64,000 bases of DNA, taken from contig NW_002060949.1 of assembly GCF_000150275.1 (NCBI RefSeq), forward strand, positions 1,733,836 to 1,797,835. The letters are read 5' to 3'. This DNA is from Trichoplax adhaerens (lineage: Eukaryota; Animalia; Placozoa). Position 1 is the stretch's first letter, and the number at the start of each line of letters is the position of its first letter. The position numbers and the translations under genes were made by a program. The notes under the pieces are model-generated. The model was not told where the DNA came from, made no database searches, and saw only the letters and a list, made by a program, of their open reading frames with translations. Below, in pieces: positions 1 through 64,000 of the stretch.

Positions 1-212
1 ATCGTTGCAAATAAATGTAATTAAAGTAATACTTGAGGTGATTATCAAGTGTAAGTGGAATAAGTTTAGGTACTTAAGATGATAAAATAGAAAGCATACT
101 AATTAGGGAACCAGAATATTCCAAAATCATTACAATTACGGTTATAGTGTAATGATATATCAATAATTAATAGAAGATGATAGCAGGGAAGCAAAGTAAT
201 CTATAGGCTTAC

Positions 213-3200
213 TTTAACTTTATAAATCGATCTTCTTGTTTAATTTTAGAAATTTTCTGGGTGCTTAGCATTGTTTTGATAGCAATTGCGAAGACAAAGA
301 TGTTGATCTATTACATACAAATAAAAAAAGGCATTTTTGTTATGCTGTAAATTAGCCTAGATACCACAGCTGCTGCAATTTTAAAAATTCTAGCAATTGA
401 TAATAATGTAAAATTATATGGCAGCGTAATCTTATAATTAAGCTCAGCTTGAATTAAAACTACCGTAGAAGAAATTTTGTCTTTACTGGCTATTATCGTG
501 TTAATATAAGTAATCAGATATGAGAAATAATTATAAGAACATATTAAAAACTATATAAATCAAAATGTTAATGTCAGAACTTACAATTACAATAAGCCCC
601 ATAGGAACTACAAAAGCCAAGAATATAGGCGGTTGGCTTGCTAGCCAACAGCTAGAAACGGCGTGAAGCAGTCAGTAGGAATTATATAAGACCTTCATCT
701 TTATGATATTTATGCTTACGAGTATTTAAATAAGCCAGACAGTATATTGAGTAAAGTATAAATAATTATTAAACTTAGTGGCTTGCATACCGACATTAAA
801 TTAGAATCTAGCTATGAAAAGATATTGATACATCTACTCGTATATCTGTTGCTACTTAGATACGAAGAATTGTTAAGAAGCAGCTATACAGACATGTATA
901 ATGCACTAGATAACAGTAATTGCATCCATTTAAGGATTTTACTTGCAAGTTATAGGGCAATTTTGACTATACATTGCATAGCGATGATAAACTTAATTTC
1001 TATGGTGTCTCGTAAATCATGATCCCTTTGAAATATGAGAAATTATTGCAACTTACGCTCTCGGATTCAAGTAACCGTCTATTCCAGATGTACTTAGAGT
1101 GATGCCCAATGTTGTTGCAACTATGATCATTGGTATACCTAATATTTAACGTAAAGTATTTGCTTAATTTCCCTCATATGTATAGCTAATAATAGATAAG
1201 ACCACTGTTTAAATAATTGGAAAGTGAGAGATGTTGCATTGGTCTTAATTTTTCAACTTACCGTAAGCAGGTACGAAATACCATACTAATTTTGAGCTAA
1301 CGTCGAAAACTTTAACCAGCATTATATACATATAAATTCCTTCATTTAGCATCCACATAAAAGTCGCTAAAAGGACGTAATGTAATACAGCCGCCATAAC
1401 AGTACAAAATACCTGAAGTAAATATTGGAGTAGGCCAATGAGATTATATAAAGATTGAATAAACGCTCACGGGCACGATAAATTAAAGCAACTTTAGAAA
1501 ACTACGGTTATGATAGCGAACTTAAAAATTTTGATCCGCATTTATTTGGGATAGGTATTGTGTAAATATATTTACAGTAATAATTGCTACAGTACCTTAC
1601 CTTATTTTGAACCGCTGTTAAACCGGATATGATCAAGATATTCGCAATAAGGAGATTAACAAATAGGTTCATGTTGATAATATTTTTGGTATTTGAAATT
1701 CGCCTATATTATTGAGCATAGAGTAACGGATGAAATGGTTGTATTCAACTATAAGAAATTAGCTGGTGTTGTGATTTGCCCACTCTCTAAATTTTATGAT
1801 CTATCCATAGATGGGCATATGCATTGCAAGATAAATTTTACAAGTTTTAAAAGTATAGATTTGTATGGTGTTATTATAGAATGAAAATAAACGAGAATGT
1901 CAGAAAAAAGTGAAAACGAATAGTTTTATCATAGAATGACAATTTATACGATATATGGTATATGCGTATTTACAAGTTTTTAGTCTAAAAATGAAATAAA
2001 ATGCCGGTTTAGAAGAAAATAGTAATGAATCAGCTGATAAAGTGTCCAGTAGTTTTTAGTCATAATTCATGTTCATTTTGATTTTTAAAGTATACATAGC
2101 TGTAAGCTTATTATTTTATTCCGACAAGCTTTTTAATCATAATTTACCTCCAAAAGACAATATGAGCGATAATGGTAATAAGCAACCCAAGGATAGAGAG
2201 TCCACAACCAACGTAAGTAATAATTTGTAATGCTAGTAGATCAGCTTCAGATAGCTGGAAAAAATTATCCCATTTAATAACCATTAATAACTTTATTTTA
2301 TGCCAGTCTTTATTTCTTAATGGTTAGTAATCTGATAAAGTATGACAGTAAGTAATACTCGTGGGTAAGAAGTATTCCGTATAATTCAATTACCGGTTTA
2401 TCGGATAATCTTAACAGAACTGCAAAATTAGTTAAATGATTGCAATAGCAGACAGTATGAGTTGTATTCGATTCTTGTCCTTTTTGACAACCTGTTTGCG
2501 ACCAGCCACCTCCACTGAAATCATTGATAATAATTATTTAAGGTAGCCATTTTTCTATTAAATATTATTTGCTAACATCAAGACTGGTGGGAATGTTGAT
2601 ATGTTCATCTAATTTACTGCCTCCTGCATTCAGTATCGATTCATTCTTCTATTTTGAGTTATTTTAAGTTAAACATTTACAGGTAGAGATGTTCATGTGC
2701 TCAATGTAAGGAAAATTTAAAAAATTGGCTTACTAATCCACTCAATGCTGCATATAATACAGAATGATAATTTTAAGCTCAGATCATGAAATCACTATGG
2801 AAGAAATTGCTACAATGTAAGTATCGGCTAAATTAGGTGATATTAAACATATTGCACTGTCTAACAAAAGGTTCTATATTATCTAATCATCAAACCTTGC
2901 AGAAAATGCCCAAAAACTGCAAGTTACATCAGTATAATTCTGTGCTAGTGTGATCTAAAAAAAAGATTTTTAGTTAAATTTTACACTTTAGGTTGCAATT
3001 ATGATATCATTATCTAGTTATGATCCATATACATCTTAATTATTTCACTGTAATATCGTTTGGTTTATATTAAATTGTTGTGACTACTAATATCTAAACT
3101 ATCATATAACTAACATTCAGTAAGTAAATTTAGTCTATTTTGGTAATAGCATCAACTCAAATCTTTCATGCTGATCGCTAAGAGTGATTATTGAAATTAC

Positions 3201-6200
3201 AGCTGTACAGTCTTCGTTATTTCCTACAATCATTTACTATTATATACCCTGTTCTCTGCATGTGTTCTCTCTCTAAAATTATTCAGTTGCACTTGTTAGT
3301 GTTAGTATCTACACACGTTACTTCACGATAGCTTACACGCTGATCTATCAGTAACTACCATATTGTACCTAGTTATTCTCTACGATAAATATCTCTCTTT
3401 CTAATAACTCCTCGTATCATTATTGTGAAATGCCTAAGGAGTCCACGTCCGCAGACTCTTCGAACCCTCCATCTAAACAGCCATCACTAGACTCTGGCCT
3501 ACTAGGTCAATTTTTAAGCTTTACTCGTGGCTTCATTAATTGATGTTAATTTTATGAGATTAAAGAAAATTAGTCACTCAAAATTCTGGTTAATTGGGTC
3601 AATTCCTAAAATGTCCGTATACTTACATTTTCGTTAACAAATACTAATTTTATAGCGTCCGAGAAATTCCCTTGAATTGCAGGCGTTATAGTAGCCGATA
3701 AAATTTTAGAGTTAACAATTTCTGTAGCATTAGTATTCCTAAAGTTAAAGAACAAGAAATACTGTCAAATTTTGTATATGGTTATAGTAATTGTAGGTAT
3801 TTACGACGATTGTTAAGTATCAATGACTATTTGGTGAATTAAACTAATGTCTACGCTAGACAATTATAATAGAACTTAAACATATATTTTGCTGTATATT
3901 ATTATCAACGATACTTATATACTAATGAATCTATGTGACTATCATTTTTGTGTTTTACGACAGTTTAGAATATTCTGTTTGTCTATTATAAGCTTTAAAA
4001 GTGATAAGAAAAGACCTAAAGCTGCTTTGGATACATATAGATGAAAAGCAACTAAGTGTCAATCTATCATCGTTATTCGATAGAATGTGCCTACAATCAG
4101 ACATAAAGCATAATATACTGTCCTATGTCTCATTCACTATACTCAGTTTAATTCACGATACCAGCTTATCAAATATTCAATGTTTTTAGCAATCCATGTG
4201 GCTGTTAAGAGTTAAAATAATTTTACCTGAAATTATCTTCGCGACGGCTAGGTATAATACTTCCAAGAGTTTTATAAGTAATTACCGATATTTTACCATC
4301 TGTTTGAAGGCATATTATTAATCCATATCGAATACTTGAATAGATTGCTCATGTAGCATGAATATTGTAAACATCTAGACTCTGTAAAGTAGCACCTCAC
4401 TAATATAGTGACTCATTGGCTGTCAGATATCGATTGAATGACTGAAAAGATCAACAAGTACTTACTAATATTTGATGTCAAGTTAGCTGGAAAGATAATT
4501 TTTGAATTGCCTAACCATGGATAGAGAGCTTGTTGGAAGTTATCATTACTTTGTAGTTGGGGTAATTCTAACCCATTAGTAGAGTTAGGATTGGTTACAA
4601 CTACCTGCAAAACTGCGCAGAAAGTACCATAATACATAATGTCAGTTTATAACTTAACTTAATATTAATCAAGGCGGAGAAAGAGAAGCTAGTACCAATG
4701 TTATCGGTTGTAATGGATATTGTATTAGCGCTACCAACATCAATCCGATCTGCCATTTCTTCTAAATTTTGCATAATGAATGACGATCCAACTTGTTTCT
4801 AGTGATAAAGATACATGATCAGGTATATAGGTGAATGCCGCTTAAACTTATAATTTAAAGAAGTTAAAATCATCATGAGAGGGATTATTAAAATATAAAG
4901 ATCTAATATCGTGTGCTTTAATGGTATACTATATGATGTTATTATAGTTAAATAATAACTACCTGTTGGATTTGTTTCCACTGAATGGTATTCGAAATAT
5001 CAAAGAGATTGCTTCCTATACCAAATAGCGTCTACATATTGAAAAATACGAATAATAATTTTAATTAAATTTTAAAATATTTTATACTTCTTATGATGAC
5101 ACATAACGCTAAAAATAGGGAGGACATGCAGACTTCCGTTATTGATAAAAGAGAGAAAATGGGTATTGTAATAAAAGTGACGATAATTGATGATAACGTA
5201 AAATGATAAAATTGAATTTATCATGCTAGACTAAATCAAAATATAATTTTATATTGACATCTTGTAACTGTACGTTATCGACCGTTCAGATTTTTAACTT
5301 GATGTTCAGAATTCTATGCTGAAATATCTCAAACGATGGTATTTACTTAGTAGAACTCATATGCAAAATTACAGCTAATTCTATAAAAGTTTAACGTAGA
5401 ATTCTGAGCATCAAGTTAAAAATCTGAACGGCCTACTGTACAAGTATATCGTCGGCTACTAATAGAATTGCCTTTAATTCTGATTCTACTGGTAGGATTA
5501 GGACTTCATTAATTCTCTTTAAAACAGTCCCCGATATTAGTAAATCGCCACCCAAGAGGCTAGTTTGATTTGTTGCTTCAAGTAGTGAATTAGATAAAGA
5601 TTCTACTTGAGTAGGATCAAGTTTTGGATTTTGTGCCTATGTTGATAATTGTAATAGAAATAATTATTAGTTGTAATCTATTGGTTGATTATTTCATATA
5701 ATCTATGTTTGACCAGAACTAAATTAAAGATTTCAGGTTAATATTAATAACTTTATCAATCTTATTTGGTAGTTATCTTGGATTTGTTGCGCAATATATG
5801 AGTTGCTTTCTAAGATAGAATTTTCTATAATCATTACCTTGCCTAAGATGGATACAAAAATAGGTGATTGACATCCTACAGTATTTACATCGCTCCAGGT
5901 TGGAAAAGTATCACCAGAAATATGTAAACATTGACGTGTTGCACTTCCTAATACAGATACAGAATAGCTCAGTGTCCAGACTATTTAGATATTAAACAAA
6001 ACCTAATCAGTTTTGGTAGTAAGTTATGATTACGTTCATACCATTGGCTGGTGAAGGGCATGGCGCTCTAGCAGTTTCGCCAGCAGCTGTTGTAGACCAA
6101 TTTATATTTGTATTTAGCTCGGCAGGACAATAAAAGGTAGCAGTAGTAGCGTTCTCAGCTGAAATATAAATATATTATCGGTTGTAAGGAGCTTTACAAG

Positions 6201-9200
6201 ACAGTATAAATGGAAATAAGTTTGTTCATGATGTAATGGAACTGTATCAAGCGTAATTAATATAAGGTTGGTTAACGTTGAATGAGGTTTAAATATATTC
6301 ATACAACATAGCAAATCTATAGTTAACAAAAGGATATATGGTATATTGACATACATACTGTTGTATATATGTTATTATATTAAAATTTACTTGTAATACT
6401 TTATCTATAATATAATATGCGAATGTAGCTAACCTATCGGAATATTATGTAAAATATAGAAGGGATGATATGTCGTATAGGTCATGCTAAATCTAAAGTA
6501 TAAGTGCGCTGTATGAATACGTGGTAAAATTAATTTTATAAGAATCGTAGATAATGTGTGCATATGCAGCATCATATAATATATTGAAAAGTAAAGTAGA
6601 TTAGAATGATTCCATACTACGTCTGTGAAGAATTGGGGCGTTAACTTACTTGTTTATTAAATTTATTTTATATACTGCATATATAACATGGATGTAATAT
6701 GCGTTCTCTATATTGAATTTGTATTGCAAGATGTGACATTTGAGTACAGTGCATAAGCAGCCACGATATTGTTTTTGGAGCGAAGATGTTTTAGAGTTAT
6801 ATCTTGTATAGAGAAGGTATTCTAAATATGCTCATATACCTTCAATATTTATAAATATGTGTTACAGCCTAAACCAGTTTAGGCCACCAACTCGCAGTGA
6901 AATGTACTAAGTACTGTATGATATGCTTGATTATTAAAATATATTTATTCGAGTCTTATACCTTGTATAGATGATATAGTTGTCGTTGGTATTGATGATG
7001 ATGATGCTGGCTGAGTGGTCGATATACTGCCTGTATTACTGATGGTGAAGCTTGCAGTTTTATTAAATCTACTTGTACTGGTTACTTGACATTGGACGTA
7101 GGTTCTTCCTAAAGGAATATTATTGATGATAAGTCTTGATTTATTTCCTGTAATTGTGATAGACCATGGATAGCCTGGAATTAATCAATAATCCTTAAAT
7201 TTAATAATTAGACAGCTTTTCCTTATGACCAAATATGTGTATATCGGCATAATAGATATTGCATCTTATTGATAGGTTTTTAAAGCAGAAGATGAATAGT
7301 CACGAGGACAGATAGAAGGAAATAAATTATTGTCGAGGAATAATACTTCTATATCCGTAAATTAATATAATTCAACTATGATTTCATAATCTATCATTTC
7401 ATCGAGATACAGTAAAAGTAAAATTACGCGGATTTTCACCAACCATTTGATTATCTGTTGATATTTTTGAACTTTTTTACTACTATACAAATATTAAATT
7501 TTAAAAGGTGATTGCTTCACGTAATTATGATCATTCCAGTATTATTACATATGATGGTCATCGAATTTAAAATGCTATATACGTATGTAATAATGTAAAT
7601 ATATTGCATAGATCAAGATCTAAGAAGAAAAAGTTTTTGCGCCTCTTTGCTCTATATGTATTAGCTGGCTAACGATATCTTTTTGCTTTACATAGACTTG
7701 AGCGTAATATAACAACAATTGAATCCACCTGCATAACATTTTGCAAAGTGACCGGGCATTTTGCAAACTACCCGGTCAGTTTACAGGATTGAAAATTTTG
7801 CTGCAACAATGGTTGCAATTCCTTCGGATTAAAACATTTAAAATTGTTGTTGCAAAATGACAGCTACTGTAGCTAAAGCATTTGTAAAATGACCATACTG
7901 CATAACATTTTGCAAAATGACCGATTTCGCATCCGGTCTCGTATATATATAGTACAATACATATATCATAGGCCAGTGACTTACTTGATGTTATTGCAGT
8001 ATTATTAATAAACCATCGAAAATTATTAACATAGGTAGGGGATGTTGAGTCTCCAGAAGTGGCCGGTGTTAAAGTGGTAATGCAGTCCAAGGTTACATTA
8101 TGACCGGTTAAGATGACCGATGGCTTAATTAGCTTAATTTGAATCTGCTGTATTTGCGGTACTAATTCAATGCTATAAGAAATAGTTTGAATCCTGGTTT
8201 TTAAAACACAAGTGTAATTGCCAGCATGATTTAATGTTACGGCAGGGATTAGCAATGCTGATTCATTGGAGTAATGCATAATGTTGATACCAGCTTGAGT
8301 GGCAATTATTGGTGAGATCGATGTCCCTTTAAAATACCAATTCCATTTGGAGTTTTCAATGGAAAGTGGAGCTCCAAAAGTTAAGCGAAGATCAAAATCT
8401 TTCAATATTAGCAATTCTTGTGATGTTGGAACTACTTTGTTATTGATTTGTATTGCCATTTTCGTTACATTAATAATATCTAACGACAAGTGCAAACATT
8501 ATTTAAGTTAGTAACGAGGAGAAAGTTATCAAATGTGTAATAGGCAGCAAGTGAACATATAATGTAAGATATATAGAGTAAAAGGCTGACATAAATTTTC
8601 ATTACCTGCTTCATAAGCCATTTCAAATCCTTTACCGGTAATATTAATATCGGTCTTAAAAGCTACATAAGCGATATGATACATGGATGAATAGATTGTC
8701 TTTGGGGCAGTATTGCCGCAGAGTCGTGCAATAAGTTGGCCATTACTTCCTGGAATTTCGTTATCAAAAGTATTAAATATCTCCACCCAATCAAAGCGGC
8801 ATTGATTACTATATTCAATATCTAACACCAATATCTTAAATAAAATCCTGTATGATGTTACAATATTAATTCTCCAGCGGCAATCTTCGCGTGGCGCATA
8901 ATTTGCAGGATAATTTGGGGAAGTTATCGTTCCAGAATTGTTATAATGTAGGATATCATTTCCACCATTGCATATTGCACTATTTACAGCTATATATTAT
9001 ATGGATAAAAAAATCGGATATGAAAGTCATTGCATTATTGAAACTATTAAGCAGTTAATAAATTACTTTTGCTCCCACCTCTCGGATATCGAATTAGTAA
9101 TGGATAGCGCCTCTTAGGATAGATAGCTGAACTAGAAAGGACCTAAAAATACAGTTTTAGTTGCTGTTTTGAATATATATCGCATCACCAAATCAAAGGC

Positions 9201-9269
9201 TAAATTACGACTAATAGTTGAGCAAGGAGGCGTAAAAAAATTATAGAATATGATTATCTTTTTAGTCAT
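213..9269 (-). CDS. Adhesion GPCR (family B2): signal peptide, CUB, 2x Ig-like, Ser/Thr linker, HRM, GAIN/GPS, 7TM; TM6-7 lie beyond the left edge
   Basis: Spliced minus-strand exons with matching phases: CUB 8606-8989 ([37 protein letters not shown]); Ig 7985-8479 and ~6962-7174; HRM ~6042-6158 and ~5838-5948 ([26 protein letters not shown]); GAIN exons including [10 protein letters not shown] and [10 protein letters not shown]; CSFW ~2895-2954; GPS 2394-2514 ([21 protein letters not shown]); TM1 ~2148-2254 ([17 protein letters not shown]); TM2 ~1601-1703; TM3 ~1262-1412 ([16 protein letters not shown]); TM4 ~1057-1138; CWL..AFVVP ~585-650; end of TM5/ICL3 213-307. Start codon uncertain (see frameshift finding). 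Confidence 0.95.
5282..5438. mobile_element. MITE-like inverted-repeat element in an adhesion GPCR intron
   Basis: 35-bp inverted repeat with 1 mismatch (5282-5316 vs 5397-5431) around an 80-bp spacer. The right end reads ..GGCCTACTG|TA, a CAGT terminus plus TA as in Tc1/mariner-derived MITEs; the left terminus is degenerate. Confidence 0.6.
7729..7923. repeat. Dispersed direct repeat CTGCATAACATTTTGCAAA(G/A)TGACCG x2 with further TTTGCAA(A) motifs; probable transposon relic in an intron
   Basis: Copies at 7729-7754 and 7898-7923 differ by one base; related motifs lie between them on both strands. Confidence 0.5.
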
Positions 9270-12200
9270 TATCGTGATTATGGAGGTTATTGTCCGATCG
9301 TGAAAATTAAATACTATATTCATAGAGATAGCGATAAATAGTCGAGCTAAAAGAGGCCCAAATCTAGAAAATGTGACTGAATAATTGGATTTATTCCTTA
9401 ATTATATGACTGAATGCAAATTACTAAGTTAAAATAAGTTAGGATAAATAGTTAAATCAGAAAGAGCCTAAAAATCGGTAGAATTCTATTATACGCGTAT
9501 GGACAATCATTGCCTGCTTGCTAAAATAATTAGATTAGGAAAAATACCTAACCACAGCTTAAAGTACTCTGGATAGGATTAGAAAGTAGAAGCTATTGCT
9601 ACGACTATGGCGATCTTTATTGAGTAATTACATTAAACTAGAATAGGATGGCTTCGGAACTAAAAAGAGCTTCATAAAGATCGTAGTCAATATTATACGT
9701 GCAAATCAATCATTTTTTACTATATCCATAACAATTATTAGGTAATGGCTTAGCTAAAATAGATTAATACCTTTACAAATCTTACAGTACTGGCTTAAAA
9801 TTTATAGTTAAGATATGGGATATCCTATACTTTAACTATATGCATTGCACTGAAAATGAGCTCCTTTAGTGTATTGTACTAACAGGACTCTATAGTTGTT
9901 ATGAAATATATTATGAAGGAAAGAAAGGCTATCCCAAGTTTTGCAGCAGCTTTGTAATAAGAGATCTTAAATTTCAAGACATTTACGTAGTTATAAAGTT
10001 ATATCTATTTTTAATTAAACATCGTTGACCATTCTAATTTAAAATATATTACGTTACATCATTCCAATTGTATATTTCTGTGCAATTCACAATACTACTA
10101 TATGATGTAGAAGCTTTAATTTAATGAAACTAAATCAATATTTTAATGATCGGGTTAGTTGAGAAATTAAAAAAATAACTCGTATTTTGCTTAGATTAAT
10201 CAGCGTTATTTTACATCGACAGCGGAAGGAGTTATCCCTTTCTTAATCTCTGGTTTAAAATATCTCTATCGATTAATTTTTGCTCTTAATCTAATTTTAA
10301 TCGATATTAATTTCTCATTAGCAAATGAAGTAACTTCCTCTCACTTAATCTTTTAAATTAGCCGATTAAAATATGTTAATCTCTTGATTTTTATTCTTAA
10401 TTTACTGAGACTATTATCTGCCATCATAAAATTTGTAGAAGCTTAGGTTATTCAGTCGGTAGAATCACAAATGGACTATAGTCATAACCTGCTTCTCTAT
10501 CTTGAATTCTAATACTACTATATAAGAGAATGAACTAGTTATCTACTAACATTAACGTGTAAACGACCGAAATTTTAACCATAGTTCGTTCACTAAGGTA
10601 TAAATTAATCCAATCTATCCCAACATGTGTAAAGTAAAAGGTATAAGTATAGTTGATGCAGTATAGCACGCAAAGTATAACGAGCGAGGGATCGACTGGT
10701 TTATCATAATATTTGCATTGGCGAGTAGCAAGAGCCGAGATTTATCGTTGCACGATGCTAGTCCATGTATGTTTGGTCAACCATGTTCAATATAAAGACG
10801 ACATGAAGACCCGATTTACTCCTTCCAAACGACAGAATATAGTGTAAATACAAGTAGTTTGGCTTTTTCTAAGTTTGAATGAATTTTTATGGCACAGAAT
10901 TGTGAAGATTATTGTCAAAAGTGATATTTCTCTTTTCAATTAGGCATAATAGCATTGGATTAAAAAAAATTAGCTAAGGTTTTGTTAAGATTTAGGTTAA
11001 AAGTAAAATTTCTTACCAAAGTGCTTATTAAGGTGATTAGAATTAAATACCATGGGCATAATTGATTCGTCATGCTATAAATAGAGTAAACGATCGAGTT
11101 ATTATTACCAAGGCAGTCAGAGGGAGAATATGTATGAATTATGTTTTTTGATCGAGGTTAATTGTAACTAAGAGATACTATCGTAACATTTTATCTTAAT
11201 ATTGATCCAACAGGTTACTTTAAGCTAATCACTTCCAAAGATATTGTTTTTAAACCTGTCGAATTTTCGTAAGCAATATGAAAGCAAATGATATTGAGCA
11301 GCCTTGATTTTAAAAAATGATTTGATAAATTAGGTTGGTCACCATTCTTTTAAAACCTTCCAAAAGAGTCTTAAAAATGATCTTGGAATGCAATAGACAG
11401 GCAGCCTGATTAAACTAGACTGTTTTTAATATCTTCCTTCTTAGTTTTGGACTAATACTCTAAATCAATTGATTCATATCATTCCTGTAGTTAAGAAATT
11501 GGATCCTGATGCTAACGATAGAGCCATAACCCCTTTTCGTGTGACTGCAAGCTGGTGGATTCAAAGTGATATGATTTAGGTAAAAAAACTCCGATTAACT
11601 GCATGAAACGTAGCGGCACAACAACTACTTTGACCTATTCGATATACATAAGAATGGATTGATTACATTAATAATATGCACCATTGTCCGTCTATATTGC
11701 CGATTGTTTGAAATCGTGAATGTTGGAGGGCGGCACGAGACTAGAGCGATATTTCTTCACAATAGCAACACTAGCGATGAATATGATAGTGGCGTGCGTA
11801 TACGTATGAAAAACAAGTATGAATACGGTGAATACATTCGTACAGTGGAGCATGTAAATGAATGTGGTGAATAGGGCAATCATTGCTTTGCTCAAGATGG
11901 GCCCATACAAGTATTGTACATACTATGATATACGAAGATGTATGATTCATGCGATAACATATACAAAGTTTTGTAAGTAAATATTTTACTACACATTCAT
12001 CTGATTCAATAGCCCACGATTAGCTTCTTTATTATTTAGAATTAGGACGGTGAATATGTTAATTTGTTTTTCTTCCAGTAATACTACTTTAGATAATTGA
12101 TTAATTATCACATATTATTATCGATAGTCAGATATCATGAATCTAGTCATGATCTACCAGTCAACATTCTATGTTAACCTAATAATTAGCAGATTTTCGG

Positions 12201-12650
12201 GAATGTGATGAAAACAAAGTAATGTTATATGCTTAGAATAACAATGTGCAGGAATAATTAGTACATACATACTGGAGTAATAATAATTTAAATGCAACAA
12301 ATAGATCTAAATCTTCGTCGTTACCATCTATCAATAATTTTGCCACTGTTGTCGGCGATGGTATCTAAAACAATCTCTTTACAAAATATCACATAAAGTT
12401 TTCGAAATTATACACATTTTTAAACAATAAACAGCTTCTTTCTCCGCAGAGCACAACTCTCGTGACGAAGAAACAGAATCAATTCAGTAATGTGTAAATC
12501 ATTTAAGCTAATTAAGCTAATCAAAAAGCAAACTGGATTAATGTCTTGGATTACAACTGCACATAAAATGTTCCAAGTAATACGAGATTATTAAAGTGAA
12601 AAATTATACTGAATAAAATGAATACGAAAATTATTATTAACAGCTAACGA

Positions 12651-15600
12651 TTAATTTCCATTAGCATTTAGTAACTGGTCAGCTGCCATCCACCTACTCT
12701 TTAGAGATTTTAAGAGCAAACTCTAAAAAATATCGGAGAAGACGCTGGTTAAAAGTGTCATTTATAAGTAGTGGTAACAGTTATTCGATATTTTTGGATA
12801 TAATTTTAAATTACCTGTTGCTGATTAACGAAATTAGTATTTAACTTATCAACGTCATCATCTTCTAATGTGTTATCTAGTGGTTCGGTAGTATCGTTTG
12901 TTGAATTCTGTGCCTGCGCCTGAAAATAAACGAATCTTTATCAATTACATAACAGAAACACGTATTATTCTAATAATGCAGCACAATTGTATACGTGTTA
13001 TAGTCAAAATAGTACTTATACTACGAGCTATATACGATTACCTGTAGTTGGGAATTATCCGTATTTGTTTGATATGGGTACTGCAAATATTGAGCTTGCT
13101 GCATTTGATATTGCCATGCAGCCATATAAGCTTGTTGCATTTGATATTGTGCAAATTGGTCGTAATATTGTTGTTGATGGGGTTGATGCTGTTGCATTTG
13201 ATTCATTGTTCTACAGTTATTCATCATAAAAAGTGTTACAGTGGTAATTTCGACTACAGATTTGTCATATAATGCAAAAGATATTTACTAATTTTTTAAT
13301 TGAAGCTATATAATAGATTAATGAGATTTAAAGATACAAGTATAGATAAACAAATACTTTTTTGGCGTCGCCAGGCTGACACGAATTGGTCTTCCACCGC
13401 ATCCAGAAGCACCCTGCATCTCATTTAAGGCTCTTGTATGCTCGTTTTCATCACCAAAGCGTACAAAGCCATAGCCTCTATAAAATTTCACCAAATTATA
13501 CTAATTAGTAAGACAATAACTGAAGCAGAAGCTACTGATAGAACAAATTAGAATTTACTCGTATCTGATTCATACCTTGAATTGCCACCTTGATCGATTA
13601 CCACTGTGAAAAAGTAAATATAAGAAATGACCTTTGATGTTACTTATGCTCAGTAGACCAGAATGTGATAACAATAAATTTATAATGTAGTAAAGTGAAT
13701 GAGAAGCATTGCTTGTTCGACATCTGAGATTGTAAATATTTTATATTTTATAAAGATAATAATTGACGATACCTTTTGCACCCTTACAAGATGGAAATCT
13801 CTCACAGAAAAAATTCTACAAGCAAGGTTGTAAATAGCATTCAATATTCGCTAGAATAATCGATTAAATAATAAGCAGTATTTGAATATTGGTACTTACT
13901 CGTAATACAAGATCGGTAACATCCGGGGTTAAATCACCGACAAATATTGAAAATTCCGGGTTACTAACATTGTGATAGCAATAGTCATATTGACATAAAA
14001 AATAAATTAATAAATATTAAAGTATCATTCAATTGCATATAGTAATAAGATATCTTTTTGCCTTCTTTGAAATACAGTACGACTCTTATATAGCACTAAC
14101 CCAGCATCTCTAGCACCATGAGTAGCCCAGTTTAACTTGAACCTCTTTTGCTAGATATTTAAGGAATAACGAGTCAATAACAGATTCTTAGAGTTAAAAT
14201 TTAACTTCACTGGGTAACATAAACGGAAAAAGCATGATAACTATCTGTAATATGCATTGTCTGGATTAATTTTAAACCAATCATATTTACCGGGTTACTG
14301 CCGGGTAATGGTAATCCATTAACTTGCTTCAAGCAATCCTCAGCTGATTGTGGATCGGGGAAATCAACAAAGCAATAGCCCGCCGGACCACTAGGATATG
14401 TGTTAACATTCAAAAATTAATGATGGAGAAGATTTTACTTAGGAAAAGTAAATAACTGATTAAAAAATGATAACCATTGCTTCGTGTTAACGCAAGGATC
14501 ACTGTCATGCGTACCGTACAGATTTCAGTGATATTACAAATAAAATTATAGAAAAGATTTCGCGTACGAAAGCTAGACAATTGACTAATAAAAATATAAA
14601 CATATCAATAAATGGTAGTACTGAACTGTATCTGTACAAGTTGTAATACGGGTACTGCAGATCCTCTATCCAAAACTACGATGAGGTCATTTTGCATACA
14701 GTATCCTAGTTTCTCAAAGCAAATAATCGACTATGATTGCTTACTTAGTATAACCACATTAAGTTGAGAAAAATAGAATTTCATGTATCGTGATGAACTT
14801 AATCTATTTATTACTTACCCCACAACGCGATTTCTGATCAATTTAACCGATAAAACAGTTCTACCAACGGATGCAAAGGCATTCCTAATGAATGTTTCAT
14901 CCATGTACGTCTCCAACTGATACACATAGAAAATAGATCATTAGGGCTTGAATTACATTACGTTTAAGTTGATAGACTTATGGCTACGATTAAAATTACA
15001 TAAAAAGGTTAAATAGTGCGTGATTGCGATTACAGTTCTTTACCATCAAAGTAATTAGTAACACCTAATAATAACTAATCGAGGATAACTCTCTATGCAT
15101 ACAGATGAAATTGCCATCATTAGCCATTAGTGCATGAGAAAGCTATTTTTACTATTGAAATTAATGTAACAATGCCGATTGAAAGTCATTAGTAGTATGC
15201 AGGAAGATGTCGTCATCACTTGGAAGAGGATTTTCTTGCTACAACGTATACAACAACTGAATTCAATACAGTACATGAAGGCTGATATTACTGTATATCG
15301 TATTTAGTTGATTAGGCAGAAGTACCTCATAGACAGCTTAAAAATCATGTTTAAGAGAGTAGTGTGATAGGTACGATTTCAAATAAAGATATGAAAACTT
15401 CTAATACACTATCATGATTACAGATGTAAGGTTTGACTCATTGTCTAGAAAGATCATATTATCAAATCTAATATGACTTCCCAGTAAAAAGAGCCTTGTA
15501 ATATTCTACAGAGATGTCGTCATTATTTTGATTGTTAAGAGATTTTTCTGATTTGATTTTTGTAGCTACGTAGAGCAAATTAAAGTATACTACAATTACA

Positions 15601-16892
15601 GGAGCAATGCTGTCTGGTAGAATGGAACATTGCTTACTGTACATGCAAGTAATTTAGGTACTTCTATAGCATAGGTAGAATGTTAGCTACGAATAAGAAT
15701 GCATTGCAAAATCAATTCTATCTTAGTTGGATATACTGTACAGAAACATGACTTCATCAATGGTAGCAATAGCGATTACTGAATGAGCCCTTCCAAAAGA
15801 ACTTGATATTTTAGTCTAAAATGAAAGGCTGATTACATGTCGGATAGGCTTAATGCTAATTAGTATGTAATTATAGCATAGTGTTGAAGCAGAACACGAG
15901 AGAGTGTATTATCTTTTCAATAACAAGGTGGCCAAGTTGATGGAAAGAGCAATTTGTAGCAACGCTCGACAAAAGTCACCCTATCCAGAGGAAAAGCTGA
16001 TGACATGTTACGTAAGCATCCAGCCAACGCTAACTTTGATGTCATCATGCTATGTTTGCAATGGTAGTGACAGTCTGTTTTCACTTTAATAATATGCTGA
16101 GCAAATGATGACTATTTAAGGAGAAAAAATATCGAGCCATATTGATGTCAAATTTTTTCTAACGTTGTTCTAGTAGATCGTCTGCGGCCATTTTTGTCAA
16201 CTGTCTTCAAGTCCATGCAGTGCACACAAGTAGAGTATGTGTACTGTATGTCAGCTATGTTGATAAGATATTAAGGTACAGCTGCAAGGTTAGGTTCTAC
16301 GGAGGTGTAAAATAACCAATTTACTTTAATCCATGGACTAATTACCATCGTTTATAGACGATTTGGACCTGCAAGGTTTACTAATTGGACTTTTGAACTA
16401 CCCTACCATGTAGTAGCCATTTTTGTCTAGTATACGCGTATTGAATGATTTCAATGCAATGTGTTTCAAGACTATCCATGATGTTCATAGAATTGCTATG
16501 GTAAGGCCGCAGTGGTGTCCATTCTTTCGTAATTGTTATCATTCTAGTTTGAAGGGAAAGTCAATGATATTGCTACAATATGAGCATCATAATTTACTAC
16601 AATAACTGATTGGTATAACAAGTATGGACGATTTCGACTTGTGAGTTTTAGTATTTGGACTTTTGAACTACTCTATCATTGGAGTCGAATTCACCATAAC
16701 AACCTGCAATGACCGACAGAAAGTCAAGCCAGAAGATAATGTCATTGTTGCATCATACACCATGAATCCCTTAACGTTAGGACTATCCATCCAATACACT
16801 TGATCATTTGCACTCTACAGATTGTAATCAACAAGTAGATTAATCGATAAGAGCTCATTTTTACTTACATCTCCCATCCAAAGGGTGCTCAT
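12651..16892 (-). CDS. TRNAU1AP: tRNA selenocysteine 1-associated protein 1 (SECp43): two RRMs plus Gln/Tyr-rich and acidic C-terminus
   Basis: Exon 1 16869-16892 MSTLWMGD; 14819-14916 [18 protein letters not shown]; [10 protein letters not shown] (RNP1); KRFKLNWA; [14 protein letters not shown]; [54 protein letters not shown]; Q/Y-rich exon ~13042-13212; last exon ..[15 protein letters not shown]. Confidence 0.95.
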
Positions 16893-17019
16893 GATGAATG
16901 AATTTGCTTTCAATTTCTTTGAAGTAATTTACAGCAAGGTTCCACTGGAAATGTGCCTTTGATGTCAACGTGTTCCAAGATACAATGCACATGGGCAGTG
17001 GAATTGTCTCATCTCTTTA

Positions 17020-17440
17020 TAGTAGGGTACAGCACTGTACACAGTACAGTACAGTATAGCCTTGATGTCTTGTACACAGTACGTGGTTCGCTGACGTAGC
17101 ACGCACAGTACGTACCGTCGTCTACAGTATTTACTGCAGGGGACATTTGTTTCCAGACGCGCTCCGTACTGTAGCACTTTACGCAGTGTACTGGACTACT
17201 AGTACCCATTCAGTGTAGTACAGACTGTACTGTACAGTATAGTCCCTAAGCACCAAAAGTCAAAAGCCCAACTCGGTCTCTCCTTTACCGTACTGTGCAC
17301 TGTACAGTACAGTACTGTACAGTATGACAGTGACACGGACTTCGCGATCTACAGTAAAAGTACTGTACTGTACGGTACTGTAAGGCTTCTTCTGTGAGTC
17401 CTCCAGTACTGTATTGTACTGTACTTGTACTGTATACCTA
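17020..17440. promoter_or_regulatory. Dense TACAGTA/TACTGTA (CAGTACTG) motif cloud upstream of TRNAU1AP, in the divergent region towards the SUN gene
   Basis: Many overlapping ACAGTAC/GTACTGT copies starting ~130 bp upstream of the TRNAU1AP ATG; the same motif recurs at other gene starts in this window. Confidence 0.55.
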
Positions 17441-17765
17441 GCCAGATTTATCAGCAGTGACAAGTTGTTATCACAATGGCGTCAGCTCATGCATCACATG
17501 ATATGCACATCACTCGCATCAAAGGCTATATTGTTTGCCACAAATCGCTCGTGGGAATATTCGCGCTTGACAGTACCGAAGCGCATCATCACTTTCGAGT
17601 CAACCACTTGACGCACACATGCTAACCTGAGACAATCTCTTCTAAGAAAAATTTGTCAACGGTAGTGATTTCCGTTTTTTCGGCCATTTTGATGACTGAA
17701 AAATTGGCTTCCATTCTAATATAAGATAGAATTTACTACATTACATGTACAATCTCCTCCATACA

Positions 17766-18515
17766 TTACAAGTAGAAAGACATCAGACTATTTACAATTT
17801 ACCGTGCGCGTATGGTCTGTAACTTGGAACGATTTTGATTTGTTAAGAATTGACTTATTTCCTTGGTATCGCCTTGACATCCTGCAGACGGTAGTTCTGG
17901 GTCCACTGTACACTGTGTACAGTGATATCATTTCTTTGATATGATTATTATTATTATTTAACTTGCTGTCAAAGTAAATTTCCATTTTACAAAAGTTGGT
18001 TCAATGAGCGATGGTGGACTACCCAATAAAATGTCCTATACACTAGTATACAGTATATTACAAGTAGAAAGCGATCAGATAATTGAGAATTTGCTGTGCG
18101 CGTTTAAATGATTTTTGGTTAAAACTGGACTGATTTCTTTGGTGTCACCTTGAAATCGTGTAGACGACACTGTAGAGATATCGCGTTTCGTTGATATTAT
18201 TTTATTTTCTTTTTCCTGTCAAGTAAATTATACAAAATTGAGTTGAATGAGCAATACTACGCCTGTATTAATAATTTCCTCTACAGTCTCGTCTATTACA
18301 AGTATTTCCAGTACTGTACAAAGAGATTACAGTATTTGGAATTTGCCGTGCGCCTCTGCTACCGTGACTGTGAATGATTTTGGTTTCAAAATTGCCTAAT
18401 TTACTTTATGCTAATCCTAACCCTAACCCTTGATATCCTATTGTCCTGCGTGCAGTGAGTAATGGGTTTCGTTGATATACGGATATTAATTCAAGTAAAT
18501 TGTCATTTTACACAG
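17766..18515. repeat. Three degenerate tandem copies of a ~240-290 bp unit, the third containing a short (CCCTAA)n stretch
   Basis: Units start TTACAAGTA at ~17766, ~18058 and ~18296 and share AATTT(A/G)C(C/T)GTGCGC, GATTTT(T)G, CCTTGA and TCAA(A)GTAAATT blocks in the same order; CTAATCCTAACCCTAACCCT at ~18411-18430. Confidence 0.7.
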
Positions 18516-18859
18516 TATATATGTAATTGCCATTCTAGAAACTTCCTTAATCCGAAGGCAGTGACTGACTACGTGTGTAATAGAAAAAGAATAAAATATA
18601 GATCAATAAATTACAGTAGTATGGTAGTACTGTATACTTTCTTGATTGTAAACTACCTGTATTAAACAACATGATGTACAGTATTAATATACGAGTCTAT
18701 GCGCATATACAGTACGATGAACGGGAATTTACTTAATAATCAACAATTCAACATCACTCTTGAAATACGCTCTACTGTGTAAATTGATGTATTATATGTA
18801 CTGTACTACAAATAATATACATATTATTAACGATATTCATTTAGATAGCTCATAAGGAA

Positions 18860-21800
18860 ATGGCCCTGAACAATCAAACGGATTTTCCCCAAGGTGCCAT
18901 TGCTGATTGATTTATACGCGCCTAAATCTCTAGATTGAAATATTCTCTTATTTTTTTCAGAGTAAAAAATCAAACGCTCTTATATGACGTTATTTTCCAT
19001 TTGTCTTCGTACTTTATTGATACGTTCATATTACTAATAATAATAATTAAATTATTAATTAAACAAAATTGAAATTTTCAAAATTTTTCTTATAATTAAT
19101 TATTAGTTAGCAAAATACCCGACAATGAAGGACTGTTTGCGCAAGGTAAATGGACGTATAGTATTTTCATTTTTAACGGATCAGTGAAATAATTTGATGT
19201 ACATACCTTACTTTGGCTTCTTTTGGTACTATTATTTCTCTTCATAGTCCTGGGTACTATGTCTGTATGAGTTATAGTAATACATCAATCGTATTAAGAT
19301 AGACGAGCACTATGCATACTTTAAATTCAATTGAATCACTCAATGTACTTTATTACGACTAAAATACGTACTTGCCGATCCAATTTGCTATTTCCTTACA
19401 CTAAAACGCCAATTTTAACCGACTTTGAAACTCCATTATTCCGCATGTGCTACTACGAGTATTGAAGGTATAGATTCGTAAAAAGCGCTATCTTTACTCT
19501 ACTAGCGGTATTTTTAGTGATAAAATGCAACACTGTGTACTTTTACTTGCACTAACAGTTCTCAAGACACTCTTATTTATTAGTAAAGTAAAGCACAATG
19601 TTTACTGGCTGTATTCAATGCAACAGTGTTGCTTTTTGACTCTTTATTTGTACTTGCACCACTAGCATTGAAGCCATTTGCTAGCAGAGTAAAACACAAT
19701 ATTTACTGGCTGTATTAAATGCAACAGTGTTGCTTTTTGACTCTTTTATTTGTACTTGCACTAACTAGCATTGAAGCCATTTACTAGCAGAGTAAAACAC
19801 AATGTTTGCTTGCTGTATTTCCAATGACAAAATTTATCAGAGTTGCAAGACTGTGTACTTTTACTGTACTGTAAAATGTATATGCAAAAATTTCAAGTAA
19901 CTACATTGTAGATGACGAAAGCACTACATTATTTCTCTGCTTTTACTAGTTAATACAGTATTGTATCTGTACAGTAAATGTGTTCTGCGATTTTAGATGA
20001 ATTATAACTTCTCTCAATCAGTATTAAAATAACAAGGCTATTTTGTTTATTTCGTTGCGGTAATAGTTGAGACTTTAAATATTAAGCTTTTAAATACGCG
20101 TCAATACACGTCAATACGATATTGTACGTGGATGAATGTGACTTAAAAATAGGCTACTGCAACCCAAGTAAATTGTGCAGTCTTACTGTGTAAGGTGTAG
20201 TAATAACAAAATAACTAAATTATATCGAGTATTGTAGTTAATCATTGCCGTCTCCACAAAAAATGGTAGAACCAACAGTAATGTAGATTCATATACATTC
20301 TATTACTATAGAGATTAGAGATGAAATGGGAGTACTTCTTATCCGACTATGTTTAACTGCAAATAATTATGCAATTGATACTTTTACTTACTATTAATGA
20401 CATGCAGAAGTTCCCGTTTCCAAACAAGCACCAAAGATGGGTAGCTTAAACTTTAAATAAATATGATAAAAAATATTCTAGGCTTTAATAGAGACTCTTG
20501 TAAACTGCAGAAAAACTTCCTAGCTTACTTATAAAAATTGGTAATGTTGAGCCTAAATTTTTTAAAACTATAGCTACTGTAGTAGAGACGGTACTAGATA
20601 ATATTTATATTTACAATTTATGACTAGTATCATTTCTTTCCAGGATCTTTATATTGTTCGATGAAACGCGATTCCTTAGGGTCTGTTGCTGGACGGGTGA
20701 GTAGTTTTATAATACCGTACTGTAATCTTCGTCAAACAATTTTAACAAACCCTAAATTGTGTATTTAACTTACTTATTAGTTAGATTCTCTTCTTTCTAC
20801 TGTTCATTACTATTTTCTTATGTTTATCTTATTATTTTAATAGTATTTAACAAAAATAATTTGTAAATCTTGTAAATAAATCGAAATATTTGCCATTGTA
20901 AATATGATTCTATTTGGTACTGCAGAAATCTGTCAGATCTAATAATTGGTATAGGAAATACGGAGGTACATCCAGTTGGTATTAGCCTTTTATACGAATT
21001 CTATGATACATGAACTGTCGTCTATTCAGATCTTAATGATAGGATTAATAAATGAAGATAGTAAGAAAGAAATTACTGTACATAACCGTCTTTTTCTACT
21101 GTTATGTATTACAATAGCACGTTATTACTAAATTCGAATATGCGTATATAATTTGCAAGTTCATACTTTATCATTGGCACTAAATATTTTTACAGTTTGA
21201 TTCGCACGGAACAGTGCTTAATTACTTTTCTCGAAGTATACATCACCATATTTTTTGCCACTTTGCAGGAATGACTTATGATCATGGACCATTGCGAGCT
21301 CTTATAGGACTAGTACGGGTGTTTGTTATAATAATTTATACAATTTCGGCACTGATTATATATACCGATGCTGTTTTAATAATAAAGTGAGTGTAGCAAT
21401 ATTAGCTCGCGATCCCGAAAATAACTTATTTTCTTTCGATGAGACCTTTTAATGTTGACTGCCTTGTCCAATCCTACTGACTTTGCACTAACTGCAGTTA
21501 TCCAGACACTATTCGTCTATTCGATTAATTTTAATTACCAGCCTCCCCTCATCAATACATTCTTTTCTATTCTTAACTCAGGATTAAAGGTATCATCAAG
21601 ACGGCATTCATGCTTCCTTTGTATCCATCGCTTAATATCAAGACGGTAAGATTTATGTTACTCATAGTAAAAATGTCTAGCAATGATAAATATTTTGATG
21701 AGTATAGTGCATTTGCATAGACAGAACAAAACTTGATTAGATATTGCTTACTAATGTATTACTCCTTTTTCTAAACAGTCACATAAGACACCTACTCAAA

Positions 21801-24166
21801 CCACTCTGAATGCTTCATTATCCTTAGCAATAATAGGTATGTACAGTACGTATCATGAACCTGTTTACTTTATAAATTCAAGTAATATATTGATTATTAT
21901 CCATTTTTCTACCATTTCTAAAATTGTTATGATGGAGTTCAGTATTAGAATTTACGATGCTACTACTGTATTAGATTATTAAATTATTATGTTGATTAAA
22001 TAATTAAGCTAATTTCAGTAGTAGGTCTTACGTGTACCATTGCTGTCTTTATCTATCCTGTTACCTTCCAAAAAATTCAATCTGTTTCGGTAAGGTGTCA
22101 CTTACATAATAAAATATAATATATGTACACAGTTTAGATTTCTATTATCACCATTTCGTTTTATTGTGATACCATATATCGGCTAATTTTCTGCTCAACG
22201 ATGCGATCAAAATCCGTCAATTATATCCATTTTAGGATGTTATGTGTCATTATAGAGTGACAAAGACGCAAGATGTCGATCTGTTTAATAAAACTGTATG
22301 CTCGAATAATTTCTACGATTCAACTGTTACTGTAATGACCAGGTTATATAACAAGTTCTCGTTTCTAAAATTGTAAGTATTTTGTGTTGTAGCTAGCGTG
22401 TTATTATTTATTGCTACCGTGTCTCATTATATTTTCTGAATAGTAATCGGAATATATGATTCCAAATTATTGCTTATTTAGTGAAAAGACTAAAAGAGGC
22501 GAATCTATGGTCAAAAGCATTCGCAATTTGGACGATATAAAGGCAAATAAATGCAAATGATGTAGTACACTGTATAGTTTGATATCCTTGCTCTTGATAT
22601 TATTAGCATTAGCATTGCAAGGTATCTGTTTTAAGTTGATACGCTGCTTTCAATTTGATCTATAACTATGAATTTAATTTTTACATTTAAAGAGTACGCT
22701 ACTTACCAAATCTAGCGGAGATCCTGTAATTAAGGATACGAATAACACAAACTGTCTGAATGGTATTGGCGATAGGTAAAATTTAGTGCTAGAGTATTTG
22801 ACTAATAATAATTCTACTAAAGTTTTATTCATTAACGATACCATAAACTTCCTATTTTAGAATCCGAATTCGTGAGCTTGAAGCTGTCATTATGCAGCTT
22901 AAGTCTGAGATTCAAGAAATCAAAAGTTATCCACGCCAAAAAGTAATTCTAAGTCAGGTATTTGTAGCTTAGTCTAAGAAGATCGTGGTACAGAAAATCA
23001 ATTATGGATAATATTTTTCATTACCTAAATACGTAGGACATCACATTCAATATTCCACAAACACTCAATCGTGTATATTTGATGATTAACTACTTGGAAG
23101 ATAACTTGAAAGAGTTAAAGAAATCAATGATTAGCAAAGAGGTCCGGTAGTGTGTCTTAAATTTGACTCCATATTTCTATTAAGGAAGAATAATTAATCT
23201 ACCAGATACTTATCGATAGATTGTAGAACAAATTGTAAATTCAGCTCTTAAATTATACGATGAAGATAAAATTGGTTTAGCCGATTATGCATTATACCCC
23301 GCAGGTATGTGGTGAATATAACCAATACTTATATAAGTCTCCAATTAGGGAGATTGATCTATGCATTTATATTTACGTTCTTAGGTGGGAGAGTGATTTC
23401 TATAGGAAATACGAAGCCGTATTTGAATTCAGAAGGAAAACCTTTTCATTCGCCTAATATCATGATCCAAGTAAAACATTAATGCTATTGTATTAAACAG
23501 ATAGATATTTTCTTGCATTTATAGCTATTAAAAAGCATTAAGCAGCTTTATAATAAAGTTTTTTATTCTTTAATTAGCCGGATCTGCAACCTGGGAATTG
23601 TTGGGCATTTGAGGGTAGAATGGGGGAAGTTACAATACAGGTATTATTTCAAAGATTTCTATAATTTTACCGTGCTATTAGATACTTTCAACTAACTAGT
23701 TATTTGGCAGTTATCGAATATAATCTGGATTACCGAGTTTACTTTGGAACATATACCGAAAACAATAGCTCCAGCCTCAGTTACTAGTGCACCCAAGCAA
23801 TTTAGTGTTTTTGTAAGATCGATTTTATGTCGAGGTCATTTTAAATTACCGAATATTAATTTTGCACTCTTTAAAGGGCCTAGATGATATTTATGCTCAC
23901 GAAAAGTTACTACTTGGGTCTTTTACTTTCGAAGATAGCAATGTAATGAATTTGCAGCGGTTTACAGTACAGGTGGCTCAATTTTTGTTATTTCACTTAC
24001 CAAAAATCATAAAACCTGATGCTTTTGTTCCATTTTTATATTTCAGCATTTTCCGAATAGACCGTTTAATTTAATCAAGATTATATTTACATCTAATCAC
24101 GGAAGTAGTTATACATGTGTTTATCGATTTCGTGTTCACGGATTTTTAGAGAAATCTACGCTCTAA
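18860..24166 (+). CDS. SUN (Sad1/UNC-84) domain LINC-complex protein: TM, coiled coil, C-terminal SUN domain; N-terminal exons unresolved
   Basis: Spliced exons give TM (SLAIIVVGLTCTIAVFIYP), coiled coil (IRELEAVIMQLKSEIQEIK), then ALKLYDEDKIGLADYALYPAGGRVIS..QPGNCWAFEG..FTLEHIPK..SAPKQFSVFGL..LLGSFTF..SNHGSSYTCVYRFRVHG; stop 24164-24166. The start at 18860 is tentative. Confidence 0.9.
19587..19820. repeat. Tandem repeat, ~101-103 bp unit, ~2.3 copies, intronic
   Basis: Units start AGTAAA(G/A)CACAAT at 19587, 19688 and 19791 and are near identical. Confidence 0.9.
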
Positions 24167-25371
24167 AACGAAAGGATGAAGTTGTCATATGGACGTTATT
24201 CTACATTTGTTACTGATTTCATATTACGTAATGCAAGATTGGTACGATAATTACCAAAGCTACTACTGTAACTGTAATTTGCTAGTGTTTTTGAAATGAT
24301 AATCATTTATGAAGCTAATTAAATTTTGCTACTTATTGAAGCTATCCGTTGTGAATGGAAATGTTGTTATCCGAAATTTTTGTATTTTGCTTCGTAAGGT
24401 TTCTGATATCTTTGAAAGGTTCTACCGACCGTCATTGATTTAAAAAAGCGTTTTTAGCTTTCATCAGCTGTTTTACGGTCTTCATATACAGTAATATTGT
24501 TATGAGAATTGAGAAGATAGATTATACTGACTCGTTTATTAAACACTAAAATTAATGCTACGTTTTGATGAAATACTATCATTGATTTCGGTTAGACTAC
24601 TGGATCTTGTAGCTTCTTCAATTAAAGTAGACCTTCACATTAGAGGTAAAAATTATTGAAACTTTCTTTCTGGAATTAAATTGCGATGTATTGATTCATT
24701 ATTCCAAGTATCGTTACTATAATTCTGAGGCAACTGTTTAAGTACAATCAATAGGATTAGCCATTGCGATTACAGCGCAATCATGAGTATCGTTCACGTA
24801 TGGAATTTAGTAACAGGTAATTATAATCGTAAGTTAATACAATTACATCAATCTTATTAGTTAATTAAGTATTTCAATCAGTAGTTAAGCAGTAACAATT
24901 CTACTGTATATTACACACTATAGTACTGTAATTTTATTTTTAAGGGTTTCTTAACTTCGACATGAGAGATATAATTGTGATACTACTGTATAATAATTAA
25001 GCCAACAAATGATTACGACAACATGGATGGCTAACCTCATAGCCAGACGACTCCCTAATGAATGTCAGGCTGACAGATAGGTGGTTATTGGCAAGCCCAG
25101 TCGATGACCTTATCAGAACGGACTGTTTGGTACAGTAATGCCAACGGTAGAACGCTTACGCAACTCGCAGTTCGAGACTGGTTGGAACATACGGTAAAGT
25201 AGAGCAGACTGTCACAGACTCGCATTCCCATACAGTAATTAGTACTGCTACATTGGTTTGGGAGATAGTGTTAAGTCTAGCTATATTCTATTGGATGAAC
25301 CACTGTATATTTCCTGTGGTTGCGAGCAAAAAGGGTTTACTCTGGACACCTCCACGTTCAACTGCTAACCA

Positions 25372-30721
<5,350 letters not shown>

Positions 30722-31483
30722 ATCTTTGGTTTTACAGACATCATACAGTAATGAATAGGATGAAGTAGTTATGTTATATCGTGATAGCTTCTGAAATCAT
30801 GAACGTAAATTAGATAATGATGGATAGTAAATTGCAGTGACCTGGTACCTTGTTGTTGCAGGCCTTTAACTAGTTTGTTAAAGGAGTTAGAATTTCAGAT
30901 ATGCGTATACTCCGTAGAATAGTCATAATTGTATTGGACTGTATTTATCCATAAATACTAAGAACTTTGATATACGAGTATTCTATGATATATGCAATTG
31001 ATAGGATAATGTTCGGTGGATGAAACATTTCGTTTATTCGAAGTTGCTTCTTAATGGGAATCACAATAGTTTTATTTATGCAGCTTTGTAGATTGCTTTA
31101 AATGAACGAGATTTCATGATGCCTACGTGCTGCAACTACTGCAACGCTAATGCACAGTCATCGACATTTTAGTACTGATTTAATTTTCGAAATACATATA
31201 AATGTCTAAGTTATTAAATATGGCATGTCAAGCTCAGGATTTGAACTATTGCGATTATACATATGGTTTAGAACTTTAATAAGGCATTAAAAAATTTTTA
31301 CGGGCTTTTTCTAGAAGTATTATTTGCCTTTACTATTGCGGAAGACTATTATTATCAAGTAGACTGTAAGAGTTACTAAAATACCTATATAGAAAACTGT
31401 ACATTAGGAGAAACATATAGGATACGTACATTAAGAACCAAAATACACGCGTGTAAAAATTTCACCGTGGAGATAGTACAGCA

Positions 31484-34400
31484 TTAATATACAAAGCCCA
31501 TCGGATAGTTTGCTTCTTGAATATTAGGTACTTGGCAGGTGTAATGCGTGCTAAAATAGTGGTACAACAAGAGCGTTAACTTTAAATTTATCAGAGTTAA
31601 GAAATTTCATATCAATAACTACTCACGATAATTCTTTTAGGAGTACCAACATTTTCTGTAGCCGGGTAGTCTAAGATATAAACACAGCGTTAGCATGTAA
31701 TTTCAATCAGTTTTCCCGCAAATACTAAGTAAAAGTATTGAAGATTACTGCATTATTCTCAGCAAATTAATTACTTTTTCGTCCGCGTTATGGATAATAT
31801 CTTCAATCGTCATAGCTTTAAATTTTTCAATAGCTATAGAATTATTATCGTACTTCTTTTCGTCGATATCCACTAATGTAACGACATAAAAATATAGGAG
31901 TTAAACACTCTCCTAACAACATTACAAATGAATTAAGTATTGTACAATATAAAGCTAAGCTTGTATAACTTACAGATTGCCGATTTCATTTTACTAAAAG
32001 TTATCAATTCACTGACGTGTCGCCTCTATAATACAGCATAAAACCGAAAAGTTTAGTCTATTAATAAGCTACGCAATGATTGTCATTTCAGCGGTAAATT
32101 AGGAATTATCATGTCAATAATTTCAGAATAACCTTTGGGACAAGAGGTGAACTACCCTCATCGATTACTACAGGTATACTTGTGTATTCGTTGATGCTCA
32201 ATGTGCTTGTACCACCTATGATTGGAACCCAGCAACAAAGAAACAGACAACGAATAAGAATGGATAACAGTTAATTTTTCGACATTTTTATGACAGCAGT
32301 ATTGTATAACCAAATTTATGGCTGAATCATCGAATAGTACTGGCCTGTAATTGGTTTATAGTCCGTAATATCATTTACGCTAATCTTTTCGGTATCAAAT
32401 CCATCAATGTTAAGAGCTTCGATGACTCCGTTGATATCAACCAAGTGCTTATGATTTATAGGTCGGCTATCGTCATCGCTATAAACGGAACTATTCATTA
32501 TATTAGAACTGTGAATTTATCTAAATACCTTACATATTCGAATCAGTCTACCTTCTCTTTTGGGCATGAGCAATAAAAGTTTTCATTGGTAGTAAATGTT
32601 TAGCCTCTTCTTGCCGTAAAGTAATTGTCTTAATTGGTAAAGTAGATCAATAGTTAAAACTCTAATTTAAAATTCCGTACACGGTAGCAGTAATAAAATC
32701 TAAAACAAATAAGATTTAATTAACAACCTTGGCTATCAATTTTTCTAAAGCTTGCAGTAGCTGTAAATGGGCGATTAAATGAAAGATGGCTAATACAACA
32801 CTATGGATAGCCGCTACACAACTTGCAGATGTCATTCCATTGTTTCTAGTTGCAAAATTCTATTGGCATGAAATTTTTAATAGTTACTTATTAGATAAGG
32901 AGTAGATCATCGCAAACTGTTATATAATTTATTATTGCCAAGACAAAATACGTCGATAAATACCTGCAATGTCATTGCAATTCTGATAAATTCGATAATG
33001 ATATCACTACTGTTGACTTCAATAAGTATTAAGGCTGATGTCCGATAGAGCGCAAAGATGTTATCAGGTTTATTGTCTCTGTCTTGAAAGCTTTCAAAAA
33101 TGTTATTAAATAAATCGACCCCTGCCTATTAAAACATTAATTAACTGATATTTAATTTCATATTATACGCACTATCTAATTATTTGCAATAACTTTTACT
33201 ACAATATGATGTCATAGTTTACTTACCCTTTTCATAAACATAAGATCCTGATGAGAGCACTTTTCTACATTTAGATCCCACTCTGACTTTGGAAGTAAGA
33301 TTCTGTGTTTCCATTCATATACAGTAAGAAAAATTAGAAAATGCAATTTGACATACATACTGCTTTGAAGATCATTAATAGTTTAAGTAACCTTGAGGGG
33401 GTTAATCTCGGTAAGTTCTCATGACGGTCGAGCAGTCTATGAAAAACTTTCTGTACCTTTAATCTGACTCCTGTAGTATTAGATAAAAAGATCGTTAAAA
33501 ATGCAGTTAACGTCATGGTATCTAACACCCACAGAAGTCTCTGACGTTTCCTACCTGAGTCAGATGAACGAGATAATCGTAAAAGGGGTTCCAATAATGA
33601 TCTAGGAAATACGCTTGAAAGATTTGAGGTTTTAAGACCTTCACTAATCTAAATATAAGAACAATTAATTTAGAAAGCGAGCCATTAAATTTTTGTGGCA
33701 TGTATTACTGTTCAAACATACCAATCGTTTAGTTAATTACCTTCACAAGGCACTGTAGATACTTGCTTTGAAGAAAGTATTCATTTGAATCTCTACAAAT
33801 CAGTTTACGCAATTATATGATGTTTTTCGTACAGATTGATATAACGAAGGAAAATTTTTATGCGATGCTTCTTAACACTAAAAGCGAACTAAGGACGTAA
33901 AAGAAATAAATAACACACTATCTGTACTTACATTGGGATATTGTCATCGTATACCTCACTAACTGTTGGTATTTTACATGTAATAAATGTCATAACTTCA
34001 ATTTTCTGGTAAGCTGGAAGAGTAGCACCAAAAGCCCCTAAAACGTATAGATTATATTATAAAAGGTAATGATACTAACTACTTCAAATCAACAAAATCG
34101 CGTGTTACGGTTATATTATCAACATGTTATACTATACGTACCCACAACATTAGTAACTGCTTCTTGAAATTTTTTTTCATCTTCAGGAGGAAATGACTAA
34201 TCGGAGAGAAATTTAATTAACAATTGTAACTGCTAACTAAGAGATAGATGGCCCATTAATTTTGGCCGCTCAACATTAACAAACTTTTAAAGTTACAGTA
34301 ACACTTTCATGACGAAATGGGAATATTACCGGTATATCTTTCCGTCGATATTGATTGGAAAAGACAGCAACTGATGATTTCAGATGAAATAGTAGAGTAT

Positions 34401-37400
34401 TGAATACCTCAAAGATTGACGAACCTATAAAATAGGCGTATATGTAAATGTAACAAAGCGTTCATACAAGTTATAGCAGCACCGTTTACGAGATGAGTGA
34501 GCCAGGAATACTGATACTTGCTCTGTCTGTCTATATTCTATCAAATATATCAAATAAGCTGAAAAAATACCTATAGCACCACCGGCAGCTATTGCAATAG
34601 CTTCACCTAAGGCCTCTAAAAGGCTAGTTTTAATTTTCGGATTGTGTTTCGATATATCATTTAGATGGTTAAGTAGGACTTCAATGGCGACATATGAATG
34701 CTGGCTTTGTACCGAACACAAAACCAACTTAAAGCATTGAATGGCAAATGCGTTAGGAAGCCAAAGTTCACAATTATCTAAATGCCTGTAACATATTAGA
34801 ACGTTGTAGAAATTTGTAGATGGTAATAGTTTAACATACACCAACGTTGTAGAGGTACCAAAAGTAAATAAATAATTGATTACTGTTATTTTGTAATTTA
34901 TAGTACATTATAAAAAATACGATATTATCCATACGTTAGTAGAGGTGTTAATACAGCTTTAACGTTAGCGTAATTTGTTCGCGCTAGTAATTCTCTGAGG
35001 CAAAATTCAGCTAGCTTTCCAGGGCTGCTGTCTTCTCCAACAGGTAAGGAGAATTGTTCATCAGCTCGTTCTAAATAACTGTAGAATTTTAAAATTGAGT
35101 GACGTTAACAATCGTATTTTAAAGTTTTTAAATTTCTTTTTGTACCTATCAGATAAATGATCTTGAACAATAAAGAGTAATGATGGGATGATCTTATTCA
35201 TGTGAGCGCTGTCCCAAATGTCGACTTGGAGATCATCGGAAACGGTTTTACGAACAACACCTTGCAAGCCTCGTACTCCTGCTAATCGCTTTCTAGAAGT
35301 GATAAAGAAATTACATTTTATCAACAAAGAACAATTATAAATTTAATACTGATAATGAGGTAACTGTTACACGAATTAAATTGTTAGAAACGCACATACG
35401 TAAATTTACAACTAGCGATTATACTTTATCTACGTATTATATAATCGAAACCGGTGTTACGATTGAAGAATGTTATCATACAGCGATTTGTAATTACTTA
35501 TTTCTAATTTCTTCATTATTGTTAGTATCCCAACACATGGAGCTAAATTTAGATATGAAAAAGTCATATTTCCGATGATACGATGCCGTATCTTCTTCTA
35601 TGTTTGAAAAGGCAACAAACTACAGAAAAGAAAGCATTTTTAAATTAGGAGAACAAGTACATGGCATATTTCAATTTCTTAGTTATTTCTTACTTGTTAA
35701 AATCATTATTGGATATCACGCTATCCAACTTACGTACCGAAGCATTTTAAGAGTTTAATTGTAGTAGATATGATTGCAATTTTGTCTATGTTGTTATATT
35801 TGTGCATATAAACATAATATATATATTGTAAATATATATGGGCTTTATTCTGTATATGAGAATCTGCGTTAATATGAAGGAGACACTGCGGCTAGAATAT
35901 CTAGTTAGAGTCGTAGATACTGTAGTTTTATAATTTTTTCATTATTGCTTCATTTAGTAATCTCGTTTCTCATTGGCATTTTTACAGGGAATTAAAGTTA
36001 AATATTTCGATTTATATCATACTAAAACTCAGAAGTTATTACTTGCATATAAAAACTGATATTGGCGCCATTATCATTTGGATTATAACGTATCTTTTGC
36101 AATCCCAAAAGTTTATTAGTCAGTTAAAGTAAAGTGCGGTGGAATACATCACTAAATCTTTTATGGCATTAACATTAGTAAAATGGGTCAATGACTAGAT
36201 GTTATATCCAAGCAATTGTTAAAGTTCTAAATTGCTAAAAGAATAATAAATATTACGAGAAAGCCAGAAACAATTACCCGCAATTATGGCTATCTGAAAA
36301 GGTTGTGAGTTTCCAGTAGAGTAACTATTACTGTATGTCAGCAGTATACTTGCATACCTGAGCTAGCATGAATTCAGAATTCGCTACAATAGAGTATCTG
36401 TAATAGTATGCTACTTCAAATGTTTTTGTATAGAAGTGTGGATATATCTACGAAAGTCAAATGGTGCACTATAAATCTGTAATAACCATGCTACAATTGT
36501 AATAAGGTGTTATAATATCCAGTCATCAAAATGTCTGTGATTCTAGTAAGGTTCTATTGCAGCAGCATAGACGACTATTTCATCAACAATTATAAAGTAT
36601 ATCATTTATTCTTATTAGATCAATAGTAACTAATAGTAACTATGGTAGTGCAATGGATCATTAGCCAATCAAGAGCCTATCTATTGGGATATAATAACCT
36701 GTACACTAATCATGAAACACTACTAATAACTTCATATTAAGTAAGCATAGCGGCTTGATCAATTAAAACTAAACATGGTAGTTGGTTGACATTGGTATCG
36801 ATTATGATAATATAATTGTTATTCCTTTGCCACATACCGAATTAGTTCCTAAGACTTGTAATTCAACATCTTGGGATTCTAGTAGTTTTTCAATCATTTT
36901 TAAAAAACTACCGATAAAAAGATTTAGGCTAGGTGCATGACAAGCCATTAATAACCTATCCATAGCAGCCACAGTAATACAGGCATATCTAGATAAAAGG
37001 ATAGGATTAGAGTTGAATAAGAATAAGAGGCAAGATAATGACATACGCGTAGTGTACAACTGAACATGTATTTGTTATCGCTAGTTTGTATGTTATTTTA
37101 ATATCAGGTATTTTCTACTTCAAATAGAAATGAACATTGATTTTGTATGGTCTGATAAAAGTGACTAGTACTGTATAAGGCTTACAATTTATACATAAAA
37201 TGTTGTGAACAATTGATATATGATGAAAAATGATCACTGTACGGCATGGATTCATCGTATAGTTGTCATAATGGACAGGCTTGTGATATTCACATACTGT
37301 ACTATCCATTGTCGTGTTCTCATCCTCTACACGAATGGAATCTAGGAGTTTATTGTATCTAATTGATTTTATAAACATGTTACAGCTCAATATAGGTAAA

Positions 37401-37981
37401 AAAAAGTAGGTGATCGCTTTAAATTTGTCGATATTGACTATGAATTGTGGAGCCTTTTTTTAAAAATCGGAATAGTTGTCTAATCGCTCTATTATCATTA
37501 TCGTAGTTATTGTCTGTTGTATCTAATTAACTATGTAGAGCATAGAATAAGTCCGACAAAATGCAACTATTATAAAGAAAGGAGATTGCTGTTAGCCTGT
37601 ACTATGTTTAATTGAATAGTCATGAGTTGGCTTTTTATAATTTATATTGATAGTAGAAATATCTAGTATCGTCTTATCATCAGCTTGTGACAGCAGGATC
37701 AGTCCTATCAGTATTATCCAGTAGATTGTAATCAATTCTATGAATTATTATTATTATTATGGATTCTACCTGGCCCGGTTGCGGTATAAATCTCGACATA
37801 ATCGCTGATACATATACTTGGCAATTCGATCTAATTTTTGATGATGTGATAAAGCGTAGAAGAGTAATTTTTCCATGTTATTCTTGATTAGGCCTTCAGA
37901 AGGATCAGCTGGGTAGATATTATTAACCAGGCGTTTATAACGTGCGCGAAATCGAGGACAAGTACACCGTAAGCATGCCAT
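31484..37981 (-). CDS. EFR3: EFR3 homologue (plasma-membrane anchor of PI4KIIIalpha)
   Basis: Cys-rich N-terminus MACLRCTCPRFRARYKRLVNNIYP..MEKLLFYALSHHQKLDRIAKY; AMDRLLMACH; FSNIEEDTASYHRKYDFFISKFSSMC; RLAGVRGLQGVVRKTVSDDLQVDIW; HLDN..W; C-terminus ..QEANYPMGFVY*. Confidence 0.96.
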
Positions 37982-38546
37982 GTTCTACTCGCTGTCAATT
38001 TGGCCGGACTAGGTGATCTTCTTGTTAATGAGTGAATAGTTGTTCAACTTGTGGTAGCCTTAGAATTGCCCTACTACAGTAGTAAGATCTTCTCATCCAC
38101 TAGAACATAATACAGTAAGGACAGAATTTGGGTCAAATTGTGTGGAGTTTGCGCCTGAAATAGTCTCAGATATTCATTGAAAAATGGACCATTTTCCTCA
38201 AACCATGGTAGCCATTGGCAGTGTAATGCTGCAGTTGGCTTGCTGTGCAGTACGCACACTCGACCGTATCCAGTACTGGAACTGCAATCTGGAGACAAGC
38301 GTGCTTCGTACTGTAGCCTGAAGACTTTTAACTGTAGCTTTTCGGACCAAGGCGTCAGTATTTCAGACAGACGGACGAAGGTTCCCTCTACATTATTCGA
38401 CCAAAGGGAGTCGTTGGTTTGGTCTGAATCCTCTCGAAGGGACTCAGTTTTGCACAGTCCATTGATTGACTTTGGGTCGATGAACTGATTAGCTATTACC
38501 TGTTTATTATTCATTCTAGCCGCAATACGTCGCACCGCCAAAGCTG

Positions 38547-39000
38547 CGCCATTTTATTTCAACAGGGTTTGTTGGCAACATTCCATCTTTAGTCTGTCTG
38601 TCTGAAACACAGTACTGTACACTGTACAGTGTTCAGTACACTATACTACAGTACAGTACTGTTCTATAAAAACATTGGTTTTATAGTACAGGAAAGTCCC
38701 TAGATAGTCATGGTGCAGTACTGTACAGTAGTGATTTTTGGTGAAAAATAGAATACTGTACACTGTTTATTTTCTCTTTAGATATACAGTACTGTACTGT
38801 ACACACACATCGTCTTTAATTTCGTTTTAGATACTTTAACCGGGAAAAAATGGAACGAAAATTAACGTGCAAATACAGTAGTTTATACCAATATCTAGCA
38901 ATCAATTTCGTTTATACAGTATACTGTACGGTACAGTACCGAACAGTACAACCCCAGCAGTCACTTTCCTGTACTGTACTGTACAGTACAGTACCGTACC
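38547..39000. promoter_or_regulatory. Bidirectional promoter core between EFR3 and MCPH1: TACAGTA/TACTGTA cloud plus YY1-like GCGCCATTTT
   Basis: Motif cloud ~38609-39000 between divergently oriented genes; GCGCCATTTT at ~38547-38556. Confidence 0.55.
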
Positions 39001-39132
39001 TGAAAGTGCATGGTATGATCTGGTCCGGTCCGGACAGTCTGTACTCAGGTAGCGCCAGTGAGCCACCATCCTTCCTGCTTGCCCATCCGTATTGGAAATG
39101 AAGCACGCATTCGCAATGATCGATCGATAGTA

Positions 39133-39352
39133 TGACGTAACACGATGATAGCCAATCAAATTATCGATTCTGAAACCGCGAAAATTAATAGTTGGCAATC
39201 CTCTATTGACGAGGACGCAACATCAAGCTAAAAATAATGGTCAAATGAGCCTAAACAGATCGATGTATGCGTATTACTATAGCCAATTATCCACATCAAT
39301 TCGGCTACAATAAAGTGGTGCTAAACAGGAACGAACTCGTACTAGGCGCGCT
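39133..39352 (+). promoter_or_regulatory. Cell-cycle-type promoter elements upstream of MCPH1 (E2F-like, CCAAT, CRE-like)
   Basis: CCGCGAAAA 39176-39184 (reverse complement TTTTCGCGG), GGCGCGCTTT ~39345, AGCCAAT ~39150 and ~39281, TGACGTAA 39133-39140; a non-coding first exon probably ends at CGA|GTAAGT ~39569. Confidence 0.4.
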
Positions 39353-39994
39353 TTAATAAACAACGAATCAATTCCATTTGCATCTTTCGATGCAAAGCGT
39401 GGCAGGTAGTAGCAACCCAGTACTGGATTAGTAGTCGTATGACAGCCATCTTTCACTGCGGAAAGCCAAAGAAATTGCGACTTCTTCTATCCAAATCTGC
39501 TTTGATTGTGTGAAATTTTACAAGCAAACTTGTAAATTGTAGAGTTTGGCCTTTCTCAACTACGAAACGAGTAAGTAAACGTTAAAAATTTGCCAACAAT
39601 GATCATGTCATTCTGGGAAAGATGAAAATTCCCATCATGGAGTGATTTCATTTTTATGGATTGCACGCAAGCCTTCGTAACTTGTCATCGATTATAGCAG
39701 ATCGATAGTAATTTCGTGAACTATTTTACACAAGTCTCTATTCATTAGTCGATATGATTGTATTATGATAGAGGACTAGATTGTATAAAAGAGTGCAGAA
39801 TTCCTGAAAGGAGTACGAATGATATTGACAATGTATCACCTTGTTTGCATTGAATTCGAATGCCTACGGGCAACGATAGAATACTGTAACTGCAGTAGGA
39901 GCTATCAATTTTCCTAATCATTCTTATTGACTGTCATTTTTTTCCTTACCAATTAAGGAATAGAAATTGACATTGGAATCCTTAATACTGTAAA

Positions 39995-42900
39995 ATGCTT
40001 CCTCATCAACAACAAGTAAACTCATCATCATCAGGTACGTACTGTAGATACGTGGACGATCATTATCGACGATAGGCTGAACTCATGTTATGATCCACGT
40101 TGATACAGATAATATTGATAATAATCCGATGGCCTTAACCCTATTACTAGGATAGGTTCTAGATTTAAATTACATCATTACAGTTGTTATAACATATCGT
40201 GACTACGTATGTTTGCAGTACATCTGTCTCGTAACTTGCAGGCACATCTACATCAAGAGACATATCATGAAATCAACGTGACAAAAACTCAAATAAGACA
40301 CTTAGCATTGAATGGAACATGTTGAAGCGTTTATGAATAGTTCAGTTTTGATACAGTATATAATCAGTATTGTCCAAAAGCTTCATTAGATACGATATTA
40401 AAATTACGTTCTAACTAATTCACAGTAGTGAATAGTTTATACCTGGATTATACTAGATAGATATTATTCACTCTATCTCAATAATGCATTTACGAATTAT
40501 TCATTCACACAGGAATTTTATCTGATGTTGTCGCCTATGTTGAAGTGCGATCCAGCCAGGAAGATCGTAGTGCTAGCGTTAATCATCAGCTTATGAATAT
40601 GGGAGCAGAAGTAAGTATACCGATTGTAATCAGTAATGGATTGATCATATAATTGTTACTAGGTATCTGCACTCATATCGTATCATACAATGCATAACAT
40701 GCTCATAAGCTATGGCTTGGCTTAACTTATGCTATTAATTATCAGCAGATCGAAGAAGAGGGCAACAGCGCTGTACCTTGTGTTCTCTAACTTACAGTAC
40801 ACTGGTATCAATTATTATGATGCAAAGTTAGCAAAAGGCTTACATTGTTATCAAGCAGTTATACAAAAGCTGGAGATTGTTAGCGAAAACATTAAATCTT
40901 GAAACTACATTACTCTATTATACTCGTAATTAATGTTTCACATGACCATCGTATTTTAGTTACCGTGAAAACACAAGGAATTGTGGAAAAAAACGTATGC
41001 ATCACTTTTTGATAAACAGGATAAAAAGTTCAAACTGATCCTCTTAACTTTTACTCTTATTGATGTGATATAACTACAGTAATAATTAATTCATCACTGC
41101 GGCATTAATGATTTAGCCAGCATATGACTAGAGGGTTATTATAAATCTTGAAAGGTCAATTGCAAAGGATTTTACTGGACAGCTTTAGTATGAGTGCTCT
41201 ATGTACTGTATAGCACCCAAAGTATGTCATGAATACATTAATTATTATGTTCTCATAGGCTTGTTAACTCATTGCGTTACTTGCAATTAACAATGGATTC
41301 TTTCATTTTGTTCGCAGGTTGTTAACAAACTATCCAAGCGAGTGACACACATTGTAAATCTTTAGTAATAAAATTTTACATCTACTTTTCAAGTAGTACA
41401 TTTTGATTACATTCATAATTATAGCGCTCTCTATTTTAAGGTTTACAAAACCGGTAAGAAATCAACAGTTGAAACTGCCCGAAAAAACAGTACTCCGTTA
41501 CTCAATGTTCTGTGGGTTGATAGGTATAAACGCATAGATTGCTTTCCATAGTATAGAAGAAATAATGAGATTCAAAAGTTGGGAAAGATTGCTGTTGATT
41601 TACGCGTACTTATTCCTTTCGTTTAGTTGTAAACAAAGCAGCGAGAAAGTATCTATTGACAATTTCATTATAGACTATGATGATGCTCTATCTACCAGTA
41701 CGAATAAGGTATTCCTTGCTATATTAGCAACTTTTTAGAAGTGGCACAGATCTTAACAGCTGTAGACAATACGAAGGAATAAGTTTTTGATTATATCTTA
41801 TCGCAGAGACTTCGTCCAACGTTGGAAATTTCGTCTAGTAAAAGATCTAAAGTACCGCCCGGAAAGGATAAAATTGAAAAGCAATCGAAAACTCCAGTGT
41901 CTGCAACTAGTTCGGAAAGTAAATTACAAAAGCGGACAACGTTAGAGAAAGAAAATAAAAACACTGCAGAATCTACTCCTAAGCCAAAGAAATCTTTATC
42001 TTTATCAAAGAAATCATGGAAGAAACAGAATGGAACTCCTTCTGCAAGTTTCAAACCAGGTATCTATCTCATCATTCTGTAAAAAATAACGGAAATTTTA
42101 AAAATGGTATAATGGCGATACTATGATCCGACAAAATCATCCCTGCTAAGCGCTGATTAGAAGCCTCTTTTCTTAAAACCTTCTGATTGTTTTACTAGCT
42201 TCAATTGCAATTTTGTGCGAAGAAACTCAAGATATTTCCCTACAAGTACGTCAAAATAATTTTCGTGTTTCGTCGGTAGCCATATTCACGTAACCGGAGT
42301 TAGTATTTATGTCAATATCATTTTTTCGTGATATACAATACTATCTAGAGCGCTGGTACGCCATCTCAGCCTGGAAAACCAATACCCGTAACACCTGACG
42401 AAAGCTCTGGTGGAGGTAAGATAGCAGAAATAGGTGATAGTATTCATATAATCTCTTGTAATTTATTCTAATTATTTCTTTCTCTACACCTAAATTTTAC
42501 CCGAAAAGGAGATGCAGTTTCCGAAAGTGTTAAATCTAACGAATCCGAAAAATCATCTCTTAACCTTAAACGACGACTCAACTTTAAAGGTTGATGGTGC
42601 ATAATTCTTTAGCACAATTCTTAACTAATACAGTTTAGGTGATATATCTTTCAAATTTTTAACTAATAGAGACCGTAACTACTGGAAAGGTTAAAAAGGC
42701 TAGAAAAATAACTAAAAGTTAGTTATTGTTAGCTTATCATCCTATTTCTTGAGTTCAATTTCATGCATGCTGTAGTTAAGTCGTATCGTTGCACTGCACA
42801 ATTTTTTAGCAACAGACGTAAAAGAAGAACAGAGCAATAAAGAAAGTCAAGAGATTGTCGCAGAAAGCGTCTATATGGAAGATGGCGGATTATCTTCACA

Positions 42901-44576
42901 AGAGAACAATGCTCTTCTAGGCAACACTCCCTCCAAATTTCCGGGTTCGCGGCGGGATATTCGAGAAATCTTAAAAAAAACCAAAAAAGTAAAAAGACCA
43001 AAGGAAAAGGTACAGTATTTGATTTAGGGTAATACGCCATATGCGTATAGCAAATATTGAGTTCTATCCGAATTTTTTCAATTATTATTATTATTATTAT
43101 TACAGCAGTTATTAGCAATAAGGTCTTCTTCTTTAAATGTAATCACTGCTAAATGACCTCATTTATGGATAGGTAAAGAAGCATTTGGTATTAAGTTGTA
43201 TGCAGCTTAAGTAAGTTTCAAAATACTTCATATTACCTTATATAGTCTATTTATATGTTTAACGCATGGCAAATGTTTGTTATACAGTGATCGGAAAATG
43301 GCGCAAGAAATTGTAGATAAACTAGGATTATTTAAAATCATAGAAAGTGTGGACGAAAAGACGACGCATGTTGTTACTGGTACATCTCGGCGAACGCTCA
43401 ATGTCATCTATGCAATGCTTCGTGGCTGTTGGGTCCTTTCGATAGATTGGTTGTTTCACTCTATATGTAAAGAGAGATGGGCTGACGAGAGAGAATTTCA
43501 ATTAGCCGATGATTTTCCAGCTCTACAGAAGTATCGACTGGAAGATCGGTCGCAGTCGGAGAGTACCTTAAAAAAGTTATTTTCATCATACAACAACGCG
43601 ATTTATGTGTGCAAAAAATGTCAACCTCCTCGCGATGATATCATTAATATCTTAAATCTATGCTCAATCAAAACGTCTAATACTTTTAGAAATGCTGCGC
43701 TGGTGATCGGTAACGAGAGCTTTCCCAAGTGGTACAATGTGCCTTGTGTTTCTGAAAGATGGATTTTGGGTTAGTACTAACACTAATAGGAATCTATTGA
43801 AGCTTTATTCACGACTACGCTTAACCTATCTACATTAAGCACATATTATTATACCATATCTGAAAGTAGTTCTTTCATTGTCGCCAGTGGTATTATATCA
43901 ATACAGCAGTACTTAAATTTAGTTGAACTATCTGAAACATTTGCTAAATTGATGGTGACATCCGCTTTTGCATTCCAACACGAATATGAGAGTGTGATAA
44001 AGTGATCTTCAAAACAATAAATCAAGAACTACAGTTTCTTGCAAATTTCACTTTATTACAGAAGTTAGGTTCGTCTAACTACCAAGGACTATCTGACTAT
44101 CTGACATCTACTTATTACAGCAAAATTCACGATTTATATACGATTAGTTACAGAATGCTTTTACTGTAACAAATCTTATCTTGCCCATTAAGTCGCAAGA
44201 TCAGATCTAAATTTACTATCGCGCAATCTATTCATAATTCGCGCGTCTATTTAAAGCATTACAATACTAACATACTTAGCGCAAATCTGTTTACAGTATA
44301 TCTCAGATCTTTATATAAACATCTTAATAGATTCACTACAATACGTACTGTAAACATCTTCTACAAATAGACTCTTACACAATCTTACACTCTAGCTTAC
44401 AAGTTAAGTTATTCTCGTACAGTCTTATAATAGTAATCTAAGCTATATTTGGGGCTGCACTACAGAGAGTATCATTTTTCCATTTAAATTTATCTTATTT
44501 CGTTGCAGATTCCATATGTCAAGGTCGTTTGTTACCGAAAGAGGATTATCTTAAGGACTTATCACAGAAATCTTAA
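39995..44576 (+). CDS. MCPH1: Microcephalin (N-terminal BRCT, low-complexity middle, tandem C-terminal BRCTs)
   Basis: MLPHQQQ.. joined in phase to ILSDVVAYVEVRSS..QLMNMGAEVVNKLSKRVTHIVYK..LLNVLWVDSC (matches the MCPH1 N-BRCT); C-terminal TTHVV..RRTLNVIYAMLRGCWVLSIDW..LF..VSERWILDSI; stop 44574-44576. Confidence 0.93.
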
Positions 44577-45815
44577 GTAATATTGTACAAATACTTTATC
44601 AAGAATTATCTTGCATTATACAGCACCATCAAATATTGCTCAAAATGCGGGATGTATAGTACAGTACATCACGTATCTACTGCTATACGTAGTGTTATTC
44701 AGCTTAACTATGTAAAAGAATACAACGAAATTTTATGTCATACGCTATTCAATTATTGGATTGCTTAATTTCATAAATTCATCGCGAATTACAGTACCAT
44801 GTTTGAAATTTACGATGTTGTAATTAGGGTAATCATCAACATGTCGATGATATGATTGTGCGGCTGCAATGCATTTGTTTTTAAGTTATTTGTTCCGTAC
44901 AATCGTATGTCCTTTTCCTGTTTATGGCTCCATTTCTAATGATCCTGCTAGTAGTACTGTTTATGTTGGTTCTAAATTAAGCAACAAGTTGAATGAAACT
45001 TGAAAGAAGTACAATAGATACATAACATAACATAATTTATAATTTTATTGAAAAATTAGAATCGTTCCCTTATCTTCAGATTCTAATTACTGTACTTTAT
45101 TATCGTAGTCACTGCAATTGTTTTACCATCAGATATCTCTTTATGTTATTTAGTCGCGTATAATAGAGTATTTGTAAAGTAATGGTCGTCGTCTATACTG
45201 TGTGGTATCGATTACTGCATCATTATATTTTAACTTGTAACTCTGAAATTGAGTCAAAAATTATGAGAAACAGTATTAACAGGACATCATACCTCGACGG
45301 AAACAATACAGTACTGTTCATTGGATATGTTTATGGATTTTTGATCAGTTCGCTATCGATCTAAACTAATAAAATCATATCCGCGACATAAAAATAGTTA
45401 TCACTCTTCCCTAGCGACAGGACTCATTAGGGAATAGCCGAAGTGCATAGACAACTGACCATGCGTTGTAGCTACGAAATCGATAAAGGTATTTCCAGAA
45501 GTATACTACAGTACTGTTCAGAGGTATTAACATTAGAATCAGATATAAGATATCTGCACTATTCGGCCTTTACTCTACATCGTGCGCACGAGGTGATACA
45601 CTAGTCTAATTACACAGCACCTTCACTGTGATATGACGTTCTGCTATTTAACCTATTAATTAATTAATTATACGAAGATCAAATATGATCGTCCAGCTAG
45701 CGTTGTCCGAAACCATACTATCAATGCTGGGCAAATTTTCTTGAATCCTTCGTCCCAGATTGCTAGTTGTTTTGGCTTAGCGGAATTGAGATAAGGCGCC
45801 ATTAAAGTAAAAATC

Positions 45816-48800
45816 TTATTGGTCTATTTGTAAAGCGCGGCACATCCATCCACGCTCATTAGGTTTGAGATTGGGCAGGATGTTACTCTTTATAAACCAT
45901 TTTCTTTTCCTTCCTAAAATAACCGTGCATAGTGGTTAGTAAAAATTATACAAAATAATAACAATATTATAAATTTGCGTTTACTATGAATCAAATGGCT
46001 ACATTACTTATTTACAAGGTAAATATGTTAAACTCTAAGTTCTCTGACATGAAAAATATATCTTATTAAAGTAAGTAAAAGAATAACCGCCAATTTCGTA
46101 ATAGTTACATATACAAACTGCCTTACAGAAGGTTGTAGCAAAGATAGCTAATAGAGATACTGATGTTTTTATCATAGCTCCTAATAGTTTGAAGCATATA
46201 AGTCCATAATATGGTGATAGAAAACGTATCGATAACTTCAGGAAGAGATGTAATTATTAATAATGTTAGATCATTGTATAGGTTTGCAAATATCGACTGA
46301 TACAAATAAAAGAATTTGATACCTTCAATTATACGATCGATAACTACATCAGATAACAATTTCCTAACGTTCACTTAAAGGGATACAATGAATATCACAC
46401 ATTACAAAAATTAGTACTAATGACAACTTCAACCTCGATCCATATCTTTCCATTCGTCGAACATTTCAGTTACCAAAAGAGCGTAGAGAGTTGTCCGTCG
46501 TTTCTTCTCTGTATACTTTTTATCGAATAGATTAACCAAGAATTAATCAACGATATCATTACAGTACGAGTATATGAAACTAATATCTCGGGTATGATAA
46601 AGATTAGATAAACAGTATAATTATAGATGATTAAATGACATGAGGAAGACGCCTTTATATTTGTATTTAGTACCCATAAAAGATGATTAAATATTACGAG
46701 TAATCTAACTTACATCAAATACTCCAATACATCGTCCTAATACTCCTTTAACACCAGCCTAATTTAGAGATAATATACACAATACTTGTCGGTAATTTTA
46801 TTAACTGTAAATTGATTTGATTGCGTGTGTAGTTACCACTTAATAAAATACGAAAAGCTAACTAGCAGATTACGCTAAAGCAAAGATAAAATGTCACCGT
46901 TAGAAGTGCAATGCAATAGGAAATTTCGAAATCAAACAATATTACCGTACGAAAAGTGTGTAAAAATACGGATAGGCAATTTGTAAACTACTTCAGCTTT
47001 TATACAAATTCTATGAATACGTGATTGGTACTCATTTCTACTCCAAGCCAAAACAGCACCTCTATGCAGTCATTACTACGTATTATGCATCACCCTACGA
47101 AAACTACCGAATAACACTTCAAACAACATTTCAAAAACTATCATATATTGGGTGGAACTCTTATTATTAGTTAAATCATTGCCTTCGTTAGTAAATACTA
47201 CAATTTATGTACATCTGATAGCGTGTTCGAAAGAATATTACATAACTGTTTTAATATCTTTATTGCTATGGTATTAATACATAGGGCCATTAAGTCAGTA
47301 CTTGTTTCCAATATGAATGAAATCATGATTTATGTTCAGACTACAACAGCTAACATTCTATATGAGTACCTCCTCTACGACTTCCCGAACGGCAGCTTGA
47401 TGAAATTCTTCCTTAGGTTCCACACTTCCGGAAGGAATTGTCCAACTGTTAGGGGACTTTATACTGCTAACAAGTAATATCTAAAATTTTGTTAAGTTAC
47501 GAGAAATATATATAAGGTTTTGCTTTAACTTTTATAATAAAAGTATCCGGTATAGCTGATTATCTAAAGAGTGATTAAATAGTTGATAGTGAATAAAATG
47601 TATATGTATGCCATAATCTGTTGAACAGTAATTGCTGAATATTATCTAGCACAGGACCATAGTTGCTTCTGAATACTCCTCTCTATATACTGTAATTGTA
47701 ATAAACTGACAATTGGTACTCGTTACGCGAGAAATTCGCAATTCTCCCTTGTTTGATATAGCCATTCAAAATCAAGACTTGACGAATACCAAGACATGTC
47801 TATTTATAGTTCATTGATCATCCTATATACGAAATTTGCATACCGCATACGTATTTATCTAAATCGTCGATTAACAGGCTCATGTCTAAACCCACATCTT
47901 TCTACTAGCTTTGTAATTATATATATGATTCATTAATACGAAGAGTTGATATGCTGTACGTAGGTAAAAAGATATGTATCCATTAATTCTAACTAAAGCG
48001 AACAGTAAATACAGTTGCTAGTGCAATCGCAAATAGATTTCACGTTAATCTATTTTGCAAAGATCGGTGCCATTTTTAGTTGAGCGTAGCGTATTCAAAT
48101 GGTAAAGTCAAGCTTTGTACTTTTGAGGCTGCACACCTGCACTCCATAAGACGAAATTAATTCATTGTAGCTCATTCTTGAGACTATTGTGCTGTGAAAT
48201 GCAGTCAATTTAAATTTCTTTTACCTTGCTTATTGGACTATAATGAAATCAAGTGTTCCTGCCGTAGAGGACATTAAAGCATCATGATACAAGTACAACG
48301 TATACGTATAAGATATGTAGTAGGAACCATCATTGCAGTACAAGTAAGTACTTTTTTAAATCCATACACACTATGATCCAATGTTCTCGCGAAACTCTGG
48401 CCACAGGGATAATATACAGTACAACGTATTTGAAATAGAATATGCGAGAGCTCAAATTAAAATGAATAATACTGTAATAGTATGATATACTGTATAATTG
48501 TATTTGTAACGTATTAGTTACAATATACAATATTCTACCATCAAGATAACATTTAAATCATCTGTAATGACTATACTCTTACAGTAGGCTGATTTTTTGC
48601 TATCGTCATTAAAGGTATACATTTATGATTTCATAACGCATCTAATTATTACTAAAAAGAGAGTGTACGGCTGTACGTCTAAGAACTCCGAATAGTCAAC
48701 GGTTAAAAATTGATATCAGGCTTATACGATAGTATTTGGGTCAATAAATTTCCACTCTCTCTCTCTCTCTAGGGTCTATCGTGTACGCCACTTTGTATTT

Positions 48801-49489
48801 TTGAGAACGAATCTACACAAACGTTAATATCAAGCATAGACTACTGTACTAGAAGAAGAACTATGATATCAAGGAAGATTTATTTATTCGGATTGACAGA
48901 CTACAATACAAACTTCAGTTAATTTACTAAGGATACCAGACTGCACGATCCTCATCCATGATTGCTTATATCTGTGATTAACATGAAAGAATTTGTACTG
49001 GTATAGAAGAAAAACTCTAAACTATGATAATTGGACAGTGATCATCTTGAAAAATGTTCATCATACTGTACAACCATGTTACTAGGGTACAGTATTACAA
49101 GGAGCCAGATCAAGATTATAAGGACAAGTTATAATCAAAATAAGAGATTGCAATCGAGGCTGAAGAGGAAGACATTTTAATAAAATACTGCAAAAACATG
49201 ACCAATATTAGTAGCTGTGATTAACCTCGTACTAAGGTTAAATGTCTCGGCATTATGACAGTAAGTAGTTTGGCAAAGTGGAAATATCTTGAAGATAATT
49301 ACTGTACATCGATTGTTCTACTACTGCCATCAAATAGCTCTGAAAGTACAGTAGATAAAAGCCTTTTAAATGTTTAATTGATACTGTAGTTAGTTCGATG
49401 TTGTATTCTACCTCACGTTCGGTATCATCGCGAAAGCAAACACATCCAGCTCGTTTACGGAATCCGTCAGGATAGTATGTTTTCACCAT
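45816..49489 (-). CDS. NUDT3: Diphosphoinositol polyphosphate phosphohydrolase (DIPP; NUDT3/4/10/11 family Nudix hydrolase)
   Basis: Five exons: MVKTYYPDGFRKRAGCVCFRDDTERE / ILLVSS..WTIPSGSVEPKEEFHQAAVREVVEE / AGVKGVLGRCIGVFD / YTEKKRRTTLYALLVTEMFDEWKDMDRG / RKRKWF..IDQ*; Nudix box intact. The symbol is family-level. Confidence 0.93.
48755..48770. repeat. (CT)8 microsatellite, intronic
   Basis: Read directly. Confidence 0.9.
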
Positions 49490-49951
49490 GATCGTTGCGA
49501 TGAGGTAGAGGTTTGTAGAGATTATCCACAAGATGCTGCTAGGGCCGGCAATATTGTGTCATGTTAGTCAGTATTTACAATAAGATTTGGTTTTAAAGCA
49601 GTTTACTGACCTTCTATCGTGTGAATGGGTGCACCTACAGCTGAACGGTAACAACGTAACTACGCATGGAGTGTGCAAAATAGCTGTCATCCCTTTTGAT
49701 GGAGTCTGATTTGTATTTATTGACACTGAGCTATTACTATTGACGAAGAAAAATTGATTGGGGTGACAGTTCGTTTTGCATATTAAGGATTCAATGTCAT
49801 TGTTTGCTGGCCTGAAATGAAGTACTGAGTTATTGGTACGCAAGGTCAGTAATTAGATATACAGTATATAGATACTGTATCATGGACTACTGTAGTACTT
49901 AGTGTTCTACCTTACAAAAAGTCTTCTAAAATTAATGAATTAATAAAAGGA

Positions 49952-50674
49952 AAAATGCGACTTAAACTAACGTATAAATACACTACTTTATACTAATATA
50001 TAGCATATTAGCTGAATTTTTATACATGTAGATAGAATTGAAGAAATGTGACTCAAACTAACTATAAATACACTACTTTATACTAATATATAGTATATTA
50101 GCTGAATTTTTATACATGTAGATAGAATTGAAGAAATGTAACTCAAACTAACTATAAATACACTACTTTATACTAATATATAGTATATTAGCTGAATTTT
50201 TATACATGTAGATAGAATTGAAGAAATGTAACTCAAACTAACTATAAATACACTACTTTATACTAATATATAGTATATTAGCTGAATTTTTATACATGTA
50301 GATAGAATTGAAGAAATGTGACTCAAACTAACTATAAATACACTACTTTATACTAATATATAGTATATTAGCTGAATTTTTATACATGTAGATAGAATTG
50401 AAGAAATGTGACTCAAACTAACTATAAATACACTACTTTATACTAATATATAGTATATTAGCTGAATTTTTATACATGTAGATAGAATTGAAGAAATGTG
50501 ACTCAAACTAACTATAAATACACTACTTTATACTGATGTATAGTATATTAGCTGAATTTTTATACATGCAGATAGAGTTAAAGAAATGTGACTTAAACTA
50601 AACGTACTAATGTACTACTTTATACTAATGTATAGCATATTAGCTGAATTTTTATACATGTAGATAGAGTTAAA
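49952..50674. repeat. 90-bp tandem repeat (minisatellite), ~8 copies, non-coding
   Basis: Units starting CACTACTTTATACTAATATATAG at 49981, 50071, 50161, 50251, 50341, 50431, 50521 and ~50612; central copies near identical, edge copies degenerate; stops in all six frames. Confidence 0.97.
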
Positions 50675-53600
50675 GTTATTCGTAATATCCACTATATACG
50701 TTTACTAAACTTTATCGTAACTGTTCATGCAAAATTGTTTGAACGCATAGCAGTAATATACGTACATGTCCGCGTATATACAGTATATAATTGTCATCAA
50801 AACATAGTAATCTAATGTACTTGCGAGTCTTGGACTACTAGATACACCGATATACTGTAAAGTCAATTCTCTCTTTTAATTCATACAATTTACGAATTGT
50901 AAATGATTTTACTTTACATACATGGACTAACACAATACCCGCAGAAAGTGAACACTACGGTAGTTAGATGCGTACCTGTACACCAGTGAATTATGTGATA
51001 TTTTATTGCACCATTAATAATAATTCACGTACCGTACTACTGTAGTAGAACCTGCTGCTCTTGATACTTACACATACTTGTTTAACGAGTAGAATATAGT
51101 CAGTAGACTAATCAAAAAATTTCGATTTTTGGTAGTCTATACAGTACCGTACAGTATCCAGTACACTCAACAGTAACATCTAAAATCGATTACTACGAGT
51201 ATTAATTTTAGGAGATTTTTGAAAGAGTTTTTGACTCTTTCAAATGCATAGGATATAAGTATGCCACCAGAATTACTGATATCCAAAGCTATTTACAGTA
51301 TGTTTCATTTTGCGTCAAATATTCTTCAACAACATTCTAAAGCTACTGCAGTATTTTCACTAAATCAGTATATCCGAATCATACGTCAAATTCAAGTATC
51401 ATATAAAGCATGCTATCCGTGTCATATTGGCGATTTTCATCAGTACTCCACATGCACGTAAGCAAATGGCACCAATCTAAATGTGAATGAAAATGTTAAC
51501 CCTATGCGAAATGAATACATTGATGATACATACGTATATGTCTTGACTACAGTGATAGACAGGAAATGGTACTTAAAATTCATAGACAACAGATAGTACT
51601 TTTAATATCATAAGATATCGTGATATGATTTCTTTCCTGCGCTCGGTTTCAAATAAACGCTTTCAATTAGCATTTATACAAGACAGTACCTGGTGATCCT
51701 ACATGATACAAATTTTAGTTTCAATCGCTCTCTCAAATAGTAGAAATGGACTAACAACTAGTGAGCCATTTGTGCATTGCCTAGAATATGTAAACTGTGG
51801 TGTTTGGGGATGATCAGTAGCATTATTAAGCTCAGGTATGCGTACGAGGATTATCACAAAGTATAAATGTACGATAGTAGAACGATGGGATCAGAGTCCT
51901 TAATTTGGCATTTTCTGATCACTGACACCCGACGTGGTAGGGATAGATTATAATTTTGTCATAGTTTTATTAGTTAATTGCAATAACTATTAATTACCAA
52001 TCAATCTTATCACAAACACGACGAGTCATTGCACACGACTTCAAAGATTTTTTCCACATTTCTTTAATTGACTTCAGCCATAAAATCAATCGAATCTGCA
52101 CGAACGGCTCTTCGTAGCGGTCTCGACTAAAAATATTTTTTAGTATATAATATGATTAATAAAGGACAAAAATCAAAGCCAAGACCTTTAATGCAATTAG
52201 ACAGTAATAAAGTGAATGAAAAAATTATACATAAAGAAATAAAGCCATAATACTATACTATGGACTTCTAGGATTTCTAGGTATCTAGAAGTCCATTATG
52301 ATATGATTATTGGAAATTGCAGTGATAACACCAAATAGAACACCATATGCCTAGTATTTGGTGAATCTAACACGGGATTAGATACTGCTATGAAATCGGT
52401 ATTTTATCTATAATTAATTTTATCAAAGTCATATGAATTACACTTGCTATAACGCGTAGTGTTAATTGGGGCATGTACCGGTACATAACTCTTTTCTATG
52501 CTTAACTATTTATGGAATAATCTATACTTCGGGTACATCACATACAGTATTTCTAATTAATGGTATAATTTCGCAATATGCCATGTCAAACATCATGATT
52601 AATCAGTTTATGGGCGCTGCTTTATTTGCTAGCGAAGAATTTTACAGCGTAATAAAATAAATCAAACTTAACCGTGATCATTTAATAGAACGACGTATGT
52701 TATTAAAGGATACTTCTATGTTTACTTATGATTAATTTAGCGTCTCCGGTATATGCAAGAATTGATCTTAAAAGCTAATTGTAAGGCCATAATGGAGATT
52801 ATAGGTAAATTATCTAATTCATTAGTATATGACTCGCCCTGTCCATTAACTAAGCTAAATCATGAAGCGTTTATAGACCAGATGCCATTACAAAGTTAAA
52901 CTCAATTATCGTCCGTTCCATTGCTTACATTTATCTATTATAATTCAACGATTCAATTGTTGGGTAATAAATGAAATTTTTATTCCAAGTGCCGATGTTC
53001 GTATTTACTTACCTTAAATTTAATTAATAAATCAGGTAGGCCTACTACCAAGAATAATTGCACTCATACGTTAATAATACGCTACCGTAATAAGCTTGGC
53101 AAAAAAATCAAGAATTTTCCGGATATCAAGGGTTTTTTTCTCTAATTTGTGAAGAATTTAAATCCATTAAATTGTGAAAAGTAGAATCCTTACGATGCAT
53201 TGATAGTGCGGTGGCATTATCATGTCTCAATTATCCTACTTATTTATAACTATGCTTAAAAGCAACGTATGCAGTAGGAACAAGCTAAATTTGAAATTTA
53301 AACCATGACTTGTTTACAGGCTGATATTCCTGGTCATCAAGGTAGCGCATTAACTATTGCTCAATACTATTTGAGAAGCAGAAAAAATGGTACCAAGACA
53401 GCACAGGTGTCTTGTAAAAGTTATGCATATTAAGCAATGAATTCTATAGGATTTAATAGCGTGATAAATGACGTATTTAGGCGATTTTTAATCCATCTTG
53501 CGATACTGTGATACTGTGCCAATCTAAAGGCATCACTTCCATTAAGCGAAATACAATTGTTGAAATTTTAGGATTCCAAAATCTATAATCTTAGGAAATC

Positions 53601-55835
53601 AAGCAAGATAAAGCTGTTATCGCAGTTTAATATCATCGCGACACAAAATTACTAATTATTAAGTGAAGCACTAAGATATTTACTTTTAGTTGTTTATGAA
53701 CATAGATAGCCCTTATGATAATGTTAGACAGCTATATTCAACACATGTGTTTTGATCTGATCTTAAAAAAATTATATGAAAGAACGCTGTAATTTCAAGT
53801 AAGGCTACCCTATGAAGTATTGGCATAGAGATACAATCAAGTGAAATCTATCTTAGCTTCGTGCTGTCTTTATTCAAATATTTACTCCACGGTGACTACT
53901 ATATCCTTTAACCTGCTACAGTAAACAAATAAATAGATACATGTAAAGAGTACAGTACGTAGGTTACAGTCTGCAACTTACAGATCGCGCTAAGGTGCCG
54001 ACTAATCTCAATATTAATACTAGTAATATTCGATAAAATACGCCCAACATACTTATCCTGGTAAAAAAACGATGGATGTGCAATAGTGCATTGTTTCAGT
54101 TTAATAAATAATGATCTATCGGAGATAGATGTTATTACGTTACTATACTAAAAGTTTGGCGTATTTACGAAGTATCATCAATTCGTTCTTTATCATGGAT
54201 TATTGTAGTGTCATCCATGATAATACAACAAAAATCCATTAAATTCTGTTTGTTTACGACCAGAATCTACTTTTGTAATACTAATATAACTACTAAAGTC
54301 TATGCATTGATGACTATATTATGCGATGATCGTATAATTGGCTGAATACCGGGATCATCCGGTAAAATTGTTGATATATCTTGCGGATTTCCTGCTATTC
54401 AATTCCAGAGAATTATTAAATAATTGCCGTCATTTCATCAAGTATGATCTCATTCTCGTCATGAAATCAATTTTTCTGAAATGATCGAAGAATATCCTAT
54501 TATTCATATAATATAGGAATTGCAGTCATTAACTAAACCGCTATAGCATGACACTTTCAATCTTCTACTGTAAAGAAAGACAAAAGCGGAAAAATGGCAT
54601 TGACACCGATTAATTACATTTATTCACGTATACTATCATATTTGTATGTCTAATATTATTTGTGATGATAATAACGATATTGAATACTTTCAAATAGGAT
54701 GAGCATATCCTACTTTCACGCATTATACGATCTATTTTATAACACTTACACGAGTTTCAACCATGGTCTAATTCATGTTGGTGGCGTAGCGCATACATGC
54801 CAACCCGATAGGTGAGTATAATACATGTACTCTTGATTACTGTCGTAGAGTCTGGCTCTAAACCAACATTGACGTCATAAAGTTAATGCAAAAGTGGGAA
54901 CGCCAAACCTGTTGGATTCGAGACGAAATAATAATAAAAACTTGTGACATTAATGACGTCAGCGATACAAGACGTGCGTACGCTATACGTGAGCGTGTTA
55001 AAAGTTCATCGTGCTTTATATTCCATAGCCAAGGTTGTATGAATCAAGGCTAACTCATTATAATACAGATACATTTCATGAATGAATAAATGCGATCTTA
55101 ATCCAATATGAAAGTCAGTAAAAGTACTTCGATCTTTTTCACTAATATTATTAATTTGATCCATTGTCGTTCATTTTCCTCCAGTATTTACCTTATGTAT
55201 TTTAATAAAGTAATTAGTTGATCTTTAGACTTTGCAGCTATTTTTTTTATGACTTCACTTAATGACATCATCACTATACTGATGAAACTCACTTTAAAGA
55301 GCATTTAAACTGTATTGTAGCATAGCTCACTACCTGTAAGAAAAAAATTTAAAATGAATAGATCCGAACTGGGATTAAAAAAATTGCAATTAGTTACATT
55401 GACACTGATTGTATCATTTAATTAAAATACATAGATTAAAGGACAAATAATTAATACCATTAAGCATGCAAATCTCGACGGCACATCTACAATACTAAAC
55501 AATACTAAACAATACGTGAGCGAAGGACAAGTAGTTTATTATAATGAAACGCATCAAAATATTAGTGATGCATCAATAACATTAAGCGATATGCAAGAAT
55601 TGGATACTGCAAGTTATGTGAGATCTTTGTATCGTTAAATGCATCTAAAGACTTTTATATGCCTACGTCGTATTTTGTAACTGACGTAGTACAATTGCTT
55701 AATTGTTACGGAATGAACATAAGCAGATCATCTCCGTTATTAGTTAGTATATTTCATTGGTCAACTTTACCATATTTCTACAGATTTATATCCAATATGC
55801 AAGTGCTTACTAAAAAGGTTAAGAATACAGTATAA

Positions 55836-56151
55836 TATTACATCAACTAATGCGATACATAATTGTACGATAGATCCAATTTACAGTTGCATTAGCCTAG
55901 CAAGACGAAAGTTCTGATGACATCAGAAGCCAACAATATGTCTATAAATATATCTATATAACTGTTCATGTATCTTTTTATATAAATACACATATTATAT
56001 CAACTAATACGATACTTAATTCTATGACAGATCCAATTTACAGTTGCATCAGCCTGGCAAGAACGAAAATTCTGATGATACCGGATGCTAAAAATATGTC
56101 TATGAATATATCTATAAGGTTGTTTACGTATCTATTTATATAAATACACAT
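55836..56151. repeat. Two-copy tandem duplication, ~157-bp unit
   Basis: ATCAACTAAT..AGATCCAATTTACAGTTGCAT..TTCTGATGA..AATATGTCTAT..TATATAAATACACAT occurs at ~55836-55993 and ~55994-56151. Confidence 0.9.
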
Positions 56152-57004
56152 CAAAGTGATGACTGTACTATACTGTACCGTACATAATATACATACATTG
56201 ACGGTGCGATTAATTATAGTTTACTCTACTTGTGTGTGTGATGCCATATGCTTATTCGCGTCCTGTATCTTGAAAGATTAGATCACTCCTACTATTATGA
56301 TGCTGCATTTAGAGTTTTGAAAGTCCTGTGGAATTGTACTGCAATAACAGAAAGTTCTCGATACACCGTTAGGCACACAGATTTGTAAGCTATATATAGG
56401 AAAAATACGTAGGTATAAGCATAGGCGAACGTTGCAATACTACAATGATGGAGTGGGCGGATACTTGTGCATTATTCAATAAAAAAAGGAAGAAACTGTA
56501 ATACAACTATACTGGTACAATACTCCCATTAATACACTCGTTGATCAATCAAATACACGTACTTAAAACGTTCACTATACTGTTCAGAGATAATTTTTAC
56601 TTTGCTATAATGATGTAAATCATTTCTTTACAATGCCGTGAGGTAATTAAAGTCAATAATGCACCGAGCATTTAAAAAGCAGGCCAAAAATTACTGGATC
56701 ACTCTCTTACTGGATGAAGTAATGAACTATCGAGAATTTAATGTGAAGATATCATACCTTATACAATACAATAAATAGGGTATTACGGGCCGCATTACCA
56801 TATGCAATACGTTACGAAAGTCATTTCGTAATACATGAAAGGTATCCAGCAAAGCGATTAAATTAGACAAATAAATCTTGGTACAGTATTACTTCTATAC
56901 AACAGCCTTCAACTAAAGAGGACAGAAAACGTAACAAGTCATATTCAAATTATAAGACTTTATGCCGTGAGCTATACCTCTCAAGCAAAAAAAAACACAC
57001 TAAA

Positions 57005-57184
57005 ATGTCTGCTACTGGCGATCAACAAGATGAAATACTTCAATTAGCGACTCAGTTGAAAAATATAGGCGATGAGATGAATACCAATTTCAATCGTGAG
57101 AATGATTATGATATTACACTTATTATAATATTAGCTTACGAAGCCCTATACTTGATAGCGAGAATTTTTTGTTTCTACACGTAA
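57005..57184 (+). CDS. Putative BH3-only protein (59 aa, possibly N-terminally extended): BH3 motif plus C-terminal hydrophobic anchor
   Basis: MSATGDQQDEILQLATQLKNIGDEMNTNFNRENDYDITLIIILAYEALYLIARIFCFYT*. BH3 core LATQLKNIGDEMN at 57044-57082; AAAATG start context; splice acceptor TACAACAG| at 56905; frame open from 56867. Confidence 0.7.
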   Translation: MSATGDQQDEILQLATQLKNIGDEMNTNFNRENDYDITLIIILAYEALYLIARIFCFYT

Positions 57185-59303
57185 TAAATGGTACGATTGA
57201 CATCAAGTAAATTTTTATTATTAATTTAAGGTAAATATACTGTCTCAAGCATAAATGAAATATTCCTAGCCTTTACTAATTATGCCTTTAAGGTATCTGA
57301 TGTATACTCTCCATCAATAATTATTTTTACTAGCTGTAATTTATACAGTGCATATTTCGATTTCTTCATCAGATCGATAATAATGTCAATTTTATAGTAA
57401 TAGTGTTGTAAACACTATAATTTTAAGTTTTCGTCGATTAAGATTAATCAAATACCTTTGAATCACTTGCTATAGATACAGACTCTTTTCGGGCAATCGT
57501 TTATAGAATTTTAATTTATCGATGTAAAATTTTTTAGTTTTTACAAACGATTATAGGGAAACTATAACATAGCATCGTTAGCTAAGACTGTACGACGGTT
57601 CTACTTTATATATTCGTACAATGACTTCAAATAACAGGTCTTGCTGTGTGTCACGCTTATAAAATTCTCTAATATCTTGGGTGATAATGTAATGAAGTAT
57701 TATAATATGCATTCGATATTCTTTCGTACTTAAAGAAAACACTGCTGACGTTAATTTCCCGCAAATATTGTAATATTTAGCGGAATCCTCAAAATTGAAA
57801 CATTTATCTTTTACAATATCTTGTCAAAAAATTATTTCTCTCTTTTTTAGCATGACTTATACGTGGTTAATCGTATGTATATTGTGCCAAAAGCAATATT
57901 TCATTTTTCTCGTAAGGTTACGCGGTACGGTATAAAGTTGCTGAACCTCTGTTAAATGAGCACATTATCGTAAACCGTCAGTAAAGCGACGGGAGTTTGC
58001 ACTAGTTTGTATAAATTCTGCATCCTCCATAAATTATATCGTATAAAATAAAAAATACTTATATGGTAATCATGTAATTATTCCTTTTGGTCTAAACGTA
58101 TGTTTTATTATTGTTGAAGGATTTGATAGTATTGAATTCACAATTTTAGAGGATATGGAAAATAAATGAGGTGTGTCGCCCAGCGGCGTTGGAGGCACAT
58201 CACAATGATAATCATTCGCGCTAGTTATGTTAAAAACCATGCTTAGGCGAATTTACTAACATTGCGCACTTGGTATATTGAATTTACATTATATCACCTG
58301 CTGTAAAACTGAAATTTTAAAATTGGAGAGGTTATGATTTCACTAAAACAATGGATTATAATTATTAGTCTTGTTGTCAATGTAAACTAAGGTTATCTCG
58401 AAGAGTTAATTGCCTTATCTTCAGCAATATCATAAAGAGAGGACAATCCAGTCAGAAATACTTGGTTATAAAATTTACAACTTTTAGACGAGACAACATT
58501 TAAGTCTGTAGCGTACTGAGTCATTCATTTCTGATCAGGATAGGAGAACAGTTGTCTATTGGTACATATCAATATGCTTACAATGATTTTACTAGAGAAT
58601 CTACAAGTCTTTCCATTATATTCGTTAACATCTATTTAACTATCGTACTCTCTGACGGTAATGATTGAATGATAAATACCACGAAAAGGTATAATATGAA
58701 AGAAGAGATAATTCTATGACTCATATCTTTTGATGTTCATGACTCATATAATATCATCAATGATAAATAATCAATACTGAATGATTATATTCTTAAGAAC
58801 AATTATCATTACACACGTATAATTATTCCAGATCAATTGGGATGAGTCATTGGTCAAAGATCATTTGAAATAGTGATGACTACATCAGTATTACAGCACG
58901 GGAGCACAATAAGTAATGTGTGACTGCTAATTCAATTGATAGATACTCGTTTACCACTGAATTGTTCAGTAATAATAAGTAAAGGCTAGGTAGAATGGGA
59001 TTGAACGATTGTAAACACACTTTAAGCCAATAACGACTGGATTGATTTTTACCCATTATTTTCTGTCTATAATACTCTGTATACTGTAAAGTTCAATATC
59101 ACAAGTACATAACAGATTGCATTGGACATAGTATGCAAATAATAAAGTGTAGGCTGCATCTTTGCTGCGACTATTCGTTGTTCATTAATTATAATTAGTC
59201 AAAGCTAATACAAGCACACTGCGATAAGTTTAATGACGTTATATAATCAATCGATGAGATGCCAAAATTGAAGTGAATTGAATGACGTCATGTATCTACA
59301 CGG

Positions 59304-59665
59304 GTACAGTACAGTGATTAAAAAAAAAAACAACCTGTACTGTACTGTACAGTATAGTATACTGTACAGTACAGTACAGTACTGTAGCGTACAGTACAGC
59401 AGACATGCGTATTTCGTTTGCATGAATCATGGCGTACTGTACAGTACTACAGACATGCGTATTTCGTTTGCACGAATCTTAGCGCAAAATGATTCTTCGC
59501 GTTCGGTACAGTACAGTACTATAGAGTGCATTGTACTGTACACTACAGTATTCCACAATTCCATGGATTGTAAAACCAAATTGAATTTATAAATTTACCT
59601 ACTGTATACTACTGTTAATAAATAAATAACGGTTATTGTAATTGACTGTAGTACAGTAGTACGGT
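59304..59665. promoter_or_regulatory. TACAGTA/TACTGTA motif cloud upstream of CC2D2A, containing a 50-bp-spaced direct repeat CAGACATGCGTATTTCGTTTGCA
   Basis: Dense motif copies at 59304-59400 and 59505-59665; repeat copies start at 59400 and 59450. Confidence 0.55.
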
Positions 59666-59771
59666 AGTAATGATGCATTCCTGAAATTGAAATAATCCAT
59701 TCAACATTGATCAGAAAAGAAATACGTTTACAGGGAGAATTCAATATGGCTTCCAGGTATGCTGTATTGAT

Positions 59772-60022
59772 CTTGCTATAGCAACATAATTTGTAAGATA
59801 TCTTCATGAATGGGTCGATGATATCTTAGACCGCTCTCTACGTGCATAAACGAAATGTTAATTTACCCTAATAGCAACATCCTTATCAAGACAAATAACA
59901 ATCTTATCCATGTAATCGTACTAGTACCAAATTAAGATGGCTAATATTGTTGTTTAGAAAGAAGACAAAGTTGTTATAGAGTTTATCAACACTTAATTTT
60001 GGATATCTTGTTGCTTGGATAC
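59772..60022. promoter_or_regulatory. RFX X-box-like sites upstream of the ciliary gene CC2D2A
   Basis: CTTGCTATAGCAAC 59772-59785, ATAGCAAC half-site ~59871-59878 and GTTGCTTGGATAC 60010-60022 resemble GTTGCCATGGCAAC. Confidence 0.6.
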
Positions 60023-60216
60023 GTTACAGCATATGACATAGGTTACATAGGACATACCGAGTCTAAATTAGTATTAGAATGATTATTGCTAATCTCTAGA
60101 GATAAAATTCATTTTTAAATCGCATAATCAAGGTTATATAGTTATCCTTTTTGGGGAGTATGCTTTTAATGACTATACGTGTCTTAATTATGTTGTATTT
60201 TCTTCAAAGTGTTGAT

Positions 60217-63200
60217 ATGGTAAGCCAACTTCAGAAGAGAAGGGCTGCTCTTGAAGTGACACTACAAGTAAGCACAAATTTCAATGTCTAGATAACCTAG
60301 ACGTATGTACTATCCTGCGACATTAAGTGTTATATAGTGTATCACAACGGTGCACATTCTATCATAATGTATAGCTATATCATCCACGCTATCAATTAAT
60401 ATTATTACTACTAAATATTAGCTGATAATATTCATTAGTACTATTGAAGCTATAATACGGGTACTATATTTATCGTTAATACACTCAGATGGCACTCTTA
60501 AAACCACAGCTAAAATTAATACAGACATAGCCAACCCTTGGTCTACGGTCTTAATGATAACATCGTGACCAGACCCTTTGTCAGATTAGGCTATCGTATT
60601 TTATGTTTCATTTATTGTAAAATCTTAAAATACATGTTTCAATTTAAAATCCGCAAAAGGATTCCGGTAGTGATGCATCAAATTGGATGGAAATGTCATC
60701 AATGAATGAAAGTCAGAAAGCGAAATCTGCCAAGTTAAATGTTAGTTTAAAAAAAAGTGTCATGATGCCCTCAAATAAGTCTAGAGCAATTGTTAAATCT
60801 TAGACAAGAATCCATCATCAATATTCTCATTATTTAATGATTTAGGCTTCTAATAATATGTTAGAATCTTTAAATCAACGAAGACTCCAGCGGATACAAG
60901 ACGTAAGACATCCTGAGAGTTTTGTGTGACACGAAAATATCTCTGCTATGCGTAATCAAATCACTGTATATCGCAAAGATGACCCTAGGCTCACTAATAG
61001 TGTTTTTCACAATAGATACAAGATAGTGATCATGGAGGTGAAGCAGAAAGTGAAAATAATGAGAATAAAAACACTGGCATTGGAGGTATTTAGGCTTTAT
61101 TAAGCGTGTTTATAATAGCTAATACAGAGCCAGTCTTTTCAGTTAATGTAATTATCTTCTGACTCTATTAATATAATTTACTGATTAGGAATTATAACTG
61201 TTGGCCGTCCTAAAAGTCTAGCTGTAGAGGATAATAGCCAGCGACAAAGTGATGAAGGCGTTCTTACTACTAATTTGCGCGACAAGTTGCGTAGTAAAGT
61301 TATCGAAATGGAGGCTGTAAGTAGCAGGTCTACCTGACTTAACTATTTTAATCTATCACAATAATGTCATTTCCATAATACAAGAGCACTATTCTGCTAT
61401 TTTGATAAGAAACAGCCTACATTCAATTCAAGTTGTCAATAGTATACTTTCACATGCATGTTTACGCTGCTAATTTAGTGCTATCGAAAGTAGAGTTAGT
61501 ATGAGGTATTGTTTTGCGACTATCACCCTCCGTAAAATTTATCTCAAATGTCATTAACTTTCGGCATGATTCAGTAGAACGTAAATTATTTTAAAGTTGT
61601 ATTCTACCAAAGAAATTTATAAGTATCTTAATTTTCTCATACAAAACCATTAATTTGTATACTACCATGATTTTCATCTTACCTCAGTTTTTGATGTCTT
61701 AAAGCAACTGCAAGTTGTATACACTTATATGTAGAATACTACGCATATATGAGAATTTTAAATTCCGTCAATTTGTGAGATAGTAGCAAAGATATAATCA
61801 ATGTGTCATTACATTTATTCTACGAAAGAAATCTAATAGCTCAATTAGATTATTAAGATAACATTATACGCGTATATATTGTAAATTATAAAAAGAAAAA
61901 AGCTTTTGATTATAAATTTAAAAATTTGAGTTGTAATCTTTGAATTTTTTCCCTCATATGAATATGGGCCACCAAAAATTCACTATATGATCGAATAGGA
62001 AAATATGGAGGACGAAAGCGAAGTAAATTATGAGCTTATTTAGTCCGTCTTATTCTATCGTGACTTAAACTTTGATACATTATAACTCTAGATAGTGTTT
62101 ATTAATTATCATTTCTGACCTTTAAATTAATTTAAATTTCATTTAGCGTCCAGTTTCACGTTTGCGTGATCTTAGAGATACGGTAACAATGACTCGATTC
62201 GATGATCCTACGGTAAGATTTTAGAGCAACTATTAGCTAAAATCACTATTTACTTGCTAGCTATAATCCTACTAGACTACTAGTAATTCTTGCTTTCTTA
62301 GCCTAATTATAACTTCTTTTAATTCACAAGCTGGGGACTATCAGTCCAGTACCTCGAGATGATGATGAACAAATGGATTCAACATTAGAACGCTCTGCTC
62401 AACTATCAGCACGTTGGCGTCGTACTGGTGAACGCAAAAAAACAGCTGATGGGGTAGGTGATTCAAAGCGTTGCAAATAAAATTTCTTACTCTTGCAAAA
62501 AATTAATGTTTCATATTATCAACATTTGCTCATTTTCAGACGCCAATGCCAACATATGAAGAAAGACTGGCATTTTTTACTGGTAATTTCGACTTTGTTG
62601 ATGATGAAGACGATTTCGTTAGGAAAGAAACCCCAACTGTTACGAAACCAAAACTGACTGATATTAAAGAAGAGGACTCCCATTCTAGAAAAGACCTGGA
62701 AGAAAGAGGTACTCCAGACGATCAAGAATCAAGACCAGATGATGCTAGTCAAGAACCTGAGATAACTCAGGTATTAAAACAATTATTTTAATGATATTTA
62801 ATTCAGTCATATTATGGCTCTTACAATTGAAGTTGTGATAATAATATTAAAGGCAAGAGATGACGAAGATCAAGCTGAAAGCCAGCAACCAGCAGGAACG
62901 GAAGACGAAACTGAAGATTTATTATTAGACGACGATGGGAAATTAACGCGCCCACTTAAAGCCAGATATGTACCATTTAAAGAAAGACTAGAAAAAGAAA
63001 ATCAAATATACTATATACCCAGTGTTAATGGTGTTGATTTCAGTCAAAAAACTGAAGATACCAAAGCAGAGCCTCGTCTTTTAGAAGACGAGGGATTTTA
63101 TGTTGGTGATCAACCTGCCGTGACAACACGCAATATCAGGTTTATTGAAGAACGTATATCAAAACAAGCCAATAAGGTAAGGTAGTAAAGAAAATACATA

Positions 63201-64000
63201 TTTCACGATTATTCGGAAGCAGAGTTTTATATTATGATCGTAACAATTGTACATAATACCATTTTCAAAGTTAAATCAAAAAATTTAGCGATATTTATGA
63301 TGTATAATGCTTAAAAGTATATGTATAGTTAAGAGTTTAGCTCTAAAAGTTTTTTATTTTTGGCTCATTAGAAATATTGAACTTAATGACAATTGTAGTA
63401 AAAATAATAGATACTATTTTTACTTTAGATTGACACTAAGAAACCGTCACGATATATTAATTGGAGATGTAGTTATGTTATCAAATGAAAATATATCACA
63501 ATTTAGATTGTTATTATTAATATCAGATTTGGAAGTGATATTTTGACTGAATTATGAATCATCATTATAGGGAACGAAATGGTTTGATCAAGGTGGAAGA
63601 TTGAAATATTTAGCGGATCCGTTAAAGCAAAAAGTAACTCGTCCTGTAATAGCTCTCTTTAAAGATGATGAAGAATCTAGCTTAAAATTAGATTATGTTA
63701 AGGTAAGCAGCAGGACAATATTATAACCATTTTATGTTTTTAAGTTGTTACTTTATGCTATGATTAACGACTAATGTTTTGTATCATCAATTAAAATGTA
63801 TAATCTTAGTTTTATTCCTTTATCATTTGTCGAAATTTAATTGGAATAAATATTTCTTTAAGTAAAGATACAAAAATACGAATAAAAAGAGCGTTTTCAT
63901 AACAATTTAGCACTTATTAACACTTTTGCAGCCCATTGTGACTTCACAAGATAGCTATGTAAAATCAAACGCTAAAGAATCTCAAGATTATCAGCTAGAT
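60217..64000 (+). CDS. CC2D2A: Coiled-coil and C2 domain-containing protein 2A (MKS6, ciliary transition zone), 5' part only
   Basis: Acidic, low-complexity N-terminal exons from ~60217, then PTYEERLAFFT, YYIPS, PRLLEDEGFYVGDQPAVTTRNIRFIEERI and KWFDQGGRLKYLADPLK..RP, which parallel conserved CC2D2A blocks (PRFLEDEGLY, WF.DDGRIL.LPNPIK). Start codon tentative. Confidence 0.88.

Follow-up and report, generated by a model that had tools for sequence, protein, structure and literature searches.

Does Trichoplax adhaerens possess a dedicated BH3-only protein? No BH3-only gene was found in this placozoan in published work (PMC7527217; PMC8998228), and a model has been built on the absence, according to which BH3-only proteins arose later from Bak-like proteins (PMC7527217; PMC8998228); a "highly divergent", hidden BH3-only protein was left possible in one of the two papers. 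Our own search of the literature found no report of a placozoan BH3-only protein. The question is raised by a short open reading frame (ORF) at positions 57005-57184 of a 64-kb stretch of genomic DNA (64,000 nucleotides in all, hereafter the window), which a first-pass annotation, made from the letters alone, had read as the gene of a small BH3-only protein. Its statement that Trichoplax had been described as having no BH3-only protein matches the two papers cited above, and its supposition that the DNA came from a placozoan was right, the host being T. adhaerens, with a Bcl-2L2 that is 99% identical to UniProt A0A1B1IJN9_TRIAD.

A 59-codon ORF with a BH3 core and a putative tail anchor

Direct translation of positions 57005-57184 (+ strand) yields 59 codons followed by a TAA stop, as the first-pass annotation had described, and the ATG at 57005 is the earliest in-frame ATG, GTG or TTG downstream of an in-frame stop. 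We treat 57005..57184 (+) as a single-exon candidate coding sequence for a BH3-only microprotein of 59 aa, an assignment that draws on the translation, on an orthologue (P0003, see below), on the codon phase of mismatches and on in-frame gaps. The BH3 core, L14-N26, is encoded at 57044..57082 (+), with L14 at h1, A15 as the small residue that follows, L18 at h2, I21 at h3, then G22, D23 and E24, M25 at h4 and N26 as the cap. Residues 14-26 (LATQLKNIGDEMN) had been said to fill every BH3 position, and they do satisfy a strict BH3 regular expression, for which this is the sole match in the six frames of the window.

The core is followed by an N/D-rich linker (residues 27-36; 57083..57112, + strand), which is weakly conserved in the alignment of the ORF with its orthologue (alignment A2), and then by a hydrophobic C-terminus (residues 37-58; 57113..57178, + strand), which hydropathy, conserved residues and a predicted helix mark as a putative tail anchor. 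The mean Kyte-Doolittle hydropathy of the final 21 residues is 1.84 in H1 and 1.57 in P0003, so the hydrophobic tail noted earlier at residues 37-58 is borne out and is kept in the orthologue. The N-terminal 35 residues of the product are acidic, with a net charge of -5. A single C-terminal hydrophobic segment behind an acidic, hydrophilic N-terminus that lacks a signal is consistent with a tail-anchored protein with a predicted anchor; the charged residues E46 and R53 within the H1 tail count against this reading. AF2 predicted a continuous helix with confidence peaks of pLDDT 88 (residues 11-20) and 87 (residues 41-50), and the amphipathic BH3 helix would, on this model, span about residues 8-28. 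BH1, BH2, BH4 and the Bcl-2 fold are absent from the product, which is 59 aa long and has no match to PF00452; the earlier remark that it leaves no room for BH1 and BH2 thus stands. An AATAAA at 57183..57188 (+), read from the sequence, overlaps the stop codon and is a possible poly(A) signal of a short isoform; the RNA contigs described below continue beyond it.

Genome-wide searches covered the assembly of 105,631,681 bp in 1414 contigs. The ORF has no paralogue in the Trichoplax genome according to a whole-genome protein-versus-DNA search, in which a second weak match (L002, E 0.5) was taken as chance. The exact 59-aa products of H1 and H2 were not on record in a collection of 15 billion proteins, and we therefore regard the ORF as unannotated in H1.

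The BH3 is a degenerate short linear motif, and searches with a consensus yield many false positives (PMC9171138, a review). When a 12-residue partial core was written as a 35-nt degenerate DNA pattern, five matches were found genome-wide versus nine for the backwards control; by itself, the BH3 motif could turn up about once per genome by chance. Only one of the five, the match at 57005, also lies in an ORF that starts with ATG, has a hydrophobic residue at h1 and an N/H/D/Y cap, and ends in a hydrophobic tail. The other four were rejected, three for want of h1 or the cap or because their open frames are tiny, and one because it contains a stop codon. One of these three, at G000:C1414:12447090-12447124 (minus strand), lies in an open frame with KHGTC...SLAALGDELK that looks like an RNase T2 exon; to judge from this sequence, the core there looks like a chance occurrence and is an example of a motif false positive. 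Within the window, where the G+C content is 30-34% nearly throughout, 49 of 1945 ATG ORFs (2.5%) are at least 55 aa long, and a tail hydropathy of at least 1.5 was reached by 3 of the 90 ORFs of 45-120 aa. The combination of motif, ATG ORF and tail is rare, and the case for the ORF does not rest on rarity.

An orthologue in a second placozoan lineage

A homologue search with HMMER against 1.84 billion representative proteins returned three proteins, P0001, P0002 and P0003. The first of these is a gene model of Trichoplax sp. H2 and is treated below. P0002 (1849 aa, repetitive and coiled-coil-like) was rejected as a relative, its match (EL..LQTQAK...EM) being one of low complexity without the G-D core. 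P0003 is a 55-aa ORF (L013:923-1090) found only on the genomic Logan contigs L013 and L014. It is 49% identical to the full unspliced ORF (E 3e-4 against the 1.84 billion representatives and 7e-13 in the pairwise comparison) and shares with it the start region and the stop as well as the BH3 core (LATxLKxIGDE.N) and a hydrophobic tail. A six-frame search of the complete Trichoplax genome with P0003 gave a single match, the 57005 ORF (E 1.3e-6).

In alignment A2 the two proteins have L12, L14, A15, T16, L18, K19, I21, G22, D23, E24 and N26 in common, and 9 of the 13 positions of the BH3 core are identical, including L14, A15, L18, I21, G22, D23, E24 and N26. The h4 position differs, with M25 in H1 and A in P0003. 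The residues common to the two tails are L43, A44, Y45, A47, Y49, L50, I54, F55 and F57 (LAY.A.YL...IF.F). As judged from this alignment, the BH3 core is the most conserved block of the 59-aa protein, and a conserved hydrophobic tail lies C-terminal to it.

In run SRR30664517, whose number adjoins that of a run with P0003, a genomic contig carries a Bcl-2L2 gene whose product shares 83% identity with its Trichoplax counterpart; the end of the gene, an intron read-through, is exactly like that of the Trichoplax exon. Given this degree of identity in the neighbouring run, we conclude that the source of P0003 is whole-genome data from a placozoan that is clearly distinct from H1 and H2. Three weak collinear anchors were found downstream of the ORF between L013 and the window, which argues that the locus is orthologous. 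The ORF was the only significant similarity in a DNA comparison of the 3-kb L013 with the 64-kb window, and it was again the only match (E 1.4e-11) when all frames of L013 were compared with the window by tblastn; an antisense ORF of L013 had no counterpart in the window. On L013 itself, about 240 bp just upstream of the ATG are tandemly duplicated (433-922; 83% identical), the duplication ending at the start codon. The A2 profile found no new relatives in a collection of 5.8 billion proteins, no homologues outside placozoans were detected in this collection or among the 1.84 billion representatives, and a scan of JGI metagenomes in which 599 pattern stretches matched gave no relatives.

Resemblance to known BH3 proteins and fit to the Trichoplax Bcl-2 family

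We searched the A2 profile against 177,635 distinct PDB sequences. All nine matches (E 0.042-1.2) were BH3 peptides or BH3 proteins, namely mouse BID (2voi_B, E 0.042, and 1ddb), PXT1 (8gsv and 7wjh), BIM (1pq1_B, 5vww and 5vwv), BAX (6wh0_B) and BAK (4d2l_B), and the five alignments displayed were all in the expected BH3 register. The only weak Pfam match of the ORF was to the BID-family BH3 region (E 0.14; the BID matches together had E 0.12-0.14, below the 25-bit cut-off); the H2 model P0001 had a sub-threshold Pfam match to the unrelated SAS4 (E 0.068). Since the PDB and Pfam E-values are marginal, we take them to indicate resemblance of a motif, not homology. Homology to Noxa, Bik or Bim in particular, the proteins that the first-pass annotation likened to the ORF product, was not supported: no significant similarity was found past the motif, and the nearest sequences were BID, PXT1 and BIM peptides (E 0.04-0.5). 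On sequence grounds, homology of the 59-aa protein to Noxa, Bik, Bim or Bid cannot be demonstrated. A BH3 motif was defined here as an amphipathic helix with h1-h4 hydrophobic residues, a small residue before the invariant Asp and an L-x(4)-D core; the ORF product has a match to the strict regular expression, PDB matches exclusively to BH3 sequences, a predicted helix at pLDDT 88 and a core that is kept in P0003.

The layout of BIK/HRK-type BH3-only proteins is an acidic, disordered N-terminus followed by the BH3 and a C-terminal anchor. Like BIK, HRK and the short NOXA, the candidate is small, lacks BH1, BH2 and BH4, and has a single BH3 helix with an L-x-x-x-G-D core plus h1-h4 and a C-terminal hydrophobic anchor. 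It differs from them in that no homology is detectable beyond the 13-residue motif, in that it is placozoan-restricted and in that its function is a putative one; its 59 aa make it shorter still than BIK, for which PMC9932132 describes an ER tail anchor. The BH3 region of mouse BID (2voi_B, 1ddb) is the best profile match in both PDB and Pfam, with about 11 of 24 aligned residues identical, including IGDEM and a preceding acidic, QEEI-like stretch; however, BID is a cleavage-activated protein of 195 aa with a Bcl-2-like helical bundle, and the candidate is too short for that fold. The BH3-only proteins of Hydra (e.g. hyBH3-only-2) are likewise non-bilaterian candidates of this class, but they belong to another phylum and showed no sequence relationship to the ORF product in a phmmer search of the 1.84 billion representatives.

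The Trichoplax genome has four genes with a Bcl-2 domain (PF00452), all of them away from the ORF: trBcl-2L2 (PDB 6YLD; L004), another pro-survival member (L007), a Bak-like gene (L005) and a Bax-like gene (L006). Across residues 86-174 of Bcl-2L2, the part with BH1 and BH2, the two placozoans have only four differences. In the 6YLD structure, four pockets are occupied by I109, L113, L116 and Y120 of trBak, and its D118 is paired with R97 of trBcl-2L2 (PMC7527217); when residues are mapped onto one another, the counterparts of I109, L113, L116, Y120 and D118 in the candidate are L14, L18, I21, M25 and D23, respectively. trBcl-2L1, like trBcl-2L2, binds human BH3 peptides promiscuously and at nanomolar affinity (PMC7527217). 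trBak (trBcl-2L4) has itself been proposed as a BH3-only-like sensitiser and would occupy the same regulatory tier as the candidate, in which its contacts with the trBcl-2L2 groove have counterparts; unlike the candidate, with its 59 aa and one motif, trBak is a multi-BH protein with the Bcl-2 fold (L005). The best-supported mechanism, and one that we infer, is that the 59-aa protein is a functional BH3-only ligand of trBcl-2L1 and trBcl-2L2; on balance, we consider this probable.

The coding conservation would also be explained by a real, conserved tail-anchored microprotein whose BH3-like helix arose by convergence and which does not act on Bcl-2 grooves, such as a regulator of an organelle-membrane complex. 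BH3-like motifs occur in many proteins that have no part in apoptosis, and consensus patterns are poorly predictive (PMC9171138). The change of h4 from M to A and the statistically marginal likeness to known BH3 sequences point the same way. Convergence would, however, have to account for a most conserved block that has exactly the BH3 contact pattern, L-A-x-x-L-x-x-I-G-D-E-x-N, for PDB matches that are all groove-bound BH3 peptides, and for the established BIK/HRK-type layout. It would also have to have produced such a helix in an animal whose grooves accept BH3 peptides (PMC7527217). We regard a convergent helix as unlikely, though as an explanation to be taken seriously beside that of a groove-binding BH3-only protein.

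Transcript coverage and coding constraint

A 1-kb stretch containing the ORF is present in 17 runs from six studies, three of them RNA by record. RNA or probable-RNA runs gave an unspliced contig stretch covering 56240..57977, the contigs being strandless and giving neither the strand nor the true ends of the RNA. These contigs are collinear with the genome (56240-57970 in run X1, 56619-57977 in X2 and 56584-57925 in X8, which is RNA by record), and coverage of the surrounding 5.5 kb was patchy in all three runs, whereas it was even in the DNA-like run X3. The right ends of the RNA contigs stop at a high-copy repeat, and contig breaks coincide with a 157-bp tandem duplication (55835-56151) and with the repeat, which is 66 nt long. 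Transcription seems to extend far, over at least 1.4 kb and perhaps 2.8 kb; an RNA from the + strand would have 10-16 upstream ATGs ahead of the ORF.

Long, unspliced, strandless RNA contigs with many upstream ATGs would also fit an ORF that had arisen by chance in a long non-coding or intergenic RNA without splicing, in which case the conserved island would be a regulatory or RNA element. It fits this explanation that the ORF is unannotated in H1, that the H2 model differs from it, and that chance should yield the bare motif about once per genome. The pattern of conservation argues against it. The orthologue keeps a 55-codon ORF in an AT-rich context in which 2.5% of ATG ORFs are that long. 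In a free MAFFT alignment, nucleotide identity was 65% in the ORF and, on either side of it, 49% and 40% (Fisher p 1.3e-4), and the gaps were 6, 3 and 6 nt long within the ORF versus 1, 8, 2 and 2 nt outside, so that indels in multiples of three were seen only inside it. Mismatches in the ORF fell at codon positions 1, 2 and 3 in the ratio 19/12/28 (p 0.03-0.04), a bias towards the third position, and the Nei-Gojobori method gave a pN of 0.31, well below a pS of 0.79 that is saturated; these coding-selection statistics describe one species pair, Trichoplax and the P0003 lineage. The in-frame sequence 5' of the two ATGs is unrelated between the window and L013. Conservation begins at the ATG and stops at the stop codon.

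No Rfam family was found between 54.5 and 60 kb of the window, and no paired half-sites of a p53 response element were found near the ORF or in L013. The DNA of H1 and H2 is 99.5% identical at the locus (9 differences in 1.9 kb) and is uninformative for selection; the sole H1/H2 difference within the ORF is D34N at 57104, in the linker, and a variant at 57169 (runs X8 and X3) is synonymous (F55F). Conservation and selection in a related genome had been proposed as a check by the first-pass annotation, and the comparison with the P0003 lineage provides both, the ORF and its BH3 core being kept and pN (0.31) being lower than pS (0.79). From these sequence comparisons, we consider 57005-57184 to be very probably a genuine, conserved and unannotated coding gene, and a chance ORF within a non-coding transcript to be improbable.

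The spliced H2 gene model

The protein P0001 belongs to Trichoplax sp. H2, where its gene model is TrispH2_006491 (RDD41306.1); it is 85 aa long and is encoded at L003:6001-6393 (NOWV01000078.1), which corresponds to window positions 57005-57397. In this model residues 1-31 of the ORF, which are identical, are joined to a second exon ending at 57397 by removal of a 135-nt intron (57096..57230, + strand; donor GTGAGA, acceptor AG) that is probably not used. The 57096-57230 splice joint was seen in no RNA-library contig; on L013, a GT donor is missing from the corresponding position, and nothing there resembles the second exon of H2. We therefore take the 59-aa read-through product to be the conserved one, and TrispH2_006491 is probably the 59-aa gene modelled with a wrong splice. 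That the product is instead the spliced 85-aa protein, in which the BH3-bearing residues 1-31 would be followed by another hydrophobic C-terminus from 57231-57397, has in its favour an annotated model with a good donor and acceptor and a second exon that is hydrophobic too, but the joint is missing from the RNA contigs, the donor and second exon have no counterpart in L013 and what the orthologue matches is the read-through tail of the 59-aa ORF; we consider it very improbable.

Sequence elements flanking the ORF

The tandem duplication at 55835-56151, upstream of the ORF, is a local one of about 157 bp whose copies are 83-89% identical, and we attribute breaks in the RNA-run contigs to it. 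Downstream of the ORF, positions 57941-58007 hold the 66-nt element mentioned above, which has at least 455 candidate genomic places at 95-100% identity and is present at enormous depth in DNA-like and RNA runs; the RNA contigs break there. This element is not a tRNA, has no Rfam match and has no stable fold (z -0.02), and it may be a short interspersed repeat, or else an active element's terminal repeat. At 59284-59572 lies a block of very high copy number, rich in GTACAGTAC/GTACTGTAC, with inverted arms of 45 nt (59338-59382 and 59506-59550) and, at 59384-59483, a 50-nt tandem pair. Many alternative joints were seen in reads; the block, which lies just upstream of a CC2D2A-like gene, looks like a MITE or a satellite. 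This downstream neighbour, a CC2D2A-like ciliary gene, occupies about 59650-64000 (+) of the window, and its first exons are found in RNA contigs from 59652 onwards. In H2 the CC2D2A-like gene encodes 1675 aa with PF17661, PF15625, PF24656 and PF24652.

Discussion

We propose that 57005-57184 is an unannotated single-exon gene for a 59-aa tail-anchored protein, in which an acidic N-terminal segment with an amphipathic BH3 helix would lead, by way of a short linker rich in N and D, to a membrane anchor at the C-terminus. The tail would insert in the mitochondrial outer membrane or the ER, leaving the BH3 to face the cytosol. As a ligand of the pro-survival proteins trBcl-2L1 and trBcl-2L2, or by direct action, the protein would set trBax free or activate it, and permeabilisation of the mitochondrial outer membrane would follow. 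The product would then be a placozoan-specific BH3-only protein. Translation, membrane topology, groove binding and the pro-death role are the parts of this scheme that we infer. The broader proposition, that placozoans own a dedicated BH3-only trigger, tail-anchored and 55-59 aa long, that was missed by homology screens, is one on which we hold an evenly balanced view.

The locus illustrates that a conserved coding gene under the usual annotation cut-offs of 60-100 aa can stay unannotated in a well-studied genome. With this ORF, which is kept in two lineages, placozoans have a first credible candidate for the BH3-only trigger of apoptosis that they were thought to lack. If it does encode such a trigger, the three-tier Bcl-2 network, in which BH3-only proteins act on pro-survival proteins and these on Bax and Bak, would already have been in place in the placozoan lineage, and the view that mitochondrial outer-membrane permeabilisation in early animals was controlled by multi-BH proteins alone, with trBak as a stand-in sensitiser, would need revision.
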